Source of the DNA: Batkoa obscura
Taxonomy: Eukaryota
DNA length: 64,000 bases
Direction of reading: 5' to 3'
Assembly (NCBI GenBank): GCA_030770535.1
Contig: JASVEC010000028.1
Coordinates: 310,001 to 374,000 of the forward strand
Positions 1 to 64,000 of this stretch are shown one piece after another. Positions within the stretch are counted from its first letter, which is position 1; the number at the start of each line of letters is the position of its first letter. The position numbers and the translations under genes were made by a program. The notes under the pieces are model-generated. The model was not told the DNA's origin, searched no databases, and was given only the letters and a program-made list of their open reading frames with translations.

Positions 1-1113
1 TATAATTATTATATCAAAATACATGTATTTTTAACTGTTTATATATTTATCATTTATTATTATTTATTTATTTATTTATTTATCTAGTGTTAAGTAGTTA
101 AGCTTATGTATTCTATTTTATAATATTTTGTAGAGGGTAGTTAGTATGATAGGTACGTCCTTAATGCCCTATGTTTCAACTATGATAGTATGACTTCAAT
201 AGTATAGACAAAGACAATAACATGATGGTTGATTAAGGGTATCTAAATCATGTGCTTAGTAAAAAATCAGTCAAAATTTTATTCTTTGGGTAAATTTTTA
301 TATGATATTTTCCCAAAGGAATAAGAAATAAGATAGTTTGAATTAAAGTAGTACTAAAGAGTAAAATTGAAGTTTGAGTTTCATTTATTAAGCCATTTAA
401 AATATTTTGTTTTAAGTCTCTTATTGAAATATTAGTATTATAAGTTAACTCACAAATATTATGATGGAAAGGCTTTATTAATAAAATTAATAAAATAAAA
501 TTTAAATGTAATAATAAAATTAATAAGAATAGTAGCTTTAACTAGAATCAATGATAAATAGAATTTTGAAATAGAATTTTTTTTATGCCTTAATTAAAGA
601 CAACTCGTTCTTTATAACTTAGTCATCTGATTGGAAGATAAATAAAGTAGGATTTCATTCTTATATTATTAATTCTTTTTATTAATCAATCTATTTTCCT
701 CTATTTATTAAACGAGCAAAGTTGTACTTTAAATGCGTAACATTTCTGAAGTTTTTTAAATTATATTTTATTATCCCTTTTTAAAGTTGAAATGAGTACT
801 GTAAATGTAATATTAACTACTATTTAATTTTAAACTGAGAATGATTTAAAGTTAGTAAAATTATTATAATTTAATAAAGCTTTAATGATATAAAATCTTA
901 ATCCTCTAGTAATTTCAATTTTAGACTGTGAGAATTTTAGAATGACCAAATTCCTATTAGATCATTTTCTATAAAAAAATAAACTGGGAGTAATTTTAGA
1001 TGACTATCAAAACAGTGACAATCATGATTATCAAAAAATAAAAGACAATAAATTTAAACAAATTTTGGTCTACCTTTTTATTTTACGTTATACTGTTATC
1101 TTTACTTTAAACT

Positions 1114-1959
1114 ATGAAATCTATTCCTTTTGTCACTCTTATCTTGCTAAACTTAATTGTAGCGGAATCTATCCCTAGTTCTAATACATTTAATAATTTA
1201 AACCATGCAGTTGATAATAATCAAATTCAATTTACAGATTCTGAGAATCGAATTTCATTTGATGAAAACCATACAAATAAATTAAATTCAGTTACAAAAA
1301 GGATATTAAATAATAATAAAAAAGATTCAGATTTATTAGGAGAAGAGGAAGAAGAAGTAGGAGAAGTAGAAGAAGCTCACGAAAAGAAGACCGGACTAAA
1401 ATTGCCTGGTTTAAAGCTGTCAGTAAAGCTTACCCCAGAAAGACTTGAAGAGCTCCTCAATGGTCAATTTAACTTAAAATTATTTGGTATTAAGCCAGCA
1501 GTTACTAATTTGATCTTTAAAACAGCCTTAACTCAATTTCATAACTTACAAGTTCATATAGTCGATCTTGGGCTTTCAGCTTTTTATAAATTCAATTCTT
1601 TTTTTATCGATAACATATTTAGTGTTTATGTAAACATAGCTTCTCGTCTTATTAAGAATGAGAAACCACAACAACACCGTTTTCTTGAACGTCATCCACA
1701 ATTAACCGAATACCTTGCAGTTCTCTTTCGCCATCATTCTGGGATTTTTAATGGTCGTTTTGGTGGTCATATTAGAAACACCCTTGCAAAGGCTAAGAAA
1801 AGATCGCCTCAAGCTTATGAGAAATATATTCAACATCTTGATAATGTGTTTGCAGATAACCCTATTATTCCTAGCGATGTTTATAACAACGTCGTTCATA
1901 ATGAGGTTGGCAAGGATGGTGGGGAAGTTGTTCATGACTTTGAGGATGATAAAATTTAA
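1114..1959 (+). CDS. Hypothetical secreted protein, 281 aa, single exon
   Basis: Long ORF with a signal-peptide-like start (MKSIPFVTLILLNLIVAES), an acidic tract and host-like codon usage; no recognisable domain. Confidence 0.7.
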   Translation: MKSIPFVTLILLNLIVAESIPSSNTFNNLNHAVDNNQIQFTDSENRISFDENHTNKLNSVTKRILNNNKKDSDLLGEEEEEVGEVEEAHEKKTGLKLPGLKLSVKLTPERLEELLNGQFNLKLFGIKPAVTNLIFKTALTQFHNLQVHIVDLGLSAFYKFNSFFIDNIFSVYVNIASRLIKNEKPQQHRFLERHPQLTEYLAVLFRHHSGIFNGRFGGHIRNTLAKAKKRSPQAYEKYIQHLDNVFADNPIIPSDVYNNVVHNEVGKDGGEVVHDFEDDKI

Positions 1960-2299
1960 TAAAGTTATTTTTATTATATACCAAAAATGTGGTTTTGTGC
2001 TTTGCCTATGATCCCTTGAAAAGTAGATTTTAAAAATAATTGAAACTATTATATATAAATAATAAAGCACTAACAAAAAATTCTAACTGTTTTTATTATT
2101 GTCATTATCTCATTTACTCCTTGCATAGTTAAATATCAAATAAAGTTTACATTATTATTTGATATTACACTCCATCGCCTTTAAACTCATATTATAAAAT
2201 ATATTAACTCAAATTACATCTTAACTATCAGTTTACATTGTTCCCAACAGCAACAACGATGAGTGACCTATAATCAAATCCTGGTTTCTAATCTCAATT

Positions 2300-3137
2300 T
2301 CAATCCTTGTTAAAGCTCAAGCTTTGGTAAGAGTGATGTTTATTCAGTCCGGGAAACCCCATAATAGGTTGTGGAGGATTAGGCAAAGAGCTAGCATCCT
2401 CAATAAAATCAGAATATTGTACTTGGTTCAAAGCTGCATTAATTTCCATAGCCAATTCAGCATTTGATCGAAGCTTAGAATTACTTAGTAATGGATTATA
2501 CGTTCGATCAATGAGACCATCAAAGGAGGGGTTAGCTAATATTATAGTGGAGGTATTAATGCCCCTTATTGTGCTTGCTTGTTGATAGTTTTTTATTGCA
2601 TTTTGGGACATATTGCTGGAGCCATAATAAGATAAATATAATTCATCCAAATATTGACGATACGCTTTCCAATTGCCGCGGATGTCATTAGGAGCTAATA
2701 ATTGAGGGACGAAAGAAAGAATTATGTAACATAAACCAGAGGAGGCTACGAAGTAGCATGCTATGACATTAATTTCATTGCTCTTTTGATAGATTATTAA
2801 GGAAAATAGTATATAACATAGACCTCGCCCTCGAAAGGTAGATAGGAACCGGAAGTAATGGACGATTAATGGGTCGGTGTAGATTTCATTAATTAGCAAT
2901 AATAAGCTAAATCCGCTAGAATTTTCTAATTTTAGTATCCATTCAGATTTATAATTAATTAAAGATTAGTTACCAAGATATCCCATTAAATATAATTACG
3001 TTTTCTACCTGACCGATAATGGTTAGTATCGAAGCAGCGGCTATGGCTCCATAAATTATAAAATTCCAAAAATTGAACAAGAGCAGTAGAGTATATATAT
3101 TGAAATAGTTTAATAATTTGGATGTCTTTTGTTTCAT
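2300..3137 (-). CDS. COPI-associated/TVP15-like Golgi membrane protein, 2 exons (3137-2974, 2915-2300)
   Basis: ATG at 3137, GT-AG intron 2973-2916; hydrophobic helices and the motif YFRFLSTFRGRGLCYILF typical of the COPI_assoc family. Confidence 0.7.
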
Positions 3138-4989
3138 ATCAACTAATAAAAAAAGGAAAAAGAAATGGTAAGAATAAAAAAATCTCTTCTCTTTTAGTTT
3201 ATTTATTTATTTTTATAACTTTTTATCAACAATGACATTTTAGTTCCGTTATTGACCTTTAGCGCTCACTTGCAATTTTAATAAACTTGAAAAAATTGTT
3301 GGCCAATCATTTTACATAATTTTCTTAAGTTTAATTTTTCAAAAAAAGAAGGTAGAAAATTTGAAGTTCTAGACTAAGTTGAAAATTCCAAAGTTTATTA
3401 AATACAATGCCACTGTAAACTGATAAACTCGAAGTTAAATTGCTTATTTTTATTTCTTTTTCTCATTAAATATACGCTTTAGGGTTTATATATACTATAT
3501 TGACCTGTTATTACGAGTAGCAACGTTACTAAATTATGATAAAATAGAACACAAAAATGGACTTAATGAACCTTTTAGTTTCAAATAAAGTAAATTCAAA
3601 TTTCAGCTTCAATTTTAAACTACTTTTTTAGTTGATTTTCATTTTTGCCAATTTCTGAAAAAATGAATTGTTCGTAGCTAATTATAATAATATAATGGAT
3701 CTATAGTTTTATCCATTTCGAATACACAATTTAAAATTTTTATTAATAATCTAAAAGCAAAGGGTTTTCTAAAAAAGCTATTCCAAATTTGTGTAAATAT
3801 CACCAACAAACTATAGCTAAATTTTTGCGATTTTCCCACGCTTTTGCAAAAGATGACACTTAAAAAGTTACTAGAAATAGAGCGCAAGCTAGATGGTAAA
3901 GGAAACATGATTAAATGTTATATAGGTTTGAAGCCAAGGCTGGAATACTGAACTTATACTTTGATTTGGGGATCTAATTTATGCGTCACTTTAAGTTGAA
4001 AAAAGATACAGGAAATGCAGCAGTGCATTAAAGTCTATGATCTTTGAAGACTATAAAGGTTTCATCATACATTGATATAATTAGTTGCATCTTCAAAGGA
4101 CTATCTATTACCAGCTTATATTTATGGAATTTAAATTTTATAACGGAATTTTAAGAGCATAAATCGACGTTAGCAGGGATACTTTGCATATAAAAATACT
4201 CTATGGAAGATGTTTGAAGATTCGTTGGCTTGATAAGGCGATTAAAAGATTCAGTGGGCTTGCTTCCTATATAAAAGGCTTGTAAAATACTATGACCTGA
4301 GAAATTTTACTACTGCCTTGGATGGAACATAGGAAAATTATAAGCTACCATTATATGAAAAAGATAACAGTTCTAGAAGGCATTCTTCATTTGATCCTAA
4401 GATAGGTATTATAAGGTTTAATAGTAAGTTTGTATTTATGCTTAACTCCATTAGCTCATTAAATATTACAATAAAAGAAATAATTGTAATAAACAAGAGG
4501 TAATAGAAGAGGTTTTATTAAAGAAAACCTTATCAGAATCAAAAGACTTGACCAAATAGATGTCTTTATTGGCCACCAAAATTATTAAATCATAAATAAA
4601 AATGTCGAAATACTTTATAAATTGTATAATGAGATTATATGAGAATGTTTATTTTCCTTTCGGACGTTTGTTTACTATTAGACCTATGAGCTGAAAATTA
4701 CAACCAGCTTAATAACTAATAAGGTACGCTAATATCTATTATTTTTTATTATATACTACTATAGTGCATGAGGTTATTTACATTAGCTTTGAATAAAGCA
4801 AAGTTCATTCAATTTTTTCTATTGGTTTCGCCATTTAGAATAATTGCAAAACACTCATCTAGTTTTCTTTATGTTATAAGCGTCAGTTAACCAAATAGCC
4901 CCAAATACTTCCTCTAATTTCTCAAAAGCTTTCAAAGCCTTCCTCTATAACGACCAGCCAATACGGTCAACATAAGCTTATAATTAAAA

Positions 4990-5683
4990 TCACTACTCCA
5001 AATGGTACTGACTCAACTGTCAACCCTTATAAGGGCATAAAAACTGAACGTATTTTTAGCGAGGTAAAAATTTAAATAGCATGGTTCATCCCACAGTCAC
5101 ATTCTTTCTGAAGGGATTACTACCATTAAAATTTTAATTTTCAGAATTAAAGGATAAATCTGATAAAAGAGCCAGAAATAATTTTTTTTTCACTTATTTA
5201 CTAACTACTGGCACTACAAGCTCTAATATCAATTTTTTTACAGACATAACCTTACCCACGCTCATACCTTTGTTGATATTTTCAAAATTTCTGCTTTAAA
5301 TCTCGATTTTATTGTGGCTAAAGATGGTATATTTGCTGATGGTTAGTCCGGTTTGATCTTGGAAAACGTATTATAATCAAAACCGATGATTCATTGATTT
5401 ATTTCCACCATTACTTCAGTACTATCAGTTATTAAGAACTTGTGAATCCACATATTAAAGTTACCGTGAAACTTCTGAGAGTAGTAAAATCACTGTCAAT
5501 CCGGTTAAGGATGAACATGGTGCCTTTATTAAGGATAAAATCAGAAACCTTGACAAACTCGGTTTAGCTTGTACTTAAAAGGGTATGTAAGGAATTAACC
5601 TTGTTGGTGCTGGGCCATTTGTCACTACTAGACTTAATGAACCATCCCATAAAAGAGGATTTGGCTTTACTTTTAGAAACTAA
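4990..5683 (+). pseudogene. Degenerate coding relic of unknown family
   Basis: Codon-like stretches with in-frame stops, e.g. VKDEHGAFIKDKIRNLDKLGLACT*KGM*GINLVGAGPFVTTRLN (5504-5640) and SALNLDFIVAKDGIFADG*SGLILEN; boundaries approximate. Confidence 0.35.
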
Positions 5684-6140
5684 TTTTTGGCAATAAAATA
5701 AAACATACTATTTTAACATAACAAAACTCTATTGTTTTATTTGCTTTAATAACAGTTAATCATATTAAGTAAAGCTTGACTTATGTTTAAAAAAGCGGTA
5801 GTAAATGATTAAAAATAGCTATAAGCTTTTTTATCATGTTATGTTTGTTATCTTGGATTAACAAATACTGCCTCAGCAACTTACTTTTTAGTAAACATTT
5901 ACAATTTAACAAAGGAATTGGATTTGAAATGTTTATTAAAAGTTATAATAAATAGCTGTTGATAAAAAACCATCAATGTTTTTAGTAACTGATTAATATT
6001 TTCATTTGATGATAAATTTTATTTATTGCTATTTGAAGCAGTTTACATGTAACCAAAAAGCGATTAAATGGTAAAGTATATTAATATTAATTCTAAATTA
6101 AAAGTAAAACAGTGGATTTAATTTTCTTTTAAATACTTTA

Positions 6141-6652
6141 TTAGCAATTCACCTCTTTTGACCTGAAAACTCCGCACTTACTATAATCGAAATTGAGATC
6201 GGGGTGTTTATAAGTGTCAATCATATTTCCGCTAGTATAAACCATACAACTTTGTATAGACAAACATATAGCTTCAACAACGTCACATGAGTTTCTTGTT
6301 ATTTTGACGTTCGAAGCTGAACCATCAACAACTTTTCCTGTCCATTGAACGGAGTCATTATTATGTTTGAATATTGCATCTCCATTCAATACGCCATTCC
6401 TATTTCTATCTTTAAGTGTTAAATGTAAATAGTGAGAAGTACTTACCCTGAGCGTAGATCCAGATGACTGGCACTGTAATCTCCCATCTTTTAAAACTTG
6501 CGTGAAGCCTCTAACAGCCTTACAGCCTATTTTAATATACCCGCCATGATTAACTCTATGGGTCTGATTGTTACTCTTATTTTCAACCCACCACTCTGAG
6601 TTGAATTCTACCCCTTTAAAATATGAAATGGTAAAGACAGTGAGGATAAATT
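6141..6652 (-). CDS. Small Cys-containing, probably secreted protein; start codon unclear, possibly a pseudogene
   Basis: Exon KFILTVFTISYFKGVEFNSEWWVEN...QCQSSGSTLR, a GTAAGT donor at 6446, then ORF 6141-6389; no clear in-frame ATG. Confidence 0.4.
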
Positions 6653-6797
6653 TATTTAAATAAATATGAGTAGGCTAATTTCTTAACGGAAGTTTATATA
6701 ATATACACTATAATAGTAAAACATCTTGCTTAGCGAAGGCTATTTCAGTAAAATTCCCTCTTTATGTACTTATTTTTTATAATTTTATTATACATAT

Positions 6798-6889
6798 GGG
6801 GATGTTTTTTTTGTTTAATTTTACTAACAATCTTTCTGCTTAAATAGCGCTTAAAAAATGGAAAAAGTGATGAAACCAAAAAACATCTC
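6798..6889 (+). mobile_element. ~100-bp MITE (GGGGATGT family)
   Basis: ATAT|GGGGATGTTTTT...CTTAAATAGCGCTTAAAAAATGGAAAAAGTGATGAAACCAAAAAACATCTC; matches the other copies. Confidence 0.85.
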
Positions 6890-8283
6890 TGTTGAATTTT
6901 ACAATTTTTTTAAAGAATTCTTGAAAGGGCGAGGCTTCAAGTAGTTTAATAAAAAGCAAAACCACATAAGATAAATGTAGCAGGCAGATGAGATATGGCC
7001 TTGTATTTCATAACTTGTTTGTTTGTGGAAATATAACTAATCTCTAGGAATATTGTTTTTGCTAAGCTAGTTTTAATTCTATAAAAAATGGTCTTATTTA
7101 TTTAATGTTATATAAAAAACTAACTGATAAACGTAATAACCGTATCTAAATTTTGTTCTTATTTAAATCAAACGATATATTGTTTTATTATGTGAATATT
7201 CTAATTCATATTTTCATCTCAGTCATATACGTATTAAAAGGCTATATCCGCTGCCAATACTAAACTAAACATCAAGCAAGCCATCCAAGGCATTGGTGCG
7301 TTAAGAAAAACTAAAGGACTGGTGTTAACCCAATGTATTTAGAAATACAATAGATCAAGGTAGACTATTTCTTATATACTGAAGTCAATTAAAATCAGCT
7401 TAATGCTTGATATTTCTCAATAATAATATTATATTCATCTGATTTTTTATTTACTTTAAAGTATTAAAAAGTTACTTCATTATTAGTTGGTCATTAGTTT
7501 TTTTAAAATAATTGAAAATATTCAATCATATATAAAGTATGTTATGAAAATTACAGTGATATCTGATGCATTAGTTGCTTTCGTGAGTTATCTAAAAGAT
7601 TTGTAATAAAAAGTATATGATAAATAATGTAAAGTACATCTTAATTAAATAGTAAAGTTGGTATTTATTAATGCCATAGTTGAGATTAAATTAACTTTCA
7701 AAATTATCACTAAAATTAAAATTAATATTGGCTCTAGAATAGAATTAATGATAATGTTGGTTCTAGAGTCCAAGCCAATGTTAATGTTGTAGTTAAGATA
7801 TTTTTAATTATAAGCTTAAATTTTTGTTACATTGTTATTTTTAACTGAAACATAAAATGGTGCTTAGTATTTAATGATGGAATTTAAAATTCCTATCCTT
7901 CTTTATGAGAAGTGCTAACAAACAATTATAAGAGCAAGGTATTTTTCGACTAAATTTTAGTTAGTGAGTTAAAGTCATTAATAGTAGTCCTGTAGTTCTT
8001 AAATCTAACTGCTTAATGAATGCAAAATTTCCAAGTAGGCTTCAATTTTCGTTGCAATTTTTTGAACTGATAAATGTGTTCAAAAAACCATTTTCACTAA
8101 CAATCCAATTCCAAAAATTTAAATCCAAAAAAACAATGCAATTTAATTGGTTTAAAAGTTGAGAAAATTTTTAAATTTTGTTCAGACATGGGGAGCGTAA
8201 AATTTTATCAAAAGTAGTGAATATACTCCTTTCTCTTTCACTCCTTTTGGACGATAATAAAGTATTTGATTTGTCTATTAAAA

Positions 8284-8849
8284 ATGGTAATACCTTTGTT
8301 TTTATTCATTTTTAATACTTGAATAGACGAGCTCGTACTTTAAATGCAAAAAATTCGGAAACAAGCTGATTTTACAATAAAAAATATAGAAACATGAAGT
8401 AAAATACAAATAAACTAATCCTATTCTGATAAGGTTAAAGCTTACGAACTCCGTGAAAAATCCAAAGCCGAGCTTACTCAACAATTAAATGAGCTTAAGC
8501 AAGAGCTTTCCAAACTTCGTGTACAACAAGTTGTCAACCCACAATCAAGCCAACTTTCCCACATGTAATTTTATACTAGTATAAATATTTTGTAAGAAAA
8601 AACTAATATTAAATTAGCACTCAAGTACGTAAATCCATTGCTCGTGTATTAACTGTCATGACTTCCAATGCTCGTGCTAACCTCCGTGAGCTTTACAGCG
8701 GAAAAAAGCACCTTCCTCTTGATCTCCGTGCCAAGAAGACTCGTGCTATCCGTCGTCAACTTACCAAGGAAGAACTTAGCCGTAAAACCGTTAAGCAAAC
8801 TAAACGTGAACGTCACTTCCCTGCTCGTAAGTACGCCATCAAGGCTTAA
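8284..8849 (+). CDS. RPL35: 60S ribosomal protein L35 (uL29), 3 exons (8284-8286, 8434-8564, 8618-8849)
   Basis: [31 protein letters not shown]...[11 protein letters not shown]...[18 protein letters not shown]...[12 protein letters not shown] introns. Confidence 0.97.
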
Positions 8850-9903
8850 AATAAGTTATAAGTAATAAATATTAACCAAAAAACGAATCAATTGAGAGGA
8901 AGTGCCCTTTGTTATACAGATTATCTTGATTAAATTGTATACTATATGCTTATGGATTAACCTGTTTTAGGTAATTTTTTGTGGAATTATAATGGACTAT
9001 AGTTTGTTTTTTGAATATTTGACATTCGCTTTTAATGAATATGGTAGTTATGATAACAAATGAAATTGCAAATGAGTGCTAAGGATTATGCCAATACTAA
9101 CAAATATCCAAATATTTATAACAGAGAATACTCTTAATCCAATTCAAGTTTTTTAATAGTATTTGAAAATGATTTAACACAATGAGTGCCTAGTCCTTTC
9201 AATGTTTTTTAATTATTTTAATTATTATATATACATTTGAGAATGCTGACAATAAAAACAAATTTAATTTTTTAACAAAATAAACCTTTTAAGACTAACC
9301 TGTATAACTTATCTCATATAATATTGCCCTTTTGATAAACAAATAATAATTGTTGTAGAATACTTAATTCCACAATGGACTAGTGAGATAAAGAAATGAT
9401 ATAGTGCTAAAGCTTTTAGTCGATATGATAAAGAAAATCAAAAGTACAAAACGAGATAGTATATTTATCTTGCAGCATGAAAATTTATTCTGCAAACCTT
9501 AAAGGAATAATCAATATTCAAAGCACTGTTTAACATTGTGTACACAAATTTCTCGGATATTTAACTTAGAGCTAAAATTATTAGCATCTAAGCAAACTTT
9601 ACATGGGATATAACATTACAAAAGACTTATTTAAAAATTACTTTAAAAATACTAATTCAATTTAATATAAATAAAAAATAATTAAAAGCTACAAAATAAA
9701 CCAAGTAAAAACAAAAAATTATAATTTAAATTATAATTTATATAGTACAATAAAACAACCTAATGATTTAAAATATAATTTATATAACATTATAAAATAA
9801 ATTTCTTTTCAATATTTTAGATATACCGAATCAAAAACTTCTTATAAGAAATAATTGCACAAGTTAGCAGTAATATGATATCTATGTCTTAACTAATATT
9901 CTC

Positions 9904-10735
9904 CTAAAAACGTCCACGGCCTCCACCACGACCTCCACCAAAACCTCCACGGCCACCGCCTCCTCCTCTACCTCCTCCGCGACCTCCACCGAAACCTCCT
10001 CCACGACCTCCACCGAAACCTCCTCCACGGCCTCCACCGAAGCTTCCACCACGGCCTCCACCTCTACCTCCTCCAAACCCACCGCGGCCTCCACCACGGC
10101 CTCCACCTCTACCACCACCAAAACCTCCACGGCCTCCACCACGGGCACCTTTTGGACCTATAAAAAGTTAAGTTGTGTTATTTTTTAAAATGATTCAATT
10201 CTACCTTTAGGTTTAGAAGCTAATAGAAAAGTTAGATAGCTATCAAAATAAAAATGAATAATAACAAACCTTTATCAGCAGCAGGTTTAGGTAAGAAACG
10301 TTCGATTGGTAAAAGTTTTTCAGCAGCGATATAAAATTTATCGTCTTTTTTATAAGAGGTAGCAAGTACACCTTCGGATGGCTTGATAGTGAAATACTAA
10401 TAAAAAAATTATATTAATATGATATCACAATAAAATTATTTTCAATAAAACCCTACCACTTCGTTAAGAGGACCAAGGATTTCATCTACTTTACCAATCG
10501 GTCTTTTATTTTGTAAATAAATTGGAGCATTGAAATAAGGGATCTTAGCATTCGTTGATTTACATACTATATCTCCAGCAGTTGCATGGATGAAATAACC
10601 CATTTCTATACATTTATGTTTAGTATTCATGCTTTAAAGTTGAAATTTTTGAGATTTACCTATAACCTCAGAAGGTGGTTCGTTATAGTTATCACGTCCA
10701 CCAAAACTTCTTTTAAATCCACCACGAGAACCCAT
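9904..10735 (-). CDS. GAR1: H/ACA snoRNP subunit Gar1, multi-exon
   Basis: MGSRGGFK start; core [30 protein letters not shown]; long C-terminal RGG/GGFG repeat ending GRF*. Confidence 0.95.
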
Positions 10736-11306
10736 TTTCTAATTTGTTAAGGTTAAGCTTATTGTTTCTATTTGAGTTATAGGTTATTTTATTTACCTAT
10801 TTTCACTTAATATTAAATGTTAAGATTGTTAGCCTTTTTTATTCAATCTTTTTAAATTCTTGGAATTTATTATGGGATATTTAAAAATCTTCTTTAAAAG
10901 TCAAAATTTGAAAGTTGGTAGTTTTAATATTTCTAAAAATAAACGATAAATTTTCAAAAATTAAGCTTTAAATGAAAGTGAAGTTTATTACTATTAAACA
11001 CTTTAATGCTGAAAAAAATCCTAAAAGTACAGTTTTGATATATGTTATTTTTTTAACATAATTAAATCTATTTTTAAAACTATGCTTTTATATTATAATA
11101 TTATTTCATCATGTTAAGAATAGCTCATTTCACAGCACTCAGAAAGCTACACCTTTCACTTTAAAAAAACTCAGCTGCAAATTGATTATAAAAAAGCTGC
11201 GCATTTTAACCTCTAGTTAACGCAGTAAAGTAAGTAGTATAAAAGCAAACCAAAAGCTGAGCCTTCTATAAATTAATAACCCTTTTTAAAAAAAGAAAAT
11301 ATAACG

Positions 11307-12314
11307 ATGGCCGTACGTAAGTAACCAAATAACTAAAAAAAGTGAATAATAAAACTAATGGATTCTTTTCTTAATTTATTTTAGGCGCTCAATTTGAAAA
11401 TAATAATGAAATTGGTGTATTTTCTCGTTTAACCAACTCTTACTGCTTAGTTGCCATTGGTGGTTCTGAAAACTTTTATAGGTAACTAAACTAAACTATA
11501 GCAAAAGCAAACTTATTGAATAAAAAACAATAGTGTTTTTGAAGGTGAATTATCCGATGCCATGCCAGTAATTCATACTTCTATCGCTGGTACTAGAATT
11601 GTTGGTTCTCTTACCGTTGGTAACAAAAACGGTCTATTAGTTCCAAGTGGTACAACTGATCAAGTAAGTTGATACAGATGTAATAGTTAATGAATATTAA
11701 TCTACTATTTAGGAACTTCAACATTTGAGAAATTCTTTACCAGATAAAGTAGCTATCCAAAGGATAGAAGAGCGTTTATCTGCTTTAGGTAACGTAGTTG
11801 CCTGTAACGATTATGTAGCTTTAGTGCATCCTGATATTGATAGGGTAACAATTAATAAGGCATAGCTTCAAAGAAAGTAGTTGACATTTTCTTAGGAAAC
11901 AGAAGAGATCATTGCTGATGTTTTACAAGTTGAAGTATTTAGACATACTGTAGCAGATAATGTACTAGTTGGTAGTTTCTGTTCATTCAGTAATCAAGGT
12001 GGTATGGTTCATCCTTCCACTAGTATTCAAGATCAAGACGAACTTTCTTCTCTTTTACAAGTACCTTTAGTTGTAAGTAATTTTGATTAAGAAAAAAAGA
12101 AAATGTATTTATTTTTATTTAGGCAGGTACTGTAAATCGAGGATCTAATGTACTTGGAGCAGGATTAGTAGTCAATGATTGGGCTGCTTTTTGTGGTATG
12201 GATACTACAGCAACTGAACTTTCAGTTGTTGAAAGTATCTTCAAACTTCAAGATGCTAAACCATCAGCGTTTATCAATGATATGCGTGATTCTTTGGTTG
12301 ATAACTATGCTTAA
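11307..12314 (+). CDS. TIF6: Eukaryotic translation initiation factor 6, 6 exons
   Basis: [35 protein letters not shown]...[18 protein letters not shown]...AGTVNRGS...[16 protein letters not shown]. Confidence 0.97.
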
Positions 12315-12468
12315 ACCCAACTTTTCTCTTATTTATAAAAAAAATAGACTTTTTTTATAATGGATAATTATTTTTATGTGTTAAAATTCAAACTTTTATA
12401 AGAATATGAGTATTAAAATAAAAATAATTACATTAATATTACTTAATTTTAATTTCTGTTTTTTATTT

Positions 12469-13755
12469 TTAAACTTTTGTATCCTCACTCTCATTTACTT
12501 CCTTTCTATCCTGTATTTTAGCCAACTGCTTTCCAATACTTAAAGCCAATTCATTATCGGCTGCTGCATTAGCCAAGGATAAGGCTTTTGAAAGGCATGC
12601 TTGAGCTTGATCAAAATCTTTTTTAAGGCTATAAAAACTTGCCAAAGTTTTCATTGCAGTAGCACCAGATACTTCACCATCAATAGTACGATGATGATAT
12701 GGTTCAGATGTTTTATAAGATTTCCATGCCCATGGTAAACTCTCTTCTACAGATCCTGTCTTTCCATATGTTGTTTGGGCAATGTAACCTAATACAATGG
12801 ACTCAATAGCTCCCCATGGATGTAATGGTTTAGTTTCAGTGTTTGAAGAAGTATCTTTATTTTGAGTTTCATTATTACTAATTGCTGGATTTAACTTTTG
12901 TATATCTTTTAAACAATTGAAATAAAGGTTTAAAGCTAAGTCATATTCCTTTTTTAAAGTTGAATTTAAAGCTAATTGAATACGATAATCTAAATTAATT
13001 TTCTCAAAACTTATATGATTGATAGTCAATTTAGTTAAACTATCTTTAAACTCGCTCTCTTGAATTCGATCTTTAAATTTTTCTGATAATTCAAACCCAT
13101 TAATTAAATGTTCTTTTGCTAAATCGTATTGTTTCATTTGAGTATATAATCCACTTATCTGTAAACCAGCTTGAAGTAATTTGATTAATTTTAATTGATC
13201 AAAAGCCACTCCTTTATTCCCCATTAAACTATACCAAACTTGTAAATAACAATCAAGTGCATCTTGATATTGTTTTCTAATCTTAAAATTTTCTCCTAAT
13301 CGAAAATTGACATCAATTAATTCAATAGAATCCATAGCAACCTCATGATCTAATAATATCTTTTCTTTTGCTTTGGTTAAATACATTTCTACTAAAGCTG
13401 GATCCGGTTGATATTCTTCACGTAAATAAGCACCACGAAGATAGCTTCGAACTTCGGAAGAGAGTTTATCACTGGTTGGATGCAAATAAAATTCAATGTA
13501 AAGATGAGTAAAGAACCATGCTCCTAATGCAAATCCAGTTAGCGAAGCTGAAATTACAAATGCTAAACCAAGGCGTCGACCAGGACCTAATAGCTGAGAA
13601 CGGAAAGTGTTAGTTTTATATAATATAGGTTGGCCTTGGGTGGTTGAATATAAAATAATTAGCCTCTTGGTCGGCAATACTGTTTTTATTAAGGGCTTTA
13701 AGGTACTGCTTCGCTGCAGTAGGTTGGCTTGACGATAAATGAGTTTCAATAACAT
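12469..13755 (-). CDS. TPR-like helical-repeat protein with N-terminal presequence-like segment and one TM helix, 428 aa
   Basis: Single long ORF; basic Ser/Thr-rich N-terminus, TM LGLAFVISASLTGFALGAWFF, TPR-like helices (YQDALDCYLQV, YDLAKEHLING, FDQAQACLSKAL). Confidence 0.75.
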   Translation of the reverse strand: MLLKLIYRQANLLQRSSTLKPLIKTVLPTKRLIILYSTTQGQPILYKTNTFRSQLLGPGRRLGLAFVISASLTGFALGAWFFTHLYIEFYLHPTSDKLSSEVRSYLRGAYLREEYQPDPALVEMYLTKAKEKILLDHEVAMDSIELIDVNFRLGENFKIRKQYQDALDCYLQVWYSLMGNKGVAFDQLKLIKLLQAGLQISGLYTQMKQYDLAKEHLINGFELSEKFKDRIQESEFKDSLTKLTINHISFEKINLDYRIQLALNSTLKKEYDLALNLYFNCLKDIQKLNPAISNNETQNKDTSSNTETKPLHPWGAIESIVLGYIAQTTYGKTGSVEESLPWAWKSYKTSEPYHHRTIDGEVSGATAMKTLASFYSLKKDFDQAQACLSKALSLANAAADNELALSIGKQLAKIQDRKEVNESEDTKV

Positions 13756-14081
13756 TTTTTAAATTTTGATAGTTTTGGCAAAAAAATAAACTTGATTTTG
13801 GATGATGATTTTGAGTTTTTTGAAAAAATTGGGGTTGACAAAATTTACTCTAAAAAAGCTATAAACAAGGATTTAAAAATTTTATTTTTATCTTTACAAA
13901 ATCAAAAAGAGATTTAAACAAAACAAAAAGATTAAAGGTATACAAACATTATATTAATAACATTGACTTACAAATAATTTTATTTAATGATATAATAAAA
14001 ATTTCATGCTTCTTTATAAAAAAAAATATAATATTTTAATACAGCTCTTTTCTTTTTTTTCTTACATCCATATTTTATATA

Positions 14082-15660
14082 TTAAGCTAAAAGGGCACGC
14101 ATCCAAATCCTCGTTTTATATACTTTAAATAATTCACGTACTAATTCACGAAAATCGATTCTTTCTTCAGCTCGATAAAAGAAAGTCAACTTACGACGAT
14201 CCCTATTATAGCATTAATATCTATTACAACTATATTATATATATATATAAATTTACCATTGATATTCAGCATCAACAATTTCCATAGGCAAATTATGATG
14301 TCTTAATTTAACATGACACATTTGTAAAGCTTTAGCTTCATCTTGAGCTTTAGTAACTAATTGACTAACTTCAGCTGGATGGGCATGTCTTAAAATTCTT
14401 TTAGGTTCAAATTGTCTTGGTGTATCCGCCATTTTCATACGATGTTCCGCTTGAATTTGTTGAAGCTGCATCATATTCACTCGATCTTTAACAATTTTTC
14501 CTAAATCTTGACCACGATCTGCTTCAACTATAACTAAGTCTCCTACTTTATATGTAGCCATAGAATCTAATGGCATATAATAAGCATCCATACGATCATG
14601 TTTAAATTCAACTACAAAATAATTTTCTCCTTCTTTTGAATTTATATTACTATTCATATTATCTATCTTATATGTTTCCGTATATTCTGGTATATTTTCT
14701 TTAGGTAAAGCATACGTTTTTGAAATTGGATCATTGTGTTCAGATGGAGTAGGTGGAGATTGATGACGTATTGGAAAAGCAGAAGCAGCTACTGAATGAC
14801 GACGACCAGATAATGGGGCTGAATTTTCAATCCATAAATTATCTAATTGTTGACTAAGTTGATCTTCAAAATCTAAATCAATACCAAATTGAGGTGCTAA
14901 TGAAAAACGTCTAGATACTCGACTACTAGCTTGACTAGTAATTGAATCAGTTGAACCTAAAGATTGAGTAGCTAATGAAGATGAACTTAGTGAATCACTT
15001 CTCGAATAACTTAAATAGTTAGAATTACCAAAAGGAAGTGATAAGGAAGGATCCATATCATAATTATTATAACCATTTGATCTTAACCCATGTAAAGGAT
15101 TAGTATAACCCATTGTACGATTAGGTAATAAATCACTAGCTGGATTTAATGACATACGACGAGTTTGAAATGTAAACTTCTGATATGAATTAAAATCAAA
15201 TTGAGATTTCATTGAATTGTCATTTAATCCATTCCAGGAAGCAGCGTTACTTTTATCTTCTTGATTCCAAAAATCCGAATTCATTTTTGGTTGAATTGAT
15301 TTGCCATTCTGGATCCTACTTGTAGCTTCAGCCAACTGAGTTAAATTGAAAGAATCATCAGATAACTGAGGTAAAAATGAAACACTAGCAGCACGAGTAA
15401 GTTTAGGCATCATTTTTGGATTACTATTTTGTACTGGTAAGGAAATGCCTGGGGGTGCAGCTAATGAGGAACGACGTGATGATGAAGCTGATTTTATCCA
15501 TGAACTATCAAACCCTGCTTTAATTTCATCTTTCGGCTCTGATGGAATAGTAGCTGAAGTCTAAAGAAAAAGATAAGTAAACTTCAGATTTAGAGATAAA
15601 ATAATAAAAACTTACCGTTGGAGTAAATGGTTTAGAATGGGGGTTAAGTAAGGTAGCCAT
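14082..15660 (-). CDS. PSP1: PSP1 C-terminal domain protein, 3 exons (15660-15616, 15560-14257, 14202-14082)
   Basis: [61 protein letters not shown]. Confidence 0.9.
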
Positions 15661-16380
15661 TGTCACTAGTAATAAATAATAATTTTTTGTAAAAGGGAAT
15701 ATAAAGTATTAATTGGATATAATAAATAAGATCTAGAAAAAGGAATGAACTTCTAAGGATCTAATATAAAAAGATAAATAAAAAATGAATTTCTATTAAA
15801 ATTGTTAAAATTTTATAAAATCAAAGTTTATAAAAAATATCAATTTGAGAAGATAATTAAGTAAAAAATTACAAATAAAAATGTTCTTTTGTTAGCTTAA
15901 ATACTCTATTTTTTTTATATTAAATATAGATGATTGAAATTTAAGGAGTAATCCCCAACAAAATAGCTAATAAAAGCTTTAAAACTTATGTTACAGTTGA
16001 ATCATTAGATTCTAAATTACTATTTTAAGCTCATTTTACCTCCCCTAAAGCGTCATTACTCAATCTGCAATTTGCCTACTTTTGTCATTTTTTTTAGGAT
16101 AAGCCAATGATCGAATTCATATCTTAATCATTATAAATCAATCTACCAATGAAATTTATTCTGTTTTACATTTTTGCTAAAAGCTTTTGTTTATTTATTT
16201 TTTGTTCTCCATAACAATTTCGTATGCATAGTTCAGTTGGGTCCAATAAATCAATTGTATCCCCAAATTTTTATGTTTTTAATGCTTTAATAAAAAGTTA
16301 CCTGTTTATTATTTTAGATTTATTGGTAGAAGTTTTGTTCACTATTTTTCTTTAGAGAATTAAATAAGGGATGAAAAATG

Positions 16381-16411
<31 letters not shown>

Positions 16412-17034
16412 TAAAATAGAAAATACTGGTTAATTTAACAAATGATCCATTTCCTTATATTCACTAAATTGACTTCATTATTTTATTCAATATTAGTTGA
16501 ATCAAACTTTTTTAAATTATTATTAATTTAAACTATAAATAATGAATTAATATAATAATCCTTAATATATTAATAAAATAAAAGATAAAAGTTAATATTA
16601 ATGATAATAATAATCAATTAAAATTTATAAAACTAACTCTAAAAAAATAATTAACTCTTGGAGAAAGTGGGGTAAGTTAAAATCTAATACTTGATATGAA
16701 ACCGAAATTGACAAGTTTATTGCTAAAGTAAAATAAAATAAAATAAAATAAAATAGTAGTAATATTTTAAAAAAATACAATATTAACATATATATAATTA
16801 ATAGTAGGATTGTAATAAGTAAACAATGAAAATATAAAAGAGTTAGTAATTAATACCAAATGCTAAAATATGTATACCAGTATTTTTTTTGTTTAAATGT
16901 TTACTGTAATTTAATTTAATTTAGGTGATGTGAAAAATAACAAACAAATGCAACAAATGGTTATAATACAATAACAATTTCTAAATAAATTCCTATAAAA
17001 ACAATTACACCTATTATTCTCTAGTAACTATTTA

Positions 17035-17221
17035 TTAAACCACAGGATGTTTTAATACAGACATAACACCACCAACCAAATGTAAAGAACCTGTAACTAA
17101 AACTTGAGCTTTTAAACCATCAGTTTTATTTTGATATATCTCATTTATCTTTTGTTGAATTGTATCACATGCTAACTGTATAGTTGGAAATACTAAGGCT
17201 ATTGATGACTAAAATAAAAAC

Positions 17222-17267
<46 letters not shown>

Positions 17268-19118
17268 TATTTATTTATTATTTATTTATTATTTATTTAT
17301 TATTATTTATTTATTATTTATTATCTATTATTTATACTATACAATTTGATATAAAGTCAAACTTACCTTTTTATCTTTGTACTCGTCTTCCCAAATTTGT
17401 TTCAATTGATTTTGAATTTCTAATTTTTCATTATTTTCCAATGTATAATTAACACTATCCAACGCATGTACACTACCCACAATATTAGGACAAAGTATTA
17501 AGTTTGATACATTTACGTTCCTTTTCTTCACTTCCTGTAAAATTATATTAAATAATAATTTAGCATCTCGATCTTTAGCTCCATTAAATAAAATATAAGT
17601 TGGTAATTCTGGATCATAATTTTCCAAATACCATTTAATACTTAATTCAATACTATCCGTGGTATGTGCACCATCTAAATACCATTCGATTTCATAAGTG
17701 TCAATATAACGTTGACTACGTCCTGGCCAAGTAGTATTATTGAGTGAGGTGATGACTGATTCGGATATTTCATTTGTTTTGTTTTTATTTAAAAAACTTT
17801 GACAAAGTTCATAGGCTAATGAAGCATTTTCTAATTGATGTGAACCGGAAAGAGCTAATAAAATTGTTAATATAGATTTATAAATCAATCGTTTTATTAT
17901 TACCTAAATTTAATTTATTGAAATTATTATATTCTGTTAATGGTTTGACTATTTCTAAACTAACCTAATAAATTAAGATATTAATAATAAAATTATTGAT
18001 TATTAATCTTACTTTTTTTTCACTTGCTCTATCTATTAAAACTTTACCAGCTTCTTCACTCAATTGTTTCACTGTAAAAGCTGGACTTCCAGTCTAAAAT
18101 TAAGATAAAATAAACAAAATATTCAATCTCTTTCCTATAATCAATAATTAATTAAACTAAAAACTTACTTTCATAATTCCTGCTTTATGCCAAGCAATTT
18201 CTTGAATAGTATTACCTAATAAATTGGTATGATCTAAGCCAAGGTGAGAGATACCGGTTACTTTGGGATGTAATATTATATTAGTACTATCATATTCTCC
18301 ACCTATTCCAACTTCTAATATGGTGGCTTGAACCTAAAAGAAGGAGGAGAAGTTAGATTTAATATTTTTGATGACACATTATTATGATACTTACTTTTTC
18401 TTGAATAAAAGCATGAAAAGCTAATAAAGTTAAAAATCGAAAATAAGAAGGACCGGGTAAATAAGGGTTGATTTTGGATTTCTATGTAATATAAAAAACC
18501 ATTTAATTATTTAATTTAATGATATTATTAATAAAAAAGTTATTTCAAATATTACCTTTTTACCAATTAATCGATCATAACAATAATAAAAATAAGTACA
18601 AAATTTTTTTCTATCTAATGGAATGCCATTAATTCTAATTCTTTCTCGAACTTCTATCATATGAGGGGAAGTAAATAAGCCTATTAAAAAATTATTTCAT
18701 GTTATTATAGTAAACAAACAATCCATTGTTTACCTGTCTTTAAGTTACAATTCTTTAAAATATTTTGACAAAAAGCGGCAGTCGAACCCTTTCCTTTTGT
18801 TCCAGTTATATGAATTATGTTTAATTGATCTAATTCTTCTGCCTATTCAATAACAAAATTATCAACCCAACTTTTATATAGTTCCTTTTTTATAATAAAA
18901 ACAACTTACTTTATAACCTATTAAATTTAAATATTCATGCATTTCAGGTATGGAATTTTTAAATAAATTCCCTCGATTTTCATTGATTTCTTTTATAATA
19001 CTAGCATTACTTTGTAAATTATTTAAATCATTAACAGCGGTCTAAATGCAGTTTATAAATATTTAAAGTTGAGTTTCCATTGTTTGTTATTAAATTTTAC
19101 TTCATAACTTCTTTCCAT
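17035..19118 (-). CDS. MET7: Folylpolyglutamate synthase, multi-exon
   Basis: IIHITGTKGKGSTAAF, LFTSPHMIEVRERIRING, EVGIGGEYDSTN, IAWHKAGIMK, WPGRSQ, LDGAHT, VTGSLHLVG. Confidence 0.92.
17223..17330. repeat. (ATT)n/(ATTT)n microsatellite in an FPGS intron
   Basis: Directly visible tandem ATT and TTTA units. Confidence 0.9.
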
Positions 19119-19275
19119 TTTTTAATATCGAATCTTAAGTAAAAAAACAATTTTAACACAATTAATCTCGAAAAAATCGACTAAAAAAAGCCACGTAAGC
19201 CATATCATTGGTTATCTTAAAAAAAGTACAAAAAAAGACAATAAAAAACAATTATAAAAAACACTTAAATTATAT

Positions 19276-19896
19276 TTAATAAAAATCGGTATCCACAAAA
19301 TCCACAGAAAAACCTTGTTGAAATAATACTTCTTTCCTTTTCTTTTCAAGTTTGCGTAAATTTTCTTTTTCTTCAATTTCCATCTCTCTAACTTGTTCCA
19401 CTGGTAACTCATATAATTCTAAAGAATCTTCAATTTCGCCATCCTAGATTAAAAAAATTCATTAATACCTTTGTTTCTTTTTCATGCTTCTTTAATATTT
19501 TCTAAAATTTATAAGAACCTACAATTTCCCCCATCAACACTACATTTTCACCACGAACAACATAGATCCCTAATTCAACATCTCCATATCCTTCACCAGC
19601 ATAAACTCTTTCAACTGTGTTTTGTAGCACTAAGTTAGCTATCAATTAAAATAAATTTTTCTTTATTTATTAATTATTAATTAAATTCAATAATAAAAGT
19701 TACCATATTGATCATATGTTCTAAGATAACCTATCAACTTACGTCCATCTCGTAATATTACTAGGACTCGTTCTATAAAATTAGGAAAAAGTTAGGATAA
19801 TGAATTAGTTTAATGAATTGTAATTTTACTATCAACACTTTCACTTAATGAGGCTGAAGTTGTAAATAAAGATTGCTCTTTAATTAATTTATCCAT
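19276..19896 (-). CDS. LSM1: Sm-like protein Lsm1, 4 exons
   Basis: FTTSASLSESVD-RVLVILRDGRKLIGYLRTYDQY-ANLVLQNTVERVY...GIYVVRGENVVLMGEI; C-terminus QQGFSVDFVDTDFY*. Confidence 0.93.
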
Positions 19897-20231
19897 TTTT
19901 TCTTTTTTATTTAGAATATGTAGAAAAATATTATATATAAAAAAAGTTGACATTAACTTCATTGTTATTTGAAATAGTTCTTTCCTTTGATTCATTGATT
20001 GGTTCTTTTTTTAACTTGAAGTTTTTTTTAGCACTAATTCATTCTTTTTTTAGAAAAATTGCCAATCAAAAAGAATAATCTAATTTTTAGCTCCACCCAA
20101 AATAGTTGGTATCTAAATTTATCCAATCATAGCCTTGCGCTTGAAATTCAAGAATTTATTGGACCTAAAGTATCCAATTCTCAAGTTAACGTTTGTTATA
20201 CAATTAACTATCAACTAAGAAGGATTCGAAA

Positions 20232-21442
20232 ATGCAAGCACAACGACCTATACGTACATCTGGGATCCAATCAGCAGAAGGAGATAGTATGGGAAGTTAT
20301 GAGTCTTTAGAAGAAGAAACAGTTAGTTGGGTTCATTGGTATTGTTCTATGAGTGGAAATGAGTTTTATTGTGAAGTGCCTGAAGAATATATTGAAGATG
20401 ATTTCAATTTAACTGGATTACCTTCCTTAGTAAAAGATTATGATCGATGTATTGATACCATTTTAGATATTGAACAAGGTAAATTCAAAAGGAGATTCTT
20501 TTTTGAAAAAAAAATTAAAGGGTCTTTTTAAAAAAAATAGAGGAAATGGAATCAGATACCGATGAAGCTTTATTGGAAGAAAATGCCGAAAAATTATATG
20601 GTTTAATACATGCAAGATACATTATTACTAAACATGGATTATATACCATGGTAAGTACTTTATTAACCTATTATAACTTTTTTTTTAATAGAACTATTTT
20701 TAATTTATTATTATTATTTAGCATAATAAATACGCCAATGGAGCCTTCGGTGTTTGTCCAAGAGATTTATGTTATGGTGCACATGTATTACCAGTGGGTA
20801 TTTCGGATGTGATGAATGTTAGTACTGTCAAGTTATTTTGTCCTTCTTGTCTGGATTTATATAATCCGCCTTCTTCAAGGTATAGTTCAGTGGATGGTAA
20901 GTAATATGTTTTTAGTTATATATATAATGAATTCAATTAATATCGACTTAATTTTATTTGTTTCTATTTATTTAGGAGCCTTTTTTGGTACCACTTTTCC
21001 CCATTTATTTATGTTAACTTACCCTGATGTTATTCATTGTAGAGAACCAGAAGATGGTATTCAATTTATTTATCAAGAACGTATCTTTGGATTTAAAGTG
21101 AATGAAAATGCGGCTTCAGGAGGTAAAATGAAATGGTTAAGAAGATATATCCGTGGGGAAGATTTTAATTTACCACCAAATATTCCTAGAGATCGAGTTA
21201 TTTCTCATGAATTATTAAATCAGTTACAAAATGGGGAGATGGATGCGGAGGAGAATCTAGAGGAGAAGGATATCGGAGATGAAAGCAGTGTGTTGGGTCA
21301 AGATATTAAAAAAAGTAAACTTGAACAGATAAGGAATGTTGAAAATAATGGAGAGAACAATGGGGAGAATAATGGGGAGAATAATGGAGAGAATAATGGA
21401 GAGAATAGCCCAGAGAATGTTATCAACTCTATTCAAGGTTAG
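20232..21442 (+). CDS. CKB1: Casein kinase II regulatory (beta) subunit, 4 exons
   Basis: SWVHWYCSMSGNEFYCEVPEEYIEDDFNLTGL, AEKLYGLIHARYIIT, FGVCPRDLC, VKLFCPSC, DGAFFGTTFPHLF, RIFGFKV; C-terminal ENNG repeats. CKB1 versus CKB2 not certain. Confidence 0.9.
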
Positions 21443-21765
21443 GATTAAGTTTAATCGGAGAATTTACTAGATGCGTTTTAAGCTATTAAAATTTCGTTTT
21501 TTTATAGATTTTTGGAATTTATTTTTATCATTTATTTTCATTGATTATTGGCTCCATTTTTTAATTTGATGTGGTCATAATTGAAATTTAATATATTAAA
21601 AATTTAAATTAATGTTCTGATTTTTTTGATGTTATTTATAAAGAATTAAGATCCAAATTATGAATCAAATTGTAAAGTAAGTAAAATGAAAATCCGATTA
21701 AGAATAATAGGAAACTCAATTAATATCCCATTATATCTAGTTATTTTCAAACATTGTATGAAAAA

Positions 21766-24695
21766 ATGGCTACTATCAATACCATCTCTTCCGATCAACA
21801 AAGCCCAAATTTTGAACAATTTAAAACAGTAGGTAAAAAATGGATTCCACTTATCTATTATCGATTAACATTCAAACTATTCCATATTAAAAATTAGATT
21901 GGGTCTATGATTTAAACTTATCCCGACAACGTCGAAAACAACTTCAAAATTATTTTCAAAACGGTCATTTAAGTTCCCAAATAGTTTATTTTTATGAAGC
22001 AGCTCAATCTTGGATTGTGGTACTTTTAGTAGGTAAGTTGTTATAAAATTATTACTAAATACTAAATCTCAAATATTTAAAAAATAAAATGAATATAATA
22101 ATATATATAATTAAGAATAATGGAAAGATTTAATTATCAATCTCCATATATATTAATAGTTTACTTTAAAAACTAGGTGTCGCAATAGGTTCTTGTGCTG
22201 CCTTTATTGATGTTTCTGCTGGTTGGTTAGTCGACTTAAAATTAGGTTATTGTCAATCTCATTGGTATTTTAATCGTAAATTTTGTTGTTGGAAAAATGA
22301 AGATAATGGTATTTTACTTTAATTAACTAATTAATAATAATAATTAATAATAATAGTACTATCTATTCTATTCTATTATTTATGATTTAAATTAATTATT
22401 AATAATATATATTAGATGGAAACTGTTCTGATTGGCAACAATGGGGTTATCATGGAGCAGAAATTACTAGTTTGGGTGTATTGGTCAATTGGTTATTTTA
22501 TTTATGCATTAGTGTAAGTTGATTGTCTTTTTTTAATATCACTATTATAAAAAAAAAACAGAAAATTACATTGAAATATATTAAAAATCAATTTCAATTA
22601 TAGACTACTTTAGCTTTTTTAGCTACATATTTAGTTAAATCGTTAGCTCCTACTGCTTCTGGTTCGGGTATTCCTCAGATTAAAAGTATATTGGGTAAAT
22701 TATATTAACCATCAATCTATATTCAATTCAAATTTATTAATCTTCTGTTATTATTATTATTATTATTAGGTGGCTTTATATTACCTAATTTCTTAGGAAA
22801 ATCCACTTTATTAATTAAATTAATATCTTTGGTAAATTTATTATTAAATATTCTTATTTTATTGAAATAGAATATTAATTTTAATAAATTTTTAGATATT
22901 AGCTGTAAGTTCTGGCTTATCTCTAGGTAAAGAAGGTCCCTCCGTTCATTTAGCTTGTTGTATTGGTGATATGATATCAAAATGCTTTGCTAAATTTAAA
23001 AATAATCATGGTAATATAATAACAATAATAACAATAATAACATACTTAAATGACTATTTTAGCCAAAAATCGAGAAATATTATCAGCCTCTTCAGCAGCG
23101 GGAGTAGCAGTAGCTTTTGGATCACCAATTGGAGGTGTTTTATATTCATTAGAAGTAATTTTCAATTTATATATATTATTTATTTATCAAATTTAACAAA
23201 TTAATTAACAAATTAATAATAGGAATTAAGTACTCATTTCCCAATGAAAACATTATGGCGTAGTTTTTTTTCTGCTTTAGTAGCTACGGTTATATTACAC
23301 GCATTTAACCCTTTTCGCTCAGGTAAAATTGTGCTATTTCAAGTGGCTAATGATAAGGCTTGGAATGGGTTTGAAATATTATTTTTTAGTTTCATTGGTT
23401 TGTTTGGGGTAAGTTTTAAATTTTAAATAGAATAGAAATAATAGAAATAGTTATTATATTATTATATTCTTATATTATTGTTTTTATTCTTATTTATTTA
23501 TTTTCTATATTTTAGGGCATTTATGGAACTTTAGTGATTAAATTAAATTCATTTGTAATGAAGTTCAGGAAGAAATATTTAAAAAATTATAAAATATCAG
23601 AAGTAGTAATTTTATCTTTTTTGACTACTTGTATTTGTTATCCAAATATATTTTTAAGGTAAAAATATTTTTAACATTAATTTAATATTGTTTATTCTTT
23701 ATTTAGAATTGATATGTCCGAATCTATGTCCATTTTATTTAAAGAATGTCAAGAATTAAGGTTTCCTGCATTGTGTAGGTAAACTGAGCATTATATATAT
23801 GAAAATATATATATTATTAAATTTTATTAAATTTTTAGTGCCAACTCCGATATATCAATAATACTAACCTTATTAGCTGCATGTTTAATACGTACTTTAT
23901 TAGTAGCTATTACTTATGGTTGTGAAGTAAATTATTATTATTATTATTTTTTAATTAATTAATTCAATTTTTCAATAATAAATTAAGGTACCAACGGGTA
24001 TATTTATACCATCTATGGCTATTGGAGCCTGTTTTGGTAGAGCAGTGGGTGTTTTTGTTAAATATTTATCAATGTAAGTTATTGTTTATTTATTATTAAT
24101 ATAAAATAGTATTCAATATTTATTTAGTACTTTTCCAAATTGGTTGTTATTTTCTTCTTGTACTTCTGGATCTTCAGTAATTTTAATTATTAATTATTAT
24201 TATTTTATTTTATTGTTAAATATCATAGAAATGTATTAATCCAGGTACTTATGCTTTCCTTGGAGCTGCTGCTGCTTTATGGTAATAATAATAATAATAC
24301 AATATGACTATTTGTTTAATAATTAATAATAACTAATTAAATGGATATTAGTGGTGTAACTAAAATGACAGGTAAAATTTAAAAAATGTTAAAATAATAA
24401 TCAAAATAAAATATTAATTTTATTGCTTGAAATTAGTTACTGTTGTTGTAATTATGTTTGAATTAACGGGAGCATCTGAATTTATATTACCAACCATGAT
24501 TACAGTGTTTGTAACTAAAGCGGTGGGTGATGCATTTAATCATGGTGGTATTGCGGATCATGCTATTCAACTAAATCATTTTCCATTTTTAGAAGAAGAA
24601 GATGCGCATTTAGGTAATATTCCAGTGGCTCAAGTTATGTGTAAAAATTTAAAAGCTATACCAAAAAATGGTTGGAAATTATACCAATTAGGTAA

Positions 24696-24730
<35 letters not shown>

Positions 24731-25343
24731 ATTAATTTTATTTATTATAGAAAATTTAATAAAAAATGAAGAATTTACATATTATCCCATTGTTTATGGT
24801 ATAAGAGATTATCGTATTGAAGGTTTAATTGCAAGAAATGATATACTAAAAGTGTTAGGTAAATTTAATAATAATAATTTTTATTAATATTAATTATATT
24901 ATTATTATTATTATTACCATTATAGATCAAAATAAACAATTAAATCAATATAATCCAAATGCCCATTGTTTTTTTAGTCCATCTATTACACAGCCAATTG
25001 ATTTTGAAGAACCAAATATTCCTTCCATAGGCAATTCAACTTCATTAGATTTTGGGCCTTTAGTGGATCCAGTAAGTATTTTATTAACATTAGTATTAAT
25101 ATTTAATATTAAAAATCTATTTAGAATCCATTTTTAGTTCATCCTAAACTGTCTTTAGAAATTATTCGTACTTTTTTTCGTAAAGTGGGGTAATAGCTAG
25201 TTATTTATATTTTAATAATTTTTTATTTTTATTTTTTTAGACCTCATTTATTATTAATTGAATTAAATGGTAATTTAGTGGGATTAGTAACTAAAAAAGA
25301 TGTATTGAATTTTAAATTGATGTTGGAATCTAATTCATCTTAA
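21766..25343 (+). CDS. CLC-family chloride channel/transporter (Gef1/ClC-3-like), about 21 exons
   Basis: [55 protein letters not shown]-terminal CBS motifs ([13 protein letters not shown]). Confidence 0.93.
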
Positions 25344-26520
25344 TAAAAGAAGAAACTATTAATTAGCTGAGAGAGAAAGATTTAGATATATATTTATTAT
25401 TAAAATTAATATAATAATAAATATATTGATTGAGATTATTATTTTATTTTATAATATAATACAAACTTGTCTTTTTCTTTATGTTTATTTTTATCATATA
25501 TCCTTAAACCTTTTTATTTTAAATAAAATCTTAATTTGGATTATTTCCATACTCTAAATCAAATATTATATTCTTTTTTGATATAAAATTGAACTATTTA
25601 ATTAATAGAAATTGGAATGTTTACTTAAAAGTCCATCTTATCAAACGAAGTTGTTGATTAATATAAAAATGATTATAACCTTATACATTATTTCATTATT
25701 ATATAAAATATTGAAATTTAATAATAACTTATCTCAAGATTTATAATAAAATGAACCTCACTTTGATTACCTAATTTTATAAAAGGTTCAATAAAATCGA
25801 ATTAAATTCTCTCTCTACCTTCTATAAACATTTCACTGATAAATGATCTTCCTTAAGTTAATTTTGTTCAATAATTAACTTATCTATTGGAAACATGAGT
25901 AGAGTACTCGAAATTCTATTTATCAGTTCTATTAAAACAACTAAATCCTAATTTCATTAATTTGATCTCAAAGTTAGAATAAATAATAATATCTAAAATT
26001 CCATTCTTTAAAAACTTACAATTAATTATTAAAATGTTGGATATTTAAAGTGACAATGAGAAATGGATTTAAACTTAGAAATACAAATTATTGTTACAAT
26101 TGGACTGGATGGAGATTCAAATACCTTTTTATAATATCACTCAATGAAGCACTTAAATAATAAGATCAATAATCAGTCAAGTAAGGAAGTGAGATAAAAT
26201 GGAGAGATTATAAGATAAAGGACAAACTCTTATCTCAAGTGGTAGAATAAAGATGAACAATATTAATATTTCATTTTATCAAATACTTAAAGAGTATTGT
26301 CTTACAAAAAAGAATGAAATGTAGGACTGACTAACTAACTTAATTTTATATTCATTCTATAAACCATTATTTAAAATCCAATCAGATCCATTTAAAAACT
26401 AAAACAAATCAATTAAAAGAATTCCAAACCAAGTTATAATATATTTATTTATTTAATAATATATATTATACATACCATCATTTAATAAGAAAAAAGTAGA
26501 TTACTACCTTTCAATATTAC

Positions 26521-27150
26521 TTAATGAGAAGGAAGTTTATTGACACCTTTCATAAAATCCACAAAAGGTTTTGAAGATTTTCTATCATTGGAATCAATGA
26601 CAGCGGAAGCAGAACCACGATAAAAAGGGATTGAATCTGGAGTAATATTAAGGCCAGTGAGCATATCTTTAGTAGTTAATTCGGCCAAATCAATTTGATC
26701 TTTATCTTCTGTTAAATCAACTTTGTTTAAAAATACAATCATATTTTTAGTATCTTTTAATTTAGCACTCACGGCTTTTAATTGTTCTTTTGTATTTTCA
26801 CCAGAACATTCCACTGCATCTACTACTAATATAGCTCCATCAATACTTTCTTGAGTATTTTGAATAAAATCCATAAATTCACTATGAGTAGGGAAATCAT
26901 ATAACATTAAATTTAATTTATCACTTTCAATATCTACTTTAGAAAAATTCACTTGAATTTTATCACCATCGGATGTCTTTATCTTCTGGGCATCAGTATC
27001 TTCAATTTCATCTAATGGGGTAACTTTATTCACACTTTTAACTGCTAATATTTTGGATAATGCAGCAGTAAATGTTGTCTTTCCATGAGCTTCTTCTCCA
27101 AGTACTAATAACTTTAAGGATTTTTTCTTTTGACTATTAGCAATAGGCAT
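26521..27150 (-). CDS. EF-Tu-like protein, G domain only, 209 aa, intronless
   Basis: LGEEAHGKTTFTAALSKIL, DFPTH, DGAILVV, IVFLNKVD and IPFYRGSA are collinear with EF-Tu domain I; stop codon at the end of domain I. Confidence 0.8.
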   Translation of the reverse strand: MPIANSQKKKSLKLLVLGEEAHGKTTFTAALSKILAVKSVNKVTPLDEIEDTDAQKIKTSDGDKIQVNFSKVDIESDKLNLMLYDFPTHSEFMDFIQNTQESIDGAILVVDAVECSGENTKEQLKAVSAKLKDTKNMIVFLNKVDLTEDKDQIDLAELTTKDMLTGLNITPDSIPFYRGSASAVIDSNDRKSSKPFVDFMKGVNKLPSH

Positions 27151-27486
27151 ATTTTGTTTGGTTTTTTAAATAATAAAAGTTAATAATTTACTCTGTTTAT
27201 TTTCTTTTTTTCTTACTTGTAACTCTTTGTTCTTTTCTGTTTATATACTTTTTTTTGAACTTATGTTTTTTTATTCAATTGTCAACGTAATAAAGCAGTC
27301 ACATTCTTGAGTATTCAAGTTATTGAAATGAACATTATTGGTTAAGTTTCCCCATGGTTTTAGATTTCTTGTTTCAGAAATATCAAGCCATTAAGGTCAT
27401 TCGATGCTTATGATTTGAATAGTTATATCATTTTAATAAAAATAGAAGGATATTATTAGTATGAATAGATTCTATCAGAAAATAAT

Positions 27487-27582
27487 GGGGATGTATTTTT
27501 TTGTTTAAGAATTTTACTAATAATTTTTCTACTAAAACAACGCTTAAAAAGTGGAAAAAGTGATGAAATCAAAAAAACATTC
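27487..27582 (+). mobile_element. ~100-bp MITE (GGGGATGT family)
   Basis: GGGGATGTATTTTTTTGTTTAAGAATTTTACTAA...GGAAAAAGTGATGAAATCAAAAAAACATTC. Confidence 0.85.
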
Positions 27583-30500
27583 ATTAATAGATTTCATAGC
27601 TATATTATTGATAATGAATCAATGTTAAAATAGGTTTTAAACTTGTTAATTTGGTGTCGTATTTGTTTCATTTTAAAACATTGACTAATTTGTTCTCTTT
27701 GATTTTGATTTTACGTTTGCATTTTAATCTAATATTCAAATGATTTTAAATATTTAAATTTAAATGATTTTGCTTTATCAAATATGATTAAATAAAAAGT
27801 CAATAACTTTTATAAAATTATTGAAAATTATATTATATTATATTATATTATATTATAATATTATAAATTATCTTCATCAAACTTAATAATTATTATTTTT
27901 TATTTTCTAATATTTAATATTATCAATTTTTAGAACTCAAAATTAATCTATTGAACATTCCACAGCTTCCACTTTGAAAAAATCAAACATAAACTATAAC
28001 TATTATTATATAACAATCAAAGGTAATAAAATTTATTATTTTATTAACTAATTATCGATGAATCAAATTGTATGATTTTATATACTTTTATTATTATTAT
28101 TTGACACATTATTAGGAAACGTATTGATATACTTTTATAAATTGTGGTTAATATAAATTTCTGCCCTACCATTAATTTCAACTAATCAAATAAACTTAAT
28201 GAAGGCAGTTAATTAATTTGATTACTTGAAGCTCCTTTAGTATAGTTCAAGTTAAAATTTAGCAAACATAAAAAAATTGCCTGCTTTTTATGTGTTAAAC
28301 GAAATTTTGAAATTTTTTATACATTTTACTTTCTATCGAAAAAAAAGTGGGCATTTATTACTTGTTTTTAAAATTAGATTGTTGCTTTTATTGAAATGAA
28401 TGTTAATATGGGAAAATTGAAATACTAGCATTTTAATAATAAAAAATAATAATACATAATAAATAGAATGAATAATAAATATTTTAATTATTTAATTATA
28501 AATATACAAAAAGTGGATTTCAATTTTAGTAAAGAACTATTATCTATAACTATTCTATTATTATTTTGAACGATGATTTATTATTTAAATACCTTATAGA
28601 TATTAACTTAGTTAAAATGGGTCTTAAAGTATAAGATATTTTATATACTCTAATTAGATTCAGCCTCTAATATAACCTTTATTTATCTTTTTTTATACTT
28701 TTATTAACACTTTTACAAAAAAAACAAGCTAAAATGAAGCAATTTTCTAATATATTACTTAAGTTTAATATAACGGAGTTTTTTAACCATCATAATAGTT
28801 TTAACTTTTTTATCACTCCTCTTTTTATTAAGATTTTCATATCAAATAATCAATTGGACAGTTTCTTAATATTTAACAACTATTTTTATTTAATTTTATG
28901 AATACTCGATCCTATTATTCTATTTCTTCGAATTTATCTATTTATCTATTTATCTTGAATTATAGAGCATTTATAGTTAAGCATAAAATTCATCATTTTA
29001 TTTTGTATTTTATATTTTACATTTTACATTTAACTGATAGAATATAATTTGTAATTATCTGATCAATTGAAAACATTGAAAACATTGAAAACATTAGAAA
29101 TATTAAATATCATTTTTATTTATAAATTAAAAGATAGTTTAATAGTTATTGAGATACTATCAATAAAGTTTATTAAAGAAACTATATTTTAAAATGTTAT
29201 ATTAAAACTTAATAATATTGAAAAAATAATCATAGTTTCTAAATATAGTAAAGTAAGAGAATTTGTACTTTAAAGCATAAAATTGCGAAAAATTGGTTTG
29301 AAAAAAGATGAAACATTTTTGCAATTCTAACTTATTTTTAACTCAACTGCCATTAAAACAAATTAAATAATCAAGTTAACTTTAAATGTCCAAATCATAA
29401 TTTAAGATCCACTTATCAATATGCTTCTTTTAATTTTCCAACCAATAATAATCAAAAGATATTCAACTTCAACTTCAACTTATAAATTAAGTTCAAATAA
29501 TATTATTCGTTAATTGAAAAAATTTGAAACCTAAGAAAATTTTAGAATAAATTATGCTAGTCTAATTTTAGAATTTATTGAAATATGGTTAAATAACCAA
29601 ATTTTATTAAGCTAAAATATTCAAATGGGTATTATTTAACTGCTTATTCTTTTTCTTACTTCGGGTATAGTGAGAACACAAAATATTCATAAATTGCTGT
29701 GTCATAAATTGCTGTGTTTTGGGATTATTGATTATTTATAAATAAAATAATTTAATAGCCTAAAATCTTAGATATGTTAAGGATCATTCTTTTTAATGTA
29801 TTAAAAATTCAAGTTTATAAATAGATCAATTTACAAATGACTTTATAAAATCATTTGAATTGAAGCTTATCATTATCCCTGATTATTTGATTATTGTTTT
29901 AACTTAGAATATCAAAACGAATCATTTTAATCTGAAAGGATATTAATCTTAAACAATTTGAAGTTAGTTAATAATTTATTAAACTATTTTATTTAGACAA
30001 ATTCAATAATTAAAATATATTATTTTAATTTCTTATTAAATAGAGTTATCTTTTTATTGAAACATCGTTTTGATGTTGTACTTTATTATTTGTTCTTAAG
30101 TTTGAATTCTTCAATTCATATAATACTTAATTAATTTTAAATTAACGAATCAAATTAGATTGTTACTTTAGCTAAAGTTTTTTCAGCTATTTTTCCCTAA
30201 AAATAATAAACGGTAACTTCAGGGTAATCAACAAAAGAACGTTTCGTTCTGAAGTAGTTTTGATTAATAAGTTTAACCAAAACAATTTATTTAGAATATA
30301 AAAAAGCAAGGGAGATTTTGATTCATTCTAAAGATTATAAATTTAAGGATAAAATAAGTAAAAGTGTGATGAACAATATGATCTTAACGAACATTATTGA
30401 CATTATTGGTTTCTAATAATACGTGTTAAAATCTAAAAAAAAGTGTTTAATTACAACTTAATTTAGTTAAAATCCATTTGACTATATCAAGTTGATGAAT

Positions 30501-31632
30501 GTCTTTTCAAACTGACAATAGTAATTTCGTGTTTTTTTATTATTATAATTTTTATTTAGTTTATTTATAATGTGTAACAAGTCTATTTTATTTTTATTTT
30601 TATTTTATTTTTATTTTATTTTTATTTTATTAAAATAATATATAAATAATTATTAATTTTATACATTTAAATTAGAATAATAGTTTTACTATGAAGGAAG
30701 GAAGAGGTGAAATTCAATTCATTTTATGTTGTTTCAAAATTAAAGTTTAAACATTATGTTTTAAGTAAGCAGTAATCCTTATTTAAAGTAAATTGAAATT
30801 CATTATTATATATTATTAATCATATTAATCATATTAATCATATTAATATTATTCATCTTTTAATAGTTATTATTCATTTTCTTTTGTTGATAATTCTTTT
30901 AATTGATCATGATCTAATTTTATTTTCATGGTATTTGAATATGATATTTGTTGATTTTAATTCTACTTACAATTAGCACCCAAACGTTATAAAAGTCAAG
31001 TTTGGAGTTAAAATTTAGTAAGCATGTGTTTAGGTTTTTTGAAATCATCTAAATATTTTCAATAACCAAATAACTCTAATATAATTGGTTGATATTTTAA
31101 ACTAAATTTATTTTATTGGTTACTTTTATTTCCTTACTTTCAGTTAAAGCCTCAAATCAATAAAAAGCCAATTAACAATGATGGTAAGATGATCGTTAAA
31201 ATCAACTTATAAAGCCAATAGTATTTAGCCATTTAAAACGATTCTCCCCAGAAATTCATAAATATTTATCATTGATTGGATAATATGAAGAATAATCCAT
31301 CATTAACTAGTAAAGTATCCCTAACCAATAATAGCAATAAATCCAAAAAATATAAATAGAATGGGTAGAGAACCCAAATTTAAAAAAGTTTTATCTTTTA
31401 ATTCTAATCTAATATTTTTATACTAATTTCATTCCCCTTATAATTTAAAACAATATCAATTGATTAATTTGTAAATTACATTAACCTCCTTTAACCTAAT
31501 TCATCAACCTTTATTAGAAGTATATAACTTTACTTGTTTTTAAATAATTTTTCAACAAAGAGATATTCAATTCGATACAATCTCTTTTCTCAGTTTATGT
31601 ATATTTGGTTATAAATAATAATAATTTTAAAA

Positions 31633-32169
31633 ATGATAAGTTTACTCGGCTGCGCCGAAACCGTATTAGCTAATTCAACTCAAAAGCATCTATCTGTACA
31701 TGAAATTTTAGATGGAATTATGCAATCCGATTTTGATAATTTAACGAGTAATAATGCCTATACTACATTAGCCTCAGCACTATTTACAGAAATTCAAAAA
31801 CCTGGTTCTAAGTTTGAAAGAAGTGGAAATAAGTTTACATTAAGAAAGGATCAATCAACTCCAATGAATCAAACACCTGATATTACTTTATGTAATCGTA
31901 GACGTAGACGTACCACTTCTTCTTCAAATGGTTCCTTTTCTTCACCTAAACTAATTTCCGAATCAAATGGTTTAGTTAAATTATCAACATCTACTAACCC
32001 ACCAAATCGAGTACGTGCTAACCTTAATTACTCAAAAGTAGCTCATAATGAGTCAATAGTGCGTAGTAATGTAAAAGGCAATAAAAAAGTTAGTTTTGCA
32101 TTAGAACGAAATGAAATAATACTAGTTGAAAGGTATGTTAGCGAAGTACTACCATTCCCATGTTTGTAA
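31633..32169 (+). CDS. Putative HARE-HTH (ASXL N-terminal-like winged helix) protein with a C-terminal RVxF-like motif, 178 aa
   Basis: SLLGCAETVL...LSVHEILDGI...TTLASALFTEI...FER...KFTLR follows the HARE-HTH pattern; RRRRR NLS-like run; KKVSF. Confidence 0.6.
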   Translation: MISLLGCAETVLANSTQKHLSVHEILDGIMQSDFDNLTSNNAYTTLASALFTEIQKPGSKFERSGNKFTLRKDQSTPMNQTPDITLCNRRRRRTTSSSNGSFSSPKLISESNGLVKLSTSTNPPNRVRANLNYSKVAHNESIVRSNVKGNKKVSFALERNEIILVERYVSEVLPFPCL

Positions 32170-33572
32170 AAATATTATTTATTATCATATAATTATGTTA
32201 TATAAAATTAATTTTATAAAATTAATAGAATCTTTAATATCACACTTCATCCTCCCTTCATTTTTTAATTTGTTTATAATTTTTTAAAACTAATAAATCA
32301 TTTTATCATGTACCTCTTTTAATTCTCTAATCTTTTATATTTAACCGCTTTTAATTTTGTGAAATTGTTTAAATAAGCAGAAGCCAAGCAATTATTAGGT
32401 AATAAGAGTTCTTTTGACGTTTATTCTTTTTTTTAAATTATTTCATCTTGCCCAGTTTGAAGATGGGTAATTAACATAGCATCAACATGATTCAATTCGA
32501 AATCATAGCATAAAAAACAAAGACAAATGATATGTTAAAACAACTTTTATACCCAACCTTGTTTTAATTAAAAGTGAAAGATAAATAAACTAGTAACAAA
32601 GATGTTTACAAAAAAATAATTATAAATATCAGTTCAATTTAGGGAGGGAATTTTTAATTAATCAATATAAAGATACCTTTGATAATACGGAAGGTGTGGA
32701 ATTCGAGTTAATTTATTTAAAAAAAGTGAGCTAACTAGGATGAGTTTTTATAAGAAAAAATAGTTGTTTAAAAGAATATTCAAAGTTTGTTATCAGCTTA
32801 ACAAAGAAATTGAAATAAGATAATAGAGATAGAGATAGAGATAGAGATAATGTCAATAATTGTAGAAATAAAGTTAATTGAACTTAATCTAAGTTCCTAT
32901 GAAATAAAAATAATTTTCATAAACTGAGCACTGAAAGGTACCCAAAGTAAGATTTTTGTTCATTAATATGGAATTTACAATGACTAGTAGAATTATAGTA
33001 ATTCAAAGTCCAGTTCTTTAATCGATTTTTATTCCTTTGGGTAGTCCAAATCTTCTTTGATACTCTATCATTGTTTGTTAATGAAGTTATGGCGATATTA
33101 TATTCTTTAGTTATTATACATAAACTTTTATTTTATAATCACTTGTAAACAATACTTATAATACTCAATTATTACAACACCATTTTTAAAAGAAATTAAA
33201 TTAACTAATTCAAATTTTAAAATGCTTACTTCTAAGTTCGAAAATTTATGAATTTATTTGTTGAATATTTTTTATTTTTTATTTTTTTTTAGTTTCTTTA
33301 TAGATTGAATTATAAATTTGGCATTCATATTATATACATCATCTTTTGGCAAAATAGTGACCATTTCATTTAAATTAATTGCCTTAAACTTAGTTAATTA
33401 TTAACTACGAAATATACTCTTAAAATTGAGATGAAACAAAATTAAACTATTTAGAATCAAAATAATAAAATTGGGACTTTAATAAGAATATGTTTTAAAT
33501 AAAATCATTATATTTATTAGTTACTTTTTTGTATTAAATAAATATCTAAAATTTTAATACCATAGAATATAT

Positions 33573-33671
33573 GGGGATGTATTTTTTTGTTTAAGAATTT
33601 TGCTAACAATTTTTCCGCTCAAATAGCGCTTAAAAGATGGAGAAAGTGATGAAGCCAAAAAAAACACCTCC
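33573..33671 (+). mobile_element. ~100-bp MITE with ATAT TSD
   Basis: ATAT|GGGGATGT...ACACCTCC|ATAT. Confidence 0.92.
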
Positions 33672-33845
33672 ATATTGGCCTTCCATCACTATCTTCAGTC
33701 TTGTTATTTGCCTGAAAATTTATATAAAAAGGAAACTAAAACCGATTCTTAAAACCTATCTAATTTTAAAAAAACTTTGCAAATTTCTAAAACTCTTTCC
33801 TTAAATTAATTTAATTCTAGCTTACCCTTCTTTTTTCATAACCTG

Positions 33846-34305
33846 TGTGAAATATGGCTTTACCAGCTCTCGGATTAATTATAAGATAATAATCATTTAA
33901 CTTGTTTACAAAGCTAGTGGTAATCTTGTAATCAATTTAACCGTAAATCATGTGGTATAATCAATACAGAGTTCCTTGTTTTGATTTGCTGTGAGAATTT
34001 CTAGCTTCACATTGCAAAGAATATAAAAGAGACTCTTCAACATACTAACTCTAGGCTTTTTTAACTGAATTACTCCCTAATATCTTACCATTAATAAAGC
34101 CACTAAGTCTTTCTGACAATATCTTACGTAGATTTTACAATAGTATCTTCTATTCTATTTGTTTTACATAGTTCGTAACTTATTACGTATTATTCTTATT
34201 TATTTAAGTCTATCTTAGTTATATAAACTAAGACCGTTCGACTTAAGGCAAGCTAATCAACCAAGAACTGCTTTTAACTCCTACCACTGAGTACCAACTT
34301 TCACA
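33846..34305 (+). mobile_element. Solo LTR (TGTGAAA...TTTCACA family)
   Basis: TG...CA ends with a 7-bp inverted terminus, TATAAAA and AATAAA inside; flanks CCTG/CTTG; similar to the copies at 35034, 36230 and 45387. Confidence 0.8.
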
Positions 34306-34573
34306 CTTGTTAGCCTTTTACTTTTTATATTTATCTTTTTATAATATACTTTTAGAAATAAGGAAGTTGGATGTATTTAGATTTTTGAAATTTTAAAAAA
34401 TTCAATAAAAAAATAAAAAATTCAAACATTTATTAATTATTATTTATATATCATTTTAATTTAATTTAATTTACAAAATTATTTAAAAATTTCTATAACT
34501 TAATAACTTTTTAATTACTCAAAAAAGTTATATAAAGTTTAATAGAATAATAATTAATATCAAACTACAATGT

Positions 34574-34670
34574 GAGGGTGTTTTTTTTGGCTCCATCACT
34601 TTTTCTATCTTTTAAGCACTATTTGAGTAGAAAGACTATTAGTAAAATTCTTAAACAAAAATACATCCCC
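34574..34670 (-). mobile_element. ~100-bp MITE
   Basis: Reverse-complement copy ending ACATCCCC|ATAT. Confidence 0.9.
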
Positions 34671-34726
34671 ATATATAAATTTTAATATAAACATAAAACA
34701 TAATAATATTTAAATAATTAAAATAT

Positions 34727-34821
34727 AGAAATACGTTTTTTTGTTTAAGGATTTTATTAATAACTTTCTATTTAAATAATGTTTAAAAAATAAAAGTAAT
34801 GAAACCAAAAAAAACATACTC
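34727..34821 (+). mobile_element. Decayed ~100-bp MITE
   Basis: Same layout with many G>A/C>T changes (TTGTTTAAGGATTTTATTAA...GTAATGAAACCAAAAAAAACATACTC). Confidence 0.7.
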
Positions 34822-35033
34822 ATAGTAATTTTAAAAATAGTGATTTTTATATTTATTTAAATAAATTAATAATAAATAGTTTAATTTAAAAATGAAAATA
34901 AAAAGTTTAAATTATAAAATATCAATAATAAAACTAAGCTTATTATTAATATAAATAAAAAATATAATTAATGAAAAAACATTTTAATTTATTTAATTGT
35001 TTTATAAAATATAAATAATATCATATTAAAAGA

Positions 35034-35579
35034 TGTGAAATATTGCTTCATCAGCTCTATAGTTGATTATAAGATAATAATCACCTAACTTGTTTATAAA
35101 ATTAATTGTAGCCTTGTACTCAATTTGACCGTGATTCATGTGATACAATCAATCCAAAGTTCCTTATTTAGATTTGGTGTGAGAATTTCTACCACCTAAT
35201 CATGAAGAACTTATCGTCCACGTTTTAATGTCCATACTTGGCAACTATAATAAGGAACAGCTGTTATCATGTTCCTTATATATAGCCCACCCAGTTGGAG
35301 TATAAAAGAGATCTTTCGACATGATAACCCGAGGCTTTTTAATTGAATTACTCCCTGATATCATACTTTTAATAAAGCCGCTAAGTCTTATAGTATTTTA
35401 CGTAAATTCTACAGTAGTATCTTATATTCTATTTGTTTTACATAGTTCGTAACTTCTTACATATCATTCTTATTAACTTAAATCTATCTTAGTTACATAA
35501 ACTAAGACCTTCGGACTTACGGCCAGTTAATTAAGTTACAATTGCTTTTAACTCCAACCACTGAGTACCAACATTCACA
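35034..35579 (+). mobile_element. Solo LTR, longest copy (546 bp)
   Basis: TGTGAAA...ATTCACA flanked by AAGA/AAGA; contains GGAGTATAAAAG and AATAAA. Confidence 0.85.
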
Positions 35580-35771
35580 AAGATTTATTAACAAAATTTT
35601 TAAATTAGCAAATGAAACTAAAAGTTGTAATTATTTTATGAATTGTATATTTAAAAAAATTTATTTAAAAGAGGTTGTTATAAATAGTAATAATAAAACC
35701 AACAAATTTATTAAGATTTTTATTAATAAAGTATTAAAAAACTAATTAATTATAATAAGAGTAATATATAA

Positions 35772-35865
35772 GGGGGTGTCTTTTGGCTTCATTTTTTCCA
35801 TCTTTTAAGCGCCATTTGAGTGGAAAAATTGGTAGTAAAATTCTTAAACATAAAAATACATCTCC
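35772..35865 (-). mobile_element. ~100-bp MITE
   Basis: GGGGGTGTCTTTTGGCTTC...AAATACATCTCC, reverse-complement copy. Confidence 0.88.
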
Positions 35866-36229
35866 ATAAGTATAATAAATTAAAATTTAAACCAAGCTTT
35901 TAAATAAACTTGTATATAATATATAAAATAATAATAAATTTCAAATAATATAAGTAAATGAATTTAATATTAAATCCTAAATACTTAAAATAATCAATAA
36001 AAATTATAATATTTAAGTTTAAATTCATTATTGTTTTTTTATTTAAGATTTTATTTTATTAAAATTAAGTTTTAAAAAATAAGCTAAATAAGTTAAATAA
36101 ACTGTTAATATTAAATTCAGTTTTAATTTAATTTTTTAAATATAAGCTAAATTAATTTCATTAAAGCTACTAATTTTAATTTATGTAAAAACATTATAAT
36201 TAATAGATTATTTATTACTGATTTTAAGC

Positions 36230-36693
36230 TGTGAAATATTGGTTTATTAGCTCTCGGATTGATTATAACACAACAATCACTTGAGTTGCTGTGTTCCCAA
36301 GTTCAAACACAATCAAGTCAGAGTCCCTTATTTTGATTTACTGCGAGAATTTCTAACTTCATATTGCAAAGAATAATATCCTCTCGTTTTGATATCCATA
36401 CTTGTTGGAGTATAAAAGAGGTTTTTCAACATGATAAATCGATGCTTTTTAACTGAATTATTCCTTGATATCTTACCATTAATAAAGCCACTAAGTCTTT
36501 CTGACAATATCTTACGTAGATTTTACAGTAGTATCTTCTATTCTATTTGTTTTACATAGTTCGTAATTTATTACGTATTATTCTTATTTATTTAAGTCTA
36601 TCTTAGTTATATAAACTAAGACCGTTCGACTTAAGGCAAGCTAATCAACCAAGAACTGCTTTTAACTCCTACCACTGAGTACCAGCTTTCACA
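36230..36693 (+). mobile_element. Solo LTR
   Basis: TGTGAAA...TTTCACA flanked by a perfect TAAGC/TAAGC duplication. Confidence 0.88.
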
Positions 36694-36924
36694 TAAGCTT
36701 AACTGTATTTAAATATAGCTTTAATGTTATAAAAAGCTTAATAATAACTTTGTAAATTTATATATTGTTAATAATTAAAAGTATTAAAATTATAGTAAAA
36801 ATAAATAAATAAATAACTATTCTGATTATAATATCTTTTTAATACTATAAGCTGTTTAATTATTAATAAATATGTTATTTTAAACTGTAAAAAAGTTAAA
36901 ATTTAAAAAAACCTTTGAAGATAT

Positions 36925-37012
36925 GGAGGTGTTTTTTTTGGCTTCATCACTTTTTCCACTCAAATAGTGCTTAAAAAATGGAAAAAATAATGAAACCAAA
37001 AAAAACATCCTC
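36925..37012. mobile_element. Rearranged MITE with two right ends
   Basis: ATAT|GGAGGTGTTTTTTTTGGCTTCATCACTTTTTCCA-CTCAAATAG...AAACATCCTC|ATAT. Confidence 0.8.
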
Positions 37013-37779
37013 ATATCAATAAAAGTATAAACATAGACAAAGTTGTATTTTTAATAAAATCAGTTTTGAAATATTTAATACCAGTAACTGGTAAATAGTT
37101 GGTCAAAAGTTATAGCTTGACATTTTTAGTAGATTTGTTTTTTATTCAGTCTGCAGTCATATTATCAGTATAGTAATTTTTTCAGTTAAAAACAAAGCTA
37201 TAAACAATATAATAAGTGATAATTTATAAATAAGTTAGTTTAAAGGCTCGGTTTAATTTTGTCTGATATAGATTTTTAGTAAAAATTGCGAATTAAGCAC
37301 AAGGTGGTAGAAATTAGTTGCTTTTTTAGTTAAGTTTAAAATTACTCATATAGGAATGTTTTGTTCAATGTTTATTTAGTATTTTTTTCAAAACTTACGC
37401 TATATAGAAAATGGGCAAAAAAGTGAAATAGGGAATTTTATCACTAATTTTAATTGAGCTTTTAAATTTACCCAAATAAAAAGATAAGCTTATTTATACT
37501 TTTTAAAAATCTATTTATACCTTAAAATGAACAAGGTTGAAAGAGATAAACTAATTTTAGAATGCGGGTAATTAACTGGCAGTCAAGTGATCAAGGCTAT
37601 AGGGATAGTTACAAAACAAATATACAAAAAATAGAAGATATAGCTATCGTTGATAAAATGCAGTCATTGACCAACTTTAAAAAGATTTAAATAAGAAAAC
37701 AAGAAATCATTTTTTAAATTTAAAAAAATCAACTCTCGACTTCAAAGTTTAAAAGTAAATAGCAGGGATATATCAAAAT

Positions 37780-38397
37780 ATGATTCAAACAAATCCCATC
37801 GAGTTATCTATAACTAATAATAATAATGAACTATGGTTAGGAGACGCTAATATAGCAATAAATCATTTGCAAGAATTTCATTTAGAGGTACATTACACTT
37901 TAAAGCGTAATCTTAATCAAGTTTGTTATAAAGTAATGATGTATGGTGATATTCACCTAAAAAAAGAATTAAAAGCAGTTGTCATACGCACATACATTTT
38001 TCGAATAATTTTAACGCTACCTTTAATTTCAGGAGTGCTATTTGGATTTAGCTATATATTTCTGGATCAAAAATTATATCAATATTACTCCCTAGTTATC
38101 ATTTTGGGCCTCTGCATCTTTATTGGTACTCAAGTATATGTAAATTTATCAAAGTTGATTATATCCTTAAATTAATTAAAATTCTAGCTTTTAGATCGAC
38201 ATTTAAGATCAATACGTGATACTCAAACTTTTTTAAGGGTAAATAAGCGTTTAATTCCACGTCTAGAAGCTAATGAAAGGGCAAGTTGTGAATTGGAATT
38301 TGAAAGGATTATGCATCTACCTGAATCCGAAAGAGCGGCTTACATGTCAAAACCACCTACTTATGGTCAAATTGGTAACTCGCCACCTGCTTATTAA
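37780..38397 (+). CDS. Two-TM protein with C-terminal PPxY motifs, family member 1 (intron 38140-38187)
   Basis: Shared block QVCYKVMMYGD..LKKELK.V.IRT; two hydrophobic helices; exon 2 ends PPTY...PPAY*. Confidence 0.8.
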
Positions 38398-39168
38398 CTC
38401 ATCAACTTATAACTTATTTTGTTATTTAAGTTTTTTGTTTTCTGTTATCTTTTTTAACAAATAAGAAACAATAGTTTGACTTAAGAGAGTTTATTATGCG
38501 AACTGCTAATGTATAAAAACAAGTTCACTAAAAACAAGTTATTTAATTGTAACAGATAGCATTATTTTTAAGTTTAAAGTTAGTATAGGATATTCTAATA
38601 GGTTGAATACAATCAAATAAACCTAGACAGCGATCCTTTACAAAAATCCCAACTTCAAAGGCTAAGTACGACTATAGCAACATAAAAAATATATTTAATC
38701 TTTCCTTTAGTATCGTTAATACCCTATAAAAATTATTGTTTTATGTATTAGACTTACTTTTATAAGAAACTATAGATCATAAACCCTACAATTACAATTA
38801 TTTTCTACTACAACAGCTATTGCCTTTTATAGCCAATATTAAATTTAATAAATTAGTTACTTTTACAAGAACATTTTGTATTGTGTACCTTAAAATTTCA
38901 CTAAAACCAAATAGCTAGGTACTCTTTTTAGGACTGTCCACAGCTAACTGGAGGCAAAATGATTATTATTAACATGTTATTTAGCAAAATGGAAAAAAAT
39001 TAGATAAATAGAAGCATTGTTTTTAAAAGGGTAGATTTAAAAAAATCATTTTTATTGCATTGATTTCAAAAGTTTAAATAGAGAAAAAAACAATGGTTTG
39101 TTTTAAATTATTAGAAAAAAAAACAAATATTTAAAGTTTAGAAATAATCAGCTATCTTAACTTAGCTT

Positions 39169-39834
39169 ATGAACTCATGGAGCACCGTTGAATTGTCTGC
39201 AATGAGATATGATGGCCAACCGCCAGAATCTGCTGATCCGTTACAAGGGTTCTATTTGGAATCGGAATACACATTAAAGCATAATATTGATCAAGCTTGT
39301 TATAAAGTGATGATGTATGGTGATTTGAGTTTAAAAAAAGAATTAAAAAGAGTGATAATACGCACCTTTTCTTTTCGAGTGTTTTTGGTCTTACCTTTAC
39401 TATTGGGTGTAATTTTTGGGATTTTATTTATGTTCATAGGTGGGAAGCACTATCTTTATTACCTATTGCTTATCTTTTTGCTCTTTGTTCTCGGTTTCAG
39501 TATTCAGCTTTATGTAAGTGTTTTTCTATTTTCTATACTTATAAATTAATGGAAGTTTTAGTTTTTGATTCATTACTTAAGATCAGTTCGTAGTAGACAA
39601 AGCTATGTAAAATTAAATAAGCATATGGTCACTCGTTTTGAGACACCTAGAAGGGTAATAGATCACTTTGTAGGTGAATGGGTAGGCCCTCAGGCTGAAA
39701 CAGAAAGAGTTACGTATACTTTACCTTCACCTCCACCAATATATAATGGGCTTGATAATTTGCCACCTTCTTATGAATCTGCCGATTTATCACCTACTTA
39801 TGAATCTGTTATTAATAATTTAGATCTACATTAA
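39169..39834 (+). CDS. Two-TM PPxY family member 2 (intron 39514-39561)
   Basis: Same conserved block and intron position; tail PPIY, PPSY, SPTY. Confidence 0.82.
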
Positions 39835-40477
39835 AAAACATTGTGTTTTAATTGTCTGTCGTTTTTTCTGAAAATAATCAATGACAGTTTGCTCTAAAAG
39901 CATTTAATATAAGCTATTAGCGAATATAAGCACAATAAGATAACATTGACTCTAGTGAGAGGTTTGAATATAAATAGTAGTATTGATTTTTCAATAAACT
40001 AAATCCTTTAATAGATAGGTTCCACTATAGTATTATAATAATTTTTACACTGATATTTAAGAAAAGCAACTTTTTATTTAATTTCAACAACATCATTGTT
40101 TTTACAGTAGTAATTTGAATATCAAGCATATATCCTTTTACGTTATGATGAAATTCTTTTCAATACATCAACTATTTATTTTTATAGATGGAATTTAGTT
40201 TAACAAAAAAGAGTATTTTTTACAATGTATATTTTAAAATTTTAATAAAATTAAATAGTAGACGTTCTCCTTAGAAACATCTATAGCAAACTAGCGGTAG
40301 AATCATTCTTTGTTAGCACGCCATTATATAAAATGGAAGAAAAAAATTGATAAATAGAAGGATTGTAAAAGTTTATTTTTTCCGATTAGTTTTAATTAAT
40401 TTAAATAGTAAGATAATAACTTGTTTTATTCAAATTACTAGTACAAAAAAAAAATTAATTAATAATCATCTCAGACT

Positions 40478-41073
40478 ATGAGCCCATTGAATGCTATTGA
40501 ATTATCTTCAATCAATAATAATGGAACACAATCAGAATATACTAATACAACTACTGATTCATTAAAAGGGTTTGAATTAAAATTAAAATATATTTTCAGA
40601 TATAATCTTGATGATGTATATTGTAAAGTAATGATGCATGATGATAAGAATCTAAAAAAAGCACTAGAAGGATCTGTAACTACTATCTATTGCTTTCGAA
40701 TGTTTTTAATTTTATCTATATTATTTGTAGCAGTATTCGAAGCTATGATGATACTTGGAGCTGGAATATGTTTCTTTTACTGTCTATTAGCCGATTTTTT
40801 ATTGTCTACCTTGGCTTTGATATTTAACTTTATGTACGTTTTTTTATTCTTTTAGTGTCAGCTAACGAAGACTTTAGTTTTTAATTCATTATTTTTAATT
40901 CATTTGTATTTTAGAAAGTTATGTAAAATTAAATAAGCTTATAATTATCGCTTTGGGTTGCCTATAAGTGAACCAATAAGTCCCTAGCCTGAAATTGAGG
41001 CAATAATGTACACCAACTCCACCAAGTTACAATCAAGTTGTTAATTTTCCACCTGGTTATGAACTCATTGATT
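40478..41073 (+). pseudogene. Two-TM PPxY family member 3, disrupted exon 2
   Basis: Exon 1 open; after the intron (40834-40877) it reads FLIHYF*; PPSY and PPGY codons survive downstream beyond the stop. Confidence 0.7.
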
Positions 41074-41148
41074 GATTTCTAATAATATATTAAAACTTAG
41101 GTAATAATACATTTGTTAAAGCTATTTCACTTTTATTTGAAAGCAAAC

Positions 41149-41249
41149 GGGGATGTGTTTTTTTGGTTAATAATTTTACTGGATAGCCTTTCCACTCAAA
41201 TAGCGCTTAAAAAATGGAAAAAGTGATGAAGCCAAAAAAAAACATCACC
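41149..41249 (+). mobile_element. ~100-bp MITE
   Basis: GGGGATGTG...CTCAAATAGCGCTTAAAAAATGGAAAAAGTGATGAAGCC...CATCACC|ATAT. Confidence 0.88.
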
Positions 41250-41428
41250 ATATGGTAGTTTAATATAAGGGTTATTATATTATTAAATTCAGAAAGTTTT
41301 ATTAAGTAGTTAAAAAGTTATTAAAATGCTTTTTAAATAATGTTATTTTATTATGCTAGCTTTTTTTTTAAAATTATAATAAACAAAGTTTAATCAAAAT
41401 CAATAAAAATATAAATAATTAATTATAT

Positions 41429-41522
41429 GGGGATGTATTTTTATGTTTAAGAATTTTACTAACAATTTTTCCAAATAGCGCTTAAAAGATAGAAAAAATA
41501 ATGAAACCAAAAAAACATCCTC
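41429..41522 (+). mobile_element. ~100-bp MITE with ATAT TSD
   Basis: ATAT|GGGGATGT...ACATCCTC|ATAT. Confidence 0.9.
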
Positions 41523-42976
41523 ATATCTATCCTATAAAAGTTCGATTCAGCTACATTTTTAATTAAGTTAACTGTTTTTTTAATTAAGATTTATTTTGAC
41601 CAAAAGCTAAGAACCTTTTTAGTAAAATTTGCTGTAAAAGATTTTACCCATGTAACGATTACTCTACAATTAAATTTGTAATTTTAATAACATTAATTTG
41701 ACCATTTTTTAAAATTTATTGATAAGATTTAATGTAATAAACATCTAATATATATTTAAAAATTCTAATGTCATAGCTTTTTAACATTGTTTTTTACCTA
41801 ATAAGGCTTTTTATTAACGGACTGGCTTATATAAAAACTTTAGATTATATAAATTAAAGATTTAAGTCATTATATTTTAATATTTTGTATTGTATATTAA
41901 AAGTATGTTAAGCCGTAATAGACTTAGCACTCATTTTATAATTCAATAGCTATCGAATTTCTATTAAAGAACTTATAAATTTTCAATACCACCCCATCAA
42001 CTTAGACATATTGAATAAAATATAGAAACTTTTATACTGAATTTAACGCAGTCAATATCAACTTTTGAAAAAGTAAAAATTTTATTACTTATTCTTCAGC
42101 ATCAACCCTTACCAATTCTGATTTTTATATTCGTTTTTAGTCCTTTTTTAACTCCATAAAATAAAACACTGACATTGTTTTACTTTAAGGTCTAAAAAGG
42201 CCAAGAATTTATAAATAAACCTGTCATTAATTATAATGTCCGTATAAACATAATATAAATGATATTATTATTGGAATACTATTATAATTCTGAATAAGAA
42301 TGAATTTAAAAATAAAAAGTAATTTTATAGTTACTTTATTTTAATTTCTTAATACATTTCATCCGATTCAAAAATCTAAATATTATCCGATTCAAGATCA
42401 ACTCAATTCAAAAGGCTCGGCTTACGGGTCAATTGGGTTTATAGGCTAAACATTAGCAATCTTTTTGCTTCAACAATCAGTCTTCATTTTTAGGGTAATC
42501 AAAAGCAGTGAAAAAGTAGACCCTTGACACTTATTCCTAAAAGAAAATAACGAATAATTAGTGGCTAATTTTACTCCCCTAAAGAAAATAATTTAAAAGA
42601 AGCATATGATTTACCTTTTATGTTCATTTTATAACTTTGCTTACAAATCATCGCAAATACCCCTTGAGCTCTTTTGTAACTTTTTAGTGATAATTTTTAT
42701 AAGTAAATTATTAATAGTTTGTTTTTTTCATGCTTAATTGTTATACTATATCAGTTTTGACTTAAAATTTATTTTTAAATATGGAATTAAAAATTTTGTA
42801 AAAAGCTACAACAGCTATAAAGAATTTTTTGTTAATTATGACAAGTAGAATTCAAATTCAACTGCGATCACCAATAGAATTGTGTCATTTAAAACATTAA
42901 AAATTACCAACGTTTAAGAAAGAGTATAAAACAATAAAATGATTTAAAATCAATTTATTTATTTTAAGTTTTAATC

Positions 42977-44455
42977 ATGAATTTTAAAGAAGCTTTATTT
43001 TATTTGTTTATAACAATTAGTGTAGGCGCATGGATGATACTAATGGCAATCAATATAATAAGTTTAATTTTATGTAAATATCAATATAAAACATATCAAG
43101 AAATTAAAGATGAGCCTATAACGAACTCAAAAGATGCCCCATTTGTTAGTGTATTACGACCATTATGTGGCTTAGAATATAAATTAAAACAAAATTTAGA
43201 GTCCTCATTCTTACAAGATTATCCCAATTTTGAATTAATATTTAATGTAAAGAGTAGCGAAGATTCATGTATACCATTAGTATTAGAATTAATCCAAAAA
43301 TACCCCAATATAGACGCTAAATTAATCATTGATGAAGATCAAAAAGGGGTCAATCCAAAAGTTAGTAATTTATTAAAAGGATATGAGCAGAGTCAATATG
43401 ATCTAATATGGGTTTGTGATTCTAATATCTTTTTAAATAAAGGGTGTTTATCTCGTTCAGCTAAATTAATGATGGAAGAAAATGTAGGTTTAGTACATCA
43501 TTTACCTGTGGGTATAGATGGTACTACTTTTGGTTCTCAATTAGAAAGTATGTTTTTAAACACAGCTCATGCTAAGATGTATACATTATTAAACTATTTT
43601 ATATTTGAACCTTGTGTGGTTGGCAAATCTTGTTTATATAGAAAGAGTGATTTAGCTTGCGTTGGCAGTATGAAAGCATTTGAAAATCAATTGGCAGAGG
43701 ATTTTTTTATTGCTAAAGCTATTTGGGATCAAGGATTAAAAATTAAAATGCCTTACGATTTAGCTTATAATCGATTAGGATCTATTTCTACTTCAGCTTA
43801 TTTTAATAGAAGATCAAGATGGTGTAGATTAAGGAAATATATTGTACCACAAGCTACTATTATTGAACCGTTTACTGAATCCATTTTAAATGGAATATTA
43901 GCTTCTTATGGTTTTAGTTATCTGTTAAATATTTCCATTTTTAACTTTTTTGCTTATCATTTAGTAGTATGGTTTTTATTAGATTTTCAACTAAATCAAC
44001 AACTTATTGGAAATAAGTTAAATTTAAAAGAATTACAACGTTTTATGGCTATTTGGGCATTTAGAGAATTAACTGCATTACCATTATATCTTTATTCAGT
44101 TTTAGGTTCTACGTTTACATGGCGTGGTCAAACTTATCGTATTACTTCTGGTTCTTATGCTGTACCTGAAGATAATGTATCACTTTTTCATCCTGTTTTT
44201 CATCATCCTATTTTCTTGAAATTCACTGATTACTTATTTTATAGTATTGATTTTATAGCAGATATTTTAATGAAATCTCAAAGGAATGGCAATCCAGAGA
44301 TGGAGTTTACACCAAAATCATCACCACAGTCCATTTCAAAACCCTTGTTAGAAACCGATACTACTAGTTATTCTTCTTGTTCTCATAGTTCTTATCAAAT
44401 GGATTTGGATTCTGAAGAAGAACTTCGAGATATTGATTTTCCTAATTCAAAATAA
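42977..44455 (+). CDS. Ceramide glucosyltransferase (GT21), 492 aa, intronless
   Basis: N-terminal TM, VSVLRPLCG, QDYPNFEL, GVNPKVSNL, VCDSN, CVVGKS, LAED, RRSRWCRLRK, EPFTES, WRGQTY. Confidence 0.93.
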   Translation: MNFKEALFYLFITISVGAWMILMAINIISLILCKYQYKTYQEIKDEPITNSKDAPFVSVLRPLCGLEYKLKQNLESSFLQDYPNFELIFNVKSSEDSCIPLVLELIQKYPNIDAKLIIDEDQKGVNPKVSNLLKGYEQSQYDLIWVCDSNIFLNKGCLSRSAKLMMEENVGLVHHLPVGIDGTTFGSQLESMFLNTAHAKMYTLLNYFIFEPCVVGKSCLYRKSDLACVGSMKAFENQLAEDFFIAKAIWDQGLKIKMPYDLAYNRLGSISTSAYFNRRSRWCRLRKYIVPQATIIEPFTESILNGILASYGFSYLLNISIFNFFAYHLVVWFLLDFQLNQQLIGNKLNLKELQRFMAIWAFRELTALPLYLYSVLGSTFTWRGQTYRITSGSYAVPEDNVSLFHPVFHHPIFLKFTDYLFYSIDFIADILMKSQRNGNPEMEFTPKSSPQSISKPLLETDTTSYSSCSHSSYQMDLDSEEELRDIDFPNSK

Positions 44456-44808
44456 GCTTGATTATTTATTAAAATTTACAGTGTAAATTAAAATCAAATC
44501 TATTATTATAAAATCATTTTTTTAGTTATTATTATTATTATTATTATAAAAATAACTTTTATTATATACAAAGATAATGTAAATATAGCATTTACTATTG
44601 TATTAATCCAACAATTTAATCATAATTACCCCAAAGAAAATTTATGAGATCTTTCTAATTAGATTTATTTGTATTGCTATCTAAATACTTTGAATTACAT
44701 TATAAAAAATACTCGGTTTATTTCACATTAACTGTCTTATTTTTCTATCATTTTGGCTAATAAATTTGATGATTAATATGAGACAGACCAAGTATCTAAC
44801 CTTTATAT

Positions 44809-45386
44809 GGGGATGTCCGAATTGGTTTCATTTTTTTCAATTTTTCAATTTTTCAATTTTAAAACTGCTTAAAATTTTATAAAAATAAACTTTTTATTAA
44901 AAAGCAAGTATTTGACGGTTTTAAATTATTTTATTATGATTTATATCAAATTTAATAAAAATTCCCAGATTAGCAAGGCTTTTACTAATATAACCTATAT
45001 GGGGTGTTTTTTTGGCTTCATTACTTTTTCCATTTTTAAGCGCTATTTGAGTGGAAAATTTGTTAGTAAAATTCTTAAACACAAAAATACATCCCCATAT
45101 ATTGATATTAATCAAAGCTGTAATATATAAATAAATACATATTTTTATAAAAATTTATTAATAAATACTTATTATTGACTCTTTTATAACCAACACTGCA
45201 GATTTACTATTAAATAAATAAATAATTTTAATGTTATAATTATATTATTAGTATATTACTAAGTTAACAAATAATTACATAGGGGAGAGTAATTAGCTTT
45301 AAAACTATAATTATTTTTATATAACAAAAGCAATATAATAATAGTTTTTACTTATTATTATGATTACTTGCTTTTTGATTAATTAT
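44809..45386 (+). repeat. Left TIR (contains a MITE; truncated at the LTR junction)
   Basis: Collinear with the reverse complement of the right TIR, e.g. 59/70 identities for 45164-45233 versus 49081-49150. Confidence 0.85.
45001..45096 (-). mobile_element. ~100-bp MITE inserted in the left TIR
   Basis: ATAT|GGGGTGTT...ACATCCCC|ATAT; absent at the homologous site of the right TIR (49201-49230). Confidence 0.93.
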
Positions 45387-45585
45387 TGTGAAATATCGGT
45401 TCATTAGCTCTAGGATTGATTATAATATGATAATCAATTCAGAGTTCCTTATATAGATTTGCTGTGAGAATTGCTACCACCTGATCATGAAGAACTTATT
45501 GTCCACGTTTTAATGTCCATACTTGGTAACTACAATAAGGGATAACTGTTATAATGTTCCTTATATATGGCCAGCCAGTTGGAAC

Positions 45586-45638
45586 ATAAAAGAGATTCTT
45601 CAACATACTAACTCGAGGCTTTTTAATTGGATTACTCT
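45586..45638 (+). repeat. 53-bp perfect direct repeat, copy 1
   Basis: ATAAAAGAGATTCTTCAACATACTAACTCGAGGCTTTTTAATTGGATTACTCT, identical to 47346-47398. Confidence 0.97.
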
Positions 45639-45646
45639 TACTTATA

Positions 45647-46948
45647 ATGGTATATATAAAAAAACAGCAAACTCTTTCTCAATTCAATTGCTTGGATTAT
45701 GTTTTGAGCTTCTTAAAAGATAACGACTTGTCAATAATGATAGATCATCCTTATCAGTTTGATTTCCCAGACAACTCAGTGGCTATTAATATAAATAGAA
45801 ACCACATATCTATTGGAGGCTACTGGCAAACAGAAGAGTCTTACTTGATAATGAAAAGATCAAGACCTGTCTGGAATGAGTCTGGAACAATATTTGATTT
45901 CTTGGCGGATCCATGTGATAGATTTGAGAGAGAAGACGTTCTTGTTTGGGATGAAGTATTAATTGAGAAGAAAGAGAAATCTTTTGACATAATGGAACTA
46001 GACAAGAAGATCGGATGGGATACTTTCTGTCACTTGGCTAAAATCCCCCTATTCAAAAGCAATTTAAGGAGAATGAACGATCTGGAGTTAGGAATGATTG
46101 GTAAGGAATCCGGTGTTGTTAAATTCGTTTCAGATGATGGCTTTCAAGATGGCTTTGTGACCAAGGATGTCTTCAGTAGCTTGTGCTTCAGATATGGTTC
46201 ATTGTACCCCGGTGATAGTGATGGTCATTACACTCCAGAGGTTATTAATTTGAATGGATCTCAAATCCCAGTTTATAGATATGATGAGTGGTTGTATTTA
46301 AGAGAGAGTCCTGGTAGAGTAAAATTATTTTTATTTTTAAACTCAGGACTCTCCAATCTCTTAGGCTGCAAATGTTGTTATGACGATTCTTACAAAAAGA
46401 AAGTTAAGTTTAGAATTGAAGATAAATTTCAAGACCAAGGTTATGTAGATGACTTGGATACATTTTGTGGGATAGCTTCAATGCTGTATACAGGACAATA
46501 CTGCAACAAACTCAGAAGAAAATATAAGATAGCAAAAAAGAAGTGTCTAAGACTGCTCAAATATCTAAGTGTTAATTTGAATATGGATAACAAGTTTGCA
46601 AAAGATATAGCGAATGTTAAAATAGATGAAAATTACGAATTGACCAAAAAACTACTGAATTTTGATAAAATAGTAAAAAACTTCGTAAAAACAGTTTCTA
46701 AATTCAAGGACGTGGAAAGAGAAACAAAAGATTCTAAAAATCTTTCATATGTTGAAGCTTTTATCCGCACAATAATGGAAGATATACTTAATGAGTCTAG
46801 AGATATTGATATCGAAACTGTAGCTTACCGGGTTAAAACTCTCTGTTACAAAAACAAAAAAAATGAGTCTTCAATCAAGACAATAATCAACGGGTTAACC
46901 GACCACGAAAGATACTTGCTATATAATTATAATAGGAAAAAGAGATGA
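45647..46948 (+). CDS. Cargo ORF1: 433-aa orphan protein, possibly of viral or prokaryotic origin
   Basis: Intact intronless ORF, richer in GC than its flanks (24/60 at 46081-46140), AGA-dominated Arg usage; no motif recognised with confidence. Confidence 0.7.
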   Translation: MVYIKKQQTLSQFNCLDYVLSFLKDNDLSIMIDHPYQFDFPDNSVAININRNHISIGGYWQTEESYLIMKRSRPVWNESGTIFDFLADPCDRFEREDVLVWDEVLIEKKEKSFDIMELDKKIGWDTFCHLAKIPLFKSNLRRMNDLELGMIGKESGVVKFVSDDGFQDGFVTKDVFSSLCFRYGSLYPGDSDGHYTPEVINLNGSQIPVYRYDEWLYLRESPGRVKLFLFLNSGLSNLLGCKCCYDDSYKKKVKFRIEDKFQDQGYVDDLDTFCGIASMLYTGQYCNKLRRKYKIAKKKCLRLLKYLSVNLNMDNKFAKDIANVKIDENYELTKKLLNFDKIVKNFVKTVSKFKDVERETKDSKNLSYVEAFIRTIMEDILNESRDIDIETVAYRVKTLCYKNKKNESSIKTIINGLTDHERYLLYNYNRKKR

Positions 46949-47271
46949 TGACTAAAACAGGCGCTGATAGAGAAAAACTCCTTTTAACTCCACCCTATTA
47001 TGCTGTTGTATTTTCGTCAAAGCGTACCGAGGGTGATAACGGTTATGATGCTATGAGTGCAAAGATGGATGAGCTGGCAGAAAAACAAAATGATTATTTG
47101 GGTACCGAAAGTGCAAGGGATAAATCTGGTTTTGGCATTACAATATCCTACTGGGAGAACCTTGATTGTATAAAGAAATGGAAAGAAAATGCGGCTCATC
47201 CAGTGGCACAAAAATTGGGTAAAAAACAATGGTATACTTCTTATAAAGTACGTATTACAAAAGTAGAGTAA
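46945..47271 (+). CDS. Cargo ORF2: ABM (antibiotic biosynthesis monooxygenase) family protein, YqjZ-like
   Basis: PPYYAVVFSS, GY...M.ELA..Q..YLG.ESAR...GFGITISYW, W.....H..AQ..G...WY.SY.VR..KVE follow the bacterial YqjZ-type ABM pattern; TAA at 47269 may be premature (frame continues YYEMND* to 47292). Confidence 0.88.
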   Translation: MMTKTGADREKLLLTPPYYAVVFSSKRTEGDNGYDAMSAKMDELAEKQNDYLGTESARDKSGFGITISYWENLDCIKKWKENAAHPVAQKLGKKQWYTSYKVRITKVE

Positions 47272-47345
47272 TATTATGAGATGAATGATTGAAATGGTAC
47301 TCTTATCTTGGTTTAATATGTCTTGCTATGCGTACTAAATTGAGT

Positions 47346-47398
47346 ATAAAAGAGATTCTTCAACATACTAACTCGAGGCTTTTTAATTGGATTACTCT
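47346..47398 (+). repeat. 53-bp perfect direct repeat, copy 2
   Basis: Identical to 45586-45638. Confidence 0.97.
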
Positions 47399-47590
47399 CT
47401 GATAACGTATCATTAATAAAGTCACTAAGTCTTTCTGACAACATCTTATATAGATTTTACGCTTATTGCATACTATTCTTATTAAGTTAAGTCTATCTTA
47501 GTTACATAAACTAAGACCGTTCAACTCAAGGCAAGTTAATTAAGCAAGAGTAGCTTTTAACTCCGACCACTGAGTATCAACTTTCACACT

Positions 47591-48873
47591 ACTATTAAAA
47601 ATACAAAAAAAATTAAAGATGAGCAAATCGAGATTATTGTACAATATTTACTTGATAATTCAACTATTTCATCAAGATTTAGTAAAAAAAATAATGATAA
47701 ATATTCGTCAGAGAATATATATATATTTAATAAAAGTAGAAGAATGATATATAGTAAATATTTTAATGATTTAAAAGATAAAGCAATAGCTAGGTCAACA
47801 TTTTTTAAATATATACCAGATAATTTTAAAAACCCAGCAAGAAAAACAAATTTATGTAATATATGTACCCAGTATACAGTCAGAAAAAAGTTATTTGAAA
47901 ATAAAATAAATATAGCGACAGAAAATAAAGCAGAGATAGAGGAATCTTTTAATAAAGAAAAAAGGTTATATAAATTACATGAATTTTGTGTTGATACTCA
48001 AAAAAACATAATGAAGCTATTAAAAAATTAAATAATAGAAGTTGTATAATAATTTTAGACTTTAAACAAAATATGGAAACAGGAACAAGACCAGGTCCAA
48101 TAAATTTAGATTATTATAATAAACAAGCTATATCAGTATTAGGGTTTGGCGTTTTATATTTAAAAAATGTTAAAACAATAGGCAAAGTTTATTTTGATTA
48201 TTTATCTGAAATATTAAATCATGATTCAGCATATGCAGGAGATTGTTTAGTTGATTTAATATCTAAAGAGCCTTTATTTAAAAAGTTTACAAAAATTAAT
48301 ATATGAGCAGATACAGGATACCATTTTAAATCTCAAGAGTTTTTACACTATATATTTGAAGAAATTTATAAAATAAATAGTAGTTTAAATATTGATCTTA
48401 ATTTTTTTGCTGAGCATCATGGAAAAAGTATAGTTGACGGACATTTTGGAAATCTTTCACAGTGGAAAAATAATCTTGAAGCATTAGGTAAAATAGAAGA
48501 TATTGATCAATTAATTTCAAAATTTGAGATTTTTGTTTGTGAACATAATGGAGTTAATAACTCAATTGTTAATAATGGAAAACAAATATAACTTTTAAAA
48601 AGTATGAAAGAAACAAAAATATAATAAAAATAATAAAAATAATAAAAATACAAGGTATTAAAAAGTATTTACATTTTATTAAACGTGGTAATAAATTACA
48701 CTGTTATCCAGTATCTGATAAATCAAAAAAAAAGCGATATAATTACAATTAAAGTTATGGAGTCTATAGAGGATAGAAAAATTAAAAGGTCAACCCCAGC
48801 TTATCTTACAAAAATAACTGAAAATTTAAAAGTTTCAATATTTAGTAAGCAAGTAAGTAGCTTATTAGGATAA
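47591..48873 (+). pseudogene. Sola2-like DDD transposase, 5'-truncated, with frameshifts and a stop
   Basis: ARSTFFKYIP, CNIC, ILDFKQN, NHDS, I*ADTGYHFKS (TGA for TGG at 48304), NFFAEHHGKSIVDGHFG; frameshift in the A-run near 48001. Confidence 0.8.
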
Positions 48874-48923
48874 AAATCAATTATTAAATGTTGATATTAC
48901 TTAAATTAATAATAGCTAAGTTA

Positions 48924-49436
48924 ATAAATAGTCAAAGAGCAAGTAGTTGTAATAATAAGTAAAAATTATTATTATACTGCTTGTATTACATAGGGATGGT
49001 TGATTATAGTTTTGGGGCTAAACACTCCCTCCTATTCAGCTATTTATTAACTTAGCGATATATTGATAATGTAATTATAACATTAAAATAATTTGTTCAT
49101 TTGATAGCAAATCTGCAATGTTGGCTGTAAAACAGTTAATAATAAATATTTCTTAATAAAGCTATATAAAAGTATATATTTATTTACATATTACAACTTT
49201 GACTAATATCACTATACAAGCTATATTAGTAAAATCTTTGCTAATCCAGAAATTTATATTAAATTTAATAAAAATTCCGCTAATTGACAATATAAATTAT
49301 AACAAAATAATTTAAAACTGTATCGGGTACTTTTGGCTTTTAATAAAGAATTTATCTTTATAAATTTTAAGCAAAATTTTTAAAATATAAATATTTAAAA
49401 ATTGGATAAAAAAATGAAACCAATTTGGACACCCCC
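48924..49436 (-). repeat. Right TIR
   Basis: Reverse complement of the left TIR. Confidence 0.85.
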
Positions 49437-49747
49437 ATATAGTAAATTTCAATAAAGAAATGATTCAGTAATATGTTTATGAAATTAATTATTTTTAATA
49501 TTGTAATATAATTTATTCTTATATGAAATAAGGAGTATTTATAGTAACCAAGGCAACCTATCAAAATTGATCCTTTGGATAGTGTAAGTCATATTATTAT
49601 TGATGAATTTTTTTATACTAATATTGAAGTTAGTAATAAAATTAGTAAGAATTTGGAATAATTTAGCTTAGTTAAAAAATAATAAGAGATATCTACTTTA
49701 CATTTTTACACTTTTCAAAATGTTTGGCAGGTTAAAATAAAATATAT

Positions 49748-49846
49748 AGTGATGTATTTTTGTGTTTAAGAATTTTACCGACAATTATTCTACTCAAATA
49801 GTGCTTGAAAAATGGAAAAAGCGATGAAATCAAAAAAAACACCCCC
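49748..49846 (+). mobile_element. ~100-bp MITE, first of an inverted pair
   Basis: GATGTATTTTTGTGTTTAAGAATTTTAC...AAACACCCCC|ATAT. Confidence 0.88.
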
Positions 49847-49850
49847 ATAT

Positions 49851-49948
49851 GAGGATGTTTTTTTTGGTTTCATTATTTTTTCCATTTTTTAAGCGCTATT
49901 TAAGTGGAAAAGCTATTAGTAAAATCCTTAAACAAAAAAATACATCCC
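49851..49948 (-). mobile_element. ~100-bp MITE, second of an inverted pair
   Basis: ATAT|GAGGATGTTTTTTTTGGTTTC...ATACATCCC|ATAT. Confidence 0.9.
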
Positions 49949-50020
49949 ATATCATATTTAATTCCGCTTTATTTTAATACAAATAAAACAAAATCAATTG
50001 ATTTCAAATATACAATAAAC

Positions 50021-50674
50021 ATGTTATTAATAATCATAACTTACTTATTGTTATTCAATTCATCAATCAATGGTGATAACGTTCCCTTTAATATAAAAGT
50101 AGGTGGTATGATGTACCCATGTCGAGTAGGTGATCGAGGTCTTTGGCCTGGTTTATGGAGGCCATTAGCCGGTTGTTTGGGTTGTAGAAAAAGTAGTTCA
50201 AGCTGTATTACAGGTTTTAATGGAACTTGGAATGATAGAATCGATTTTAGTGAATCTTGGGGTAGTAGTTTTCAATTATCATTAGTAGAAGAACTTAATA
50301 AAAATATTGGTCAAGAAATGGGGGTTAATTTCTATGGTGAAAAGGTTACACAGATAACAAGTAGTTGTCGTACAGAATCTGGTGGAGATGTTCGAATTTG
50401 GATAAAACAAAAGATGATTTGGTTGGATGTTCAATGTTTTTATTATGTTACTCCATTTCGTTTAAGAAAACTACCCTGGATGAGAATTGATGCTCCAACT
50501 AATGATAATTTAGAAATTGGTTGTGGATTCAATGAAGATAGAGATGGTAAAGATAGTACAAAATGTTGGATAAATAAAGGAATTAGTGGTAGATCAATAG
50601 ATGATCAAAATTCAGATGGTATTATTGTTGAAAAACCATTAACTAGCAGTTATAATGTAATAAGGACTGTATAA
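50021..50674 (+). CDS. Secreted Cys-rich hypothetical protein, 217 aa, intronless
   Basis: Signal peptide MLLIIITYLLLFNSSING; 8 Cys and many Trp; no domain recognised. Confidence 0.7.
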   Translation: MLLIIITYLLLFNSSINGDNVPFNIKVGGMMYPCRVGDRGLWPGLWRPLAGCLGCRKSSSSCITGFNGTWNDRIDFSESWGSSFQLSLVEELNKNIGQEMGVNFYGEKVTQITSSCRTESGGDVRIWIKQKMIWLDVQCFYYVTPFRLRKLPWMRIDAPTNDNLEIGCGFNEDRDGKDSTKCWINKGISGRSIDDQNSDGIIVEKPLTSSYNVIRTV

Positions 50675-50798
50675 TTTTATTAAAAAATAAAGATAAAATC
50701 CATTTATTTGTTAATTTTAAACCTTAAAGAAGTTTTATTTTTTCTTATTTTTTATTTTAAACAAATAAGAGTATATAAAATTTTATTTATTATTCTAA

Positions 50799-52305
50799 TT
50801 AATCTAATAATTTAGTCCAATCATAATTTCCCCAAGGAAATTTTTTGTTAAATTTATCTACTCTTAACCTATTTTCATTACTATCTTGATACTTTGGTTT
50901 ACGCCATAAACTTATATCTAAATCCAACATACCAGCAATAATTTCCTAAATAAAATATATATTAATAATCTCATAACCTTGTATCTAAATAAATATCCCC
51001 TTACCTTTCCAAAATAACTTTTGAATTTTTCACTTTCTTCAATAATATGTCCTAAACCACCATCCGGGTGAAACCAAACATGAAAATAAGGTAAATTCGA
51101 TGTCATTGATTTTCTAAATGTTCTTTCTTTAGTATTTATAATTTTCTTATGTTGTGACCATTCATCTGCTATGTCAATTAATCCTTCTTTAAAATAAGCA
51201 GTTGCATCTTGTGATAAATCCCATGGTAAAGGTATACATTCAATTACAGTATGTTTGAAGTGGTTTAAATTCATTACAGTTTCCATAAAGATTACCCCTT
51301 TTTCTAAAGTAGCAAACATACGCATTAGACTTTTCATGAAGTTCTATTTGATAATTATTAGTTGATATTTTTTGTTTCTTTTTAAATTAATAAGTAACAT
51401 AAACTTACTCGAATTTCATTCCAAGTAGCATCATCACAATCTAAACTTGATTTACAATGATCTCCAGGTATAATTAGACAATGACCTGGTACTAAATCTG
51501 TAACTGTAGGTAATGCAAGATATGCATTTTGACCCATAGAAATAATTGGAGCTATTGGGGCTTGTCCATTTTTAAAACAAAATTGACATTTATCTAAAGC
51601 TTCTTGATTTTTTTTATAATCTATAATAAAATTAAATAATAAATTCTTTTATCTATAGAGTGAATAGCTTACTTTTATAGTCAATATCTTTTTTATTATT
51701 TCTATTGTCTTTTGAAGCAAAATGTTCCGCTCTTTCTTCAATATATTCTAAATCATCTTTATATCCACCATCTCTACATATTTTATTTACCATATGTTTA
51801 ACTTGATCTCCGGATTTACTGTTTTTTTCTTCTCTTAATAATTCCATAATATCTTTATCTTCTTCTTTTTCTGACTAGTTATTATAAAAATAAATAAATG
51901 AAAATTTTAATTTTATGATTATATGAATGTAATTTACCTTTCTTTTTAATTTATTTGATTTATCTTCTGCATGTGTAAATCGATTACTAAAATTATGACT
52001 TACAAATTGTCGTTTTTTTTCCTTTTATACATTAATAAAACCAATGACAACTATTCGATATAACTATTTACCTGTTTATCCATCTCTTGCCTATCCGTTT
52101 CTAATTCTAAACTTAAGTCATCGTATTCTTTTTGTAATTTAGTAACTGAGTTTGATTTTAACATTTTAGCTTTTAATAACTTAGCTTTTAATTTGTTTAA
52201 TTGATTGGTTATATCAGCTACTCTGTTGCCTTCATTTCGTACATTTTCAATAGTAAGTATAGGTGATGGTGATCGACTTTCAACAACTTCAAGGGTGTTA
52301 TTCAT
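50799..52305 (-). CDS. CWF19: CWF19-like (CWF19L2/CwfJ C-terminal domains) splicing-associated protein, multi-exon
   Basis: CQFCF, GHCLIIP, DDATWNEIR-NFMKSLMRMF, HTVIECIPLP, EWSQHKK, LPYFHVWF..DGGLGHIIE, YDWTKLL*. Confidence 0.9.
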
Positions 52306-52446
52306 TTCTATATTTATTTCTTTGGTTTTTTAGTGAATTTTTAAAATAAAATAAAATAAAATAAAATATAACAAAACGAATTTTCTGAATATTCGAAAAC
52401 TAAAAACTCAGTTTTTTATTCTCTTTTATCAAACTAAAAAAGAATA

Positions 52447-53411
52447 ATGACTAGTGAACCTAATGAGCATATAGATACAGTAAAAATCCAATATGATTTA
52501 AGTAAATATGAAAAAAAAATAGAATCTTGGAATCAAGATATTACCAGTCCAGTCGAAAGATATTTCAATATTTATGAAGCAAGTAAGTTAACTATATTTT
52601 ATTAAACCCATCTTAATCTTTTATTTACATGATAGAAGCTAAACCCAACTCTCAATTTTCAAACCAAATGATCTATCAATCACCTAGTAGGTAATATAAA
52701 AAATAGTATTATTATTATTGTTTGTCTAAAATATAATGTATAAATAGTATCAGTTTAATCATGTTACATGAAACCCATCCTTTTCTCTCTTTAAAATCAC
52801 AATTATCATCTGTAAAATCCATCGAATTAGATATCAATAAAAACATTTTAGATAATCCAGCTATAGGAAAAAGAAAAAAAGGAGCTTATAAATTAGAACC
52901 AGATACCATATTGGTTACTATTCAAGTGAAATTGGAAAAAGAAGGGAAGATAGAGGAATTAAATTTCCCAATTGGAGCTAATTTATATGGTACTATTATT
53001 GAAATTAATAAAAAAATAATAGAAAAGCCGGAATTGTTGTTTGATAAGGTAAGTTTATTTGTTTGATGATTTATAATATTAATATATATATTAATATTTT
53101 ACTATTAGTATAACACGGAAGCTTATATTGCCATCATCTTACCTACCTTAGCAAAAAGTCCAATAAATGATCCCCCTGTAGAAATGATTGGAAAAAATCG
53201 AAAAGAAAAAGAAAAAGAAAATAATGAAGAAGATACTAATGATAATAGTAATTTAATAGAAATTAAAAGTAGTAAATTAAGTAAATATGATAAAAGAAGA
53301 ATGAAATATAATCAACAATTGATTAAAGATGCTGAAAATATTAATCATCCTTTAATTACGTTGAAAATTCCAATATTTGTTTTTGAGGGACAGAGTTTGG
53401 ATGAGGAATAA
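52447..53411 (+). CDS. Abitram/FAM206A-like protein (glycine-cleavage-H-like fold), 4 exons
   Basis: PVERYF, LHETHP, GKRKKGAYKLEPDT, GTIIEINKKIIEKPELL, EAYIAIILP. Confidence 0.72.
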
Positions 53412-53600
53412 ATATATATTTTAGAAAAACGTATAGTAAGTTTTGGGTAGTGATGGAGCGCAAACAAGTCAAAACTTGATATTTTTTTAAGATAAATAAA
53501 CAAATGTTATTGTTTTACTTCTCATAAACACGCATAATATACTATTAATGCATAGTTGAAATTTGGCTTCTAAAAAAACTTTTATTTTAAAAATATAAAA

Positions 53601-56600
53601 CTATTTAAATTGATAACAAAGGGCACAGTCATCCTTTATAGAATATAACCAAGCCATAGAATAAGTATCATTATCTACACATGTATTATAAGATAATAAG
53701 GTACTTCTAGCTAATTGTACTTGGGCTCTTTGATTCGATGGTAATGTATTTAACACTAGAATAATAATAATTAATTAAAGTAATTTATATAAATAATAAT
53801 AATAATAGTAAATAATGTTGGTTTAATTTAAACTTACTTTTTTTAAAACTATCTTCATCTTGCAATGAACATTCCAATATCTTTCTTAATCCTTCTCTTG
53901 ATAATTCCATAACTAAAACTGGAGTACCAGATTTAAACGCATTTTTACCAATCTTTAATACCGCTTCTAAAGCTAATCAATCCACACATTAATACACTTA
54001 TAAAAAAATACAATAATAGTTAACTTTCTTATTTAACTTACCTCTATCAAACAGTTGTCTTTTTCTTTTTGGATTCACTTTATTAGGTGCTGTGTTAATT
54101 AAATTTAAATTAAAGGTGGGTAATACATCTTCATCAATCATACAACTTGAACTTGAATTAATATTTAAATCGGATAAGCCTGATGATAATCCTAAATAAA
54201 TAAATAAAATTATCATTATTATTATTATTATTATTATTTATTATTAGTTTTAAACATTCAACTTTACCTTCATCATCTAACAAATATTTATTCCCAAATT
54301 CCATTTTTCTTCTTGTTGTAATACCCGCCGCTTGTAAATCTAATCGATGATTTTCAGCAATTTCATTAGCTAAATAATTTGCTAATTCCGCCAATGGAAC
54401 TAATTAAAAAATCAATCAATCATCCATAATTCATATAAAAAATAGCAAATAATCATTTACCTTCCACTTCTGATTTCAAATTAATATTTCTTACTTTAAC
54501 TGAATGTTCATCTTTTTTAGTAGATTTAACAAATACAATCCAATTCACTCCTAATATTTTATTATTTTGCAAATACAAATCTAAATTAAATTCGACTTCT
54601 TCTTCTCGTCGATAATCGCATCGTATTTGATGATTCCATAATTCTCGTGCTATATCTAATCTTTCTTCATATAATCCTTTACCAAATGATGTTATATAAA
54701 CATCCAACTAAAAATTATTAATTAATTAGACATTAATATTAATATGTTTAAATAATAATTTACAATTTTTGGTATCCAAATGTTCATATTACGATCTTCG
54801 TCCCCTTTTTTACTATTATTTTTTTGAGTTTCATATTGAGACAATAATAACGTAAGTTTTTGTAAAGCAATAGAAACCCCTACCCCATATTTCAATGGGA
54901 TAGTCGATGCTAGTGGACTTCTATACCTACTTAGAAGGGAATCATATCTCCCACCGACTGCCAAAATATCCCCTTTTTTACCATCTCTAATCATCCGAAA
55001 CATAATACCACTTTCATAATATTGTAAATTATACATATTAAAGGAATTAAAGATAATTTTTCGATTAATTCCTAATTTTTTACAATAATAAACTACTTTT
55101 TTTAAATGTTCGAATAATTTATCAATGGTTGCCTTATATCCTTTTAATAAACTCATTTTACGTAATTTATTATGACATAAATCTAAATCTCCAGTTGCAT
55201 ATAATAATAATAATTCCTCTACCATAGCTTTAGATAAATGACATCGACTTAATAATGATCTCACTTGTAATAATGTTTTTGGGGCTTCTAATTGAGATAA
55301 AATAACAGCCACATTAGCTCTTTTTTGTTTAGGTACTTTACAAGCATCCATTATAATTGTAGCTAATAATCCATGATTAATTTGAAAATAACAATCCGTT
55401 ACCATACTATTTGGTAAGGAATCCATAATTTCATCTACTATCTTCATGACTTCAGATTCAGAAACAATATCTTCTTTATTGGTTGTTATAATATCAAAAT
55501 CTGCTTCTTGGACTTCAATTAAGCTATCATCTTCCATATTCTGTCGATAAACTCGATCAAATATAAATCTTTTTAAGGTTAGAATATTACTACGGGACAC
55601 AAATCTTACAAATGGAAGGGTAAGATCATAAGGCATTTGAATAATATTGCCTGAAGGATCTAATAGATAAGCCGGTTTTTGAAATTCAGAAAATTTTTCT
55701 GATTTTGGTATCAATAATGGAACTATAAATTCCACTGCTCCATGACGTTTAAATATAACAGTCAATAACGAACGTATAAATTCAGAATAAATAGCAGCTG
55801 GTAATTCCCCATTATTTTTAGTTTTATGATCATAAACTAAATCTTTATGACGATCGATTGGTTGCGAAAATAAAGTATTCATTAATTTTCCATAGTGTGG
55901 GGTAGTTGGATTAGCTATTGTTCTTATACATTCTTGAATATATTCATCTTCTATACGTGTTGGTAATAAATTACTTTGTAATAATTCTAATGCTGTTGGT
56001 CTTTCTTTTTCATTATGATTTAATAAACTTTGTATAATTTTAGCTTGTATTTTTAAAGTAGATGGAAAATTTTGTGGAAACAAAATTGTTGGTAATCTTA
56101 AATCTCTTAATATCATGGCCCTTTCCATCCCCGTAGAAAATGGATAAATCATTTCAAAAAATATAATACCTAAAGAATACATATCTACTTTTTGATTATA
56201 TCTTGCTGTTTTTGATACAACTTCAGGTGACATGTAAAAGGAAGTACCAACTTCTGATGTCATGGATCCATTATAAATTTCATAACTAATCCTTCTAGAT
56301 CCAATACCTTCTGACATACTATTACTTGAAGTTGCTAATCCAAAATCACCAATTTTAACATCCCCATTAGCAGCTAAAAATAAATTGCTTGGTTTAAGGT
56401 CTCGATGAATCATACCTTGACTATGTAAGTGATCCAGTCCTTCTAATATTTGTCTTAATATTCTCCAACATTCATCAATACTAATAGATTCGTCAATTAC
56501 ATCCCTTAATGTATTTTTATCACAATACTCCATTTGAATATATAAACATCTATATGATAATCCACTACTTTGACTATTTGATTCAGAATCATAATATGAA

Positions 56601-59600
56601 TTATCATCATATGATTCAGTATACCCACTTTGACTTCTTTTAAATCTTATTGGCATTGATTTTTTTATACTAAAACTAGTCGATTTTTCTGTATATAAAA
56701 AATCACCTTCTACACCATCCATGTCACTAACTTCACTATCACTTTCTTCACTATCTGAATTATCTTCTGATGTATCTTCATCCCATGCTCCATTACCGTC
56801 TATAATAATTTATTAATAATTTGTTATTTTATTTATTAAAAACATGAACTTACTTTCTAACCAAGCAGTATAATATCTAACAATATATTGATGATGTAAT
56901 CTAGATAAGGCTGATACTTCTCTTAATATTTTTCTACTATTTTCTGTATCTTTTGTATCTAATTTTACTTTTTTTATCTAAAATTCATTTAGTGTTATAT
57001 TCATAAATCAAATTAATTAATTAATTTACAGCATAAATTCTAGAAAAATAAATTAGTAAATTATATAATAATTTAAAATATAACTTAAATTACCTTCCAT
57101 CAAGTTTATTTCTTGCTTTGACAACTTCACCAAATCCACCTAGTAAATAAATAAACATTAACTATATTATTTATATTATTATAATTACCTCTACCCAAAA
57201 ATTGTAATTCTTCAAAATCATTTTCATATCTTGATATTGATTTTGTTAAATTTTGAGCTTGTTCCATCATTGATTTATATTGAAAAGAATTACTTGGGTT
57301 AGATTCTGGCGAACTAGCCATTATTAGTTGTTGTGTTTTATTAGATCCATTTGAATTAGGATTGTTCAAATGTTCTATTAATATAAAATATAAGATCAAT
57401 TGAATTATAATATTATTTAATAATGATATTTAAACTACCTGAAAATGGTACCATAACAGTTTCATTTTTTAAAAATGGATGAGCTAATATTTTATTTAAT
57501 TTAGGTCGATCTCTTGCATTTCTTTTTTTAAAATATAATTAGATTACAAGCAATTAAAGATTAAAAAGTAAACAACTTACATTTGAAGCATTGAATTAAT
57601 TAAATCACGAGCATGAATATCAAAATAACCAAAAGCTAATATATTTCATTAGATTTTCTATTATAATGTAAACAACCTTACAAGTTTCTAATAAATCCGT
57701 TAATGAAGTATAAGAATCAAGTATTTTTGGACCAAGTAACATTTCAACTAATACAATTCCTAAATCCCAAATATCTCCTTGACTTTTATCATGTTAACTA
57801 TCATTAAATTAAAAAAAATTAAATTAAAACTTACCTATCAAGTTCTGTTTCACATCTAGATTCAGGAGGTGCCCTATTTTGATTAATATTGATTTCTTTT
57901 ATAAAAAATAATAATGAATTACCATTTCGAATCATTTGCAAAACATCCCTCATTAAGATCTGATTAAATTCAATTTAATAAAATAATATTTATTATCATT
58001 ATTATTGTATTTACTTGTAGAATATTGTAAATAATTTCTAGAAATTAATTTAACAGAAGAATAAACCTGATCAAAATAAGATTCCATATTTGAATTTTCA
58101 ATAGTTTCTTCTTCACAATCTAAGATAATTTTATCGGTACGAATATCTAAAAAAAATCATCATTAATAAAAACTATTATTTTAATCTCGTAAAAATTTCC
58201 TTACAATTATAATTAATATTATTTAAATGTAAAACTTGTACTGCTTTAATTAATTCTTTAAAATAGACTCTAGCTAAATTAATACTCAAAGGTCCACACT
58301 TTTTTAATGAATTTTTTAAACTGGAAGATAATAATCGAGTTTCTTGTAATATTAATAATTTCCAAGAGATATTATTTAAATCTAGATCATCCACTTTAAA
58401 TTCATAAATCATTAAGATACCTGGGTGACGTATATTTTTTAATTTTTCTAAAGTATCTTCAATTTTTCGTAACTATTTAAAACTTAAGTTAATAAAATGC
58501 ATATTAATATTAACTTATAAAATTACATCTTCGATTGCTTGAATTTTATTTTCTGTTTGCGGAAATAAGATAATTTCTTCAATTAATAAGGGTGGTGTTG
58601 TTGTATCTCCATTTGTTATTGGATTATATGGTAATGCAAAATATGTTTTACAATATTTATCTTTCTTCTTTTAGAATTTAAATAAACTATAAAATATACT
58701 AAAAGTTACCTTTGGATATACAAGGTCCCAAAGTTACAGCTAAGAAAGTCAATGGCTATATAATTTATTTTTCAAAAAAAGAGTACATTAATTAATAGAA
58801 ATTCTAATTACCTGTGAATGGGAAGGATTAAAATAAATATTAATTGGACGATCAAATTCAATTAGCGAACCTAAGTTATATTCTGTTTTAATTAATTTTC
58901 TTTTTAATCTTTCTTCTTGCAATTTTTGTTCTTTTTTAAATAACTCCGCTTCAAGTGCTTTAGATAATGTTTCTTTTTCAATTTCTTCTTTTTCTTTTTC
59001 TAATCGTAATATTCTTTCATATTCTTTTTGGGCTTTTTCTTCTTCTTCCTAATATTAAGTCTATAAATCTAATTCGAAATTAATTAGAAATAAAATCTCT
59101 TACTTTAATCGATTTCTCTTGTCTTTCAATCATTTGTTGATGAAATGAACTAGTTTTATCATCCACATGGTTATTGGTAATATATTCCAAAACTAAATCA
59201 CATAAATCAAATACCATTTCGGAACCCAATAACTCTTGAGTTTTATTTTTGATCATTTTTTTAAGCTCATTATATTGAATTTCCGACAACCCTTTTGGAG
59301 ATTCTAAAAATATTTCTGGGGCTATTACTGGATAAGCTGGTGGAAACCTGAAATATTTGATTACTCTATTTTATTTTATTTTGAATAATGATGTTCAAAT
59401 TACTTGATATTTACATAGATCTCTACATTATCTCGTATACTTTCATCCATTGGTTTGATTTTGATTTTAAACTCTTTATATTTTTTTGATACCTAATGAT
59501 ATTTCAGTTAATTATATTAAACCATTTATTTAAATCTCCATTTTACCTTCCAAGATCGAACATTAGATTCAATAATTTCAAAATCATCCTACAAAAATTA

Positions 59601-59701
59601 TATAAAATCCATTAACAAATAGAATACAAAGCTACCATATAAATCGCTTTTAAAGCTTCAATTTCATTTTCTTGAATTTCATTACAATTCATATCTTTCA
59701 T
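53601..59701 (-). CDS. GCN2: eIF2-alpha kinase Gcn2 (RWD, pseudokinase, kinase, HisRS-like domains), many exons
   Basis: EIQENEIEALKAIY (RWD), SRYENDFEELQFLGRG-GFG, LYIQMEYC, HRDLKPSN, KIGDFGLA, VGTSFYMSPE, MPYDLTLPF, AVGGRYD. Confidence 0.96.
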
Positions 59702-60581
59702 CTTTAACTAAGCTTTTAAAGAAAAAGCTCAATTAAAAAATGAATTTTTCGGAATTTGTTGATTTTTTGTTTATCATGAAGTTAAAAACTTGATGAGTAA
59801 ATCTGAGAGGAAGTGACTGGACTATTTGTTAATTTATGCTCAGGATTTGTTGGGCTCTAGAAATTAGCAGGTGAAAGTTAGAAATTTATTAGATTAAAAT
59901 TCAAAATTTATTTGAAATATACTCTGATGATTGAACTTGATATTACATTAAAAACTTATATATTCGTTGAATAGACAAAGTAGTCATAAAGGTAGCCAGT
60001 ATTATTAAAAGTATTAAAAGTATTAAAAAACTGGTTACTATAAAACAAAGCTGGATTCCATTACATTGAGTTTTCTTATTTCTTTTTAGATTCTTATCAG
60101 TGTAAACACTGAATATCCCATAGATTTTTTTAATGAAATATGGCTTTATATCTGATTATCAAAATTCACTAATAAACTCACTAACTTGGTAATTTTAATA
60201 TTCCTTTGAGGTTTTATAGAGAAAAGCATATTTTATTTATAGATTCTAATATTATATTTCACGAGGCACCTATGTATATTTTTAATAACTTTAATACTTG
60301 AATGTTTATAACTATAAATCCCCCACTATTTTATAATAACATCAACCCCTTCTACTAAGATTATATATTATAAAAGAAATAGACAAACATCTTTTGATAG
60401 TAATTTTTTCAATTTTAATTGAATTTTACTTACCATATTTAGAATTCTTGATTTTTAAACTCACTAAAAATTTTAAAATCTTGATTTTATATTAAATATC
60501 ATTGTACAATTATTTTAAATAATAATGAAATAAAGTTAACGATAGCTGTTATTCACAAAACTATAACAATGCGTTATATAA

Positions 60582-61202
60582 CTAATTAAGAGATTGATAA
60601 GCAGGTAGTGAGTCAACAGCTTGATTATAAATTGGTGGGACATAAATCACTCTCTCTGTTTGAGGTTGAGGGTCTGCCTACTCATTTGTTGTTTGGTCTC
60701 TTGCTCCTATAAATGTTTAAAAACAAGTGACTGTACGGTTACTTAATTTTCTATAACTTTGTTTACTATAAACGGATTTTAAATAATGAGCTAGAAACTA
60801 AATTTTTATTAATCAAAGATAGAAGTTAGAAAACAAAAGGCTCACATAAAGTTGAATACCAAAACCAAGTATAAATAATGCAGTGGTAGCTAATAGGGAA
60901 GAAAGTAAATGCATCCTGCTTCCAAATATTATCATAACTCTGAATACTGCTCCAAATAGTATAGGTAAAACTAAAAACATTCGAAAGCAATAAGTGCTTA
61001 TTATTGCTCCTTTTAATTCTTTTTTTAGATTCATATCATCATACACCATTACTTTATAGCATACCTCGTCAAGATTACATTTGAATTTGTACTCTGGTCC
61101 TAATTCTAATCTTTTTAATGGATGAGTAGTTGTATCAATAGGTTCTGACAGTGAACTATTATGGCTGATTGTAGATAACCCAACAACACTCTCTAGGCTC
61201 AT
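60582..61202 (-). pseudogene. Two-TM PPxY family member 4, two in-frame stops in exon 2
   Basis: Exon 1 open; exon 2 reads FLAHYLKSVYSKQSY...TCF*TF...NE*ADPQPQTERVIYVPPIY...LPAY. Confidence 0.72.
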
Positions 61203-61782
61203 AGTCTGAGTATAGTTATTGGCTGATCTTTTTTATTAATTCAAATGAAACTAGTTATTGTTTTCTATATTTAAATTTTTTGAATTCAACCCAATAAATT
61301 TGAGTTTTATAATAATCCTTCTATTTATCTGTTTATTTTTCTATTTTACTTAATGATATATTGATAAAGAATCATTTCGTCGCCACCTGGGGGTTCAACT
61401 AGCTGTTATGCACATAGAATAACCAATCAGGAGCAAAACAAAAGAAAATATAAGAACTATGATAATGCTATAGTTGAACCTATCTAATTAAAAGGTTATT
61501 TTATTTGAAAATTTAAAATATAAAGTTAAACTTTGCTTGCAACTAAGATCGTTTTAGCTCTTTAAACTATGGTACAAACATTAAATTATTTTAATTAATT
61601 TTACATTAAAACAATACCACTAATTATATTCAAAACTTTCACTAAAGTGAATGTTATTTTATTCTGTTTACATACGCTAATGATTTAAATGATAACCCAT
61701 TTCAGGGCAAACTACCATTAATTACTTTTAGAAAAAAGTATCCATGAACAAAAACACCAACAAAGCAAAACACAATTTCATT

Positions 61783-62414
61783 TTAAATATTAAACGAGTT
61801 GTTATTAGTGGATTCGTAGGCAGGTGGTGCTTTAGCAGCTTGACTATAAAGTGGTGGGGGTAGTGTATAAGTCACCCTCTCACTTTCATCTTGATAATCT
61901 ACCAACTGGCCCCTTTCTCTTCTATCTATCTCAATACGAGTAATTGTACTTTTATTTAATTTCATATAACTTTGTTTGCTATGAGCAGATGTTAAATAAT
62001 GCATTAAATACTAAAAGTTCTATTAGCTCAAAACAAAATGTAAAAAATTAAACTTACATAAACTTGAAAACTCAGAGTAGAGATAAAGAATATAAAGATA
62101 GCTAATAGATAATAAATAAAGTACTCTTTACCTAAAAATAGATATAAAGCTCCAAAAACTACTCCAGATATTAAAGGTAAGATTATAAATATTCGCAAGC
62201 AATAGGTACGTAGTATCACCCTTTTTAATTCCTTTTTTTGATTCGTATCGCCATGCATTATTATGCTATAACAAGCTTGATCAAGAGTAAATTTTAAAGT
62301 GTAATGAGATTTTAGTTTAAACCCGTGTGATAGACCATTAGTTGTACTAATAGATTCTGATTGTGGCATATCATTATTAATTATAGATAATTGAACAGTG
62401 TTTTGTAGACTCAT
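61783..62414 (-). CDS. Two-TM PPxY family member 5 (intron 62057-62011)
   Basis: Same conserved block and intron position; tail PPLY, PPAY. Confidence 0.82.
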
Positions 62415-63256
62415 AGGCTGAGTATAGTTATTGATTAATTTAAAATTTTAAAATATAAGTGAACTTCTTTTAGTAAATCAATTAAAATAATTTTTTTCTC
62501 TGTATTTAAACTGACTGAACGAACCAAATAAATAGCTTTTTTGAAATTAATCTTCTATTTATGATTTTTCTTCTATTTTACTTAATGGCATATTAATGAA
62601 GAAGTATTTTGCCGCCAATTAACCACAAACAGCTCTAAAAAGGGTTCTTATAAGGTTTATGGAAAGTTTATGAAACCATTAATAAAAATAAAAAAAAAAG
62701 TAGTTAAAAGTGTGAAGTCATAAAAGAAAGTATAACTTTTATCTATTTCTTTTCGGTGTAATAAGTTTACAAACACTTTCTTTTTAACTTTAAAAGTAAT
62801 TTTTGTTGATAAATTAATAGACATAAAGTACTCTCACAACTTAAACAAATAATAACCCCTGTGACTTTTAAAGAATACTAAAACCTACGTAGTGATAGGT
62901 CTGAATTACACCTTTATACTAGCATTTTCATTTTTTTCATTTTGTTTAATAAATTTTAAAGTTACTAATATTATGTCTACTTTTGAAGTTTTAAAAAGTA
63001 TTAATTTAATTTGAAATTGTACATGTTAAACGCTTCAAAAAAGTTGTTATAAAATCATATCTTTTATTGATGTAAATCTTCAAGTATGTATTTATATCAC
63101 AAGGCCTTGTTTTAATATACTAAACCCTGATTGCTAGAAAAATTATATTATAAGATATTTTAAAGCTATAATTTAATGCAATTATTATATAAGAACTTTA
63201 TTATTTTTATGTTCAGTTTTCTTATTCAAGCCAATTAAAAGCTAGAAAAAGTATAT

Positions 63257-63352
63257 GAGATGTATTTTTTTAAGAATTTTACTAACAATCTTTCCGCTCA
63301 AATAAATAGCCCTTAAAAAATGGAAAAAGTAATGAAACCAAAAAAAATCCCT
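63257..63352 (+). mobile_element. ~100-bp MITE
   Basis: ATAT|GAGATGTATTTTTT...GGAAAAAGTAATGAAACCAAAAAAAATCCCT|ATAT. Confidence 0.82.
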
Positions 63353-63608
63353 ATATGATTTCTGCTTAATTTTTAAAAAATTATAAAAAATATCATTGAT
63401 TGTATTTATGATGGTAGCATTTTATTGATTTTATAATTGCTAACACTATTTTATTATTTAGAAATATTTGGTTTATTTTAATCATTGACTTTAATTTATT
63501 ATAGTGAATAATATTTGTCGATATCAATTTAAAAAATTTATTCGCAATAGACTAAAGCTTTTTAATAAGGTTTTATATAATTTTGTAATCACTTTTAAAA
63601 TAATATAT

Positions 63609-63707
63609 GGGGGTGTTTCTTTTGGCTTCATCACTTTTTCCATCTTTTAAGCGCTATTTGAGCGGAAAAATTGTTAGTAAAATTCTTAAACAAAAAAATA
63701 TATCCTC
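63609..63707 (-). mobile_element. ~100-bp MITE with ATAT TSD
   Basis: ATAT|GGGGGTGT...ATATCCTC|ATAT. Confidence 0.9.
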
Positions 63708-64000
63708 ATATAAGGATTTTTAAATAACCCTCATTTAGACTTTAAAATTTCGTGGCTTATTTAAATATATTAATATCATTTTGTTCATAACCATAAATAT
63801 ATCTTGGTATATAAAATCATATTCACAGCTCTTAACAATCCGGTACAGTTCCTTTTATTATTATTTTAATATAATTTTATTATAGATATTATCATATCTG
63901 TTATAATTAAATAGAAAAATATAAACATCATTATCAATATCAGTGGCAGTATTATAAGCATTCTGAAGATATAAATATGCATTATTACTCTTTTCAATTC

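What the first reader, a model, noticed from the sequence alone, without database searches (positions are those of the whole stretch)
46925..47292. Bacterial-type YqjZ-like ABM gene with operon-style coupling inside a fungal transposon
Seen: an intronless ABM ORF whose ATG overlaps the ORF1 stop (ATGA at 46945-46948), with AGGA 7 nt upstream, as in prokaryotic translational coupling. The frame continues past TAA to YYEMND*, suggesting a recent nonsense change. Known: the PPYYAVIF...GITVSYW...WY.SY.VR.AKV type of ABM is typical of bacteria such as Bacillus subtilis YqjZ. Inference: horizontal acquisition. Alternatively, MMTKTGADREKLLL is a frameshifted continuation of ORF1 and the ABM part was joined at ACTCCACCCTAT by a second template switch, making the cargo a chimera of two donors.
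Basis: partly seen in the sequence, partly recalled or inferred. Interest (0 to 1): 0.72.

Follow-up and report, generated by a model that had tools for sequence, protein, structure and literature searches.

The report
Broken gene copy, false operon signal
A jumping-gene remnant in a fungus holds a broken copy of a small enzyme-family gene that related fungal genomes carry intact elsewhere, and its bacterial-looking operon signals are by-products of the joint; the intact gene likely came from bacteria long ago, and the copy was likely made by reverse transcription.

Summary
The letters are as described, but the operon reading fails. ORF2 (46945-47271) is a YqjZ-like ABM, 93% identical to an intact 119-aa Neoconidiobolus thromboides protein and at most 69% to any other hit. 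Four DNA-type runs hold the same ABM DNA in a resident setting, without ORF1 or the repeat around it. The captured piece is 46935-47341, unbroken across 46987. The joint cuts the parent's start codon: ATG 46945 is the parent's fifth codon, ORF1's stop is ABM sequence read out of frame, and three letters of AGGA are ABM coding sequence. ORF1 plus ABM lie between 53-nt perfect repeats inside a TG..CA solo-LTR-like repeat that has three empty copies in the window. The copy is decaying (6 of 7 changed codons are replacements or a stop), while resident copies look conserved. Best reading: a dead two-donor retrocopy, likely made by reverse-transcriptase template switching, of a gene likely acquired from bacteria earlier. 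ORF1 remains an orphan, possibly viral.

The parts
44804..45387 (.). Left arm of the outer long imperfect terminal inverted repeat; cut where the LTR-like repeat begins
   Evidence: 45098-45387 vs 48923-49216 (81%), 44804-45000 vs 49214-49441 (73%)
45387..45585 (+). Left part of the solo-LTR-like repeat (starts TGTGAAA; U3-like by inference; TATA-like word at 45562)
45586..45638 (+). First copy of the 53-nt perfect direct repeat (R-like by inference); one copy only in empty elements
45639..46934 (+). Donor 1: orphan coding DNA (ORF1 codons 1-429), lacking a stop codon of its own
   Evidence: no relative; joint
45647..46948 (+). ORF1 as read in the window, 433 aa; its last four codons and stop are ABM DNA read out of frame
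46934..46937 (+). AGGA, the supposed Shine-Dalgarno word: straddles the joint; absent from the cassette copy in run X1 (46935 differs)
46935..47341 (+). Donor 2: piece of the resident ABM gene, from within its start codon to about 50 nt behind its stop; closest to resident copy B
   Evidence: tables 7 and 8
46945..47271 (+). ORF2, 108 aa, YqjZ-like ABM pseudogene; begins at the parent's fifth codon, ends at a nonsense TAA (47269-47271)
47272..47292 (+). Lost C-terminal codons (YYEMND) and the parent's stop position
47342..47398 (+). Second copy of the repeat (53 nt perfect from 47346; LTR-family sequence resumes at 47342)
47399..47588 (+). Right part of the solo-LTR-like repeat (ends TTTCACA; U5-like by inference); no target duplication with 45387
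47589..48620 (+). Broken transposase-like remnant of the outer element (frameshifts and stops; no Pfam family)
   Evidence: Sola-like label recalled, not tested
48923..49441 (.). Right arm of the outer terminal inverted repeat
33846..34305 (+). Empty copy of the LTR-like repeat (flanks match at 3 of 4)
35034..35579 (+). Empty copy of the LTR-like repeat, 4-nt target duplication; closest to the left half of the cargo-bearing copy (88%)
36230..36693 (+). Empty copy of the LTR-like repeat, 5-nt target duplication

Best explanation
ORF2 is a broken duplicate of a resident fungal ABM gene, joined at 46934/46935 to an unrelated orphan ORF inside a solo-LTR-like repeat, likely by reverse-transcriptase template switching, and its parent was likely acquired from bacteria earlier. 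Shown: the resident gene, the two joints of the ABM piece, the chimeric origin of AGGA and ATGA, the nonsense codon, the 53-nt duplication and the empty repeat copies. Inferred: during minus-strand synthesis the enzyme left the element RNA at about 47342, copied the ABM mRNA back to its start codon, switched to a second RNA (ORF1), then returned to the 3' end of element RNA at about 45638, so that the R-like 53-57 nt is present twice (U3-R-cargo-R-U5). Predicted function: none; ORF2 would be an untranslated or barely translated downstream frame. The resident protein would be a small dimeric ferredoxin-barrel enzyme of the YqjZ type, likely a cofactor-free oxygenase or small-molecule binder (substrate untested). 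Odds by step: secondary duplicate with chance coupling 0.9; RNA template switching 0.65; bacterial origin of the parent 0.8.
For: P0001, 119 aa, 93%, on a 234,939-nt contig. Resident context in 4 of 4 DNA-type runs and 3 of 3 RNA-type runs: 7655- and 7661-nt contigs match 46937-47341 with 0 gaps and leave the window at both ends, at the same depth as an LTR-bearing contig of the same run (444 vs 479; 42.6 vs 46.8). A second resident copy (B) in X1 and X9 leaves the window at 46935, inside its start codon; in X1 it has 0 differences over 46935-46974. Frames across the joint. Empty repeat copies carry the 53-mer once, have TG..CA ends and, in 2 of 3, a 4-5-nt target duplication. No poly(A) at the 3' joint; LTR-bearing contigs align 15-19 nt into the ABM 3' flank (6 differences in 39-43 nt), i.e. 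microsimilarity. Both donors are in one sense; a TATA-like word lies about 20 nt before the repeat. Decay: 1 synonymous of 7 changed codons in the window copy; resident copies 11 synonymous of 14 listed sites (p 6e-5 vs 26% neutral); ORF1 11 synonymous of 36 codons against X1, whose copy has a stop at codon 286 and two frameshifts. Bacterial origin: every named relative other than P0001 is bacterial, Atlas clusters 99-100% Bacteria, tree places the fungal pair (support 99) among bacterial rows. Mechanism precedent: PMC5131818 passages.
Against: The window's own genome is not held, so a resident parent in this very strain is not shown. The parent has no intron over the captured piece, so RNA origin cannot be shown by intron loss. 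R boundaries are not mapped; the TATAAAA word conserved in all four copies lies at 47345, inside the right repeat, which fits a simple strong-stop jump poorly. No full element with PBS, PPT or pol was seen, and the cargo-bearing copy has no target duplication. In PMC5131818 cargo replaces internal ORFs, not LTR sequence. Fisher test of resident vs cassette changes weakens to p 0.07 when three N-terminal replacements are added. Only 120 of 315 hits were listed, most unnamed; the tree is a quick one on 109 columns and resolves no donor. Run kinds (DNA or RNA) are the tool's guesses. No contig of X1 bridges the ABM 3' end to the LTR.
Confidence: 0.7

Rival explanations
1. Same two-donor chimera, but made at DNA level: templated repair of a break in a solo LTR (or integration of a small DNA circle) copied the ABM gene and ORF1 DNA and duplicated 53-57 nt of the target.
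For: The parent is intronless, so nothing proves an RNA step. The duplication looks like a long target duplication. The conserved TATA-like word lies inside the right repeat. The cargo sits in the LTR and not in place of internal ORFs.
Against: The ABM piece runs from start codon to about 50 nt past the stop, within the span of a 620-nt RNA-type contig; both donors are in one sense; X1 shows only one ORF1 contig at single-copy depth, so no second resident DNA donor at 80% or more was laid.
Confidence: 0.2
2. ORF1 and ORF2 are a bacterial two-gene operon piece, with Shine-Dalgarno word and ATGA coupling, transferred directly into the transposon.
For: ATGA and AGGA are present at textbook spacing; ORF2 is 60-69% identical to bacterial proteins; neither ORF has introns.
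Against: Resident fungal copies match at the DNA level from 46935 and lack ORF1; best bacterial DNA matches are patchy, 65-79% over 55-176 nt; ORF1 matches 0 of 83 bacterial and metagenome ABM loci; ORF1's stop and three letters of AGGA are ABM coding DNA; X1's cassette copy lacks AGGA.
Confidence: 0.02
3. The resident ABM gene is an old eukaryotic gene, kept in this lineage and lost or missed in other fungi; no transfer at all.
For: The fungal pair has a long stem (0.45) and no supported bacterial sister; GC3s 0.24 is nearer the host (0.16) than the bacterial median (0.48); the protein searches are word-limited and 195 of 315 hits were not listed.
Against: Up to 69% identity to bacterial-type proteins; no other named eukaryote among 120 + 33 listed hits; Atlas clusters 99-100% Bacteria; no intron.
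Confidence: 0.1
4. The cassette is a live bicistronic unit driven by the LTR promoter, with ORF2 made by stop-restart translation at AUGA (a device recalled from fungal victoriviruses).
For: ORF1 is still open over 433 codons and the ATGA overlap exists; a TATA-like word lies upstream.
Against: ORF2 has a nonsense codon and replacements at conserved sites (G50, V54 region); ORF1 changes are neutral-like and X1's copy is broken three times.
Confidence: 0.05

Closest known systems
LTR-mediated chimeric retrocopies (Tan et al. 2016, PMC5131818; yeast Ty and maize Bs1 cases as cited there)
   Same: Partial host gene between LTR-element sequence, two donors joined, microsimilarity at one joint, no poly(A) tail.
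   Different: The cargo sits within the LTR between two copies of a 53-57-nt segment, rather than replacing internal ORFs; one donor is an orphan with no resident parent seen; intron loss cannot be tested.
Bacillus subtilis YqjZ (PDB 2GO8), ABM family PF03992; described as non-heme-binding with type-2 barrel packing in PMC4835899
   Same: P0001 matches at E 3.8e-29 over residues 19-114; family motifs kept.
   Different: Fungal copies have a private N-terminal extension; the window copy is truncated and scores under the Pfam cut-off.
Bacteria-derived xenologs of early-diverging fungi (Ciach et al. 2024, PMC11291939)
   Same: Short, intronless, metabolic gene, duplicated after transfer.
   Different: No ABM entry and no 'thromboides' in the two supplementary files searched.
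Magnaporthe oryzae Abm (passages in PMC5472320)
   Same: An ABM-domain gene in a fungal pathogen, proposed to come from bacteria.
   Different: Other phylum and host; no sequence comparison was made here; a role in infection for this gene is untested.

Membership tests
YqjZ-like ABM (PF03992) | Pfam ABM gathering score (23.1 bits) | tested here: inconclusive
   Resident P0001 23.4 bits, met; window ORF2 14.4 bits, not met
YqjZ-like ABM (PF03992) | Sequence match to YqjZ and conserved PPYYA.F / GIT.SYW / H..AQ..G...WY motifs | tested here: met
YqjZ-like ABM (PF03992) | Ferredoxin-like fold | tested here: met
   Atlas model of P0001, TM 0.84 to ABM clusters; both sides are predicted models
YqjZ-like ABM (PF03992) | Complete reading frame | tested here: not met
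   Window copy lacks codons 1-4 and ends at a nonsense codon; all 13 aligned relatives go on past it
YqjZ-like ABM (PF03992) | Dimer and enzyme activity | not testable with these tools
   needs biochemistry
Prokaryotic operon with translational coupling | Both genes come from one donor locus | tested here: not met
   Joint at 46934/46935; ORF1 in 0 of 83 ABM loci
Prokaryotic operon with translational coupling | Shine-Dalgarno word inherited from the donor and conserved | tested here: not met
   AGGA spans the joint, differs in X1; the 30 nt shown upstream of resident copies hold no such word
Prokaryotic operon with translational coupling | Upstream gene's own stop overlaps the downstream gene's own start | tested here: not met
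   Stop is ABM DNA out of frame; ATG is the parent's codon 5
LTR-mediated retrocopy | Flanked by LTR-element sequence on both sides | tested here: met
   (LTR status rests on ends and target duplications)
LTR-mediated retrocopy | Microsimilarity at joints | tested here: inconclusive
   Seen at the 3' joint; the two ORF1 joints cannot be judged without its donor
LTR-mediated retrocopy | No L1 hallmarks (poly(A), short target duplication) | tested here: inconclusive
   No poly(A), but a 53-57-nt duplication flanks the cargo
LTR-mediated retrocopy | Intron loss relative to the parent | not testable with these tools
   Parent DNA has 0 gaps over the piece: it has no intron to lose
LTR-mediated retrocopy | Cargo replaces internal ORFs of the element (pattern in PMC5131818) | tested here: not met
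   Cargo lies within the LTR-like repeat
Solo LTR | TG..CA ends with short inverted repeat | tested here: met
   4 of 4 copies
Solo LTR | 4-6-nt target duplication | tested here: inconclusive
   2 of 4 exact, 1 with a mismatch, none on the cargo-bearing copy
Solo LTR | Matches the ends of a full gag-pol element | not testable with these tools
   no genome held
Bacteria-to-fungus xenolog (resident gene) | Nearest relatives are bacterial | tested here: met
   limited to listed hits
Bacteria-to-fungus xenolog (resident gene) | Embedded in the fungal genome, not a contaminant | tested here: met
   234,939-nt named contig; 4 of 4 DNA-type runs, depth equal to LTR-bearing contigs in X10 and X12
Bacteria-to-fungus xenolog (resident gene) | Supported nesting in one bacterial clade | tested here: inconclusive
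   sister unresolved

The most novel reading that the evidence does not exclude
One aberrant first-strand transfer copied two foreign RNAs into the LTR itself (U3-R-cargo-R-U5): the mRNA of a bacteria-derived fungal gene and a gene of an RNA virus with no known relative, leaving a fossil of that virus and marking the element's R region exactly.
Probability: 0.25. Interest if true: 0.6.

Novelty: new member of a known kind. Interest (0 to 1): 0.32.

Why it matters
The headline claim, prokaryotic translational coupling kept in a fungal transposon, is an artefact of a joint, a useful warning for sequence-only reading. What remains is modest but real: an ABM gene likely taken from bacteria, duplicated and apparently conserved in an insect-infecting fungus, not found in the papers searched; and a natural fungal example of an LTR element capturing two RNAs, here within the LTR. 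If ORF1 proves viral, the cassette is a fossil of an unknown virus.

Tried and rejected
Own genome: not held. ORF1 donor: no hit in the word-indexed protein search (3155 candidates, 238-758 aa), 0 of 1.84 billion representatives, Atlas, Pfam above cut-off, NCBIfam, PHROGs, PDB (one chance hit, E 2.5), plasmids and phages, viral and metagenome contigs. Single-sequence fold of ORF1 failed (pLDDT 33), so no fold search was run. Expression: no RNA holder listed; the three RNA-type runs give no cover over ORF1, which is no evidence either way, since they may lack the cassette. P0001 in viral contigs: none. Longer or fused ABM forms: 33 of 153 candidates, none named as eukaryotic. Rfam over 44500-50000: 5 matches, all under the gathering score and all on the palindrome at 49798-49899. 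Joint at about 46987: rejected. The idea that X1's two frameshifts mark the older frame: rejected, the other frames hold 8 and 4 stops. Earlier scan findings: 3 look-ups, none. Paper searches gave listings only and nothing used; PMC7466969 passages did not bear on the gene. Tree: 6 of 167 rows dropped by a length filter; the careful search did not finish.

Full report
Observation. ORF1 runs 45647-46948 (433 aa) and ORF2 46945-47271 (108 aa); they overlap at ATGA; AGGA is at 46934-46937, 7 nt before the ATG; the ORF2 frame goes on past TAA to YYEMND and a stop at 47290-47292. The window is AT-rich eukaryotic DNA. The best relative of ORF2 is labelled Neoconidiobolus thromboides, so the host is likely that fungus or a close relative; this rests on one named protein, and no genome is held.

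What ORF2 is. Of 315 relatives at E<=0.001, 120 were listed. The first is P0001 (119 aa, 93%, full cover, on a 234,939-nt contig). The next is 69% over 86% of the query; all others that carry an organism name are bacteria. P0001 matches YqjZ (2GO8) at E 3.8e-29 and just passes the Pfam ABM cut-off (23.4 vs 23.1); ORF2 does not (14.4).

A resident parent exists. Twelve runs from 7 studies hold part of the stretch (kinds are guesses); 7 were laid. In all 4 DNA-type runs and all 3 RNA-type runs the ABM DNA lies in another setting: contigs match up to 47341 and then leave the window, and leave it again at 46935 or 46937. In X10 and X12 single contigs of 7655 and 7661 nt match 46937-47341 with 29 differences and 0 gaps, at the depth of an LTR-bearing contig of the same run (444 vs 479; 42.6 vs 46.8). 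X1 and X9 hold two resident copies. Copy A begins like P0001. Copy B leaves the window at 46935; in X1 it has 0 differences over 46935-46974 and 3 over 47244-47341 (against 11 for the other copy; the pairing of 5' and 3' contigs is inferred). B is therefore the likely parent. Its loose upstream letters end in AT, so window base 46935 is the G of its start codon and it begins M-E-K-E-M-M-T.

The coupling is made by the joint. It follows that (a) the joint is 46934/46935, not about 46987; (b) the parent's start codon was cut; (c) ATG 46945 is codon 5 of the parent; (d) ORF1 has no stop of its own and ends at the TGA that any Met-Met pair gives in the shifted frame; (e) AGGA is one A from ORF1 DNA (43% A there) plus three coding letters of the ABM gene. 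Rough chance, given a joint here: one frame in three times 0.4. The cassette copy in X1 differs at 46935 and so has no AGGA. ORF1 matches none of 83 bacterial and metagenome ABM loci, and bacterial DNA matches are patchy, 65-79% over 55-176 nt (best 15 rows).

The container. ORF1 plus ABM lie between two perfect 53-nt repeats, 45586-45638 and 47346-47398; family sequence resumes at 47342. Removing the cargo and one repeat leaves a roughly 450-550-nt repeat of which the window has three empty copies (33846, 35034, 36230). All four begin TGTGAAA and end with TTCACA; two empty copies have exact 4- and 5-nt target duplications, one has a mismatch, the cargo-bearing one has none. These are solo-LTR marks (established knowledge); a full element was not seen. 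The repeat is nested between the left arm and the broken transposase of a long-TIR element, with the segment between them lost (loose ends at 45387 and 47589).

Mechanism. Inferred: both donors are in the sense of the TATA-like words; the ABM piece spans start codon to about 50 nt past the stop and lies within a 620-nt RNA-type contig; there is no poly(A); LTR-bearing contigs align 15-19 nt into the ABM 3' flank. This fits template switching as described in PMC5131818 (passages read): partial mRNAs, several donors, microsimilarity, no L1 marks. The difference is that the cargo is within the LTR with a duplicated segment, as a faulty first-strand transfer would give (U3-R-cargo-R-U5; my inference). 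Against it: R is unmapped, a conserved TATAAAA lies inside the right repeat, and the parent has no intron to lose. DNA-level repair stays open (0.2).

Is it alive? Probably not. Against X1's resident sequence the window copy differs at 11 listed sites in 7 codons: 1 synonymous, 5 replacements, 1 nonsense; the synonymous site is shared with X9's minor copy. Resident copies differ among themselves at 14 listed sites, 11 synonymous (p 6e-5 against 26% expected; 9e-4 with three N-terminal replacements added; Fisher against the cassette p 0.016 or 0.069). Sites near contig ends are not listed by the tool. In the tree the window branch is 0.066 against 0.008 for P0001. ORF1 in X1 (one contig, depth 21.8, like single resident copies) has 44 substitutions, of which 38 were listed: 11 synonymous of 36 codons (neutral 26%, p 0.57), a stop at codon 286 and two frameshifts.

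Origin of the parent. A quick tree of 161 rows (6 of 167 dropped by length; 109 columns) joins ORF2 and P0001 (99) on a long stem among bacterial rows with no supported sister. Atlas clusters are 99-100% Bacteria, which the tool warns is no proof of transfer. No eukaryote is named among 33 longer forms. GC3s is 0.24, between host (0.16 pooled, 0.09-0.31 over 10 ORFs) and bacterial relatives (median 0.48). An old transfer is likely (0.8); the donor is unknown. YqjZ-like proteins are called non-heme-binding in PMC4835899 (passages), so the 'heme-degrading HmoA' labels are not evidence of function. PMC11291939 (passages and both supplementary files searched) gives the general pattern of intronless xenologs and has no ABM or 'thromboides' entry. 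PMC5472320 (passages) gives a precedent of a likely bacteria-derived ABM in another fungus. Searches (listings) showed no paper on this gene; subscription journals are mostly not covered.

ORF1. It is real coding DNA by length (chance 8e-18), richer in GC3s than the pooled host (0.31; 2 of 10 host ORFs reach 0.30), begins 8 nt after the repeat, and has no relative in any search (see Tried and rejected). A virus gene is a guess from orphan status, composition and capture by a retroelement; no call supports it directly.

Verdict. Observation confirmed; operon and direct transfer not supported; two-donor chimera supported with a corrected joint. A dead secondary copy of a likely xenolog: new member of a known kind, interest 0.32.

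Noticed in passing
window 45639-46934: ORF1 is a 429-codon orphan with no relative among 1.84 billion representatives; single copy in one public run and broken there. Its donor is the main open question of this locus.
   Followed up: partly
window 47089-47122: 8 of the 11 listed differences between the window's ABM copy and X1's resident sequence fall within 34 nt (shuffle p 4e-5): a conversion patch from an unseen third copy, or an error-prone tract.
   Followed up: partly
window 44804-49441: Dead DNA transposon with about 600-nt imperfect terminal inverted repeats and a broken transposase (47589-48620) with W.D.G.HFK and HGK..DG motifs recalled as Sola-like; no Pfam family.
   Followed up: partly
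window 49736-49963 and copies near 6794, 27479, 33562, 34570, 35766, 36921, 41149, 41417, 63248, 63596: A palindromic MITE-like repeat family related to part of the outer element's left arm; it gives weak miRNA-precursor matches under the Rfam cut-off.
   Followed up: no
window 33846-36693: Three empty solo-LTR-like copies cluster within 2.9 kb, all in one direction, with different internal deletions.
   Followed up: partly
run X11, record 10: The resident ABM gene lies at the 3' end of a 6163-nt RNA-type contig of depth 788; overlapping transcripts, DNA carry-over or a longer unit were not told apart.
   Followed up: no
window 50021-50674: 217-aa ORF with a hydrophobic N-terminus and several cysteines, no Pfam or NCBIfam family; looks secreted.
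   Followed up: no
window 37759-38175, 39166-39549, 40466-40855, 60813-61232, 62028-62447: Five related ORFs of a small membrane-protein family (shared CY.VMM.GD..LKKELK motif).
   Followed up: no
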